Assembly: GCA_001949185.1 (NCBI GenBank) | Contig: BDGG01000002.1 | Coordinates: 7,244,448 to 7,308,447, forward strand | Source: Ramazzottius varieornatus | Taxonomy: Eukaryota; Animalia; Tardigrada | Reading direction: 5' to 3' | Length of the DNA: 64,000 bases | In this document: piece by piece, positions 1-64,000 of the stretch | Position numbering within the stretch: position 1 is the stretch's first letter | Layout of the letters: every line of letters begins with the position of its first letter | The notes under the pieces: model-generated | What the model was told of the DNA's origin: nothing | Database searches by the model: none | The model's input: the letters and a program-made list of their open reading frames with translations, nothing else | Program-made: the position numbers and the translations under genes

Positions 1-298
1 TCATCCTTCAAGAGGGAAATCCACTCTGAAACGATAGTGTGAAATCAGGGCTAAGAAGGAAATCCAGAAGATTGCGCGGACGGATTTCGGACAGCAGGAC
101 AGAAATCGGAAAGATCTCCGGGCAATGGCGCTCTAACGAAGCGTGATTGAAGGTCTCATAAAACTTGATCCCACGGGGAAATGGAAGTCACAGTAGAAAG
201 CTGATGACGGGATTGTACGGGAAACCTCGCAAAGCTCTTGAAGAAATTTAATCTTAGGTGCGGTAATACTTGTCACGGGTTTCGTTCTCGTTGTGGCG

Positions 299-2983
299 CT
301 ATAGTTTCGGGAATACGCCCTCCCAGTTGCGATCGGTTAAGGGCTGGGACTTGAGCTGTTCAGCTTGGGCCAGCGCTTCCGCGTGACTGAGTGATCTCAC
401 TTGTCCACCATGCTTGCCGTCCGGACGCATCATGGCCCCCGTGAAGGCTAAGCAACTCACTTCCCACTCGCCGATATCCTTATTGTACGTGCACTTACTT
501 TCAATCAGCTCCTGCATCTTTTTGGGCAGGAGCTGATCGATCACCTTCTCATACAGGCGAATATTCTTCTCCACTTCCGCCTTACTCTGCTGTGCTGCCT
601 CTAGCCTTTCCTGGTTTTCCTATATCACCAAAATCATAAATGTAATTGAAAACCCACTTCAGGCAATCACTCACACGCTCGTCTCACCTGTCTCAAGTCT
701 TTCAAGTCTGCCCTCAAAGTCACGATTTCCTCTTCCAGTCTGGTAACCTCGAACTTCTTTGAGGTAGCGATTTCCTGCAGCGTCTGGTGTTTCTGCTCCA
801 TCTTGGACCGTTCAATTTTCTTACTTAGTAGAGTTTTCCGTAAATCTTCTTCTCGCTTCCGGCGAAGCTCGAGTTCCCTGAAAGCAAGCGATGCGATTCG
901 GCGAGACAAAGGACGAGATTAGGCGGGTGATGTAAGATGAGAGTACCGTACTTTGCGCTGGCTTCCAGCAGACGCTCTTGTTCTTCAGCCTTATCCAACA
1001 GGTTCTCTCCGCCGACAATGATAGTCTTCTCTAACAGAGACAGCTTTTCCGTCAATGCATTTCGTTCAGCGTCCGCCGCCGTCAGCTGTTCCTCTTTTGC
1101 GGCAATATCTTCTTGCAGCTTCTGGCGTTCCTTTTCACCAAGAAAGCGATTCCTTTCCAGCTCTTCGCGTTCTTCAGCGAGCTCATCCTGCAAACAAATT
1201 TAAAGTGCACTAAACCTTTGGATATTCCCTCAAATTATCCAAAAGAAAAACGGACCCGCATTTTCTTTAGCTTAGCTTTTTCTTCTTCTCGTTGCCGCTT
1301 TCTTAACATCATCTCTTCGGACATTCTTTTGCTGCCCGGTCCGTCATTCTCGCCGCCACCAGGGTCTTCGTTCAGCTGTCTTCGGAGTTCCTGTATCTCG
1401 TCTTCGAGCTTCCTCAAAAGGGCGTCTTTCGGGTCCTCGTTGATCTTGGCTGCATTCTTGATGGACTTGGCCCGGGTAGCATACCGAAGTGTGTTGACGG
1501 TTTCATCATAGTTGTAGCCGGCTGGTCCCACGTTGGCACACATCACCGTCTTCGAGTTACCCCCTAGCGAGTCTTGCAGGATCCGGGTCAGCTTTGAGTT
1601 GCGGTAAGGTACATGAGTGCTTTTGCCATCGGTCAGAGCGGCAATGACGTTACCCAGGTTGCTCAAACCGTGGTTGATTTTTGCGGCTTCCTTCAGTCGG
1701 TCGTCAGTCGCTTCCGTCTTCCTGTAAACCCCAACGCGACATTTTACAGAAATACTTTGGTAGAAGACCGAAAGACAGGCTTACGTTTGACGTTCGGAAC
1801 CCGCGAGGTCGACAAGGTTCAGCTTGCCTACGCAAAGGTGGACTGATCCATCAGAGCGCCGCTCGCTCTTTTCGACTATAACGGTGAAGATGGCGTGAGA
1901 TCGCGAACTGTGGAGATTCATCTTAGTAGCGGCGGTCACACGGTTCTTCTTGCCGACCGCCATGATGCGATCTAGGTCGTCTGCGGAATAAACCACTTGC
2001 TCACTAAGGTCCTTCACGTACACACCTACAAAAGTACATTTTTGTGAAAAGGATTTCTTAAGATTATGGAAATAAAGTAGGACGGAATGCTACCTTTGAG
2101 CTTGTCCTCCTTGATCTCCAAGATGTTAGCGTTCCCTGCACGGTCGCGGTCTCCTTTCTTCGCCAGCAAATCGCGGATCTGTTCTTTGTAGATTTCGAAG
2201 TAAGAAACGCGAACCAGGAACCTCTTGTTATCTTCCGCTTTTGAGATGTGTCCGAAGATATGGACGAATGAGTTCGGGATTATTCCTCGTAATTCCGGCT
2301 TGTCGCTCACTCCTTCCATCGTAAACGTTTTACCTAAAAAGAAACATCGTGGTAAATTGCTCTGGTATTACCGGTGTAGCCGCAGTGTGACAAAATTTAA
2401 TACCACAGTACTACGACCACAAGACTGCGCGTGCGAACTGCACGAACGCTTTTCTTTTGTCAGTATCGAATTCAAATTCTGTATTCTGCAAGTTTCTTCG
2501 CTACTTTGTGATCCTTCAAGTGTCACACAAATGGAACATCGGCAGATGAATTGGATATGATCGTCAGCCCAAGTGGCGCACGGTTCCATTGTTAATGGCT
2601 GAAGCTGTACGCCACATCCGAGAACAGTCGTGCTCGAGTCATTTGCCGACGTTTCAAATATCCTTACCGCTGCCAGTCTGGCCGTAGGCAAAGATGGTGC
2701 CGTTGTATCCTTCCAGGACATTGTCGATGATGGGACGCGCCACTTGGTTGAATATGTCGGGCTGGGTGGAGTCCGCGCCGAAAGCATGATCGAAGGTGTA
2801 CACTTTGCTGGCGTCCGTAGAGGGATCTTTGACGGTGATAGTCCGATGGACGCTATTGACGGCCACGACGATGGGATATCCAGCCTTGACTTCTTCGGAT
2901 GACGGCGGACGGCAGCGCACTACCACCTTGATGTTGTCCCCTCGGTTGTCAGCTGATCCGGGTGCTCTGTTCTCCCCGTCCAT
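299..2983 (-). CDS. KIF3A: Kinesin-2 motor subunit, KIF3A/Klp64D-like (multi-exon)
   Basis: Motor motifs [25 protein letters not shown]|[30 protein letters not shown] and [23 protein letters not shown] (RNSK is typical of KIF3A). Coiled-coil stalk [28 protein letters not shown]. Tail [17 protein letters not shown]. The exact 3' end is less certain. Confidence 0.93.
2529..2660. repeat. Palindromic family A element in a kinesin intron
   Basis: Outer arms ATGGAACATCGGCAGATGA / TCATTTGCCGACGTTTCAAAT and inner CAAGTGGCGCAC..GTACGCCAC. Confidence 0.72.
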
Positions 2984-5440
2984 CCTTGGCCTGGATCAGC
3001 TGCGGGATGAGGTTCGATCTGGAATTCGGCCGAAACTGGGTATTCGATGCTTCGCTTTGCGCAAGACTGGCGCAGGTGAAGTAGGGGAGCACCAACGTAA
3101 ACTTCGACAACACAAATCTGTGTGATCGATACCATGTTTGCAGATGGATTCGACGCAGTCGCCGCGGAGGGTTGTCAGAATAGGATCACCTGATCGCTAA
3201 GGATATCGATCAAGCTGCCTCTGAGATATGGATTTTAGGATTTGTACCGTCGTACCGAGCTATGAGTGGCGGAACAGCTGATGAGAAGCACGACGAGGAT
3301 GTTTTCGTTTTAGGCTCGTAGAAACTGGCGGGATGTTACTGCAGTATCAACCAATCAACTGAATCGCCCAAAGCTATGTCAGAAGGAAGAACAGACACAC
3401 AAAGGACGGATTCCGACCCGCAGGTAATTTTTGCATAGTAATTGTAAGACAAAACTAGAATCTATTATCTATCTCCGACATAGCAGTATGTTTCGTGCTT
3501 TTATTCTTCAACACAATTTTGCTAATCCTGTTCGTCCCCGGAAATGGCACGGAGACCCAAAACCTGTTGGTTCGCCAGACAATGCAATGCAATTCCTCCC
3601 TAAGGCACACTTGACCTACTCGGTCTGCTCTTACTGTAGACGTCTGACCTTGGGAAAGTGATGCGCCGATACTGTGATTAATAACCGTACCTACTTGTCA
3701 AATGTTCATTCTAGGGAGTCTTCCCATCTGTTTGTAAGCACAGGGTGTCTTCCTTATGGCTTTGTTTCCCACCACCGTTCTCGGCTTGTTTCTCAAAAGA
3801 TGTTAAAGTGTGGATGTCCCCGGAAGCTCCTTATCGGTCTATTCCTGCTGACACTACGAGGTGAATTATGGTGTTATTTTTTCGATATACAGTATAAAGT
3901 GACAAAATATTCATATGCGGTGTATGGGTCGTGATACGATTGTTGAATGTTACCGTTGTACAATAATAATTATGTCAATTTGGTTTGTTTATTTTAGCCG
4001 CGAACATTGGTGAAGCACGAATGAAGGAGGGCCGGGGTCGGTCTGTGTTCCGAAAAAGTGCAGAGAAACCTTATAAAAGCTCATTTCCGGAGATGGAACA
4101 TCGAAAGGCAGTCATCCACACAGTCCGTCCTCAAGATACCATTTCAAAAGAGCACAGGCTTTCTCGAAAGGAGGCCATTTCGCGAGCACAACCGTCAGAC
4201 ATTGTTCGCTGGGCATTCCATCCCCTACGGCATGGGAGAAGCGAGAATGGGACACAGCCTCGCTCACGTGCTAAAACTGGACGTATTCGCGGCCTGGACG
4301 ACCTGGCTCTTCGTTTTCGTGAGTGGGACAACGATGCGCGATACCTGCATGAACCGCGTGCCGCCGTCCTCGTTCCAAAGAGGTCCCGCATTCTAGGCGG
4401 CAATAAACCAAGCGTAGGGAGCACCAGTGAAAGACCAGATAGAACCGATGACCGAAGACCCACAAGAGTTTCTACAGCCGTTGATGATAAGAGCAGTGTA
4501 CAGTATGCGATGCTGCTGGCAGGGGAACAGTATGCCAGAGATCAAAGTCAGCGGACCACCACTATTGGACCAAACACTACTACGTCTTCCCCCTCTGAAA
4601 CCGATCAATCCTGGGCCATTTAATACCTGGTTACTATAAGAGTCTTCTTAATAATGATCTCTGCTGAAGCTTTCGGGTGGTTCTTCTCCTTGGGAATTCC
4701 CCATATCCAGAAAAGGTTCTCAGTGATAAGTAGCACAGAAACGTACATCTTTTTATCCTTGATTCTTGATGAATGTAAACACGTTGTTTGTCGTATTGGA
4801 ATGTGACTTTCTGGCAATGATAAACTGCAGGACTCTCGGGTGTATTTTTCGATGTGCTCAGGCTTCAGTGGGAAGATGGATGTGCTGGCTCGGTCGAGCA
4901 AGACATTGTAATGGCTCATTTGGCCTTTGCGGTATGGAATGACATCAGTATGGCCGATCGATCTCGTGAGAGAATCCACGGGAAGCTTGTTGCACTAGAA
5001 TGGACAGCTGACCATTCCGTCAAGGCCATCTGCACTAACTCTTTCTCTTGTTATGAACAGATCGTAAATGAGCCGTAATTATGTATGGAAATGAGAGGCT
5101 GACCGCTCCCTTATGCAATTTTCTTCGAATGGACACGGCCGGCTATTCAGCCCATTCAGCCTCGCCTATCCCTTATTCCAGCAAGACCGCCTTGAGATAA
5201 TCGTCAGAAAAAGAAATGAGCAGCCTCGAATAATGACAGGCTTATCTTCGTTTCTCTTTCGTGGCACTCGGGTCGTCGCTGATTACCCTTTGCTCGGAGC
5301 TGTGGCCATCAACCGATTTCCATAGAATGTCCATTTTGTGACAAAGTTTGCTTCGGGTTTCTTCGGCTGTTGGTTGCGCTTGGAAGTTGGGTCTCAAAAT
5401 AGGCGAATACTTCCTTGTTCGAGTACGATTTCGCTGCGCC

Positions 5441-8400
5441 ATGGAATTCCGTCTGTGGATAGGAGCAACTGTTTTCTGCCTGGTATATGCACGTTTCGAC
5501 TTTACACGAATGACTGTTTTGTCCCCAGTTAATCTAAATTGAAAGCGGTATGAATTGTCAATGTGCTACTTTAGGCGTTTGCGGGAATATTTTGTGACAA
5601 CTCCACAACTGTAGAAGTCTTCACTAACAACAGCATCACATTCCTGCAGAACACCGCCGATGTTGACCTTGCCCCAGCCATTTCGGAAAATACAAGTGAG
5701 TTTTGGGCGTCGCTTCACGAGTTTCGAGTCCTCATGAGCTACTTGTCTTTGTAGCCTTTGGAAGAGACTGCAATACCACCTTAGATTGCAATAGCGCCAT
5801 GTCGTGCCACAATGGCCTGTGCGTTTGTCCAGCAAAATCCCTAAAAGTCAGCGGTACATGCGTCGGTAAGTCTGACAATGTTTTCCTGATTCTGCGCTTT
5901 GATCAACCCGTTTGAAGGTAGAAATACCAAAAATACCATTGTGTTATTTAGGAATTTTGGGGCTCGATTGCTCCGCTCTGGGACAATGCGAGCAACATGT
6001 GGCGAACTCCATCTGTGACTTCTCAACCGCCAGTGCGGGTATCTGCGTGTGTAAACCTGGGTATGCCGCATGGAATCTCCAGCTTACTCTGCCTACCGAG
6101 TCGAACACCAGTTCCCGTCACCTTTACGTCATAGCAAATAACACTTGTACCGGTAAATACTCTCCGAATCTCCCAAAATGAGCCCATCGAATTCAACTGC
6201 TTTGCTTTCAACTTAGCTGTCTTGAACGCCGAGTGTGAGGGAAACGAGGGGCTCTGCTCGAATGTCGATAACGCAAAGTGCGCAGTCTTCGGCACCTCTA
6301 CCAAGAAGAGGTGCGTCTGTGCCGATGGGTTACGACCAAAGGGGGCAACGCAAAGAACAGCGATAGCCGATAGCTTCCACAGTCCTGGTTCGTCAGAGGA
6401 ACCGTCAACATCATGCGAAGGTATCTGTCGATGTACTGACTTGCGTACTGTATTACGGAAGGTTGTTTTGCCGATGCAGCAGGGCATATTTGTTTTTGTT
6501 GTATTGATAGATGTTATTGGAAACCACTGCAGCGCTTCCGGGACTGACTATCCTGATTGTAGTCTGTTCGTCAAGAATACCTACTGCGATAATGAGACTG
6601 AGCGATGCACGTGCAAAGAAGGTTTCACTGTGAATAATTTGACCAAGTTATGCGAAAGTAAGGTTTTTTCCTATTTTGATCTGTTTCAATTTTCGTATCA
6701 TAAACATGAATTATTGTCTCATTGTCACTTTTGTGTTTTTTTGCAGATGACACCATCAGGAGTCAAAATAATGCGACAGCTGGAAACATGTCCCGTATGT
6801 AATCTCGCTCTTTTTTAGTTTACCATTTCGAGAATCAGTACTCGAATATTGGTTAGTTTTCTGTAGGTGTCGCTGTTTCGCCTTTCACCGATGAATATCA
6901 GCTGTTCTTGACGAGCCGATGTTTCATGCTAAATTACCCGTGCGCCGTCGAGAACTCCATCTGCATGCACAGTCCCTTTTCGCTCTACGAAGGCGTATGC
7001 CATTGTGAGCCTGGTTACGTTCAAACAAGCTACACCACGTGCGAGTCCGTTGACGGTCCTGCTGATGAAAAACCCGGAGTGGACACTGACGACATCCGCA
7101 CCACCACGGAGAACCCTGTGACGACGACCAAAGCTACCAAACCATCAAAAACAACCAAAGCTACCACCACCGCTAAGACAGCAAAGCCTGTCAAGACCAC
7201 TACAGCTACCGCCACTGCGACCACTGATGGCGCCACCATCGATACAACCGATGGACCCAGTACCGAGGCTGAAACTACGGAAACCTCGACCGACAGTGGC
7301 GCCACTGAAAAACCGCCGGTGACTGCTACCACTGCTCCGGCGATGACGAATCCTCGCAACTGCGGAGTGCCGAAGTCCGCAAAGTCGAGGAAGTCCGGAA
7401 TTAGTAGGCAGTTTGGCGTGAGGTATCCCAGCCATGATTCGGAGGATATGAAAAAAATTGTGGGAGGCCAAGCTGCCCAGGAGAACGAAATTTGCTGGCA
7501 GGTCAGAATGATCCAGATACTGCGGACAAAACCTCGACCCTTGTTGGTACCGTATGCATTGGTCTAATGTATCCTGGGTTATCTCTGTTACAGGCGGGAG
7601 TAATCTCTTTCATGCCCAACCTCCAAAACTACGAATATTGCGGCGGAAGCATTCTTAACGAGGTGAGAAGGTCTTTCGTTTCTGTCGTGCCTCGTACTAA
7701 ACAAGCGCCACATTGGCACTAATGGTATTAAATATTTCTTTGCAGAATTTTGTATTGACCGCCATGCACTGCGTTGTTCAGTAAGATATTCATTTTTGCT
7801 ACTTGGAATTGGTCGGGGGTATTTTGTCACCCAGTTAAAGAGCTGGATGCGTGTTTGATGAGGACTGTTTGTAGGAATAGCGACGTGAACCACCCAACAC
7901 AGTTGGATCATATCTTTGTCTCGGTCGGTGCATCCAGCTTTCCTAAGCCCAGCTCAGCGAACACCGGTTGCGGAAGCTTCAGGAAGGTCTCGCGAGTGAT
8001 AATAAACCCTGATGCTGCCTTCATCACGAAGGGCGACTCGCCAGAATTCCTGGGTATCGCCAACGATCTGGCCTTGATCGAGCTGGAAGAACCGCTGGAC
8101 CTCGACATGGGCTGTATCTGCGCCATCTGCCTTCTCGATGAGCGTCCGGCCGCTGGAGAAGAATGTATCATTTCTGGATACGGATGCCAAGATGCTGAGT
8201 GCCAGTCACCTCCTCCACACAGCTTGTCCTGGATGAAAGTACGGGCATTTCAACTCTTTTAAAGTATGGGACGTTCGACGCTGATGAACCAGGTTTATTC
8301 TCAAGTGGCGCACTGTGTCGTTGGTGTTGAAGGTTGGGGTGCGCAACATGGGGAAATGATCTGGATTACCGCCTTCTCATTGCCTACTTCTCATATATGT

Positions 8401-8784
8401 ATTGTTCGGTAGCACATTACAAGTCTCCCTTCAGGTTCCCATCGTGGCTAAGAATGACGATCGCTGCCAACATGGCTCTACCCAGCTGAGCACTGACTCG
8501 CTCGTCTGCATCGAAAGCACCACGGACCAAGATGCTTGTCAAGGCGACAGCGGCGGTAAAATTACCCTTTAAGATTATAACTGATAGAATTTACACTATT
8601 GGTTTTTGAAGGACCGCTGTCGTGCTACGAAAAGTCGACGGAGAAATTTTACTTGGCGGGAGCCACAAGTTACGGCTTCGGCGGGAATGGTCGAAGCTGC
8701 GCCGCTGGACAACTAGCTCGCTACACCGATGTCATCTACTTCCTGGACTGGATTCGGTCCGTCATCGGCAACGACCAGAACTAA
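5441..8784 (+). CDS. Secreted trypsin-like (S1) serine protease with N-terminal Cys-rich EB/EGF-like repeats and a Thr-rich stalk
   Basis: Spliced signal peptide MEFRLWIGATVFCL|AFAG. About 5 Cys-rich modules at 5755-7045 and a T/K/A-rich stalk at 7090-7345. Activation site KK-IVGG. Triad motifs LTAMHC, NDLALIEL and QDACQGDSGG|PL. Ends YTDVIYFLDWIRSVIGNDQN*. Confidence 0.9.
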
Positions 8785-9495
8785 ATTGGCTAGGTTGCTC
8801 ATCATCTGTTCAGTTGCTCTTATACTGTGTGTTTTACGTAACCGTTCTCAAGCTTGATATGTGTATGAATGATGAGTCTCGATCGTGCTTTTTAACGTCC
8901 GGCAGCTGTCGAGCACTCGAACAAGTTTCCGCACCGATTGATCAAACTGTCCGTTAATTATTTCACTGTGTTTTTTCTCATTGTTTCTCCGAGCATGAAT
9001 AAATGATCACCTGTTTGCACATGGGCTCTGTTGACGCGGACTAGCTGAACAATGCGATGGTTTATTGACTTGTTGGCGTTTTTTACCGGGCTGTCCCTAT
9101 ACCGTTGGTTGGGCCCAAGGTCAGGCCCGCGCTTGCGTAATTTTTGATCCTGATTTGTAAACGTGTAAGCAGATATACCTGGTAAAAAAACGAATCAAGT
9201 TCGTCCTTGTGTCAATACCAGCAAAGCTCCTTAGCAGCTTCGGTCCATCCGATCGCACACCGGGCCGTCATTTGATGCGCAGACTAGGCATGGAGTGTTA
9301 TTACGTGATGAGTTTGCGGTCAGTTGAAACTGTACGGTAGTCCTCGTCGCATAACGAGCTCTTCAGCGCACCAAGCATTTCTCGGTCGCTTAAATCATTC
9401 TCTGTCCTTCCGTATTTACCGACAACGACAGAAGATAGATCTCGTCTCATTCTGTTTGTTCTTTCCCAAACGTTATCAATCTTTCTGCTTACACA

Positions 9496-10008
9496 ATGGA
9501 GAGTACCGAGGCGCCACCAGATGCGGGGTTGAGTATCAACACCAACGGTCCTCCGCCCGAAACCACCGTCTACATTTTCTACGCTCCCTTCCTTGAGTTT
9601 GGCTTTACCCCCACGGTGGTTCTTCAGCAGTTTACGATACATACCATGGCGCAGTTCTACGGAGCTTTGGGTGCGGTGGCCGGAACAGCGTTCCTGTATC
9701 AGCTCCTCGCGGCTTTCAAGGAGCGCTTGTACAACCGCTACCTTCGGGTGCAAAGACTGCGGATATCCAATGACATCGACACTGGCGAGGATGAAGAAAG
9801 CTGCGACGGATGTTCCTGCATGTTATTTATGTTCCTCACAGGTCTCCATATTGTCCAAATATTTTGCGGCTTTATAATATTGCTGGTAGCTGCTTCTTTC
9901 AATGGCTGGCTCATTGGGTCCATGATAGCCGGAAGTGCTTTGGGATATCTTATGGGGATGTGGCGGTGTTGTTGCGATCATGTGCATACCGAATTCAAAA
10001 TACCCTGA
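9496..10008 (+). CDS. Ctr/SLC31 copper-transporter family homologue (atypical, intronless ORF)
   Basis: Three hydrophobic segments. LHIVQIFCGFIILLVAASFNGWLIGSMIAGSALGY aligns with the Ctr TM2-TM3 pattern (LHIIQ..YFLMLIFMTYNGYL..GAGTGY). Cys/His-rich C-terminal tail CCCDHVH. Confidence 0.82.
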   Translation: MESTEAPPDAGLSINTNGPPPETTVYIFYAPFLEFGFTPTVVLQQFTIHTMAQFYGALGAVAGTAFLYQLLAAFKERLYNRYLRVQRLRISNDIDTGEDEESCDGCSCMLFMFLTGLHIVQIFCGFIILLVAASFNGWLIGSMIAGSALGYLMGMWRCCCDHVHTEFKIP

Positions 10009-10175
10009 CTGAAAACGTAACTTCCTGCTCGACATCTTTATTAATTTTTTTTCAGTTTGTGCATAAGAATATTTCGCCACTACCGAACGGTTGCTGATCT
10101 CAAACGCATGGTAAAACTAGGGACCGAAGATCCGAACAGTAATTGGATTAGATTAGGGTAAGGTATCGGATGACG

Positions 10176-11515
10176 TTAGGCTCGAAGTGCGAGAGAAAAA
10201 AGGACCACGCCGAAGACAGATGATAGCACACTGAAAAAGGATGTAGCTTTTGTCGCGATGCCAGAATTCGTAAAGTGTCTCGAATATTCGCTGTGAGAGT
10301 TGCACAGGGTTCCCTCACAGTTGCAGCTGGTGCCCATGAACTTGATGGCTTGGTTGGATCTTTTTGCGTCGCCTTGATCGTCGTGTTCATAATTGAATGG
10401 TGTACATTTGATCTCCTGGCCGTTGAAGGTCGAATGTATCGGCGTCTCGATTTCCGGTAGGGTCACAGGCGGTGCTGATCCGCATCCGGCAATGACGACA
10501 TTCCTTTCTGCGAATATTCTTTCTCATATACAAAAATTGCCATATTCCATACGGTGGGAAATATCTGCAGATCGTTGGTGACAACTTGGGGAGCTCGGAA
10601 AAATGTTTGTCTCAAGTGGCGCACGTTTGTCTTTCTGGCCAATGACGGAGGAAACCTGCGTCACTTGAGATGACGTTCATCCCGAGATTGTTCACCGATC
10701 CCCAAACCGAATGGCGCAATAATAAAGTCAGACTAAAACCTTTCCGGTCCACTTACCGACTTTCTTGTTATTGGTATGGGTCCCCACAATATGGTGACAT
10801 ATTCGCCGACCACTGTTATTGCCTGGACAGACAACCTTCTGAACTTGGTCAGGCTTCTTGCACTTGTGGGTGGTGTCCTGAAAAGAGTTGCACGTGTAGC
10901 ATGAGTGGGGATCGTCCCTTACGACCGAGGGAGGAGCTCTGGCTCGTGCGGATTCGGGAGCCACCGGAAGTGCCAAATTGGGCTGTTGTGCCATGGAAGA
11001 AGGAGGTCCGGCCATCCTTGTATTCTCGGCCATCCAGGAACTGTTATGTGGTGCTTCTGGTGCGGAAGGATCAGACGCCGGTGAACCTGAAGCGGGCTTT
11101 GGGGCGTCGGCAGAGGCGACACCGGATTGATTTATCGGCGTGGAAACGTTGACGACGGCGACGGGTATTGCCGCTACTGCCGGTGCCACATCTGTGTGCA
11201 ATAGATATTTTTGGCTCAGAAAACAGCCGCTGTCCATGTTTTACAATATTTCGGAGGTCGACAGACGACCCGACGAGGACTATTTTCCAAGTGGCGCACG
11301 GTTTCGATCTTTTTGACTGGTAGGTTGCACCACTTGAAATACCGATCTTGTACGATTGGTGTGCCGGCATCCCATGATCATTTTTGTAACAGGGGATCTC
11401 GAGGATCGATATTTTAATTTGCGGCCAGAGACATACCTGTTAAATTTTCGGCAGCCAACGAAAATGCAACCAGGAGAAGTACGGAGCAGGATAACAATAT
11501 TCCGTGGCGGTACAT
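10176..11515 (-). CDS. Ly6/uPAR three-finger (quiver/sleepless-like) protein with a Pro/Ala/Ser-rich N-terminal extension and probable GPI anchor
   Basis: Three exons with compatible phases: signal MYRHGILLSCSVLLLVAFSLA, then a P/A/S-rich region, then a 10-Cys domain SCYTCNS...CNCEGTLCN, then a hydrophobic C-terminus FFSVLSSVFGVVLFSLALRA*. Confidence 0.82.
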
Positions 11516-14001
11516 GGTGAGAATTGTAGGACTTCCTGGCTTCAGATTGTCGGACAAAAACCCTCGGAAACTGAAAGGAGACTGTAGGAAGAACTCAATG
11601 ACACAAGTGACAAAGTTGAGCCAACGTTGCGCAACTTTCCGTCCGGTTTTGTTCTGTAAACTTGTCTTCCGCGATGACTGTTTTCAGGACTGCCAACTTC
11701 TCTCAGTTTACTCGATTTACCCTGGTAGACTTTGGGATATGATGGAGTGCAAGGTATCAGTAAAATCAGTAAAAAAGATATCGGCTGGCGTTCGTTTCTA
11801 CCCATATCTGCACATGAGTTTCCTGATATTTGCTTAACGATCATAAGTCAGACCTCGTCATTTATAGGCGTAAAGTACGTTCGACTCTCCTTATCTGTGT
11901 TTGTTCCGTACAAATTCATGCCGGAACCGCTCAGTGCGTGGTAGGACAGAACAGACTTGGTTTCATGCGAAATTTTTATCTTGGCTGTACACAAGAAGAG
12001 GCCTAAAAGCCGCACACCGTTGAATACGACGTCTGCAGAACTGAAAGCATGATCCGAGCGAAGAAGAAGCAATACTGCAGGTCTGTGAGAGGCTGGGCTG
12101 AATTTCAGGCTTTCTGTTTTTACCTTTCACCGTGCCGATAGGTTTCTGCTTCTTGTGCGCTGATGACTGACTGTCTTGATTCGTGGTGGTCCGGTCAGGG
12201 CCGGGGTTCCTTCAACAGGAAGTTTTTGAGGCTTTACTTTACAGCCGAGAATGACACTCACGGGTCATCCATCAAGGTCGTGTTCATTACGAAGCGTAAT
12301 GAGATATTTGCTGGCAGGGTTCTCCAACGGGCAGCAGGGGCGACCTACGTATGTCGCTTGCCGCAGCTGTCCATGGGTCACCAGCTACCACAATTAACTC
12401 GATGCTGCCTGCTCTCTTTGATAGATGCATTAGGATATTCAATAAACAGCCGTCTTGGCTGCCTCGTCTCACCCATCCGAATTCTGCACTTCAGTCACTG
12501 TTATTCTCAGGGTGTCAAAACAGTATAGAAATCATCACTCCCATTATGAGATTGCCTTGAAAGCGAGCTGACGCTAATTTCTGAAAATTAATTGGTTAGA
12601 AGCATATGAAGTGTCCGGGTTCCAACAAAAGCTGGTCCTTGCAAATTTGACCGGTGTCCAGTTAATTTACGTTCCACGCATCAAAGTCATAGTGCAGTAT
12701 GATACCACGCATAGTAAAATGGAGGTGAAGGCTTTTCATTCGGCCGTCTTGCCGTTACGTCGCGGACTTCGGACAAGTAAATCCATAAAGACCGAAAGAA
12801 GTGCAAAACTAGCCCACGGAATACCCGCAAAGCTCTTTGTCGGTCTCGGCTAGTTCTGCGCGAGCGTCGAAAGAGCGAGGAGCGCCTCGTGGCTATAGAT
12901 CACAATGCCGACCTTCGAAGGCTGCTCATAAAAACACGACGACGATGTCTTGGACTGTATCTGAGCGCGCCTGAAAGCCAGATGTTTCAAGCTTCTCGTC
13001 AACGCAATTCTTATCTTAGTTCAAGCATTCAGTGTTCGGTCTCTGACCAAGTTACTGTCGATCTTGATCCGTAAGAGCTGGGCATTTCGCGAGAAAATTT
13101 CTTCGAAGATTATTTTGCACAATGCCTTCGTCCAGCTTCGATGTTCCGATGGAATCCATGGCGAAGCCCTCGCAGAAACTACCCGGAAGTCAGGGACAAG
13201 TCATCAAAGTGGAATCCTCATCGGGTTCCAGGTCCATCAAGCAACGACTGCAGGACGCGAAAGAGTCTCTTCTCGGCAGGAAGCGCAAATGGAAACTACC
13301 TGTTGCATGAATAGTGCAACAGTAAGTGACGTTTCCAGCCTTGCGTACCATTCTCCGACTAAGTTAGAACAGCGCGCCGGCTCGAACGTCGCGTCCTGAT
13401 GTAAACGCGGCCTTCGAAGATTCTGTTCAAGTAGTGTCAGATTCTTTAATTTTTCCGACCAACATTCTACACCAATTAAATATTGAATAATGGATGAGTA
13501 GTGTTTCAAACCTGTGCCATGTGTACTAGACTGTGGTAATTTGTAAATCCTTGATCATGCAGTTCATGACTTCATGTGGGTCTTCGTTATCATTTCCGTA
13601 AGGGTTCGAGGTAATTATTGCGATGAATATTACGCCGAATGGATAAAACGGTTTATTGACTTGAAAGCACTGGGTATAATCACAGCTGGAACTGGATAAA
13701 ACAAAAAAGCTTCAGACATGATTGTACTAACAACGTAAAAGAAGAGTCTTTGGTCCGCTAAACGTAGAACTTTAGGTGTGGGATCTTCGCTACAGAAAAG
13801 CGTCAACAAACGAAGTAGCGAGGCGCTTAAATACAAAACCGGTTAACAAATGTCAGAAAACGTCTTCGAGACTCGAGCAGATCCTCTTCGGTTTCACGAA
13901 CGCAGTCGCTGAGCAAATAGGTGGCGCTGCGAGTTCGGCGCATACCTCCCATATCTTTGGTCTCTGTTTTGGTGAGAAAGCTCTTGTGACGCAACTCCTG
14001 G

Positions 14002-17000
14002 TCATCTCGACATCACAAATAAGGCCAACAGGGCCGTCAGAACCGTTAGCCATGTGAGTGCGGTTCTGGGAGGCGCCGCAGAGTGGTGCCGGCTGCACTC
14101 GCTGAACTGCGTCACGTTAAACTGCTCGCCGGAGTTCAACGAGACTGGACAACGATTGGGAATACTGGTCAACCTCAGTACTCCATTGTCTTCTTGATAG
14201 ATCTGTAAGGAGGAAGAACCATGAAACCAGATGACAGAATTTTCAGCTGAAAAAGACAGAGAGACTTACGAAGCAGTGTTTGGTCAGATTCCGTCTCTCA
14301 CTGGCCACGAAGTAGCCCACTTTCTTGTCCATCCAATGACCGTGGCAAGTAAACTCCACTGTAATGCAGAGAGGAACTCATGAAAGAGATACTGTACCTT
14401 ATATCAATAACTGGCGTGGTTCTTACTTGATGTCGATTCGATGATCTCGCCCGGCTCGGCAGCCGGACAGTCCGTGGTATCCGAATGTGTTTGAAACTGT
14501 ACCACCGTATTACGGTTGCATCCGATGGTCACTTTGGTCATCTCTCCACACCGTGAAGCGTAGCGACTAGGTTGGGCTGTTGGTATGAGGTAATGTCCCG
14601 GAAAGGGACAAGGAACCTCGCGAGAAGCGTGAGCGACTAGAGTTATCCATTCAGTCGCGTTACTGAAGTTGCCATCCGAACAGGCCTGATCAGCGTACGG
14701 AGAAAACCGTCCTGGAAAACATACGGGGATAAAAATGATGAAGATGAATGGCTTCTTCAAACAGACCTTAACAAGAAAAGAAGAAACCTCCTAGACAAAC
14801 CTTGCTGCAACTGCACCACTTGATCGCTTCTCCGTCGCCAGTTCAGGCATGTGAATCCGCTGCCACTGTAAGGAGAAAGACAATGCGGTTGGTTATGCAA
14901 CAGCATTCTTCTCCTTTGTCTTCCCCAAGACAATGCGTGTGCGAACAACGCTTACCATCCACGGACAACAAAAGTCACGGCACGGAAGAAGGAATCTGCC
15001 GGTCCTTCTGTCGAGTTGTCTTGACGGAGACAGGTGGTGTTCAGTGTCAGCTCTCTTACCGCCGAAGTGCCATTGAAACTGTATTGTCGTAGGGCTCGCG
15101 CTTCGGGGGAGCTGAAGACGAACTGAGTACTCGATGTCATATCGTGCCATTCTTTGGCTTGTGTCAACCAAGTGGGGAAGTTACACTGGGGAACGGGATC
15201 GGGCTCTGTAAAAGAAAGAAAGAGTGGATATTTCTCGCGGAAATCCTCGATGAGTGGGAAGGAGATGAAGTCAAGTGACACGTACCTTGCACCATCGTCA
15301 ACGTCAGCGGTCCTTCGGTGGCAGTCTCGATGGCATTGCATGTGGCATCTGCCGACTGAGAAATCTGGACGCCATTTTTCGTTTGTTTGTAGATCTAAAA
15401 ATAAAAAATTGAAATATTCATTCACGATTATAAAATAAAGTAATGACAACGTAAACTAAATGGAACATCGGCAAATGACTTGAACATGACCGTTTTCAGA
15501 CTTCAAGAATAAAACCGTCCGCCACTAGGATGAACGATCATGCTCAGTTCATTTGCCGCTGTCCCAAATAAAACTGTAACAACTTTCGCTTCGTTTCGCT
15601 ACTCTGCACGAAACGGACGAGGAAGTTACTGACATTTATGCGAATTTGACTAATAACCATCTTGACAAGCAAAGGAGGTCTGTATCGATAAGAGACTACC
15701 GATTAATGGATAAGAAGTAGAAGAATGTGTATGCATGATTTTGAAAGAGTTTCTGGGAGGTCATATTGGAATTTCGTCGAAGAAGGGTAATATTTGTGTG
15801 AAAAGGCCGTTCCTTTAACGGCGTTACAATCTTCCAGAGCATTTAGCAGAAGTCTGTCAATCTGCTGTAAGGACAGCCATCTATATTCAATTGTGGCATT
15901 GTTATCTTTGAGGCGATAATTTGCCTAGCCTATGCTCCTTGTCTCAGTAGACAAGAATGTCAATTAGACAGCCGCTGGTCCCCGATGGTCACCTGCGTCG
16001 ATTTCGAGGAAGAGGTTAGAATACTTACAAAGCAGCGGAACGTCTCCTCATTGCTGCTGGCCATATGATGGGTTATTCTGCCGAGCAGGTAGCGATTCTC
16101 GCCACTTCGCCATGTCCCGTAGCATTCCAATTTGACTTCTGCAAGCAAGAGTGCGTCGTGGTTTATGAACAATTTTATGTCGTGTTGTCTAGACAAGCAC
16201 TCACTTCGCTCTTCCGTCAAGTCCGGACAGGACTTGTAATGGAGCATGATTTCTGACTCCTTGACGCAGGATTGGGCTTCTGACCTGGGATATTGACAAG
16301 TCCGGTAGCCTTGAGGGCCCAGAGCGTATGTGAAAGAGAAGCGGCCCCGAAAGGGACACGTCTCCGGCGATGTGTTTACTGTAAATAATTGGAGAAGTGT
16401 CAGAGATAATTGGGTAATGAGACGAAAACAAATCTCCGTAAGAAGCTATAAACTTCGAACAGAGCACCTCACTAGTTGAACCTGCCCTTTTTCCTAAAAC
16501 ATTGCGACGTCGGCTGATAAACTGACCATGATCTGTACTGTAAAGTGGCGTACTAGTACATTATTATTAGCTCAGAATGTGCGCCACTTTAAACGATCAC
16601 GTTCAAAGTTGTTTTCCGACGTCCCAATTGCTTGCAGGACCGTGCAGGGCTCTAACCTACACTAGCTGGGGAACTCGTCGGTACTTCCAAAGACTTACAG
16701 CGAAACATGGAGTAAAGCGGGGCATCGCCTCGGATATCATTGCACAATCCGTCGATCGAAAGACCTTCGGCTGGGACTTCGTCCATGGGCATACAGAGAC
16801 CTACGAAAGTGTAAAATGTACCGCCAGCTGTTGGGCGAAATTTGTGGAGCATGAAACAGTGTAATGGTAGATTCTGGATACCTACTTTCTTTGTACTGCA
16901 GTACATTTGGATGGGGAAGTGAAGCGGCAACACATGTGTAACAGTTTTCCTTCCTGAAAAGAGATCAAGTTACAAAACAATTTGAGGCAGATGTCAAAAT

Positions 17001-20000
17001 CTGTTGTGCATATTCTCATGCTGAATGTGTGAAATGTAATACAAAATACAGTACAGTGTTTCTGGCTAAAGATGGATTGCTTGCTTCTTTGATATTCGTT
17101 TGGGTCAAGGCTTGGTGTTCCTTGGGGAATGGGGACTACCGGAAACTAGCGACCGAAAAGTAAACAAGGAAGGAGCACAGGAGCATTTGACCCAGCTGAG
17201 AACTGTATAATTGAGTGGACAAGCCGCGGTCATCCCGCACCGAGTGGAACTCGTCAAGGACGTTGGGTGGAATATTCTGAATAATAATGTCTGACTATGA
17301 ATTTGCATATGCCAATCAAAGTGTTGGCTTGGCCAGACAATGGCCGACCGTGACTCAAACTGCGAAGTAATTTTGTGGAAAGTGTCATTTGACAGCGTTG
17401 AAAAGGGACAATCAAAGTGCAGTGAGACCTTTTGACTTGCGCTGCTTCGGGAGGAAGCAGTAGGAGGGAAAGGCCCACTAATCAAGAGTGTTGGCCAGAT
17501 TTGCCAATGTGTCTTTTGTTCAAGTGGCGAATATTTCCGCACGCTGGTTTCGCTCTGAATGCGCCGGCCATCACGAGAGTCCCTCTTGGTCCCTCCAACC
17601 ACTTCACTCGCGCGTCGCCTCCCGTGGCGTTACGCCGCTAATGAAAATGACCAAACTTGTCCCGTACCCCATTTATCAAGGCTGAATATGCCTTCGTTAA
17701 GTATGCAAATGATTTATCATATAATGTATGGATTATTTGCTCAGTGAGGTGGCAGTGATTTCTTCCAACACTTAACTTATTCCTTCTGTCCGCTCTTATC
17801 AAGAAAACCACCGTCGGACTTTGGTTCTCTTTGCAGCGAAACTTACGGCGAGATTTCCTTGTCTCATTTTCGAAAGTAGTACCAGTGGGATAGTGCGACA
17901 TTTTTTCTAGAAATTTACGACATGATCCAAGATCGTTTATGGTGAGATTCCCAGGAGATGGCGCACGCGCATACGCATCACTAGTCATGTGTAACGTGTT
18001 AGGGATGAAAACGAACTTAATGGCTCAAGCTCAGACGATTTGGCCTACAGTCAGGGATCATTTTGTCCTTTTGGACGTAATATTTTCTGCTGAAGCCCGA
18101 GCGGCGGGTCCGGATTTGCTTGCTTTGTGTAACAACCTCCAGGGCTTAATGTCCAGTCAAGCGCATGCGCTGATCCGCAACGAAATGAAAGGACGACAGG
18201 CTTACTAGTTAAAGCTGTCCCATCGCTTTACGTCCCGTCCTGCTTGGGGAGAGATATGGATTTATGGACAGAACTGACCGGGGAATCATGCTTGGTCTGG
18301 CCTGTCAGACCAGCTGCATATCTCTGGCGCAATCTTGTCACTTATAATTCTGTGATTCTTCCAATTTCCCCCCCCTCCCCCCAACCGTTCCGATCCAAAT
18401 CACGCAAGCGGCAAAGCTTTGAGCTTACTAGGCTAATTTGACTTTTAAGCTCCAAACGTTATTGAACCGCTGGTAAGAATATTCAATGCCGAAATAATGC
18501 ATCGAAATTCTCTGTTGATTGTCGATAGGATGTTCCGATCTTTCACCCACCTACATACGAGGTGTACGCTTTGATACGTGGTATGCAGGTGGATGAAGTA
18601 GATCCGCTGCTAGATTTCTACGCTTTCAACGGGGAAAAAAGTCACTGGCATCGAGAACGAGGAAGGTGTTGGCGATTTTAAGCACGTTCGTTCGGGCATG
18701 TTGGTATTCTCTACTGGTATATCTCAATCTGATTCATGCAGTCATGCACTGCTCATTATTTTTGATTTGGGTATATCGAGGCTTGTCATCGATTAGATTA
18801 GCACCCTTGCCCATTTCATCCCATAGACGCAAATATTGCCAATAAACAATTTTTGTCGAGGCCTGCGTGTGATAAGTCCATTATCGGAATGGCCTCCTTG
18901 TCTTTTGTGGCGTAGATCCACCATTGCATGCCAAACGCCATTTTCAGCTGGAGCCATTCCATAGCGATTATGACTTGCAGAATATCATTCTGCACTTCGC
19001 TCCGCATCATCAGCCCCCTTCCTGAGAGTGAAATGAGCCCTACTTGCAAAATAAAAAAATACTGGCCTGTGCCAACAGTCACCGACTAGAGTATGATCGA
19101 ATGGAATATTCACGAATATCGACGGGTTTCAAGAGTGCTGGAAAAGTGGTAGCTTCGATCCGTGGAGGGCAAATATGCTGCCTGGACATCGGTCAATAGA
19201 ACTATAGAGATTTGCGCCCAGCGAATGACCACAATATTTGTTCAGCAGCCACTTCAAAGAGCATATCCAACCGTTATCCGAACTTGACAACAAAGGTTAA
19301 CGCATAAATTTATGCCCTTATGCTTCGACGGCGCACGCCACCTTTCTTCCTGAATTTCTTTTGTCTCCTGGAAGCCCGCTCAACATGAAATATTTCTTAA
19401 TATTCTCAACTTGTAACGCTTGGTGATTTCACGTGGGCCTGATGCTGTGCCATATGGGTAACGGAAACTGAAAATTTTGAAACTTTAAACGGAGTCACTC
19501 CAATATCAAATATCTGCGGCACAGCAGGCGGAAGTCGCCACCTTCTGAGTAACATGTTACCAAACTCAGTCATCGACTCTGCATCCTTCATCGTCGGATT
19601 TCATTCGCTCAAGTAGCTACTCTGAATTCCACCGCAAACATTGTTCAATCTGCCAAATCCATTGTACAAATACTGATTCCTGATTCGTTCCTTCTGTCTG
19701 AAAATAGGACGAATTTTCCATTTTGATCTACAGTCTCATAAAAACGACGGTAAACTTTTTATTAGGTCATATTTTGATAATCGAGCCTTACAAGATCGAG
19801 CCTTTCGATACCCATAGATTTTGTAATATTTAACATGCTAGTCCGGACGCCGTTCTCTTAGGTGTATCCGGTGGAAAATTACGTACAGGGTTGACTTTGA
19901 GATTTTTGATTAGAAGTAAATACGGTGAAGAGTAATTCGATGCTCTACTAGCAAATCGTTCAAGCACTCTACTAACCCGATTTCATCCCGAGTCAATAAG

Positions 20001-23000
20001 GGGACGAAGTAAGACTCAATCGGAAGCTAAAATACGACACCGGCAATCAGGGTTAGTTCGGGGCCCTCATCACAGGACACTCAGCGGAAACCCTTCTGCT
20101 ACCTGCATACACCAAAGCCGGGTATTAAGACTGGGCCGCCGTATGTAGGTGCGCGATGTTGATCGACCGACACTATAGTCTTTCGATCAGTAGGATGCCG
20201 ATCGCGCATAGAAACCCATAATGGATTCGAAAGTGCTAGGGGCGACACGCGCGTGTTCATACGCCAGTATACAATCGAGCCTAATTGGAAAATAAGCCCT
20301 TGTAAATTCTTCTTCAACGAGCCAGAGTCTGAATAAAAGTTTTTTATGCGTAAGATTAAATCGGGTTAGAGTGGCGCGGCTTTGCGGAGAGCGAACCTTG
20401 TCATGTCTTGACATGCGGTCGATCTGACAGTTGATTCCCCCCGGGAAATAACAAGACTATCATATCTTTATACAAAACTGTACGCGAAGCTCTTCGTGTC
20501 ACAAAAAAACTTGACGTAATGAGAATTTATCGAGTAATATAAAGCGTGATCGCTACCGAATGCGCACCACCACAACGAGGCCGCCAAACAGAAAATTGGC
20601 TGGCTCCCAGAACAATACATCTCATCATTTACCGGATTTCGTGTCGATGATTACTAAACCCTATAATACCTCGATAAGGTATTGGGATCAAACACCGCAC
20701 TTGTCACAACAACAGCCTCATTTCCGGACCTCATCACAATAAAACATCGCTCGTTAATATTGACCACCATAAAGCATTCTCCCAGTAGACTCCTCTGTAT
20801 CACGAGTCGAATATTTTTGTCAAAGTTGTGAAGTGGAGTGTTTTTCGTAATTGTTCCTGCTGGCCTTACTGCTTTTCCATACAGATGCCAGCAACAACAG
20901 AAATTTCAAAAACTCGAATGGTTCTCCGCTAAAGCTGAAAGCCGAAAGTTTTCACTGCCAGTAACCGGGGTTGTCTTTTGTGGTGTTGTCACTTGGGCTT
21001 TTCACGCCGCGACAACGTTGATAGAGTTCTTGGATCATTGGGCTGGACTTTTCTTTCATTACAAGGAACGTGTCGTGACAACATGCATTTTCTGTGTTGT
21101 GTCTCTGTGTATGTAGCTCTTGGACAGATTTGTGTCAATCCGTAAAGTGCGCACAAAGCTCCATGTAAAGCTTTTTTGCGCCCTAGAAGAAGAAACTCTT
21201 GGAGCTTTACCTGTCAAGAAAGAGATACTTGTCGCTGTACTTTTCCGCCTTGTGCTGTAGACAGTCGCCTTTGCTGGTCATGGAGGTTTCATTGATGGAA
21301 ATGACGCCGGGGATGCCTGACTGGAACCATTGGCCATCCCACGCGGTGGGAAGTCGGCATGGCGCGTTACTGTCGCCGGCTGTTCCGCGATTCCGTCTCC
21401 GAAACTGCCCATGACGCTCTGACCAGGAAGCAGGCGAAGCCGCACAACCTGCGAAAAATACCACTAAAAGCTCATTACACTGTCCGCAATTATCGGCCTT
21501 GTTCATTAACACCGACCAGGTTAACTACCAGTTACTCTGGGACAAACCATGGGCCACCCAAACAGAAACCGAGGTATCCTTACACTAGCCCACTGTAACA
21601 AGAACTGCGGTTTCTATTTAGAGGGATCATCAAGCATACACCTGCCATGCCCTTTTGAACTCAATCAATCAGCGGCAAAAAATAGGGCTTCTGTTACACG
21701 ATGTTTTTTGGCTAATGACAGAGCATCACCGGTGTATTATGCCATTAATTATATCACCCTCCGTACAAAAGGTCTGCTACACGTTGACGTTGTGACAGGA
21801 GTAAATGAGACTTTAATGAGTTTCACCTTTGGTACGTTTTCTTTGAACACAGAACACACCGGCCGGCAATTTGATTGATTACCGTACCATCCTCTTCGAG
21901 TCTTCTCTCGCGTGCTGATCTATATTTTGCTTTCACCGACAAAGAAAACAACGAACCGCGCGTCTCTGATTTCCTCCTGGGAATGTTCTTTCTCTCTAAA
22001 CGAGAATGAATGGTTTGATGGTACCATTTAATGTCAGCCGAAGAAGCCAAAACTATGGAAGCAATAACGGTCCAATGAACTCCTAAATTCTATCTTTTCC
22101 GGCCTGTATTGACAGCTTATTGACAGACAAATATTTTCGAAGTCAGCACGACTTTTTGTGTGAAGCATGCAAGTGAACGACGTTCGGAGAAAGGAATGTA
22201 AAACATGCCTTCTTTGTGAACTGTTATGCAACACGAGCCAGAAAAGCCGTCTCTAACGTCTTTGGCGGGTTCTTTATAATTTCTTAATGTCCCATTTGAG
22301 AATCATCTTGTGCACAAGAGGAAGTCCCCAAGTACTCGTCAAAGTTCCGCCTCTAAATTAAATTGCAACATTGACGTAGTTGAGCTACTCCCGCTAAGAG
22401 GGAAAAAGACCGACCGGAAGTCTGCTCATCGGGACACTAAAATTATGTGATTGCATTACACCGCTCATTTCCAGACTTGCACGTGCATAAATGCCCTCAG
22501 CGTCGTTCGGCAAAGCGCATCTGTTGTCGAGTTCATCATTAAACTACCTTATACCGGAACGCTTTGTAATTTTGGCCAACAGGTAGTCAGGGTACTATGT
22601 ATGACAGAAAAAAGGCCCTTCGCCGTGCTCCACTTGAGCAAAAAAGCCAACGTCGTCGGCGGACCAGTTTCTGCCCACTCAACTGGCGCATAGTACCACT
22701 TGCTCGACAAGCGACGCAAGCAAAGTACGCTAATTAGTTCCGTCTCGTCTTCGCACACCTTTATGACTCTTGTGGTCTTGTCGACATCGTAGTCAAGCGA
22801 TCGAACCATGGAAAAGGAAAAAAAGTCACATACGCTGCGATTGCTCCGCTGTCGACGTTGTCCAAGAGTCGGAATGTGAGCATCCCATTGTCTGTATGGG
22901 CGATTGTTCGGCGCATTAATCCGCCATTGATGAGATTTCATCCTCCCGAGCCAACAGCACGTACCTACCTTGCTATTATCTGCCACTCCTTTTACCTATA

Positions 23001-25812
23001 TGCAGTTGACGCTTCGAAGGGAAGATCATTCTTTCATCGAAAGCATTAATGCTTTCGCGCATTTAGCTCCCGACAAAGCGCGCGAGTTAAATGAAATTTT
23101 CACAGCGATTAGACTTGAATCAGGGAGGTTGAATATGTTGGCTTAGTACAGAGAGCTAAAGCCCGCGCATCTGCCGGGTCTTTTGCCAATTGCCAGCCTG
23201 AAATCCAAATCCCCGCTTTGTCTTGTCGGTTTCACCTTTCGTTCCCCTAATAGGATTCATACGGCAGGCAAAGTACAAAAGAGTGGAAAAGACAGTGGCG
23301 CTAATGCCACGATAAGAGGCTGCTTTATGGCCGCTTAATTATCTGGGCAAATAATCAGGCGCGCTCTTACACGGACAATCGTAAAGGTAAACTCGGTAAA
23401 CGCCAGCCTTTCTCCTGCCTAAATATTATCGCTTCTTTTACGACTACTGAAGACAAGGCTCATAAAGTTATCCGGCCAAATCACATGCTCTCGACAAGTC
23501 GCCATAATTATCTTCCCCGCCAAAGTTCGGACGCATCTGCGTATGTGCGCCGGTCAAACGAAGACTTGGTCGAACTGGGAAGGACGAAGACAGCGGTCGA
23601 TAGAAAAGCAAACAGTCGTAAAAGTAACCAGAAGATCCTTCCGCCCTAATGACTGGCTTCCCCCCTGCCGTGCCCGTAATTACAGGTTAGCCTATAAGAG
23701 GACAAAAGGTTGGACCCTGTATTTGTTCAACGAAAGAGGTCAAAAACGGGAAGAGCTCGCCATGTGCTGATTTTAAACACCTGCCGTCCTTTCGTCTTCC
23801 TTGGTAGCCAGATCGATTTTCGACAGTCCAAAACAGACCACTCGCTTGTCCATCCTCGCTACAACGAGAAGATGGTCAATAATATTGGGTGATGCATTCA
23901 TTAACCGAGCAACGAGGCGAAGCAAGACAGGGAAGAGTACATGCTTCATGTGTAATTTCTTGACGCGCTGAACCGCAACCGTCAGGCGTAAGATGACAAC
24001 CAGCATTTACTTGACGAGTTTTAAGGCTCATCTTACCAAAAATACCACCAGCATTTCCACTGCTGGACAATAGCCCACAAACCACCAAGCATCGTGGAAA
24101 AGTGTGTATGCCAAGGGAAAGATGATCCGTTTGAAGGGCCATTTTGTGCATTAAGCTGACCTGCAGATTATCACACGATGCAGCATATTGGCCCCATCCA
24201 AAGCTGTGGGACAATACGACGAGGATTACAATATTAAGTCCCGTGGTTGACACACGAAACGACGAAAGGACGATTCTCCAAAGTTTCTATTTTCCCTTGA
24301 CCTTGAAGTCGTAAATAATGACGTTTCTGTATGGAATTGTCAAATGGAGGTTTGCCAGACATTTATCAATTATCTGTTAAAAATACCACCCTTGTTAACC
24401 GGCTGGGAATGTGCGAGGAACCTCTTTGATACCCGACCATGTGTGTTGACTGCGGAATTGATATCCTGGAGATATATCCATTTAACTAGCTGCACGAGAC
24501 GGAAGATACAAATTTGAAAGAAGCGACGTTGCGAACATGTCTTTCCGCTGTTTGCCTGGTCATATCCTATAGTGGTGATATAGCCTCATACCTAAAGCGC
24601 AGCGGGTGTTCCGCGTTTCCGCCCGCAGACATTGTCACAATCGCCGCATAAATAAGAAGATATCATCGGTATGAGTTTGAAAAAGAATGTTTATAGGAAA
24701 AGCCTCAACAAGTTTTCACCGGAAGACCGACTTTTGGGTGGCTTCCTTTCTCCTCTCTTTAACTATGGCGTAATGTAATGACTTCAAAGACAGGTTTAGC
24801 CTTTGCCGTCCCCTTTTCCATACCTTTCAAGTCTCAGTCGATCCTCCCTAACAAAGTGCTCCAACGGAGAACTCGACATTGACGGATGAGCAGCTGACAG
24901 TGGAGAGAGTCGAAAGACCGACCATTGCCTCATTATTATGCAGAGAAGGACTTTTCAGGAATGCTAGCAGGCCACACAAAGTCTCGGTTTCATTGATAAT
25001 GATAAGCCTACAAGCAACAAGCTATATATCTAAACAAGTCTTCCATCATTTCTGTTCGATAAACCCTTTGTCAATCTCCGATCTAAGGACCAGATTGTTG
25101 CTAAAGGTTTTCCTCGTTGATCGCTGACGGGTTCTCATCATCATACCGGTGTAAACAACCTTGCTTAAAGACCTCCACGCGTGTAATATACCTGCGAAGA
25201 TAAAAATAACAACACAAACTTTGGTGGGTCTTTCTTTCTCTTCATCTGTCCGCCATTACATGCGCACAAGACAACTGTCAAAATCAGCCTCATTAAACCA
25301 TCATCAAACTGCCGCTCGACACACTCGAAATTCGGTCTACACAATTTTCACACACCGCCTTCGACCAATTTCCGTCCACCATCGAGCTGAAGCGAACCTC
25401 GATCCATTTCCCACATACGCGCACTTCAACAACAGAGTAACATGCAAAATTCATTATGCCGTACAAAGTGCTTTGTTGAAGCCTCTTGATCATGCCGGAA
25501 AAAAGTAAAATATGAAGTGAAGTCGATTGGGTAATTATAAGGCCATAAAAGTATACGGCAAAGTGGGCATATATAATGAAGTATACCTGGCGCCGACATC
25601 ATATCTGCCCCACTTGACTAGCGCGGCAACTGCTTCCTGATCGGTGCTACTTGAAAGTATCGCAGACGTGAAGGTTTCGTCTTACCTGTGAGGAAAGTTA
25701 GGAGGAGGAATTGAAGAAGGAGCGGCATCTGGACTTGTATCGCTTTTGCGGGAATTAATCCTCCCATGAGTTTTCGAGTGGTGGTCCGACGAAGAGTCTT
25801 CTGGGCTTCCAT
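14002..25812 (-). CDS. Cys-rich extracellular protein of the invertebrate DUF7044-DUF7042-DUF7043-DUF7042 family with a C-terminal membrane/GPI segment
   Basis: Exons: signal MPLLLQFLLLTFLT|G (25686-25812, joined in phase 1); CRLPTAWDGQWFQSG..SKGDC (about 21210-21448); CYTC..HPNVLQYKE; CPFRGRFSFTY; KLECYGTWRSGENRYLLG..FRCF; CNFPTWL..WH; CPFPGHY; FTCHGHW; LTWLTVLTALLALFVMSR*. Contains two introns of about 4.2 kb. Confidence 0.78.
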
Positions 25813-27064
25813 GGCGTTACTCTTTGACACTCGTGAAGTAAATGAGGGGAACGATGTTTACCGACTAGGCGCTGTCCATCAGCAAAGGAAGATGACCATG
25901 TTTGTTTGGACAGTCGACGGCACTGGACATTCATCCATGATTCGGGATCGAATCAAAAGGCGTAATGCGATACGTGGACGGACAGACACGGTGGGAACGA
26001 GGAATGCGGGATGGTAGATGCTACTCGAAACCGTCACAAGCACACTTCCGCACCGATTCGTGTGGTCAGCTCTCATTAGGATCAACGCCGATATTCCACT
26101 GACACGCAAGGGACAGATAGCTCAGACATGCAGCCGCCAGGCTCCGATTTCTGTCGGTTAGGTACTCGTTAGAGTTGAAGCGCGATGGGATTCTGGTCCT
26201 GCAGACACAAGAGTTTACGGAACACAAGTTACTCTTCCCTACTTTTCATATTGTCTTTAAACCAATGCATAAAAGGGAAGACTTTTCGAGAGATCCAAAG
26301 TGCGTGAAGTGCATCGGAAAAGTCTAATAGACGGAATGGACCGAATGGATGGACAACTGAATGGCGCGGAAGGCGGGGTGCAGCGTTTAAACCAAAACAC
26401 CCATAGCCCGCCCTACTTTATTTTCATTCGCTGCCAGCGGGAAGAGCCAACCAATGAAAACAGAGGCGCCTTGTATGGACTTGATTTGGACTGATTTGAT
26501 TTCTGATTCTGATTCAGACAACGGTACACGGAATGGGAAACTTGGAAAATTCTTCATGAATGCGGAATTGCGGATTAATTTTAGGAAATGTCATGAATTT
26601 CCCGGTACGAGATACATCACTGTGGTAAAACGAAACCCCGATGAATAAGCGTAGGAAAGATTTCGATCAAATTCAAATGATGGAAAAAAATAGAAGTAAG
26701 AACGCAGCGTCTACGGTCAAGTAAAAACTCTGTTTTGAATCACAGTACTAGCTTTATACTCATCTACCGCTTTGGAAATGAGCTACAGATTGTTTTGGGA
26801 AGAGGAAAAGCTGTCGGAACTCGGAAGACGGAGGCAAGAAAACGCGTTTGTTATCGTTTGCTGCCCAGTCAGTGACCGGAGGTGGGTTTTGTTATGTTGT
26901 GTGATATGTCGCGTGTCAGGGAGCCAGTGTTTGTCAATGCGTATCTAAGCTTAATGAGTAATGTAAAGAGTAAACTTATGTTAGGTAAGATTTGGCCACT
27001 GTGCTGACTTGATTGTCCAGCGTTGATTAGGCCATTCTCTGAAGTGTTGAAACTTGAAAGTCAC

Positions 27065-27229
27065 TATAGAGATTGCGAGCGAAAGCGCACTAGCACAATT
27101 CGATACATACCGGCACATTGTGACGTACATGTATATGTAAACATTGTGCGACTCTTTTAACACAGAGCCTACGAGACGAACTTGTTAATTTGATGTCACG
27201 ATGTTTCTGTGCGTATCGGATTGTTCTAG
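27065..27229. mobile_element. MITE family B, 3'-truncated copy
   Basis: High similarity to 50954-51110, including the internal ATGTAAACATTGTGCGACTC..AACACAG..CCTACG..ACGAACTTGTT. Confidence 0.75.
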
Positions 27230-27422
27230 CAGAGAGACTAGAGGGGGCGGAGGAACGCGCACGTACGTCACGCCAGTCTTCCAATGACAAAGTCACTGGC
27301 AGACCAGCGACCATTAACGGTCGAGGTCAAAGGGATGACCATTAGCTGCTTGGACAAACCGAAAGTTCGGCCTTACCTGACAGATCGAGTCGTTCCCCAT
27401 TAACTACGTATGCAGGTACTGA

Positions 27423-29784
27423 CGAGGGGATTATGCCTGTCCCCACCTCTTTTTGGTCACACTGTCCTGGCGGAACGAGAGAGGAGAGTCTCTTCTAGGA
27501 TCTGAGCCAGCGAGATAAATCCCGCGTCGATCCTGGAACAAACTACAGGGACTCGGGAGTGACGTCAAAAGTACGGCGTTCTATAAGCAGAGTAATGAAC
27601 AATCAAGACTTGATTGTTCGATGGTTGATTCGGTTGTTGCTTGAGCCTGTGCTTCCGCTCATCAAGTTTCCGGTTGTTTTTCAACCTTCTCTCATTTGCT
27701 CATTCATTCCTGCGCTTCTCTGAAATGGTATCCATCAACTTGCTGAATTTTATCAAGCTGCTGGAATGGGACTACAAACTGCACTACCGTATCGACGATT
27801 TTCCAAGCGAAGCTGACAGGCAGTTCAAGGACATAGTTAAAGGCAATCTTGCTCTGCACTGGAGCTCAAAAACAAAAAAGATACTAATTTGATTCGTAAT
27901 CTTTCCTGGATTTCATCGACTCGAAGATCACCCAAAGTGTTACTCCTGTGTATGCCGTTGAAGAAGACCTCCAGTATGATCTGCAGATCCGCGTCGAGTC
28001 ATTTGAAGATTACGAAGCATCTGCTGTCCAGTGCAACCTGCTGAATGGCCGGAGTGAAGCTGACTTCGACGTTACGGAACCTGATAGACTGCTTGAGCCT
28101 GTTTCCAGCGGAACTGAACCTTCTTCCCATGAGCTATGCATCCCACGACTTCCTAACCCCAAGCTTCCAGTGGATCAGTTAGTCAACTTGGAGTACAAGA
28201 AACGTGCGGTTACATACTAGAGAAACGCCGTGAAGAAGACGCGCCTCACGTTGGCCACTGTTCAGAGAAGTTTTGGTAAAGTAACCAGCATACGGCAGCT
28301 GTACGAGTGGAAAAAGCAGAAAGTGGAAGGCGGTTCCAGGCTCGATAAGTTGAAGGCTCTACGTTTGGATGTCGGTAAGCAGTTCTTCCTCGCTAAAAGA
28401 AAAAAGCAAGTGGTCAAGGATTTGGACTTACGTCGATGGGCTCTCACTGCGAACGAAACGGTGAATTTGGCCGGTTTCACTGCTCCCCCAGACTGGATCG
28501 GAAAACTCGGACGGTACCAACAGTTTTTTGTGCTTCGATTTCCTTCAAAAACGAAATTAGTATTTTCTAGATATTATGGGATCGTTGACCGGAAAATAAC
28601 CAAGTTCGTCACCAAAAAATCCATACAAAAAGTGCCTCACGTCAAGGAAAGTGCGTAAGTCTGCGTTGAGCTTGTCAGATCAAGGATCGCAGAGTACGGG
28701 TTAGACTGTCTGTGGAATGCGGATCAGTCAGGCTTTGAATATGACATGAGACCAGGAAGAACTTTGGAAACTGCTGGAGTAAAACACGTGGAAGCGATCA
28801 TCCAGTCGGAGAATTCCATGACACATGGCCACACTAAGATGATGGCGGTCTCCCCGGGCAAGCGTAAGTTTCTTCCTGTTCTTTTCCTAACGCTGAAGGG
28901 AGAGAAAGGAGTGTTTGGTCCAGTCGTGTCGAGAACGATGTTCAAGGCTAATAATCTGTATGTCACTGCTTCGACATCCGGGAAGATGACCAAGAAGCTT
29001 TAATTAGAGTGGTCAGAAACAGTTCTTTTCCCTCATATGGAAGAGCGGTGCATTTTCTTGGCCGACTTGTGGAAGACCTTCACCGATCAACATTCTGTGA
29101 TTGAACTGAAACCGGAAGAGCTGGAGTAAGAAATGCTGACCATCCCTCCGAAAGTTACCGGTCAAATTCAACCGCTGGATGTGTTATGCTTTAGGATGTA
29201 CAAAGGCTGCTTCAAGAAGATATCCGACTCCGTCTTTTTGCACGATCTACCCGTTCAAGTGCATCATCGCGATGTGATTTTGAAATTGCACTCTTTGCTG
29301 TATCAACAGTTTCAGTCGCCCCGGTTCAAACATTTGATAGCTGAAGCTTGGCATAAGTCGGGATATACCGACGAATGTTTCATGTATGTTAATCCAGCCA
29401 AGTTTATGTTTGATAAGCTGAAAGGCAGTTGTCTTCACCAGAACTGCAGAGACATTGTTCTTCTGGTTTGCGGGTGGTGCAAGGCCCGTCTTTGCTTCCA
29501 TCACTTTTATAACGCTCATCATTTCTGTACTATCTATTTACCGTAATAAGTTTGTTTACTGATGGGTTTCAGGGCTTGTTTGTTAGGTCTAACGTGGACC
29601 TACAAGACATCACGTTTCTACGTTATTAGCATAAATTTCTGACTTCACGTCCGAGTCCCTGTAGTTTGTTCCAGGATCCACGCGGGATTTAGCTAGCTGG
29701 CTCAGATCCTAGAAGAGGCTCTCCTCTCTCGTTCCGCCAGGACAATTTGACCAAAAAGAGGTGGGGACAGGCATAATCTTCTCG
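27423..29784 (+). mobile_element. Full-length Tc4/Tc5-type (pogo-related) DNA transposon
   Basis: Imperfect TIRs of about 148 bp at 27423-27570 and 29637-29784 (left CGAGGGGATTATGCCTGTCCCCACC; right, reverse-complemented, CGAGAAGATTATGCCTGTCCCCACC). A TGA duplication at 27420-22 and 29785-87 reconstructs the target C-TGA-G (CTNAG). Confidence 0.92.
27725..29546 (+). pseudogene. Inactivated Tc5-type DDE transposase
   Basis: CENP-B-like HTH (VKDLDLRRWAL..FTAPPDWI). Catalytic motifs WNADQSGF, FLADLW and IQPLDV. C-terminal C..C..CGWCKARLCFHHF..H domain. In-frame stops at 28218, 28656, 29001 and 29127. Confidence 0.88.
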
Positions 29785-29972
29785 TGAGGAACACAAAGAG
29801 CCTGCGTTTGTGGCGTAGGTCCGGCAGGCACCCAAATACGCCAACATCTTCGAATGATTAGTACAGAATTGATTGATCAAATATGAAATGACGACTCATG
29901 ACTCATCAAAAACGTGAAAAAATTCGTCTAAAAAATTAGAAAAATCAGAACAAATCAAGGAATCATCCTAAG

Positions 29973-30102
29973 TACTGTATACTCTCCCGAAATTCTCGTA
30001 CGTCACTCCATTCAGAGTGTAAAACAAGAGAAAGAGTTCTCATACGGCGACCATAACAGTCTGAATCAGTGACGTGCGTGAATTTCGGGAGAGCACACAG
30101 TA
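29973..30102. mobile_element. MITE-like element with TA ends
   Basis: TACTGTATACTCTCCCGAAATTCTCGTACGTCACT ... AGTGACGTGCGTGAATTTCGGGAGAGCACACAGTA. Confidence 0.7.
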
Positions 30103-30920
30103 GAGGATCGTGCTGTCTGGAGCTCGAGCTTCGTCTGATGGGTTTGCGATTCAGAGTCCTTTGGGTATACCTCCTCTAATCCCTCTGGTGCTAAGTTCTG
30201 TTTCACCTACGGGTGGGTGGTACTTTTAGCCTCCTGGCTAACCCATCCAACATTTTTTATGGATTCTTTTACGGTAGTTCTTGGTTCGCGAGGCGGATCA
30301 ACTCGGCCGTTTTAGAAAGTTAAGATTAGCTTTTGATCATCCCGCTACGGGGGAAAATCAACTGACAGGATCTCTGATCCTCAGTATGTACCATCCTCCA
30401 CACAGTCGTACAAGTGAATCCGTCCCGAGTACTGAGCACGCGGCAGACCGGCCAATCAAGGGACAGCTGTCAATCAGTCGAGCGTGAATGTGCACTACCA
30501 CACACGGTTAGCCCAGCGTGTCATTGATTACCTGATTATGTGCTCAAGGCGCAAATCTGTACCACCCATCGGTAGATGAAACAGAGCTTAGTGCGCTTAC
30601 GCTCGCAATCTGTATACTCGAAAATTTTCACCAAGTTTCATCTCGGTTCCTTCACTTTCTTCCGTTGGGCAATCAAGGCAGGGTAGCTTCGCTCTTCAAT
30701 ATCTCAAGGACCTTGTCCTTCTAACATTCAGAAACTTTTCGTATGTGAACCGGTTTTCGTACGGGTGGAGACAAAAGGCGGAAAACGAGACAGCGCGAAA
30801 TATCATCGACTCATTCAGCCACACCATCTCCACCGGAAGTTCGACCATATGTGGACTGTCTGAATCTGATCCTCCACAGTAAACCCCCGTCCCACTTGTA
30901 GCTGATCGATCGAGCTAACC

Positions 30921-32236
30921 ATGTCGACGTGGACCAGGACAAGCAAAGCACAGCAAAGGATCCACAAAGAAAGATCCCAGGTACGATTGCTCTGGCCAGC
31001 TCGGCGGCGCTCGCATAACAACTGTCTGGACTTTCGACTTGCCTATAATTATGAATACATTTGAGTTAGTGGAAACACTTTGAGGAAATCAAGATATTAT
31101 CTGTTGCAGCCGGAAAGTCGGCAGAAGCTTGGATTCCTCGAGAAGAAGAAAGACTATAAACTCCGGGCAGCGTATGCATTTTGAACCGTTCTGTTTCGGG
31201 TACGGGCTAAGTGGGAACCATTTTGTTTTGATATGCAGGGATCATGAACGGAAGAAAACCACTATCAAAGCACTACGGCAGAAGGCACTAGATCGCAATC
31301 CTGATGAGTTTTATTTCCATATGCATAATTCCAAAGTCGAGGTAAGTTTTACAGCGAATTTTGCACGTATGAATATTCCGTAACGTCTTTCGATTTTCGA
31401 ATGCCGCTCTAAATACATATGCATAATCTTGCTTCCAGAATGGGAAACATATGGAGAAGAAAAAGAAGGATGATGATACGGATGAACAGATGATGCTTCT
31501 GCAAAGCCAGAATCTTGCTTATATCAGGTCTAAATGTGTCGCGGAACAAAAGGTACGTACTGAAGCGAGTACCCGTGTAACCTCTTCCGGTCGTGAATGC
31601 TCTGTGTTATGTGCCCAACCTATTCCCTCTGCTTCTCTTGTCAGAAAATTGACCGACTGAAATCATCGCTGTCCATGACATTCACGGGAAAAGCTGGATC
31701 GAAGCATAAGTTCTTTGCGGAAGATGGTAAAGAGAAACAGGACTTGTCCCAGAAACTGCTACAGCAAATGGTCAGTTCGACGGGAACGCAACCTCAAGAC
31801 GAAAGCTGGGAAACGCTTACAGATAGCGAGAAGGTATGGTACTGTATTACCGGATATGTGTGCGACTTGCTCTCAGAAACAATCTCTATCTAGTGGATTG
31901 CCACTTGGTGCTGCTCGTATTCTAGACCCTGGCGAAGCAACGGCGGAAATCCGTGAAGGAGCTGGAGCAGCGTATGGCAAGGGAAAAGCAGCTGAGGATA
32001 ACGGAGCAGAAACTTCAAGTCCGCAAGCTCTTACTGGTATGATAAATTGTTGTGTTACAGACTGTAGGCTTCCAACGGACTCCTTTTATTCGTATCTGTC
32101 TCAAAAACCGATCTTGTTCACAGTACGAAAAACCCTCGCCTTTTCATTATAGGGTAAAACTAAACCGATAAGGCTGAAAGACGCATCCAAAGACGCACCA
32201 GCTGTGTACAAATGGGAGTTCTCTCGTAAACGCTAA
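30921..32236 (+). CDS. UTP11: U3 snoRNA-associated protein 11 (SSU processome)
   Basis: MSTWTRTSKAQQRIHKERSQ|PESRQKLGFLEKKKDYKLRA, ALRQKALDRNPDEFYFHM, and C-terminus AVYKWEFSRKR*. Confidence 0.93.
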
Positions 32237-32335
32237 CATCACTACGTATCAGACACACTACCGGTCGGCGCAACCATTCTGGCCAAACCTGCAGACGTCC
32301 CACAGCCACAGGAAAAGAATACCGCGTTGTGAGTA

Positions 32336-34963
32336 CTACCGTTTTCTCCTGAAAGAGGGAATGATTAGAATTACAGTGTTGCGCAATGTTCAGTTTCGAG
32401 AACGGGTTGTAGTAGTTGAACGAACCATTGGGGTTTCGAGCGAGCTCCAGTATAAGCATATTTTTTCCTTTCCTTTACTCGCTTGTCGTGAGTGAGCAAA
32501 CCAGCTGCAAAATTCACAGAAAAGGTAGAACTTCGAAGATTCACATAGTACTGTACAAAAGCCATCAGCCGACATTACCTTGCCGCATCAGCTCGAGTTC
32601 TTCGCTGGTGACGAATGCAGTAAGGCACCTCGAAATGCCCTCCCGGATTGCTTGCGCTTTGGAAGAATTGCCGCCAAACTCCGCTCGGGCGATTACATCA
32701 AAGTCATACAGTTTGTTCAAAAACTGAAGTGGAAACATGACTTGCGTTCTGCAATACAAGCACGGGATTCATTCCAAGTACGAGAGAGATAGTCTGCAGC
32801 TAAGATGATCTTAGCGTAAAGGCCGACTGTTGCTACTGTTCCCGCTGCCAGATACTAACCTGTCTTGCACTCGGGGAAAGAATAACAAATCCTGCCCGTT
32901 AATGTCGTACTTCCCAGTTCCTTGTTTGAGAGTAACCCAAGCGTGACACGACTTTTTCGTTGCTAAAAAGATAACGACTGTAAGCTACGGCGCGCACAGC
33001 TTTTGTCGAAGGAAGAAGTATCTCATTACCGTGGGATTCTGCGTAAGATTTGCCGCTGTCATCTTTCTTGGGCTACGAATAAAGAAAGTGAGGCGTGAAG
33101 TACCCAAACAGCGAATCTCGTTTGCTCCTACTTACCACAGGAGGTGCAAGGTCTTTAGTTTCCGCAATAAGAACCTGTCGATACTTCTTGATAAATTCTT
33201 CGACTCTGTAGGCATAGGGGTGCCGTAGCAGCCTCTCCATCGTCAACACGAATCGTCGATACTAAAGCAACACGATCATAATTATGTCAAACATGTGTGT
33301 GCTGAACCATTATAATGGCCACATACATCGTGATCGCTTATCTTCTCCAGCAGCATCTTGCTCATCTCGTCTTTCGATTTCCAAGCAGTCCCCGTTAGGT
33401 CTCTGTATGTGGAGATCGCGAAAGTTTTACGGTGTACCAAGCAGCAGGCTGGAAATGAACACGTTAAGAGCGGCTAAACTTACATCTGCTTCTCTGGTGG
33501 CACCTTCCCTTTTCTAACACGTTCATCTTCCAGATCGTCCAGTTGCCTTGTCCAGTTCGCTGCATCCTAAAGCGCAAAAAGCAACATTGAACTCTGTGAA
33601 GACAACATAGCTTTGCGAACACCGTCGGCGTACGTATAACACTTGATAGTAGTTCGGGAGACCGGTATAAAATAACGAGCGAAACGGTCTTCCGTCGATG
33701 CCAAACTGAGCCTCTGCAATGACAAAAGACAGTCTCGGACCATGGATTCCTTGATATGATGTTCAAAGTCTAAGATATGTACCTTTTTCTTGAGGGAAGA
33801 CTTCCTGCGGTGGCTGTAACAAATTGAAAACATCGTGACGAGTTCAAGAACGAGCTTGCTGGAACGAATGGGCTCACCTTCATTAAAGGACGAGATCTTC
33901 TTGAAAACAGGTTCGACGGAAGCAAGTATCGGATAGAATCCTATGGGAACCAAACAGAGCCACATTTTACATATTTGCTCGGCAGAGCAATAAATAGCTA
34001 AGCTAAGGCGTATGCGAGTCTCCTCATAAGGAGCTATCGGAAATACAGAGCTTACATCAATATCTTCTTGTGAGAAGGTCTCCACGTCTTCGCCCATCAT
34101 ATTCGCTAGATGTCGACGACAAATCTCGAAATCCTGCTGCTGCTGCTTCATGAACATATCTAAGAGAAACGAAAGCATGTATGTGCAATCTGTCTGAATT
34201 TTCTGAAACTCTCCACAAGGTGAAATGGATCTCGCTTCCGGTCACTCACTATGCGCTTGCGCTCTTTCCAGATACGATCGCATAGCCCTGTTGACTTTCA
34301 CTTTGGGATCTGCAAAATATAGTCTTAAGGCTCCATCCCACATCCCATAATTTGAATCGATCGACGGGAGACTTCGCAGGGAAGCCTGGTCAGCTGTACC
34401 TGCTTCGTTCAGATGGGCATTTTTGACGAATTCCGAAACCGCTGCACCTGACAGTTTCCGTGGCGCGTTTGCGTCGCTCGGCGAGTTCGAAGACATCCTC
34501 GGACTGCCTGATACCGAGCTTACACCACGATATCCTTTCTACCAAGAGGAACAACGTACAGTCGAAGGCGGACTGTCGGAGGCAAATACACTAGTTGCAG
34601 AATGTTATTAATCTCACCCATGAAGTCCTGCTTGGTCCGGCATACCGCGTGGCTTGGTCCAGCAACAAGCGCAAGTGCGATGTGGTCCATCTCACTCCCT
34701 TGGCCAGCTCCGACATCCTGAAGCCTACCCCAGGTTTCTCCCGTGCAATAATTCGAAGCAACAAGTCTTGGCAAGATGGAGTTGCAGTGAGGTAACTCAG
34801 ACCAGTACCAGAGGGGGATGCCAGTACTTTGCAAAAACGAAAGTAAAGTGAATCATCCCCCGCGACTCAATCAGGAGGAGATGCTCCACCAATAAGAATC
34901 CCAGACCGTGTACCAAAACACATGACGTATGAGGCGTTTGGTAGGTCATACTGGTACCGCCAT
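32336..34963 (-). CDS. MRPS9: Mitochondrial ribosomal protein uS9m
   Basis: AMRSYLERAQAH, RRHLANMMGEDVETFSQEDID|DSIRYLLPSNLFSRRSRPLMK, FGIDGRPFRSLFYTGLPNYY, MFPLQF..GGNSSKAQAIR, AGLLTHDKRVKERKK..GARSKPQW|RKR*. The start codon position is uncertain. Confidence 0.9.
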
Positions 34964-35218
34964 AGCGTGATCTGCGATTTTGCGCAGGCGGAGCTCGTAG
35001 TTTTCGCTTGATACTTGATTGACCATGTTCCAGAGTTTTGAATTTGAAACTGCTATTTTAATATCCCAACTCTTTTTCCGCGATCCTTCTTCTGATTCCC
35101 TGCTTTGTGGTTCGTACCTCGTACTCACAAATCTCGTTGTGCTATCTGGTTGTCTGTATTTTCGGATTCAACCGATCCGGACTCGCACTAGGACAGATCT
35201 GTGGCCCTGCGGAAACAT

Positions 35219-36013
35219 CATGAAACTCCAGTGTCCAGCCATGTGTTGTCTTTCCTTGTTGACTATTCTCATATTCCGTGATGTTTACGCAAACGATACA
35301 GATAAACCGTCTTCCGCCTCCCCTAAGAAGAAGAAATCCTTGTTAGACTACAATGACGCAGACATGGAACGCATTTACGACGAATGGGAGGTTGGTGAAT
35401 GAAAATTAGTTGCTGTGTTCCGGACCGTTACATCACGCACCACTTGATGAAACAACGCTGATTCGCGATGACGTACTGCGCGACTCTCAGTGTTAATCAG
35501 CTTTATCGTTGTGCACTTGCAGAAGGACGAAGAGCCTCTGGCGGAAGATGAGCTACCAGAACATTTACGACCACCGCCTCAGATGGATTTCAGCAAGCTA
35601 GACATCAGTAATCCCGAGAATATCCTAAAGTTGTCGAAAAAGAGCAAGTCCTTGATGATGTTCGTGACCGTAAACGGGAACCCAACAAAGGACGAACTGG
35701 AAAGCATAACCTCTTTATGGCACGGCGCACTCTTTAATATGCATCTGGAAACACAAAGGTTCGCTCGTGCTAAAATAATTGGCTATCATTTGACTTGATA
35801 TGCGATGTCTCATTTATTCTTCTGTGTAGGTTTCTTATAGACGAGAAGCGAGCCATATTCATGTTCAAGGATGGATCTAAAGCTTGGGAAGCTAAGGACT
35901 TTCTAGTTGACCAAAACCGCTGTGAAGAAGTCTCGATTGAAAACAAGTCTTATCCAGGAAAACATGCAACGAGAAAGTCTTCCGAAAACGAGAATGCTAA
36001 AACTGAACTCTGA
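35219..36013 (+). CDS. MESD: LDLR/LRP chaperone MESD (boca)
   Basis: Signal peptide; KKKSLLDYNDADMERIYDEWE; EDELPEHLRP; NPENILKLSKKSKSLMMFVTV; RAIFMFKDGSKAWEAKDFLV; ER-retention-like end KTEL*. Confidence 0.94.
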
Positions 36014-36551
36014 ATTCTTGTTTCAGAACTGCTCCGATTCTTTAACAGGTTTATCCACGTCGGCTTGTTAAAACTTAAAACGATAAAACGGAAAGTCGGA
36101 CAATAGAGCGTTCACGCGACAACTATAAAATCATACGACGTGCCGCTGGAAAAGACTATTAGAATACAATGGCAATGGCTTGAAACTGCGGAAGACAACA
36201 AGTATCTGAAACGTAATTACAGCGATAATTGAAAAAAAAGTCAATAGGGGCATGTCCGCCCATCCGTCCAGGAGACGGACGCGTTCGCACCATTCTCCGA
36301 TTACAGAAAAAGGCGCAGCACGTCTCCCCTCGGCTGATTCCGAGTCAGTAATCATCGCTGAGCCGTGATGCCGGAACCCATAGAGATCACGCTTCCCATC
36401 AATACTTCAGTGCCATTGTGAGGACAGGATGTGATTACGGCATGATTGGTTGACTTTGAATGGGACTAGGAGTAGGAGAGCTACATGGGCAAGGGACGTA
36501 CTTCATCCGATCTGGAGCTATCGGAACCTGCTACCCTAGTTGGCTTCCACG

Positions 36552-37995
36552 TCAGTCGCTGTCGTCTTCATGACTAGCCAACTGCGTCTTGGAACGAAGG
36601 ATGGACGGAACAAGAGACTTATCTTGCAGTATTCCATGCCTGGAAAGAAAGCGCCACTTGCGAGAACAACCTTGTGGACTTTGTCTGCCGAGCTCCTAAA
36701 TTCTGATCAATAATGAGTCAAAAATTTCATAGGCTATCGGAATGTGTGCACGCCGCACGCTAAGTTAGCTGATAGAGCAAAAGACGTCATTATGATCCGA
36801 TGATTGACTGAAAATGACTTGGAGGCACGTACTCAATGAGAAAGCTCTCGACATCGGATCCATAGATCTCGTCGCCAAATTCCTTGACAAGCTGGACGTA
36901 ATTCCCAATTAACTCCCCATTCTTGTAGGCTTGTAGGGCAGGCAGGCCGACACTCCTGAATCTGCTGCTCACATTTAGCTACAAGGCAAAAAGCACCCCA
37001 TCAGATTAATCTGCGAGCGAAGCTCAATCACGACGGAAGTTAATCCATGTTTTTCTTCTCTGTTACCAATGAAGATTTGATCTGGCAAAATTTGACATTG
37101 GAGTATTCCGACGCGAGATATTTCATGCAGTTTTTCATACTGGAACAGCCTGCAGCCTTGTCTTCGTAGAGTAGCACTACGACTAACGATCCTTTCGGAC
37201 CTTTCTCCGTGTTCTCCAGGAAGGCGTCTACCGAGTCAAGCTCGTGGACGGCGCCAAATACGGACACCGACCGTATTTTGGAAGACATTAGCTCCTGCAT
37301 TCGCTTCTCGAGGTACTCCTTTAGTATCTCATCCTCTGATTCAGGTTCCGTCGCGAGAGCCTCATCTTTTTCCGCCTGCTTCTTTTTCTCCTTCTCATCG
37401 TCAAGCTGTAAGAAAAACCACATCAGTCATCATCAATCACACTATCCCAGAAACATGGTTCACTGCGTAGCATCCATCTAAGTTCCATGGCTAACTGTTC
37501 CATTAGGTAACAGTCGCTAATGCAGTAACTGACAGAAAGCGGACCGGAAGTCAGGAGAACTTACGTGTGATCGGCAAGTCGTGGAGAGTTTATTGGCCAG
37601 GGTTATCCGTTCTTGGTCTTGTTGCTGCTTCTTCTCAGTTTCCAGCTGCTTGAAACGTTGCCAATCTCGTATGACTCCTTTAGGGCCGGTCTGCAAACAA
37701 AGTCTCATGACAGATTTAGTTAGTAAACAGGACGAATTCTAGTATATGTGGTTTGTTTGCACCGGGCCACCGGAAACGGAAAATAAGAAAGATCGCTTAC
37801 GTTGGTGCTGTATCCTTCCCATTCACGCACAACCTTTTCAGGTATAAATTTCAGTTTATTACTTCTGGCAGATGTGGCAGATCCATCCTGTGGTTCGTCT
37901 CCATCTCCTTCATCCTTCTTGTCGTCCTCGTCCTCGCTGCTACTGCAATAACATTGCTTCTTCTCTCCGAGAATCTTGTCCTCTAGTGTGGTCAT
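36552..37995 (-). CDS. PDCL: Phosducin-like protein 1 (PhLP1)
   Basis: MTTLEDKILGEK..YCSSSEDED, TGPKGVIRDWQRFKQLETE, LASEYSNVKFC, GLPALQAYKNGELIGNYV, ending HEDDSD*. Confidence 0.93.
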
Positions 37996-38718
37996 CCTAA
38001 CGTCCTTCTCCTGCAATAACGCTTCGAATCAAGGCAGGTCGGATCCAACAATACGCAAATCGATCCTGGAGGAGTACCCGATGAATCGCGCGATGATGGA
38101 CTGGCGCTGATCTGGAAGAAAAGATGAGGGACGAGACTGAGGTGCGAGAGGCTGACACTCGGACTGGGAGACTCAGCTGTTATGTTGTGTTATGTCAGCG
38201 ATGCAATGGACGTCACTGCGTACCGACGCCGATGACAGTATATACACGCGGACACGACAGCAAGATAGCAGGCGGCGCACCGGGTTTCTGCAAAAACGTG
38301 AGAAGCTCAGGACACCAGGCAGAAGACCTTGAGATAAAAGACCGGCATTTTATAACTTCTGATAATCACAGTGTTGCTTTATGCACTCTCCGAACCGAAG
38401 CGCTGGAATTTTTCGATGTGAACGGAAAGCGAAAGCTTTACCGAGAAAGGCCACGCAGTTGTCGCGTGCGCCATGATTTTTGTAAGGAAAGCATTCCGAA
38501 GCAAGTAGACACACAAACATAAAACAATATCTATACGAGTGGGCTGTCGGGAGCTCCTTTCCATCCCCGCAACGGGTCTACGGCAGCTGCCACAGTACAT
38601 GTTCCATGCAAACTAGTGCCGGAGTAAGTCTCACATAGCTGCCCATTTGCCAGACGTGGCTAGAAACCACTAAGGACCGAACCTAAACTGAAAAGCAATA
38701 TCGAAAACATGTCTATGA

Positions 38719-40409
38719 CTAAAACGATAACGATTCGCCATGGCGAACTGCCATGAAGTCTTCCGCCCGGACGTTCGCATCCTTCAGGCTTTGCGCCAGC
38801 CGAATCGGGGGCTCCAAATATGGCTACAAAGTAAAAGAGTAAAGAGTGAAGACCAATGTAGCGGAGTGAATTCGTTTTTGACTCAAACATACCTCCGACG
38901 TCAGCGTAAATGTTCCCCAGTGGATCGCAAGAGACTTCTTGCACCGCACGTCCTGATGTATCTGCACGGATTCTTCCGGCATTACATGCGCGAACTTCAT
39001 GAACGCACGAGGCTCTGTAAAAAAGGGGACACTGCAGTCACAGTACCGCGGCCCTAATTGGAGAGCACGCGTGTCAAGAACTAATTACCATACGCTCCAA
39101 TTGGGATAGCAGCGCCATCAAACGGACCGTAAACTTTCCCGATTTCGCGAAAAGCTGTGCAGTATCCGGTGTCACCAGGAAAGAAAAATCGATGCCTCGG
39201 TCCAATGACGCACCAGCTTCCCCAAAGCTGCTTATTTGTGTCAAATATCCCTCGTCGACACCTGGAAGGCAAAATCACAGAACTTTCACTCTGAATATGG
39301 TAAATCGTCCTCGACGAAAAAAATACCAGTGCTGTGTGGGCGTGAACGCGACGACGATGTCCGTTCCAGGTATCTTGTCTTCTTCCCACCATTTCATCTC
39401 GACCACATTCTCACAACCTCGAGCGCGCATCCAGGAACCCGTATTAGCTGGAACATACCATCGCAGCGCTTTGCCAAAACGCTGGTTCAGCTTCACGACG
39501 GACTGGACATCCAGGTGATCGTAGTGATTATGACTAATCACACAGGCGTCGATGTGGGGCAGCTCGTCGATCGAACAGGGAGGCGGCCGGAACCTGAAAG
39601 AACCCAACTCAAAGAACCGTAAATACTTTTCGATTTCGAGGTTGTCGCAAAGGACAAAGACAGACAACACAAAATACATCATGGGACTTTTATTCATAGA
39701 AAAATCTCAACACTTTAGCGCACCTCTTTGCACCAAACCAGCTATCAAAAGGCGAGCACCTGCAACGATGAGAAACGTCTTGTATCAGCAGTCTTAGCTG
39801 TGGATCGAAATGACTGGTCGTTATTGTCAGCCATAACAGTGCGTAATGACTACCGATTGCTGAATATGGGATCGCAGATGATGCCTACTCCATCCATCTA
39901 CCGATCGAAGAAAGAAATGCTGCGAGATTCATTCAAAACTCAAAGAAAATCAAAACACGTACCTGCACGACGACGGTTGCATGTCCTGGTTAGCACAAAA
40001 ACGGTTAGCGTTAAAACTTCGGAGAAGCACGGCAAAATTAGCTTGTCCTCTCTTTACCAAACCTTCCCTACCTATCCACGTCATCTTTGACTCCGGTGCA
40101 CCGTGCTTTGTCCTGACGGTGAAATCCGGAGTGATCACGGGTAATGTTCGCTCTAGTTCCTACAACATAAGAATACAGATGACATAGAGTGCAACCGAAG
40201 CTCTGTATATTGTTTCGGGGTGACTTTTGAGATCTTACGGCAAGGTTCGTTGGTACAGCAGCAAGTCGTTTCATTTTTGTGACTGCCAACCAGAAGAATC
40301 GGACCAGTTCTGAAAACCCAGGGGTTCCCCACGTGTCCCACGGTGAGGTATATCGTCTACTGGCAAACTTTGGCTGATCCAGCGTAGCACCGTCAAACTT
40401 CCCAACCAT
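38719..40409 (-). CDS. NAPEPLD: N-acyl-phosphatidylethanolamine phospholipase D (metallo-beta-lactamase fold)
   Basis: [25 protein letters not shown]|[45 protein letters not shown]. The start may lie slightly upstream. Confidence 0.92.
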
Positions 40410-40826
40410 GGCTCTGCTCTCACGGTTTTCCCTCCCAGGAGAACTGAGAGATGTCCTTTCGTTGTCCTCCACTGTAAGGAAGCATACCGCACTGAATGGT
40501 TGCAACAGCTCATGTTCCCAAAAGCCCACTCACTCTTTGAGGAAATGGAAGTCTGGATGACGATGTAGCCCCAGCAGTCCAGTCGTACCCAAACGGATGT
40601 GCGAACCCTAACATGCGCTCGTCTTTTTCGTGTTCCTTCTGAAAAACGCTGCGATCCACTCCGCTAAAACCTAAGCTAAACGAGTCGAGAAAAGTCGTGG
40701 AGCGTCGGAACTCGGGAGGAAACCAAATTAATTAAATTAACTAATTGATGGAAAAATTAAATTGTTTTCGTTTGATCAACCATAATCGAATCAACTCGTC
40801 AAAGCGTTATGACATGTCAACATGAA

Positions 40827-40973
40827 TACTATAATGCTTCTTGAACTTCGCGAAGTATGTCATCATATCCGGGAAACATCCCTTAGGGGGCTGCTAGGAT
40901 GAAATTTTCGGACAGGGGTTCAACTGTACGCGCACGATCACGTGATTCGCGAAGTTCAAGAAGCATTACAGTA
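40827..40973. mobile_element. MITE-like element with TA ends
   Basis: TACTATAATGCTTCTTGAACTTCGCGAA ... TTCGCGAAGTTCAAGAAGCATTACAGTA. Confidence 0.75.
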
Positions 40974-41059
40974 CTGGGCTCTGGTCGCTTCTGAATTCCG
41001 ATGTTCACGAATCACGCACGCGTCTTGTAAAGCGAAATCCGGAGTGAAATTGATCCCTC

Positions 41060-41742
41060 AGAGGCAAGGTGAGACCATCTTACCGCTATCACTGGCCATA
41101 CTATAGCAGTTCTCATCGTAGGTGGGCCCGATGACCACGATGTCGGAAATCAAGGAGAAGGTTCGCGAACTTTGGACCTTCGCATTCAACCGCCTATATA
41201 ACGATCTCCCGAATATTTGCGTTGCAGCTCTCCCGGCATTAAAAAACATCAATGCTGATGACACTATCGGGAGCCTCAAAGGAGAAACCAAAGCTCGGTA
41301 AGACATTCCGCGGGACCAGCCAAGAGTGGTAGTCAACGGAACAGAGATGCAGGACGATGATGAAGAACTGTGGGAGTACAATCTGATGACGGACAGCGTC
41401 CTGCACTTGGTTCATCATCCTATGCGAGAATTCACTGGCAGAGTTCTAGACTATGTCTGTCGAAACCCGTAAAACATCACAACACTTTACGGCAAGATCA
41501 AAGTCGTCCTGCCCGATGGACAAGCCATTGTGCTGAACGTCGAACCAGTGTGCCAGACCATCAAAGATCCGAAGAAGATGGTCCAAAGTGATGCTCCAAA
41601 GTTCGTGGCGGATGGTATAGAACTCGTGTTCTGTGGAAAGCTGCTGAAAGATGAGGCCACACTGCTGCAAGTTGGCATCAGCAGCAGTTCACAGCTGAAG
41701 CTGGTCCAGTACTCCAGTTGCTGGTTTCTTCGGTCGGTCTAG
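41060..41742 (+). pseudogene. Decayed tandem ubiquitin-like domain gene (about 3 divergent Ubl units)
   Basis: One frame from 41131 reads ..INADDTIGSLKGETKAR*DIPRDQPRVVVNGTEMQDD..LWEYNLMTDSVLHLV and IKVVLPDGQAIVLNVEP..TIKD..ELVFCGKLLKDEATLLQVGISSSSQLKLV. TAA stops at 41299 and 41470. Confidence 0.65.
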
Positions 41743-42712
41743 GACGTAAGATCGCTCCGGTTCCTCCGCCGGCCAATTACGACTTCTGCAGTCGGGATAT
41801 GATGAAAGTAGTCCCTGCCCGAGAATATTATATCTTCTACCAATTCAAAGAGGTAAGCAGTACTGTGTTAGCTTTACTGTACTATGCTTTGTGGAAAAGG
41901 TATGCTCGTAACTGTCTTCATAGGTCGAAACTACAAGCTGACGGCGCTCGAGTCTTTTGTCTCGTTCACTCAGATTCTTTAAGCTTGCCACGTACCGGTA
42001 AAAAGTACCAGTGGATTTTGTCAAATGTGTTTTACTCTCGATGTTATCAGAGCGGTCCGATTAGTGTTGAGTTTTGCCTTCTTTCTACAAGAATAAGTTT
42101 AGTTTTACCCAGGAGTCTTCTGCTCAAATCGACTTTATCCTATTTTATAGCCATATTTCGACTTAGATTCCAGAGCCTCCAACTTTGCATCTGCGTGTGG
42201 TTTACCAGTAACCGACTCTCAAGCTTCGCCAACGAGCTCCATCTCTAGGGCGAAAAGTGAACCGGCGGCAGTTTCTTGTGTAAGACGAGACGGTATTCAA
42301 GCTTTCCTGGATTCTCTTGTATAAAACCGTCTGCAGCACGACGAGGGTTGTACGAGTACGGTGCTGGATCCGCAGCTCATTGTTCGCTCCCGGGATGGGA
42401 AGTCATCTGCAGCTATGTGCCATTTTGCACATATTCGGCCTCCCTCATAAGGCCCATCGCGAACGAATCGCATCACCACGAACTTTCGACCTTCGCTTCA
42501 CTCCTCCAGGCTATCGAAATCTAAAGGGATAAAGATCGCTGACACGGAACCCTTGTAAATATCTGGGTACGTAATGAACCAAGGCTTACAGTTACCCGTG
42601 CTTCACCGTTCTATGTTTTCAAAATCTGCATAATCTTACTCGTTCTCTTGTTAGAGTTTTTTGTGAACCTTTTAGAGTGGAGACACCACGGGCAAGATTG
42701 GGTGTATGAAGC

Positions 42713-45700
42713 ATGGACCCACCTGGAATACCACGATTCCTGATTACGATAAATATTCTGTTGTTCTACGGTGCGCAGCTGGGGGACTGCCGTGGACGGC
42801 GCGATGGAACTGTTGAAGTGCGCTTCGGAGTTATCGTTACGAACCCCAAGCAAGCGATGTTGCTCAAGTAAGCAATTCTTCCAACTTCCTCTCTGCATCA
42901 ATATGGCTTTTCATCTTGGATGAGATTATTGTAAGTAATTTTGTTTGGACAATAACCTCAGTGTTTTTCACTGGGTGACAATAACAATTTCTTTTAATTT
43001 TCAATCGAAAATATGAAAGAGCACTGTAATGGGTAATTAACCTTCCGGGTTGTCGCTCTGGCCTTATTCTGTCGAGTACTGAAAACATTTTCGGAGTACG
43101 GTGACAAAAATTTATCAATTTTAGCCGTGAATCAAGGCGTATCTTCCGGGATGCTATGTCATCATTCTCGAGGAGCCGACTGGGCTTTATGGAGAACGTG
43201 ACAATTTTGGAGCCAGTGATTGTCTCTCTAGATGTAAGCAGGCTCATGATAGCTCAACACGAAGATGATTGTTTCTGTTGGAAAATAATCTTGATTGCTT
43301 TATAGGGGATTTTCAGTCCGTCCAATATCCTGAGCGTCCTCTGTGAAAATCTCCTGCCGAAACGCGTAAACGCGCTGCTCTTCGTAACCTTTGAGGATGA
43401 ATCGCAGCCAGATGAAGGAAACGCTATGCAATATCTGTTTCAAGTGAGTGGTCTTTTATCGCTGCGGAAGACCACTTCGCCGTCTAAACGGACATCGTTC
43501 TGAACATCGAAACTACATCCAGGAAGAGCTGATCTACAGTATCCGGATTTGCAACTAATCGCGCTCAACTTTGTTGCAGCTCGTTTCCTTCTTGCAACTT
43601 CCGGCCATCACATGGCGCCCTCAAAGTTCGGAAAGAGTAAGTTCAGTGAGGTTACTCTTGCTAAACAGAAAGTTTCCAGAAAATAATTCTTCCGGTTTAC
43701 ATTTGTAGACGCAGGTACGTCAATGCCTTGATACGTTTCAGAAAACTATCCCCCTTCCCGAAAAGACCAGGACACGCCCATAGTACAAAACTTCGGCATC
43801 AGGAAGTAGTATGGGTGGGCTTGATATAAGCGTGATGGAAATGACTACCGGAAAGACTTCTTGTTGCTTGTCTGATCCAATGCGGAATATTGATGGTGCA
43901 TTGCTTTTTGTCAAGGTCTCAGACGATCTTCTGGTCATTGAGATTTCATCCACCCTGTGGCATCAGACAAGCGCAGTATTCAGGTTCGCTGATCACACTA
44001 TCCCTCTTCCTGCCCGCTTTGTACGGTACATCGACTTCCATTACAGTGTTCTGGAGCGATACAATTGGAATCAGTTTTCCGTTATTACGGAAAACACGAA
44101 CGGCATGGACCTCTTCTTGAACGGCATCCGTCGACAGCGTGTCAAATACAAGTAAGTCGTGAACTAGTTGAGATCTTTGAGTTATAGATGGAGTAATATA
44201 AAATCTTCCTTGTTGGCCGTAAAGCCTTGCCGAATCTCACGCATGACAAATTTGAAGCACTCAGTTTCTTCGATCGAAAAATTCTATTAGGAGAGACTTC
44301 CGGTTAGTGGAAGAGACGCATCTGATTGACGCGTCCTTCCGTTCTGATTTACGGTGCTTTTGTTTCTTTTTCAGGGTTTTTAAAATTTTGCATTTAATCA
44401 AGCTGGATCTGGCTTCCGATAAAGTCAACGTCACCAAACGCCTCAAAGTCCTGGAGAATACTTCCACGAGAGTGATTTTGCTATATGCGACCAGGGTAAT
44501 AAAAATGCAAATTGTTTGTACTAATGATCGATCACTTTGCTTTCCCACGTAATTTGGGTGTGTCCCCACGATATTACTTGCTCAAAGCTGCTTCCTTTCG
44601 CAGAAATCGTCCACGATCATCCTGGAAGCTGCCAGTAATCTGGGCTTAACGGGACCCGATTACATGTGGATATGCATGCAAAAGGTTTTTGACGATAAAG
44701 TCTCTCATTTTGATGAGCACAGATTAAAATTCCGAAGTCGACAAATTTATTAAATATTCGCCGTAGTGGCAAGTATCACATACCTGCATACACGGACTTT
44801 AAACGAATACGCATGCTAATGTATGCAGATCGGTGATAAGTTATGCCGAATTCTTGCGATGGCATCCGCATACATGTAGTTTCAATAAGCCAATCTAGAA
44901 AAGTTTCATGGTTGGCAGTGTATCGGAGACATCTCGGAGAAGAACTGGCCGCCGCAGCTGCCACCGGGTATACTGGGTAAGTTGATTCAGCTGCTAAAGC
45001 AGCGTGCAGTCAGTCGGGCGGAATTAATGTGTCAATTTGGACCCAATGGCGTTGTGGGTCCCCGCAGCCGCGTTTTTGCTTGATGTGTCATTCAGAGAAT
45101 GTTTTTTGCAGGAATCGACATCGAGATGACAGAGTCCTCGATAATCCGCACTGTGGGAAATGCGATGCGGATTTATGGCCATGCGCTGGATGGTCTGATG
45201 CGGCAGAGTAATTACTCGATTGGCGATTTATCTCCCAACGTCAGCTGTGAAAGAGAAGATGTCTGGAGCTTGGGCCGCAAATTCCATAAGTGAGCAATAC
45301 TTATATAACGTATACTTATATACTTATACACTACTTATATAACTACTTATATATAGTGAAGTTTACAGCTTTCTTACTGATGAGTGTCAAAGATACGGAT
45401 GAGCTCGTCAAGTTGATTCCCTGGTGTGTTTGCTCTAGTGCCATGCGAAAAGTCGACGTCCCTTTAGGGACTTCCAACCACCAAAGGATCCAGTTCTCTC
45501 ATGATGGGACCGTCAAGTTCGCAGAGTTCAACATCACCAATTTGTTCCTCGATCCAAAAAAAGGCACACGCTTTTGGACCACGGTAAACTTAATTCCTCT
45601 ATCATGAACAGGCCAAAATGTAAATCATGTCCAGTCACAGTCTTCAGTACTTCTGGAATAGGCGACAAGAGACTCCATTCTGATCTTATCGTTCCAGTAA

Positions 45701-48700
45701 ACACTTCGCTCAATAACAGCATGAACCTTTGGCGAGAGGTTGATTACTTTGCAATGCGATAGTACATTATTTTGACTACAATATGGGGAGTCTACAGACA
45801 ATAACTATAAGATCTTCATCTGGCGCACATTTCAATTATTTTTTTATTGGCTGAAAGCACACGCCACTTAATTAGCAGGACGAACTTGTGAGTTTCTTTG
45901 CTGGCCTCCCACAGGGTTCTTAGCTTTATTGGTGCGGAGTTTTCAAGAGCTCGAAATTTCATTTCCGGATGTCTTTCTTATTCAGGTTGGTAGCTGGAAC
46001 ACAGAGGACGGACTGCAACTGCGAGACATTGTCTGGCCAGGAAACAGCCCAGTGCCGCCTCTTGGGAGACCGGAAAAGTACCATTTGAACATTGTCACAT
46101 TGGAGGAAGAACCCTATGTGATCATGAAAAACCCAGGTCAGTCCCATCATTTAGCACCACGGCTCTTTTGTTGCGCGTCTCACCTTCCTTCCCACAGTCA
46201 TCATCAAGGTCAAGCGGGATTGTTACAACTGAAACCGTCTTCTCTCTTTACAGAAGAGCAAAAAGGGGTGTGTGAATCGCGGTCGGCTAAATGTCGGAGA
46301 CGCCCTGCAAACTGGTAAGGAGTGTGATCGAGAGCCTGATCGCTCAGGGCAGGGCGTTGTAGAACTGGTAATGGGCGGAATCTGTTTGCTGAAAATTACA
46401 GGACTAGGACCGATGAGGATATTTGGGAAGAGAGATGCTGTAGTGGACTGTGTATCGACCTACTGCAGAAGCTGGGGTCCGATATGGGTTTCACGTTCGA
46501 CCTCTACCGGGTTGAGGACGGTAAATGGGGCGCGAAGACAGTAAGTGTTGAGAAGCATGAATTTCAAAATCACCATACAGAAGAGAAAAGAAAATTTGAA
46601 CGGCCTTTTAGGAAAATGGATGGAATGGTTTGATCGCCGACTTGGTGACCAAGAAGGCCGATTTGGCTCTCTCCTCCATCAAGATCACCCAAGAACGGCA
46701 GAAGTTTCTCACGTTCTCCATACCGTATTTAGGTAAAACGATACCGTCGACGATAATTCAGACCATGTACTGCGCACCAAGTTGAGCAACCTTTACTTTC
46801 TAGAAACTGGGATCGCAATTGTGGTTGCCAAACGAGAAGGAGTGATTTCACCGACCGCCTTTTTGGGTGCGTATACGGTACTTGAGGGATATGCTCCACG
46901 TGAGGCTAGCTCTAAATCTAAATCAGTTTGTTCCTTTACTTTCAGAGCCCTTCGATTATTTGACATGGATAATTATCGCCGGAGTTTGCATTCAGTGTGT
47001 CAGCGTGTTCATCTTCATTGTACGGTCTAATAAATTTCAAGTTCCAAGATCATATGATCTGTTTGTGTGTACGCGTACTGTACCTTGATATTGTTCGATA
47101 GTTCGAATGGATGAGCCCCGACGGACTTGACATGCAACCAACTCCAGTCAAAGGTACGCTGGAGAGGCAGAAGTTCCCCTCGAAGATTTCTTTGTGCCAC
47201 AGCTTGTAAAATGGTTCTTCCTCATTAGGTGACCACCATTTCAGCCTATTCAGGGTCTACTGGCTGGTGTTTGCCATATTCTTTGGCGCCACCTGTCCGG
47301 TCACACTTCCGAGGTCGCTGACGTCAAAATACCTTACCACTATCTGGGGTAACTGGACTTTCACTGTACTGTAGAAAACGAAGCCTCGATCATTTCTTAT
47401 CGCAAATAAAAAGAGTGAATCGACTACTAGAGGGGACGGACAGAAGACCAAAAAATTGCTGTCTAACTGGCATATTTTTCATACCGACAGCGATATGTTC
47501 GCTGGCCTTCGTTGCTGTATACACCGCGAACCTGGCGACATTCATGATAACGCGGGACGAGGTCTTCGACATCAAAGGCATTGAAGATCGGAGGATCCTA
47601 AATCCTTATTCCAACAGCCCGCCTTTCCGCTACGGAACCATGCCTTTCGGATCGACTTCGGAAACTATCCGGATAGCTTATCCGCAGATTTACAATTATA
47701 TGCAGCAGTTCAATAAGAAAAGTGTGGCCGACGGAATCGAAGCGGTCAAAAGCGGGTACATCACAATTTTCTCTTCTTACGCTGCTTACTTTCCGAAATT
47801 TCAGTGGAGGTTTTATTTTAGCCAGCTCGATGCCTTCCTGTATGATGCCGCCGTACTCGATTACAGAGTCGGGTCAGATCAGGACTGTAAAATTTTGACT
47901 GTGGGTTCCTGGTTCGCCACAACCGGATACGCTGTTGCCTTCCCACAAGGCTCCCATCTTGCTGCCTCCTTTGACGACTTACTGATGTCCTACCAACGCG
48001 ATGGTAACAGGAAGGGATACTGAACGGTGGCTATTAAATTCTCCCGAATTGTTTTCATAAGTGGCGCACGCTGTCTGCCGATAATACTGACGACGTGCGC
48101 CACTTAAAAAAGCGATCTGGATGAGATCTTTTGTCGACTTTCGATATTTGGTCGTATTTACTTTTGTTTGCTAAGTGACATATTCGTGTGTTCGTAGGAT
48201 ATCTAGAGCAGATTCAACAGTTCTGGTTGACCGGTGCTTGTAAGAAGAAAGGGGCGAACCAAGGCAGACAGTCCCACGCCTTGGGCATAAAGAACTTCAT
48301 GTCAGCCTTCATCTTTCTAGGCCTGGGTCTGGCCGTCGGTATCGTCTGTCTCATGGTGGAATGGATATGTTACTACTGTATCCGCTTCGGCCTATTCACC
48401 GGCAAGTCCAAGGTACTCCGCCTGATGAGCGTCAACATCACACGCTACATGGCTATGCGAGCTGCCACCAGAAAGAAGAGAGCCGGCAGTCGTAAGCCTA
48501 TGGACATTGCCACCGTGGCCGAACTGTACCGTAACGCCGAAGAGCTAAAACGCGCGAGAGCCGAAACAGAGTTCTTGCAGAGGAAAAGGCGTCAAATTTT
48601 GAAAATTAACGGTACTGTTGGCGATATAGACTACTCACCATCACCCGACTACGACCAACAGAACAAAAGGTCGTTGAGTGCGGTGCCAGAAGAAGAATAC

Positions 48701-48775
48701 GACCTGTGGAACGGTTGGATGTATGACCAAGCGGAAGTCCCGCTGGAAGTACTAGCTACCGAGACAATCATTTGA
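42713..48775 (+). CDS. Nmdar2: NMDA-type ionotropic glutamate receptor subunit, GluN2/Nmdar2-like (multi-exon)
   Basis: Signal exon at 42713. ATD ([14 protein letters not shown]; [15 protein letters not shown]). S1 ([63 protein letters not shown]). M3 [12 protein letters not shown]2 ([28 protein letters not shown]). FWLTGAC, M4 and a PDZ-type end ETII*. Confidence 0.93.
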
Positions 48776-48960
48776 CAGGATATCGAACCAAAACCTTTCT
48801 GTCGTTCCCCGTTCGGTCACGTTTTGTGTTTATACAGTCCAATAGAGTATTAATACTTCACAGTTTCTTGTACAGCGTTTTACCTCTGTTAGACCTCTGT
48901 TCCACCTCTGTTTAGACTGTTTCCATTCACTTGTCTGGTTTTTCCACATGTACGTACAGT

Positions 48961-49094
48961 ATTTGGGACGTCGGCAAATGACTTGAACAGGATTATTTCC
49001 CAAGTGGCGCACCTCACCAGCCAGCAATAATGCAACCGTGCGTTACTTGAGGTAACGGTCGTTAAAGTTCAACTCATTTGTTGACGTCTCATTT
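48961..49094. repeat. Palindromic family A element of about 130 bp (inner arms CAAGTGGCGCAC..GTGCGCCACTTG), representative copy
   Basis: ATTTGGGACGTCGGCAAATGACTTGAAC..CCAAGTGGCGCAC-N25-GTGCGTTACTTG..GTTCAACTCATTTGTTGACGTCTCATTT. Related copies at about 2529, 8264, 10584, 11248, 15458, 16501, 45781, 48059 and 58017. Confidence 0.8.
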
Positions 49095-49977
49095 GTTTTT
49101 CGAGCCAACGGCGAGATCAAAAATAACTTCAATTCTTGTGCGGTCTAGAGCTCTAGCTTATGGAGTCTCAAATCGGCTTTGAATTTGGGGGTGGCCGAGT
49201 CTCGTGGCTTTGCCCGTTTGTATCGCGCACTCCACGGATGTAGAGGCTCTTCTTCCGCCTTCGCTACCGTATGATTTTTTATCAGTGGTGTAGAGGTATT
49301 GAATTCGATTCTTATGGGAGGATCGACTCGATATTGTCCTCGATATCCAGGAGGTATTTCCGGCCGAGTGGCGATACCATTCTGAGCACGATAAACCGGT
49401 GTCTGGTCCTTGCCGATGTAAGTTACTGGTGGCGGAAGTGCGACCGGCGGGCCAAACCTGAATGTGGCAAATGTTGATTATTTTATGATTAATGACTGAA
49501 ATCTCTTTACGAGTAAGTAAAGAGACACACCGTGTGAGAAGGCTTGATTTATGGTCGGTGGGCGTTATTTTAAGGTCATGGACCCGGCTGGAAAATTCAA
49601 AAACAATTTCGAGTAAAACTTACCCTAGTCTACAGCACTGAATCCAATCAACGTTGTACCATCCGGTCCACGGGCTGATTTTCTTGGCGATTCCGGTGGC
49701 TATGTATCCGGTGGAACACAAAGTTACAAAATGGTTCCGCGAGTCGTAGTACTCCCAATAGACATCGTGAGTCGGCATGTAGTAACAGGAGACATAATCG
49801 ATGTAATATCCTATAAAACCATGAAGAGGATGAGTAGTTACTTAAACCACTGAGATCATGCAGTCACCCTAACCTGCCGGAGTTTTGCAGCATTTGTAAA
49901 GCTGAGTAGGTTCGTCGTTTGGTACTCGGTAAGTCAAGAATTGAAAGTCATTGTCCCACAGTCCTAAAGAGTAAATC

Positions 49978-50023
49978 CACATGTACATGGATTCACATGT
50001 ACATGGATCACATGTACATGGAT
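49978..50023. repeat. 3 x 15-16 bp tandem repeat CACATGTACATGGAT
   Basis: Directly visible in the sequence. Confidence 0.85.
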
Positions 50024-50074
50024 TTTTACCGTAATCCCCATTATGGGCGGCGAATGCGGTCACCGTTCTAAGTA

Positions 50075-50698
50075 CACTGACTCCCATAAGTATTCGGGCA
50101 CCCCCATCTTTGCTGAAAAATTCATCTCCATTCCTTCCCAACTGATTGTCATGTTTTGAGTTGTGTAACCAAGATAAGTGATTCTTCTTTCGTATCACGT
50201 GACTATCGTTTGGGTTCATTAACAGATCAACCGGCAATTATCAGACAAATACCCTTAAAACCTACCTTGTCTTTAGTGATTCCGCNNNNNNNNNNNNNNN
50301 NNNNNNNNNNNNNNNNNNNNNNNNNNNNNNNNNNNTGATTTCCGCGGTGAAAGACCCAACCTCGATTTTTCACGAAGCTTTTCGTAAAAATGTCCAAAAA
50401 ATTCCCACGCGTGCTCGTTCGAGAGCTAGATGTTTGCCAGATTTTCTGATGATGACAGTTTTGTCTGCTCTGTCAGGATGCTTCGGTAGCGGAACACCAA
50501 AGACAAGGTAGTTTTTAAGGGTATATGTCTCATGATTGCCAGTTGATTTGTTGATAAACCCAAACGGTAGTCACGTGACACGAAAGAAGAATCACTTATC
50601 TTGGTTAAACAACTTAAAACATGACATTCAGTTGGGAAGGAATGGAGATGAATTTTTCAGCAAAGATGGGGGTGCCCGAATACTTATGAGAGCCAGTG
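50075..50698. mobile_element. Non-autonomous Tc1/mariner-type element with TIRs of about 210 bp, spanning an assembly gap
   Basis: TA|CACTGACTCCCATAAGTATTCGGGCACCCCC ... GGGGGTGCCCGAATACTTATGAGAGCCAGTG|TA. Arms at about 50075-50285 and 50489-50698. N-run at about 50286-50335. Confidence 0.85.
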
Positions 50699-50953
50699 TA
50701 GCTATCAAAGAATGTGGTTACATATTTTGACAGGTATCAAAACAACCAATCACTTTGAAGTGCCCATTATTTGGCTCGGAATTTCTGCCCATGTGCGGAA
50801 TTTAACGGCGGGTGATGGAACTTAGTTACGGGTTTCAACCGGAAAAGAACAGCTGAACCGTACGTACATGCTGACGTCAGCGTTAATTGACTTCTGCGGT
50901 AGTGTATTTTGGTTCCAGTCCAAAGATAAAATGCTTAGCATATATTTTGACAC

Positions 50954-51138
50954 TATGCAGATTGCGAGCGAAAGCGCACTAGCACAATTCGATACGCATA
51001 GGAACATCGTGGCATCATATGTAAACATTGTGCGACTCTCTTAACACAGGGCCTACGGGACGAACTTGTTCCTATGATGCCACCATGTTTTTGTGCGAAG
51101 GAAATGGTGCTAGTGCGCTTTCGCTCGCAATTTCTATA
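50954..51138. mobile_element. MITE family B (TIR ..AGATTGCGAGCGAAAGCGCACTAGCAC)
   Basis: Long inverted arms with TA ends. A related copy lies at 27065-27229 and a half copy at about 30588-30617. Confidence 0.8.
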
Positions 51139-51174
51139 CTAACCATGTCTTACAGACTGACGCCAGGAAACAAA

Positions 51175-51426
51175 ACTACAACCTACATGTCTTTGCACCT
51201 ACTTGTGCAGCTTTGGAGCTGTAGGAGTTTCGCCCACATCGAAACAGTCGATTTCATCCTGCGAGGTGGGAAAGGCGAGTCTACCTGAACGAGATGACCA
51301 CGCTCTCCGGTTTTCTGTTCTTCTCTGTTCGGGGGAAAATGAAAACAGACCATTTCGATGCAAACGAAATTTGAGACTTCGTATTCACAGTTGCACAAGT
51401 AGGTGCAAACACATGTAGGTTGTAGT
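51175..51426. mobile_element. MITE-like inverted-repeat element
   Basis: ACTACAACCTACATGTCTTTGCACCTACTTGTGCAGCT ... AGTTGCACAAGTAGGTGCAAACACATGTAGGTTGTAGT (arms of about 38 bp). Confidence 0.75.
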
Positions 51427-53045
51427 AATGTAGTTCTGATAGCTACACAAACTGATACATGGGTTGTTGTTTCAAAACCAATCAAAGCATGTAGTTACAT
51501 GTTTTGATGGCTACTCAGAACGGTGACTACATCCGCCGCCCATACCCTATAGCTGGAAATGGAAGAACTGTCTAGTGTCTACCTGTGATAAAGCTGTTCA
51601 AGGTCCTGTCCGCATTTTGAGGATCGAAACAGTGATATTGGTTGGTGTAGTTCCTTACATGACAGCTGTACAAACTTGATCGTTAATTCCTTATTCACAA
51701 GTCGAACATACATACACAGTGAGTCTGAGCAGAATTATAACTATAATTACCTGGGGTAGTACGGGTACCGCCCTTGAGCAGGTGGTTTATTGGGAAAGCT
51801 AAAGCTGCATTTCACAGCTTCAAGACGCTACAGGAAATACGGAATCTCACCTCAGGACTTCACCGACGTCAGTTGAAATCAGATGTATACCTCGTAGTTC
51901 TGAATAAAGTCCCTGCAAAATATGGGGGTTATAAAGATAATGCAAATGTTTACCTTCTTGAAGGTTAGCCAAATTTAAGATCTTACTGGAGACCGGTCAT
52001 CGCTTCACCATCGAGGCATTCCACATTCCACTTGCGGTGTGGCTAGAACCAACCCGAAAATTTCCCATAAAGTAGACCACCGGAACCAATGATTGTGAGA
52101 CGGGTAAAGGAAACATAAAATATCTCTATCACAAGCGGCGCACGCTTCCAGCCAACAGTATTGAAATTGTACGCCACTTTTCGACCCCCGAATGAACTCG
52201 TAAATCTACAGTATTTCAGTGAACTCACCAGGTTGGGTCCTCCGTGACGCTGATAAACCTCCACATATGTCTCTCCCTGTCAATATAAATCCATCAATAT
52301 ATCCATGAAATGCAAGTATAAATCAGGCAATAGAACTCTATTTGAGAAGACACTGACCGAGCCATATGGCCAGTAAGATCCATAATACCGGTAGGTTCCA
52401 TCGGACCACAGAAAGGAAGATAACAACTCGAGAACAAATAAACTGTATCTTGCGACCATGATCTTCGCGGTTGCATAAAAGGCAAAAATGTATCAATAGT
52501 ACCCTAACTGTCTGGTAAGCACGCGCGAGAATTTGTAAGTAATCAGAATATACTATGACTGCCCAAAGCGCGATAACTTTGCTCGTCTGGCAATCCAAAC
52601 TCACACAACTAGGCGGCCGACGATCAGGAAGCTGCTCGTCTCAGTGTCAATGTCACTAGCCAGCTAGAAAAACCGGCTAGCTGTTTAAACCCCCCATTCT
52701 TGCAAATCGGACAACCCTCAACTTCTCGCCAAAGTGACGTTTGCCGAGCTTTGAGATTTCACGGTCTTCGGTGGTAGCCTGGAGCGAGATGAGAATATTA
52801 TGTGGTATATCCTAACAGTCTGCCACACGCAGCAACTAAAGAACCTGCTGCTTGTCGCTCGATTCCATCAGTAACCGCAGTAGATCATCATAAGTGTCTC
52901 GCAGAGTTTTACTATTCAAAGAATTAGGCGGAATAATGGAATCTACTTCCGCCTGAGCAAGCACGAAAAGGAGATTACAAAAGGCAAGAATAACATAAGT
53001 TAGCTTTACACGATACATCACCTTCTCGTTGACAAGATAACCCTC

Positions 53046-55822
53046 CTACACGAGCCGTCGATAGGTTCTCTGTGCAGTGACGTTTCCGTATGTGTACGTC
53101 TGAAACAAAGGGAAAATGTTGGTATTTTCCCTGTTCAGCCTTAGCTTTGGAGCCAGTGGTCGCCAGGAAGTGACTTACCGATGTATATCCCTCTTGAGTG
53201 AAGTCTCGTGTGACAGCGAACTCACCCCACGATGGCGTACTCTTGAGTGTGGCCGCCGTGCGTTTCTCCACGAACACTGTGCGCAACTGTGTACGATCAC
53301 CCTCGTACGCCAGGTAAGTATATTCCATCACCCATCTGCCTTTGACTTGTTGCTGATATCGTTCACCGAGGGTGAAAGGAACTTCGTGAAAGGTAGTGTT
53401 AACGTTGGCTGGATAAGAGAACTTTTGGAAATAAGTGCCGTTGTTCTCGTAGTACTCCATGATGGTCTTGGTCAGCAGCTCGGGGAAATCTAACAAAGGA
53501 GAATGCAACAATATTGTAAGGAGATAATTATTAAGCTGGAAAAAAACACAAAAAAGGCCATACATATCCCGAGCGCGAAATTCGAAAAGTCCTTCGAATT
53601 CATGACACTCTCATATTTGCCGTAGATGATCAGGGGAAGCTGTCGCCGGAAGAATCGTTTGGCGGTCATCGGACCCGTTGTGGTCTCTCGCCGGTAACCC
53701 TGCGAAAAAGGTGTTTCGTCCAGTCTCACATAATATATTCAACGGACAAGTACAGTTTTGGTGGGCCCCGTGTGAGGAACTTACCACCATTACGCCTCTT
53801 CCATCAAAGGTGTAGTTTGAGGTGAACGAATTCTCGTTGGCCAGATTCTGGTATTCACCAAACAAGACAGGCTTCTCGCCTCCCTCGTAATAGAAAGATA
53901 TCTGAAAGGAAGACTGCAGATCACAGAGCTTTGCAGATGTGAAATTGCGACCGCCTACCTTGTAAGGTTGTGATGCTATAGTCATTTCAGTTGAGGCGTC
54001 ACCGAAATCGGCAAGCTGGAACGGAACGACCATGGACTCGTCCGATCCGAAGGCGTTCTTCACCTGCAGTTCGTAGCTGCTGTTTTGAGGGTTCTTGCGG
54101 AAAGTTAGAGCGGTAGAAGCGTCCATTTTGACACCGGGTCCGTCTAGGACATGGAGCATACATCTTTTTGGTGGAACTCATTTGGCAAAGAACATCGAAG
54201 CGACAATGAGCTTACGATAGACGGAGTTGAATGCGCCAAAATTTTGGTCTTCCTGCGACGATGCAACGAAGGTCCCGAAAAAATGCAGAGGAAGAGCTCG
54301 ACGATACTTTCGAGTTGCTTCCACACTTCCTATTCGATAAGTCTACAAAAAAAATCCATAAGCTGCAATGCCAGAAGAATGGGCGGAGGTAGTCTTACCG
54401 CGTTTATCCCCTGTCGGTCGATCACAGCAGTCCACAACCATCTGTCTCCAGTTGCAGGGGAAAACTGTCCTCGTACGATGGTGGTGTTGATACTTTCTCC
54501 CTTTTCCACATCGACCACATACTGAAAGGACAAGGGCCATTGTCGTCGGAAAAATGACAAGTGGTTGCGGCGGAAAAATTACCTCCACTTGCTGGCTGTT
54601 AATGGTCCGGCGCTGCACTTCACCAACAATGAAAGGATACTCAATCTGGACAGTCTCGGGATCCAGAAGGTATTTCAAAATGTAATATTTTCCTGACTGG
54701 CCCAGGTACACCTTGTTATTGCCGGAGGAACTTCCGCCTATCGGAGTGACTGCAAATATTTGGATTTTTTTCCAGAAAACTGCACGACAGGGGTAAGAAC
54801 TCGATAATTAAAAACAGTTAACTTACGAAGTTTTAAGCCAATCTGCTTGAAGTTGCTGGACTGCTTGGATTGCTCATTTTCATAGTATCCTAACGCAGTC
54901 TTCGGGATCAGGCGTCTGTAAGATCGGCGAGCCATGATGTTATCCAGCACGTCACTATGCGTATAGGTCTGAAATGAACAGAATGAAGGGTGAACTAACC
55001 GGACAATAATAATGAAATATGCTGTACGTACTACAGTCATTCCGCCTTTTGAGAATACTGCCTCGACCGTAAAGGACATCCACCCATCCCGTTCTGCATA
55101 CCGCGCAAAGATCGTGGCCTTGTTGGGATCGTTCGGCGTAATTTCCAGATAGTAGGTGTACTAAAGAGGAAAAGCCTGGCTCGTTAATTAAGAAAAAAGA
55201 TGGAGTACACGTGTACTGCAAGAACTGAATTTTTCGTGAATGGGAATGCAGTAGTTCATACATCAATGATCTTGTCCTGTGCGTGTAAAGTTCGTAGTTC
55301 GCCGAACCCGAACGGGAAGGTCAAAACAAAGGTGGTGTTTTCAAAGACGAACTGATGGTAGTAAGACCCATTGTTCTTGAAGAAGCGGACGACATTTCTG
55401 TCGGAGAGGCCTGTCGGCAAACCTACAAAACGGCAATCAAAATTTACGAAACTGTAATTGCATTTGCAAAATGGCTTTAACAGCACTCACAAACACAAGA
55501 CTTACGAAGGGCCTTTCCGAACTCTGCAATATTGCCCCGACCACCTGTAAAACCAACCCTCATTTTGCACTCGTGATTACAGTTTCGCACAGTTACATAT
55601 TCAGATGAACAGGAAAAATCTCAGAATACCTGGCAAACTTTCAAAATCCCCCATGATGATGGACGGAATGGTACCCGGTTCCGCCGCGAAAACGGAGGCA
55701 ACTGCAGAGATAGTAAGTTCGATCCATGTATACATTCGACCGCGGTACAATATAGAAAGCGACTTGATCTCACCTACTAGGACGAAGCTTCCGGTCCATA
55801 ATAAGATCTCATGGTACTCCAT
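53046..55822 (-). CDS. Secreted protein of four tandem SAHS/FABP-like (calycin beta-barrel) domains, about 590 aa
   Basis: Phase-consistent splicing gives the signal MEYHEILLWTGSFVLVVASVFA plus 4 repeats. Each starts with P-x-x-x-x-G-x-(F/Y) (PSIIMGDFES, PKTALGYYEN, PLHFFGTFVA, PLIIYGKYES), has a PF-x-x-(G/A)-(E/D) motif, and ends TYTHSD..ARRSYRR, TYRIGSVEATRKYRR, GY..MTAKRFFRR or TYTYGNVTAQRTYRRLV*. These resemble recalled SAHS motifs WMGKWES..NFDAF..ALGLP and TYKVGDVTAKRWYKK. Confidence 0.8.
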
Positions 55823-57414
55823 GGTTTCCTACCTGCTGTCCAGAAGCTGAATCTATGGCTTAAATGCACAAATTTGTAATTCTGAAAGCGGAATCATATA
55901 CACTGTCGTCTGAAATTGAAATTGAGTGCATCTCGTTGGTTTAGCATGGAGTACGAGAGACACTATCGCGTTAGACAACTGATGCCTATCTGGTGGTCAA
56001 AAGTCAAGTGGAGATAGGCAGCTACAGTATAGGGATCCCTTTCACTTGCTGTGACGTGAAACGCTAGATAAGAATACGAATAAAAGGCGAATAGCACTAT
56101 AAAGGACAGAGTGGAAAGTCTCAATATGGCTGCATCTCCGAAGGCTGATGGTCAAACCAGGAAGTCTCCATCTTTGAAGCAGCTGTAGCTAGAAACCTGC
56201 CGGAAAGGGTTGCGGACCGGGTTCCAAGTAAGTTTAATTTAGTTGTTTATGTGGAAAGAATTCTGTGTTTTAAGGTAAATTCGGAACATGTACGAAATTT
56301 GATTACTATACACGCAGGCTCCAAATGCTCCAACTGTTTCTTTGTGTGCGGATGACCGCGCACGACCGTGAGCAACTAAGACTTAAGCATAGAAGGCGCA
56401 GTCCAACGTGTCAGATACGGTCACGCCTTCCGAGTAATTCCTGGCACGCGAATGAGAGGTGTCCTTCTAAAACCTCTCTGGGCTTCACAGCCCGGTACCT
56501 GAAGCAGAAAGCGCTACGGTCCAAACCAAGGATATTGCCGTCCTCCCAGCAACTAAACGTACTTTCCTAACTGGGTCCTCCAAGTCGCCGCACATTCCAA
56601 TCGCTGAGCGTGGCCCTCTCGAGCTGCATCCTGAACTGTTTTCAGAACGTCCCCTTCAAGCCACCAAGCGATTTCCCCAGCCATTGTAGCTGCTATTTTC
56701 CATAAGGCCAAACGTGATCCATCCCATCCAGCCCATAAAAGAAACTTAGATACGATGCTAAGCGAATTTTTCCATCAAACCGGTTTATTCCCAAAGGCGT
56801 ACAACAGGTCAATCTGTGTCACCTCTTGATTTAAAAGTTTTATACCGTTATGTAATGGGTGGAGGGCCGTGGAGCCGGTGGAGGTTGCAAAGTGGTGAAG
56901 GCGTTTGGGTGCTAATCGAATGTGTTCTCCCGTATGAGTTCGAATCTCATCCTTCACGAACGTCGACTCTTTTTTCAAGATTCGACAGAAATAATATTGC
57001 ATTGGGTTTCTAAATTCCAAAAACTGGAAAAGTACCGATATGTAGCAAAAGCAAAACTGCTCACGCTGTTTTGTTCTCTGTTGTCTTTGCTGGGCAAGGG
57101 CAACGGATCGACGAACTGTCCGACGAACATTAGAAATTTTCTCGCTAGAGAATCCCTTCTTCAACGAACCCGATCTTGACCTACTGTAGTCTCTCCGCAA
57201 GCATTATTCGAACTATTTTAGTCGTACCAACACACACCTATCCACAAAATGGTTATTCGAGCTCGATAGAGTGGTTGGACTTTACACACTCACATACGAG
57301 GAAGAATTCAAGAACAGCTTTTCGGATTAAGACAAGCAGAAAATTTCAGTCAGCTGAAATAGAATGAGAGTATTTACAAATTGCAACAGCTACCTTTCAG
57401 GTATCTTCGTCGGG

Positions 57415-60203
57415 TCAGTCGATACGCTTCCTGTTGGGTAGGGCCTTCATCCATGTCTTGCTCAAACCGTGCATGTCGATGAGGATTCCTTTCCGTGCGA
57501 ATTCGTCCAGTCTTTTGGAGTTTTCTTCCAACTGACTCTGAAAAGCGAAAAGTTTGACCAGTCCATCTAATGGTGGGGTGGAAATAACAAAAAAACAATG
57601 GCGGAAGAAGAGAGCGCTTACCTTTGCGGGTGCCTTCAACAGCATTATCTTTTTCGTCTTCGGATCCGTCTTGATGAGGTCCAGTCGGACAAACGTGTCT
57701 TCGATATCTTCCTTCGTCATTCCCAGTTCGCTAATCATGGCGTCCATCAGCTCGCTGAACTGGTTGGTGTTCTCCCATTTCTTCAGCAGGGCTCTCGAAA
57801 CCACGCACTTCCAGTACGACGCGAACGCCAAGAGACCAGGTCGCGACAGAGGGCGCTCTGGTGTACCCGGCTTATGCGTCGTTCTCGCTATGATATAACC
57901 TGCAAAAAAACCCGACCGATACAATGCAAAAATTTTGCGATCGCCAAAGCAGTTTACGCAAAGTGGACGATTTCCATCACAGTACAGCATACAGCAGTCA
58001 TCCAAATCTAACATCACATGGGAGATCGGCCAACACAGCTGAAGAGATCGTTCCTCCAAGTGGCGCACGCTGTCAGTGTTATTGGCTGAAAGCGTGCGCC
58101 ACCTGGAAAGACGGTCTTGTCGATCTAGTTTGCGGAGGTTTCACATAGCTTACTGAGGTCAATTAGGATTTTCCCAAAGCCGCGTTTTTCGAACTGCGGA
58201 AGAACAAGAATACAGGCCAGCGTGTTCTTTTCCAGGTCTTTGTCCTTGGAGAAGTAGCCGACAGGTCGATAAAGACCGTCTTCGCCTCGCTGGGAGAGTA
58301 CATAGTACATCATGTAGATAACGTCGTAGGTGACCGCTTTGGTCGACAGGAAGAAACGGGACAAGATCGACAGGTTCTGGCAGAACTCCTGAAATGGAAA
58401 GAATACAACAAAGTTTATTCTCGTCAAACTTCGGTACAGACTCAACTGCGAGATTCCAACCGCTTCATACCCTGTGGATTTTCCCATCTATTTCGTAGAT
58501 GGCGATGTCGTTCTTGGTGTAGATGTTACTTCCGGGCGGGCAAATCTTTGAGCAGCCAGTAACATGACGGAGGAACTGAGTCTTGTCGTACAACATTTCC
58601 AGACAGACATCGCAGAAGAAGACTTGCTTATGAAGCGGCTCGTCTCGGCCAGTCGCCGACATCTCGCTAGACAAGAAAGCAAACACTGTGTTGATACTCG
58701 GAACACTTTGGTAACACCAATGACAGATTTACTCACTTCACTTCGATTAAGTATTTCCCAATCTGAATCTTCTCTATAAAGCTTTTCTTCCTGTCCGTCG
58801 GATCCAACTGAGACTACAACAAACGAAAAGGTGGGTTAACCTCGCGAAGTTACGAATGTTGCACGTGTCTTTTTTTTCATCATGAACCTACATTCTGAAT
58901 AGCGTTGCTGACTTTCCCCATTTCGAACATCATTTTGGCGAAGACCGAGATGCCTTTTATCTCAGGGGCCACGAAGACGTCAGTCGGCTTTACTGGCTTC
59001 ACGGGTTTGTCCTGGATGTTCATTCGTTCGTCCGCCAGTCCACTTAACATCTCCGCCTACAAATAACGAGGTTTCCAGTAAACAATAGTATCCGAAAGTT
59101 ATCAGCGTGCGTGGCATACTGCTTCTCTCAGCTTCTTCGGGTACGTCTTTCTAGGATTAGTTTCAGCGAGTTTAGCTTGGAGAGCTGTATAGGTTGCAGA
59201 TGTTTCTGCCGATATCCGGTTGTATTTTGGACAGGTATCCAATGAGAAATGTTTCTCACTTCGTCCGTTCAGATGTCCTACACAAATACAGTTCCATAAA
59301 AACGGCCACTCGTTTATCGTTATCGTTCATATAGTATCTGGTTGGTGATGTCCGGAAACAAACTAAGTGAAATCGTTATAGTTACCAGAGCCATCGCAGT
59401 TCGTGGCGGCGCAGCAATGCGGAAAAGGAAGGGTATGCGCGTCTGTGTCTTCGGCAGAAGATGAGTCTCGTTCCGCTTCCAGACTGCGCGAATGGCGTTG
59501 GCGTGGGTTAGGTTTCCGTTTGGGTTTGACAGGGCTCTTGACGAGAAGTTTTTTGTTCTGACCACCGAGAATCTTTGTCCGCCGGAAACCTCGTGTGGTG
59601 TGTTTTGCGTCGATGCAGTCCTTGCACAAAAATGGAGTCTCATCTAAACAAGAGTGGAAAAACTTATCATTCCGCGTTCACTGTATATGCAGTATGCAAT
59701 ATACAGGATAACGATACAGAGTTTAGCGTCTTACCGTCAAGGTTGACATCGAGCAAAGGCGGGTCTAGGCATCGACCATGGCATCCACGATCACACCCAT
59801 CGCAAAACATCATGCCAGTCTACAAATAGTGAGAGGGTGGGTAAAGCAGTACAATATAGTCCGCGGCGGAAGTCAACATACGGCGTCTGCTTTGCGGCAG
59901 ATAAGACATCGGCGACATGACGAGCACTCCCAATTGTAGTTCGTGATCCGGCTACATTTCGGAGGAATTTCTGCACAACTAGAGTGATCTGTAAAATAAG
60001 CATCGCTCTTTCAGATTTGCTGTGGTACTGTGGCAAGACCTGTCGAGATGAATGAGGGATCAGAGCGATTACTCACAGACGTCCGAACAGAAGGTGCATC
60101 GTACCCACGGGGGAAATCCTCCTCGTCGCTTACGCGGTACTTCCGACACGTCAATGTCCTCACCGCACTGTTCACATTGTACAGTTTCGCTGTCCGAATC
60201 CAT
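57415..60203 (-). CDS. MYST-family histone acetyltransferase with a double PHD finger and a CCHHC zinc finger (KAT7/KAT6-like, divergent)
   Basis: PHDs: CEQC..CTFC..WECSSCRRCLIC..MMFCDGCDRGCHGRCLDPPL..FLCKDC. CCHHC: CAATNCDGSGHLNGRSEKHFSLDTCP. MYST: FFCDVCLE..H..C..PPG, YEIDG, FCQNLSILSRFFLSTK, VGYFSKDK, LACILVLPQFEKRGFGKILIDLS, GTPERPLS. Confidence 0.88.
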
Positions 60204-61380
60204 TGAGAGATCCGTCCGAGACCTGGAAGGACGAACAATCGGTCCTACCAGGCGGAAGAACGAAGAAGTAGACAAATTGCGAGAGCGTCACGCGTCTTTC
60301 TGGCTTCCGGTGACGCTGTTGAATGAATCATAGACCGGTTGAGTCAGCGGTAGAAATCTGTTCAGTATTCAATAGCCCTTAACTCCGCTCAAACTATAGC
60401 AAGCCTGAGCCTACCGCGGAAAGATCAAAGAATGGGACTGCGGGTTCATTCACATCTGACGTAATAGAGAGCGTCTTTCACTCAAATAATCAACTCAAGT
60501 AAACTGTGGACTCCGCCCAGACCGCTTGCTACGCCCGCTGACCAATAGACAGCAAGGAAGGGCCATTGAACCAGCTGCGATTGGGCACCCAGCCTACCAT
60601 TGCCAGTGGCTAGGTGTCGGTGGTCAGCCTAGCAAGAGGTGTCGGTGGTCAGCCCCAGTGGTCAACCTACCTATCTACCTACTGGGCAGCACGAGTTACG
60701 TCATACCCTGTCGGTCGTACATCACACCCTGCCCGCATTCGATCGTACATCATACCCTGTCGCACGGACATAAAGCCCTGTCGATAGTGCGGTAAGGTTC
60801 GTGCCACTATCCATTTGTCCGATCAGCAGGGTGCTGAGACGGATCAATTGTGTTTTAATCAACTGGCCGTTTACTCCAGTTGATTTGTACCGAATTGATT
60901 GATGGGGCACCAATTCATGATACAGCAAAAACTTGGTAAAGCTATAAAAACTCCAAAAAGATCCAGAAAATTTCAGAAAATCCAGAATTATCCCATGATA
61001 ATTCTTGCTTCTAGACGCTCGAGCACTGCCTGAGAAGGGACGACGAAGACTCTCCGAAGGATTTTAGTCACAAAATCGTTAACAAAGAATTTTGGATCAA
61101 GCATTTTCATTTCTAACATTGCGATAACGAAGCGTTTACACTGGCCGCTGGAATTGATCGACCGATCAGCTTGCGGTGGAACAAAATTCAAACAATCAAT
61201 CCTTCGGTTTAGCAGGAACGTGACCGAGCGTTCAAGTCTTAGACACAAACTGGCACAGCAGTCGAATTATGGCAAAGCCCAGATTGTTATCTGAAGTCCG
61301 TAACTGAGTTTTCTCGCGAAAATCGTCAAATTGACATCGGACGGTCCCTCGCGGCCGACATCCCAATTCCCAAGTGACGG

Positions 61381-61452
61381 ATGGCGGGAATGGCGGGGAT
61401 GGCGGGGATGGTGGGGATGGCGGGGATGGCGGGGATGGCGGGGATGGCGGTG
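61381..61452 (+). repeat. 8 x 9-bp tandem repeat (ATGGCGGGG) encoding (MAG)n
   Basis: Directly visible in the sequence. Every unit begins with an in-frame ATG. Confidence 0.95.
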
Positions 61453-63450
61453 AAAGTGGACGGCAAGGGACCAGCGTCGACAGGTCTGAAGGATCCGTTA
61501 CAGTTCCCCTACATCGTCGTCGGTCGATCTGCAGACAGGAGAGAACAGCTAGAGTGCCAGATAGCCTTCTTCAAACGTACTTACAGATATAAGGACTACA
61601 CGGCACATCCGGATAAAGTACACTGCATGTCATGGAACGTGGATGGCTCTTTACTAGTAGGTTTGAAAGCTCGCCTGGATTTCAATTAAGACTTCCCGAT
61701 AGTTCGCTTAACGCTCGATCGTACTTTACTCATACTCATACTTCAAGGCAACGGGATCATACGATAAGAGCGTCATCTTGTTCGCGTACAAGGACGGCAA
61801 GCTATTTCGAGATTATTCCTTAAAGGAACATAACCATAGGTAAGCAGGAGAACATCAGCGAAAGTATCGGTCCATGAATTTTAACCAAATTTTCGTCATA
61901 ATTTTTGTACATAGTATCTTCCATTGCTTTTTTCCTCGTAGTATCGACCAGCTGGCCTGGCATCCCATAAAGCCTGATATCCTCCTCACCTACTCCGCGG
62001 ACAGGGTAGTTCGACTATGGAACGTCAAGCAGCGTAAAGCTCTTCAGTCGTATTCCATCAAGGCTGATGCTCTTTGCGTAGCGTGGGCTCCTGACGGAAA
62101 GACGTTCGCCGTCGGAGACAAAGATGACGTCCTCACGTTTTACGAGGTCGAGAAAGGACAGAAAGTGGATCGACAGTTCGGGTACGAAATCAACGAGTTC
62201 GTGTTCCGCGAAAGCAACGGCAGTATCTACCTGTTCCTGACCACCGGAACCACCGCGGGACATGGCGGCAGGCTGGAGTACTTCGAATACGCCTTTCCCG
62301 AACTGCGCCCAATGTAAGCAACAGGTGGAACATAGCTTTGCTTTTGAGCTGACGTTTGACTATGTGCTGCAGAAACAGCATTCCAGTTTCCGGTGTAACC
62401 AGCACAGTGGCCAAGCTGAATTACACCGGAAGTGCGCTAGCTGTTGGAGGGATGGACGGTAACGTGACACTATGGGACATGAATGGAATGTTTCCCATGC
62501 AAGAAGTCTCTCGGCAGAAGCAAGGCATACGCGGTATATCCTTCAGTCACGATAACCGTTTCATAGCCTGTGTGGCCGAGCATGAAAACTACATCGACGT
62601 AGCGCTGGTCGAGACCGGCGAGAAAGTATGGAGTTTCCAGAACGAAGAGCGTGACGACGAAGAGCATACCTCACTCTGCTGCATCGCCTTCCATCCTACC
62701 CAACTGTACCTCGCTTGTGCTTACGACCACAAGAAAAGCCACAAAGACGGATCGTTCGTGAGACTCTTTGGTGGAACTGGTCCATATGATGACAAGAAGA
62801 AGGATGGAAGAGATTCGCGAGGTCGATCGAGGGAACGAGAGACCAAGGCCGTCAAAAAGCCACTTCCGGTCAAAGTCGAGAAGGATAAAGATGGGAAAGA
62901 TAAAGAGAAAGTAAGATTCGAGTCAAAGTTTTCGTTTCTGAAACCTACGGCAGAGCAGCTAGCGGGACTGGAAGAAAGGAAAGCAGCGAAGGAAGCCAGG
63001 GATGCCAAAGCTGCGCAGATGGCGCAAGCTAGAGCGGCTGCTGCGGCTGCGAGATTACCGGTGAGTTTTTCTGAGCTCGAAAAGGAGGAAGTGGTAAGTT
63101 TTCTTGGTTGCTTGTAGGTGAAAGTGGCAACGAGGCTTGGTGCAGCAGTCACGGCCTCGCCAGTGCGTTCGGGGATCCGGGAGACGGCCAAGCCTCAACT
63201 TCCGGCACAGCCTTCGAGGGATTCGCCGAAGAACTCTCGGCCAGCAAGTCCGCGGAACAAGGACGTAAGTAGCGGAAGAAGAGAAGATGATCCGAAGGAA
63301 GGGTCGTCTAGGAGTTCGTCGACGAATACCAGAAAGCTGGAAGTGGAAGAGAATGACCGGAAGAGGATCCGGTCGAGCGCAAGAGAGGGAGATGGCAAAG
63401 ATTCAAAACAACAACCTGCTGCACCAAGAGGCGATAATCCACGAAGGTAG
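61381..63450 (+). CDS. THOC3: THO complex subunit 3 (Tex1), WD40 protein with a long charged C-terminal extension
   Basis: AHPDKVHCMSWNVDGSLL|ATGSYDKSV, IDQLAWHP..SADRVVRLW, WAPDGKTFAVGDKDDVLTF, YEINE, FLTTG, ISFSHD, YIDVALVETGEKV, IAFHP..LACA, GSFVRLFG. Confidence 0.88.
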
Positions 63451-63773
63451 TGTTTCATTCGTCTGCGAGTGATTCATCTGTCTTTTTAGAAAGGATGCTG
63501 TAAAATAAAATTCGACTTCGTCTCGAGTTGGCACCTCTCTCCGAGATAGTTTGTTATCTTCGTTCTTTACATATACTGTAGGTGTTGATCTCATACTTTT
63601 TACTGGCTCATACTTTTCGAAGCCAGTTCACGCTACCAGTTCTTACCTTCACGTGCACAACTATCAAATACACTGTGGTAGTGAATGAATCTCGCAGCTT
63701 TCTCATATAGTTACCGGAAAAATTGTTAGAAATCACAGATGAAACTAATAGTGCTAGACTGGGACGATTAGTT

Positions 63774-64000
63774 TCAGGGTCGCGGTAATTCGACTGAGGA
63801 ATTAAAATTCGTTCGGAAAAGCATAGGGCGGCGGTTCTTGATCTGAGATCTTCTCATACTTTTCAAGTGTGACCACAAGTCTTCCAGGAAACGCAGGGTC
63901 CAGGGAACACCGTTTCCGTTGGTCGCACGTGGCTCCACATGGACTTCAACATAATTCTCGACGACGTCGCCATCACGAATCAAGTTTTTCCAACGCGAAC
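63774..64000 (-). CDS. Possible last exon of a gene extending beyond the window (unidentified)
   Basis: An open frame runs from the window edge to TGA at 63774. No recognisable motif. Confidence 0.3.
   Translation of the reverse strand, partial: SRWKNLIRDGDVVENYVEVHVEPRATNGNGVPWTLRFLEDLWSHLKSMRRSQIKNRRPMLFRTNFNSSVELPRP

What the first reader, a model, noticed from the sequence alone, without database searches (positions are those of the whole stretch)
53046..55822. Candidate 'poly-SAHS': one secreted polypeptide of four tandem SAHS/FABP-like barrels
Seen: the ORF track shows only fragments, but joining canonical GT-AG exons in phase gives a 22-aa signal peptide and four divergent repeats of about 140 aa. 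D1 spans about 55660-54912, D2 runs to 54298, D3 to 53643 and D4 to 53055, with a stop two codons after D4. Each repeat has the betaA G-x-(F/Y)-E motif, an N-F/I-x-x-(F/I) helix region, a PF..GE strand and a final TY..A-x-R-x-Y-R-R strand. There are several N-glycosylation sequons (NGS, NTT, NSS, NYT, NGT, NVT). Established: tardigrade secretory-abundant heat-soluble (SAHS) proteins are signal-peptide-bearing FABP-fold proteins linked to desiccation tolerance, and the ones I know are single-domain (about 170 aa). Inference: this is a four-barrel SAHS-related architecture. It may be a multivalent extracellular lipid carrier or membrane protectant, too divergent to have been caught by SAHS searches.
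Basis: partly seen in the sequence, partly recalled or inferred. Interest (0 to 1): 0.92.

Follow-up and report, generated by a model that had tools for sequence, protein, structure and literature searches.

The report
Secreted four-barrel FABP/SAHS-like tardigrade protein
This tardigrade gene really does encode one secreted protein made of four fatty-acid-binding-protein-type barrels in a row, an arrangement I found described nowhere for this fold and hidden so far behind the label "hypothetical protein".

Summary
It matches, piece by piece, the public record "hypothetical protein RvY_05835 [Ramazzottius varieornatus]". In four runs from four studies, one contig of about 2 kb crosses all 13 introns at the predicted borders, so the four repeats sit on one mRNA.

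Pfam finds nothing, but the fold is clear:
- D2 and D4 overlay solved FABPs and SAHS1 at Z 15-16.
- The ESM Atlas's own model puts D1, D3 and D4 on FABP clusters (TM 0.80-0.84).
- The repeats are significantly similar to each other.
- Each repeat keeps the three introns of this genome's own 4-exon FABP gene, at the same places and phases.
- Each repeat ends in the R-x-Y/F fatty-acid clamp.

A 600-aa Hypsibius exemplaris orthologue has the same four repeats in the same order. A distant three-barrel paralogue lies about 19.5 kb away; the scan had noted it separately.

Most likely this is an intact, glycosylated, multivalent extracellular lipid binder. Cleavage into single barrels, or an SAHS-like protectant role, is not excluded. 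Function is untested. I rate it a new variant of a known kind.

The parts
53046..55822 (-). Whole coding region of RvY_05835: 14 exons, 603 codons + TAG
   Evidence: Exon arithmetic; identical piecewise to P0007; spliced contigs in 4 runs
55774..55822 (-). Exon 1: ATG and first part of the signal peptide; ends in phase 1
55630..55701 (-). Exon 2: rest of the signal peptide (predicted cut after residue 22, VFA|AEP, near 55685/55684) and strand A of D1
55506..55544 (-). Exon 3: helix region of D1. The intron before it is an extra one, found only in D1
55262..55422 (-). Exon 4: D1 counterpart of FABP exon 2 (enters in phase 1, ends in phase 0)
55032..55160 (-). Exon 5: D1 counterpart of FABP exon 3 (phase 0 to 0)
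54827..54968 (-). Exon 6: last strand of D1 (R-S-Y-R-R) and, with no break, strand A and helix of D2. The D1/D2 junction lies inside this exon
54583..54749 (-). Exon 7: D2 counterpart of FABP exon 2
54399..54521 (-). Exon 8: D2 counterpart of FABP exon 3
54216..54342 (-). Exon 9: last strand of D2 (R-K-Y-R-R) plus the start of D3
53959..54143 (-). Exon 10: D3 counterpart of FABP exon 2
53785..53901 (-). Exon 11: D3 counterpart of FABP exon 3
53564..53699 (-). Exon 12: last strand of D3 (R-F-F-R-R) plus the start of D4
53179..53489 (-). Exon 13: D4 counterparts of FABP exons 2 and 3 fused (middle intron lost); holds the Arg aligned with FABP Arg106
53046..53099 (-). Exon 14: last strand of D4 (R-T-Y-R-R), two more residues, then TAG
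54912..55684 (-). Barrel D1, residues 23-169 (introns included in the span)
   Evidence: ESM Atlas model: residues 29-170 against an arthropod FABP cluster, TM 0.80
54298..54911 (-). Barrel D2, residues 170-309
   Evidence: AF2 + VIA: Z 15-15.7 against FABPs. Orthologue D2: Z 16.1 against SAHS1
53643..54297 (-). Barrel D3, residues 310-456
   Evidence: ESM Atlas model: residues 312-456 against a mollusc FABP cluster, TM 0.78/0.84
53055..53642 (-). Barrel D4, residues 457-601
   Evidence: VIA: Z 15.0, rmsd 1.9 A, 22% identity against SAHS1 5xn9_B. ESM: TM 0.81

Best explanation
RvY_05835 encodes one secreted, N-glycosylated protein of about 66 kDa (581 mature residues, no cysteine). It consists of four FABP-fold beta-barrels joined by linkers of about three residues (x-[L/I]-P).

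It arose by repeated duplication and fusion of a canonical 4-exon FABP-type gene unit. Each repeat keeps that unit's three introns, and each domain junction lies inside an exon.

Every barrel keeps the Arg-x-Tyr/Phe pair of the last strand. In FABPs and in SAHS1 (site LBS1) this pair clamps a fatty-acid carboxylate. D4 also keeps the Arg that aligns with FABP Arg106.

I therefore infer that the intact chain binds several fatty-acid-like amphiphiles at once and acts in the extracellular fluid as a multivalent lipid carrier or buffer.

Shown: gene structure, single transcript, fold, repeat homology, orthologue and paralogue. Inferred: secretion, glycosylation, ligand class, and that the chain stays uncut.
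For: - Gene and transcript.
- Fold: Foldseek gave 286 hits at E <= 1e-3, nearly all intracellular lipid-binding proteins plus SAHS1. VIA gave Z 15-16 for D2 and D4 against whole FABP and SAHS chains. The Atlas's own model (pTM 0.73) matches FABP clusters for D1, D3 and D4.
- Sequence: a two-orthologue profile ranks SAHS1 (E 0.033) and a mite FABP (E 0.41) first among 177,635 PDB sequences, aligned in the matching barrel positions.
- Ligand residues: Arg106, Arg126 and Tyr128 of FABP 8wkh align with R, R and Y of D4. PMC5916119 and PMC11127935 state that SAHS1 Arg161/Tyr163 correspond to the FABP carboxylate-binding pair.
- Repeat homology: D1-D4 2.6e-14, D1-D2 7e-7, D2-D4 2e-5, D1-D3 1e-3 to 1e-7.
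- Introns sit in the same alignment columns in all repeats, at the same places and phases (1-0-0) as this genome's own FABP gene on contig C7.
- Each repeat is 40-60% identical to its Hypsibius counterpart but only 16-29% identical to the other repeats. So the order D1-D4 is old and each barrel is constrained separately.
- Evidence that the chain stays intact: the dibasic pair after Tyr also ends the single-domain FABP of this genome (R-T-Y-K-K-I-stop), SAHS1 (R-W-Y-K-K) and D4 itself two residues before the stop. The linkers are about 3 residues with a conserved Pro. Junction windows are 64-82% identical against 49% overall.
Against: - No ligand-binding, secretion or protein-size data exist for this protein. 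No paper or searched supplement mentions either locus tag.
- My own AF2 models are weak (mean pLDDT 55 and 50, from two-row alignments).
- Only D4 keeps the third Arg of the FABP triad, and Tyr is Phe in Rv D3 and He D2.
- PMC11127935 argues that SAHS cavities may not bind one particular ligand.
- R-R followed by x-[L/I]-P at all three internal junctions, and K-R or R-R at both junctions of the paralogue, would also suit a dibasic processing site.
- The signal peptide is judged by eye. Its n-region is acidic.
Confidence: 0.6

Rival explanations
1. Polyprotein precursor: the chain is cut after each R-x-Y/F-R-R by a dibasic-specific convertase in the secretory pathway. This would release four different single-barrel, SAHS-like proteins from one mRNA, in the manner of nematode polyprotein allergens.
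For: R-R sits at all three internal junctions in both species and is followed by x-[L/I]-P. The three-barrel paralogue has K-R and R-R at its two internal junctions but T-R at its C-terminal strand. The junctions are among the best-conserved parts. Scan note s1-813126 raised the same idea.
Against: The dibasic pair is an ancestral feature of the fold's last strand. It also ends this genome's single-domain FABP, SAHS1 and D4 itself, where nothing lies downstream. P4 is not basic (S, K, F, T), so the classical furin R-x-K/R-R motif is absent. The site is part of strand J, only about 3 residues from the next barrel's strand A, so access would be poor. The Atlas pTM of 0.73 for the whole chain hints at a defined arrangement of the domains (a lead only).
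Confidence: 0.2
2. SAHS-type desiccation protectant: the barrels need no specific ligand. The protein would act like SAHS1/4/6, stabilising membranes during drying, with four linked barrels adding avidity or bridging.
For: SAHS1 is the top solved structure for Rv D4 (rmsd 1.9 A, 22% identity) and for He D2 (Z 16.1), and the top PDB sequence hit. Like SAHS, the protein has a signal-peptide-like start and conserved sequons. SAHS proteins protect liposomes and bacteria on drying (PMC11127935).
Against: SAHS1 leads the FABPs by only about 1 Z unit, which the tool counts as tied. There is no BLAST- or Pfam-level link to SAHS. It is absent from the 13 SAHS loci counted by BLASTP (PMC5531438). I have no data on abundance, heat solubility or induction on drying. 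The locus tags are absent from the supplements I could search.
Confidence: 0.15
3. Annotation or assembly artefact: the repeats are really separate neighbouring single-barrel genes, or the joined frame is a chance reading.
For: None beyond the fragmentary look of the raw ORF track.
Against: The three domain junctions lie inside single exons with no stop. One contig per run spans all 13 joints in 4 studies, with no other joints reported. A 600-aa orthologue in another genus is collinear over 99% of its length.
Confidence: 0.01

Closest known systems
Tardigrade SAHS proteins (RvSAHS1, PDB 5xn9/5xna; RvSAHS4, 5z4g)
   Same: A secretory-type N-terminus, the FABP-like barrel, N-glycosylation sequons, and the Arg-x-Tyr pair of LBS1 followed by a dibasic pair. 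SAHS1 is the best solved match for two of the barrels and the best PDB sequence hit. Same organisms.
   Different: Four barrels in one chain instead of one. Similarity cannot be detected by BLAST or phmmer. Not among the SAHS loci counted by BLASTP (PMC5531438). Heat solubility, abundance and a role in drying are unknown.
Cytosolic FABPs / intracellular lipid-binding proteins (Pfam PF00061, PF14651), including this genome's own FABP gene on contig C7 (L017)
   Same: The same fold (Z about 15, roughly 129 of 133 residues). The same three intron places and phases. The same G-x-Y...S-K-D-F start and R-x-Y-basic-basic end.
   Different: Secreted rather than cytosolic. Four domains. No Pfam match at any threshold tried. 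Only D4 keeps the Arg106 counterpart.
Secreted nematode FABPs (As-p18, C. elegans LBP-1 to LBP-3)
   Same: FABP barrels exported through a signal peptide into extracellular fluid (PMC6646235). LBP-3 and LBP-8 structures appear among the VIA matches.
   Different: They have a single domain. No specific sequence relationship was shown.
Nematode polyprotein allergens (ABA-1 type)
   Same: A tandem array of small lipid-binding units made as one secreted precursor, with basic residues at the unit borders (PMC3079579).
   Different: Their fold is helical, not an FABP barrel. Their units are known to be cleaved, whereas cleavage here is only a possibility. No homology.
Insect polycalins (multi-lipocalin-domain midgut proteins).
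   Same: Many calycin-type barrels strung together in one extracellular polypeptide.
   Different: Their barrels are 8-stranded lipocalins, not 10-stranded FABP barrels. Different animals and an independent origin.

Membership tests
FABP / intracellular lipid-binding protein superfamily | Ten-stranded antiparallel barrel with a helical lid between strands A and B | tested here: met
   Predicted models only. D2 and D4 score Z 15-16 over whole FABP chains. D1, D3 and D4 score TM 0.80-0.84 against FABP clusters with the Atlas model. DSSP shows strand, helix, then about 9 strands per repeat.
FABP / intracellular lipid-binding protein superfamily | Match to the family profiles (Pfam PF00061 / PF14651) | tested here: not met
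   No such hit for the exons, P0003 or P0007 even at E <= 10. A PDB profile search gives only E 0.03-0.4.
FABP / intracellular lipid-binding protein superfamily | Gene unit of four exons with three introns at conserved places (phases 1, 0, 0) | tested here: met
   Compared with this genome's own FABP gene. Intron 1 follows the first helix in phase 1. Intron 3 lies exactly 10 codons before the Arg of R-x-Y in D2 and D4. D4 lost intron 2 and D1 gained one.
FABP / intracellular lipid-binding protein superfamily | Carboxylate-binding Arg...Arg-x-Tyr | tested here: met
   Arg-x-Tyr/Phe is present in 8 of 8 barrels across the two species (6 Tyr, 2 Phe). The third Arg is present only in D4, shifted by two residues in Hypsibius. 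Actual binding was not tested.
FABP / intracellular lipid-binding protein superfamily | Small, single-domain cytosolic protein | tested here: not met
   603 aa, four domains, and a hydrophobic cleavable-looking N-terminus.
SAHS (secretory abundant heat-soluble) family | Signal peptide / secretion | tested here: inconclusive
   The N-terminal hydrophobic core is the only window above the hydropathy threshold, and seven sequons are conserved. No predictor or experiment was available.
SAHS (secretory abundant heat-soluble) family | Sequence membership of the SAHS clade (BLASTP-level similarity to SAHS1-13) | tested here: not met
   phmmer of P0007 does not list SAHS1 or SAHS4 at E <= 10. P0003 gives E 1.2 and the profile gives E 0.033. 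No tree could be built because no SAHS sequences were held by reference.
SAHS (secretory abundant heat-soluble) family | Single barrel of about 170 aa | tested here: not met
   Four barrels in one chain on one mRNA.
SAHS (secretory abundant heat-soluble) family | Abundant and heat-soluble; protects on drying | not testable with these tools
   Contig depth cannot rank expression. No proteomic mention was found.
Cleaved lipid-binding polyprotein (nematode polyprotein allergen type) | Post-translational cleavage at basic sites between units | not testable with these tools
   Dibasic pairs are present at the junctions, but also at the ends of single-domain FABP and SAHS1.
Cleaved lipid-binding polyprotein (nematode polyprotein allergen type) | Helix-rich unit fold | tested here: not met
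   The units are beta-barrels.

The most novel reading that the evidence does not exclude
RvY_05835/BV898_01505 and the neighbouring three-barrel gene would form an unrecognised, tardigrade-restricted family of secreted multi-barrel FABP-fold proteins. Rigidly linked barrels, each specialised, would carry or bridge lipids outside cells and contribute to membrane protection in anhydrobiosis. That would make them a further class of tardigrade protectant beside CAHS, SAHS and MAHS.
Probability: 0.15. Interest if true: 0.8.

Novelty: new variant of a known kind. Interest (0 to 1): 0.62.

Why it matters
FABP-fold proteins are textbook single-domain lipid chaperones, and tardigrade SAHS proteins are their secreted, single-barrel offshoot linked to desiccation tolerance. 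Here four such barrels, each diverged yet each conserved between two tardigrade families, are expressed as one secreted chain.

- It shows the fold can be built into a multivalent extracellular protein.
- It gives a clean, intron-marked example of domain multiplication from a 4-exon gene unit.
- It adds candidates that BLAST-based SAHS censuses miss.
- It is directly testable by protein size, lipid stoichiometry, drying assays and knock-down in tractable tardigrades.

It does not yet bear on anhydrobiosis, because no expression or functional data link it to drying.

Tried and rejected
**Searches that gave nothing**
- Pfam on ten exons, on P0003 and on P0007: no FABP or lipocalin hit.
- PDB phmmer with the D4 exon: nothing.
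- A multi-species D4 profile built from database fragments (A2): nothing, probably spoilt by intron read-through in those fragments.
- Word-indexed protein search with the D4 exon: one fragment only.
- Locus tags in papers and in three papers' supplements: none. Only BV898_01512, a different gene, is in the glycoproteome.
- Literature searches for multi-domain FABPs: nothing relevant.

**Searches that gave little**
- Whole-library HMMER with the D4 exon: five hits, all close relatives. These were the Hypsibius orthologue and unnamed ENA fragments.
- Own-genome searches: the D4 exon finds only itself. The two-orthologue profile finds only its own exons plus one weak hit in the neighbour. PF00061 finds two weak exon hits.
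- The domain profile does not hit the 'five-exon secreted FABP-fold gene' region of scan note s1-795213 (L019).

**Not possible or left out**
The Hypsibius locus, its introns and its synteny could therefore not be examined.
- Exons were searched one by one by reference. The full-length work used the public proteins P0007 and P0003 by id. The neighbour gene was scored exon by exon only.

**Readings rejected**
- Separate genes or a chance frame.
- Classical furin sites: P4 is not basic.
Full report
**What is in the sequence.**
On the minus strand, an ATG at 55822 opens a gene of 14 exons. Every one of the 13 introns starts GT and ends AG, usually after a pyrimidine-rich tract. The exon lengths sum to 1812 nt, which is 603 codons plus a TAG at 53048-53046.

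The three domain junctions lie inside exons 6, 9 and 12. There the last strand of one repeat runs straight into the first strand of the next, with no stop and no intron between them.

**Which gene it is.**
The genome has 55.8 Mb in 200 contigs, and the window is C2:7244448-7308447. A word-indexed search with the full-length relative returned two proteins:
- P0007, 'hypothetical protein RvY_05835 [Ramazzottius varieornatus]', 603 aa, on a contig of 9,028,361 bases. This is the length of the window's own contig.
- P0003, 'hypothetical protein BV898_01505 [Hypsibius exemplaris]', 600 aa, 48% identical over 99% of its length.

The 14 exon translations, taken one at a time, lie end to end in P0007. 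The only gaps are single residues at the split codons, and the last piece ends at residue 603. So the public annotation equals the model.

Exons were searched singly by reference. Everything done on the full length used P0007 and P0003 by id.

**One transcript.**
Eighteen runs from five studies hold about 52% of the sampled words of 53000-55900, which is the share expected for spliced RNA. I laid four runs from four different studies on the stretch. Each gave one contig of 1977-2106 nt that skips all 13 introns. The ends of the skipped parts read CT..AC on the plus strand, which is GT..AG on the gene strand, exactly at the model's borders. No other joints were reported.

The runs are only guessed to be RNA, but contigs that lack every intron can only come from spliced RNA. 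The four repeats are therefore on one mRNA. Contigs cannot give expression levels.

**The repeats are related to each other.**
I cut the two database proteins at the R-x-[Y/F]-R-R ends. This gives four domains of 140-147 aa in each species. The blastp E-values between repeats, against a database of only these 8 domains, are:

| Pair | E-value |
|---|---|
| D1-D4 | 2.6e-14 |
| D1-D2 | 7e-7 |
| D2-D4 | 2e-5 |
| D1-D3 | 1e-3 (1e-7 in Hypsibius) |

Each repeat is 40-60% identical to its counterpart in the other genus but only 16-29% identical to the other repeats. The four-barrel order is therefore older than the Ramazzottius/Hypsibius split, and each barrel is kept for itself.

**The fold.**
Sequence libraries fail. 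Pfam gives nothing for the exons or for either full protein. Against PDB sequences:
- P0003 alone reaches only E = 1.2, but its single hit is SAHS1.
- P0007 alone gives a mite FABP, 8wkh (E 0.19), and a chance-level tRNA synthetase (E 0.82).
- A profile of the two orthologues ranks SAHS1 first (E 0.033) and that FABP second (E 0.41) of 177,635 sequences. Both align in the matching parts of the barrel.

Structure prediction is decisive:
- My AF2 model of P0007 is weak (mean pLDDT 55, two-row alignment). Even so, Foldseek returns 286 hits at E <= 1e-3, almost all CRABP, FABP, myelin P2 and SAHS1.
- VIA-align places D2 (169-310) on whole FABPs at Z 15-15.7 (rmsd 2.7-2.9 A, about 129 of 133 residues).
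- VIA-align places D4 (459-602) on SAHS1 5xn9_B at Z 15.0, rmsd 1.9 A, 125 of 137 residues, 22% identity.
- An independent model of the Hypsibius protein has SAHS1 as the top match for its D2 (Z 16.1, 132 of 137 residues). SAHS4 scores Z 14.8 and the FABPs about 15.
- The ESM Atlas holds its own model of this exact protein (pTM 0.73, pLDDT 0.73). That model matches FABP clusters for D1 (29-170, TM 0.80), D4 (456-603, TM 0.81) and D3 (312-456, TM 0.78 by query and 0.84 by target).

All four repeats thus have a structural match to the FABP fold, from two different predictors.

**Gene structure as independent evidence.**
In the alignment of the eight domains, the introns of the four repeats fall in the same columns:
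- a phase-1 intron just after the first helix;
- a phase-0 intron in the middle;
- a phase-0 intron before the last strand.

D4 has lost the middle intron and D1 has one extra.

Rather than trust my memory of FABP genes, I read this genome's own canonical FABP gene on contig C7 (L017).
- It has four exons.
- Exon 1 is 73 nt. It ends one base into the next codon, right after G-T-Y...S-K-D-F-D-K-Y-M-E-A-I.
- Exon 2 ends in phase 0, and exon 3 runs from phase 0 to phase 0.
- The last exon begins exactly 10 codons before the Arg of R-T-Y-K-K-I-stop.

D4 reads G-K-Y...S-K-D-F-S-N-F-A-L-G-I and then has a phase-1 intron. The last-strand exons of D2 and D4 also begin exactly 10 codons before the Arg of R-x-Y. 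The repeats are therefore copies of a 4-exon FABP-type unit. Because the junctions lie inside exons, I infer that a last exon first fused to a following first exon, and that later copies arose by unequal exchange within the phase-0 introns.

**Ligand residues and the junction motif.**
HMMER aligns Arg106, Arg126 and Tyr128 of FABP 8wkh with R, R and Y of D4. It also aligns the R-W-Y-K-K of SAHS1 with the R-x-Y-R-R of D4.

PMC5916119 and PMC11127935 state that SAHS1 Arg161 and Tyr163 superimpose on the FABP pair that holds the fatty-acid carboxylate. All eight barrels keep Arg-x-Tyr, with Phe in two of them. Only D4 keeps the third Arg, and in Hypsibius it sits two residues earlier on the strand.

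Scan note s1-813126 read the R-R at each junction as a convertase site. Several observations argue against this:
- The same dibasic pair ends the single-domain FABP of this genome and SAHS1.
- It also ends D4 itself, two residues before the stop.
- P4 is not basic.
- Only about three residues (x-[L/I]-P) separate the pair from the next barrel's first strand.

One observation argues for it. The three-barrel paralogue has K-R and R-R at its internal junctions but T-R at its C-terminal strand. I keep cleavage as a live rival at about 0.2.

**Other properties.**
- The mature chain has 581 residues, 66.3 kDa, pI 8.8 (6.7 in Hypsibius) and no cysteine.
- The N-terminus is the only strongly hydrophobic segment.
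- There are nine N-x-S/T sequons, seven of them conserved in position in Hypsibius. This fits passage through the secretory pathway.
- The junction windows are 64-82% identical against 49% overall.
- The best-conserved stretch of all is a run of 23 identical residues (34-56) in the strand A and lid region of D1. I cannot explain it.

**Relatives.**
A scan of 1.84 billion representative proteins with the D4 exon gave only five hits. They were the Hypsibius orthologue and unnamed ENA fragments at 43-91% identity. The family looks narrow.

Within the genome, the domain profile finds one paralogue, the gene of scan note s1-814006 at C2:7319789-7321915, about 19.5 kb away.
- I modelled it as 10 GT-AG exons and 446 codons. 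It has a signal-peptide-like start, three repeats and the same junction pattern.
- Its separate exons score E 1e-7, 8e-5 and 3e-4 against 3,298 background pieces, in the correct profile positions.

The window's other genes give no functional context. By eye, an ionotropic glutamate receptor lies upstream, and a MYST-type acetyltransferase and a WD-repeat gene lie downstream.

**What it most likely does.**
- Shown: one mRNA, four FABP-fold barrels, an old and conserved domain order, and conserved carboxylate-clamp residues.
- Inferred: the protein is secreted and glycosylated, stays in one piece, and binds several fatty-acid-like amphiphiles, serving as a multivalent extracellular lipid carrier or buffer (confidence about 0.6).
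- Rivals: a convertase-processed polyprotein (0.2), a ligand-independent SAHS-like membrane protectant (0.15), and an artefact (0.01, refuted here).

These readings are not fully exclusive.

**Comparison with what is known.**
It works like, and descends from, the FABP superfamily. Its nearest solved structures are the tardigrade SAHS proteins, but their lead over the FABPs is only about one Z unit.

It fails the sequence-profile test for FABP and the BLAST-level test for SAHS, and it is not single-domain. I therefore do not file it as an SAHS member. It is a secreted multi-barrel variant of the FABP/SAHS kind.

I found no paper that describes a multi-barrel FABP-fold protein or that mentions either locus tag. 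The library does not hold most subscription-journal papers, so this is absence in what I could search.

**Verdict.**
This is a new variant of a known kind, of moderate to high interest (0.62). The function remains to be tested.

Noticed in passing
L003:1342-3468 (minus strand) = G000:C2:7319789-7321915, about 19.5 kb beyond this gene: A three-barrel paralogue: 10 GT-AG exons, 446 codons, a signal-peptide-like start, internal junctions F-R-Y-Y-K-R|I-L-P and R-F-Y-R-R|M-L-P, and a C-terminal strand R-N-Y-T-R. Its exons hit the four-barrel domain profile at E 1e-7 to 3e-4. No transcript check was possible.
   Followed up: partly
window 55631-55663, 55506-55544 and 55415-55422 (residues 34-56 of P0007; strand A and lid of D1): A run of 23 residues is identical between Ramazzottius and Hypsibius, although the proteins are 49% identical overall. 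It carries a G-G-R-G insertion and an extra intron that the other repeats lack. It may be a portal or partner-binding site. Unexplained.
   Followed up: no
L017:1371-2630 (+) = G000:C7, about 1850692-1851951: This genome's canonical cytosolic FABP gene: 4 exons, intron phases 1-0-0, a 73-nt first coding exon, ending R-T-Y-K-K-I-stop. I used it as the control for intron positions.
   Followed up: yes
Proteins P0004 and P0006 (both on an ENA contig of 31,394 bases); P0001, P0005, P0008; P0002: Unnamed ENA fragments carry D4-like exons at 43-91% identity, apparently from at least three other tardigrade sources. Several read through into introns, which is what bacterial-style gene calling on animal DNA would give.
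   Followed up: partly
window 45929-48775 (+), 57415-58487 (-), 61874-63117 (+): By eye, the flanking ORFs look like an ionotropic glutamate receptor, a MYST-type histone acetyltransferase and a WD-repeat protein. There is no lipid-related gene cluster around the four-barrel gene. Not verified with family searches.
   Followed up: no
H. exemplaris BV898_01512, seven locus tags from the orthologue BV898_01505: PMC12167791 lists it as an N-glycoprotein carrying fucosylated antennae, and its glycopeptides are in that paper's supplement. Whether it is the Hypsibius counterpart of the three-barrel neighbour could not be checked.
   Followed up: no
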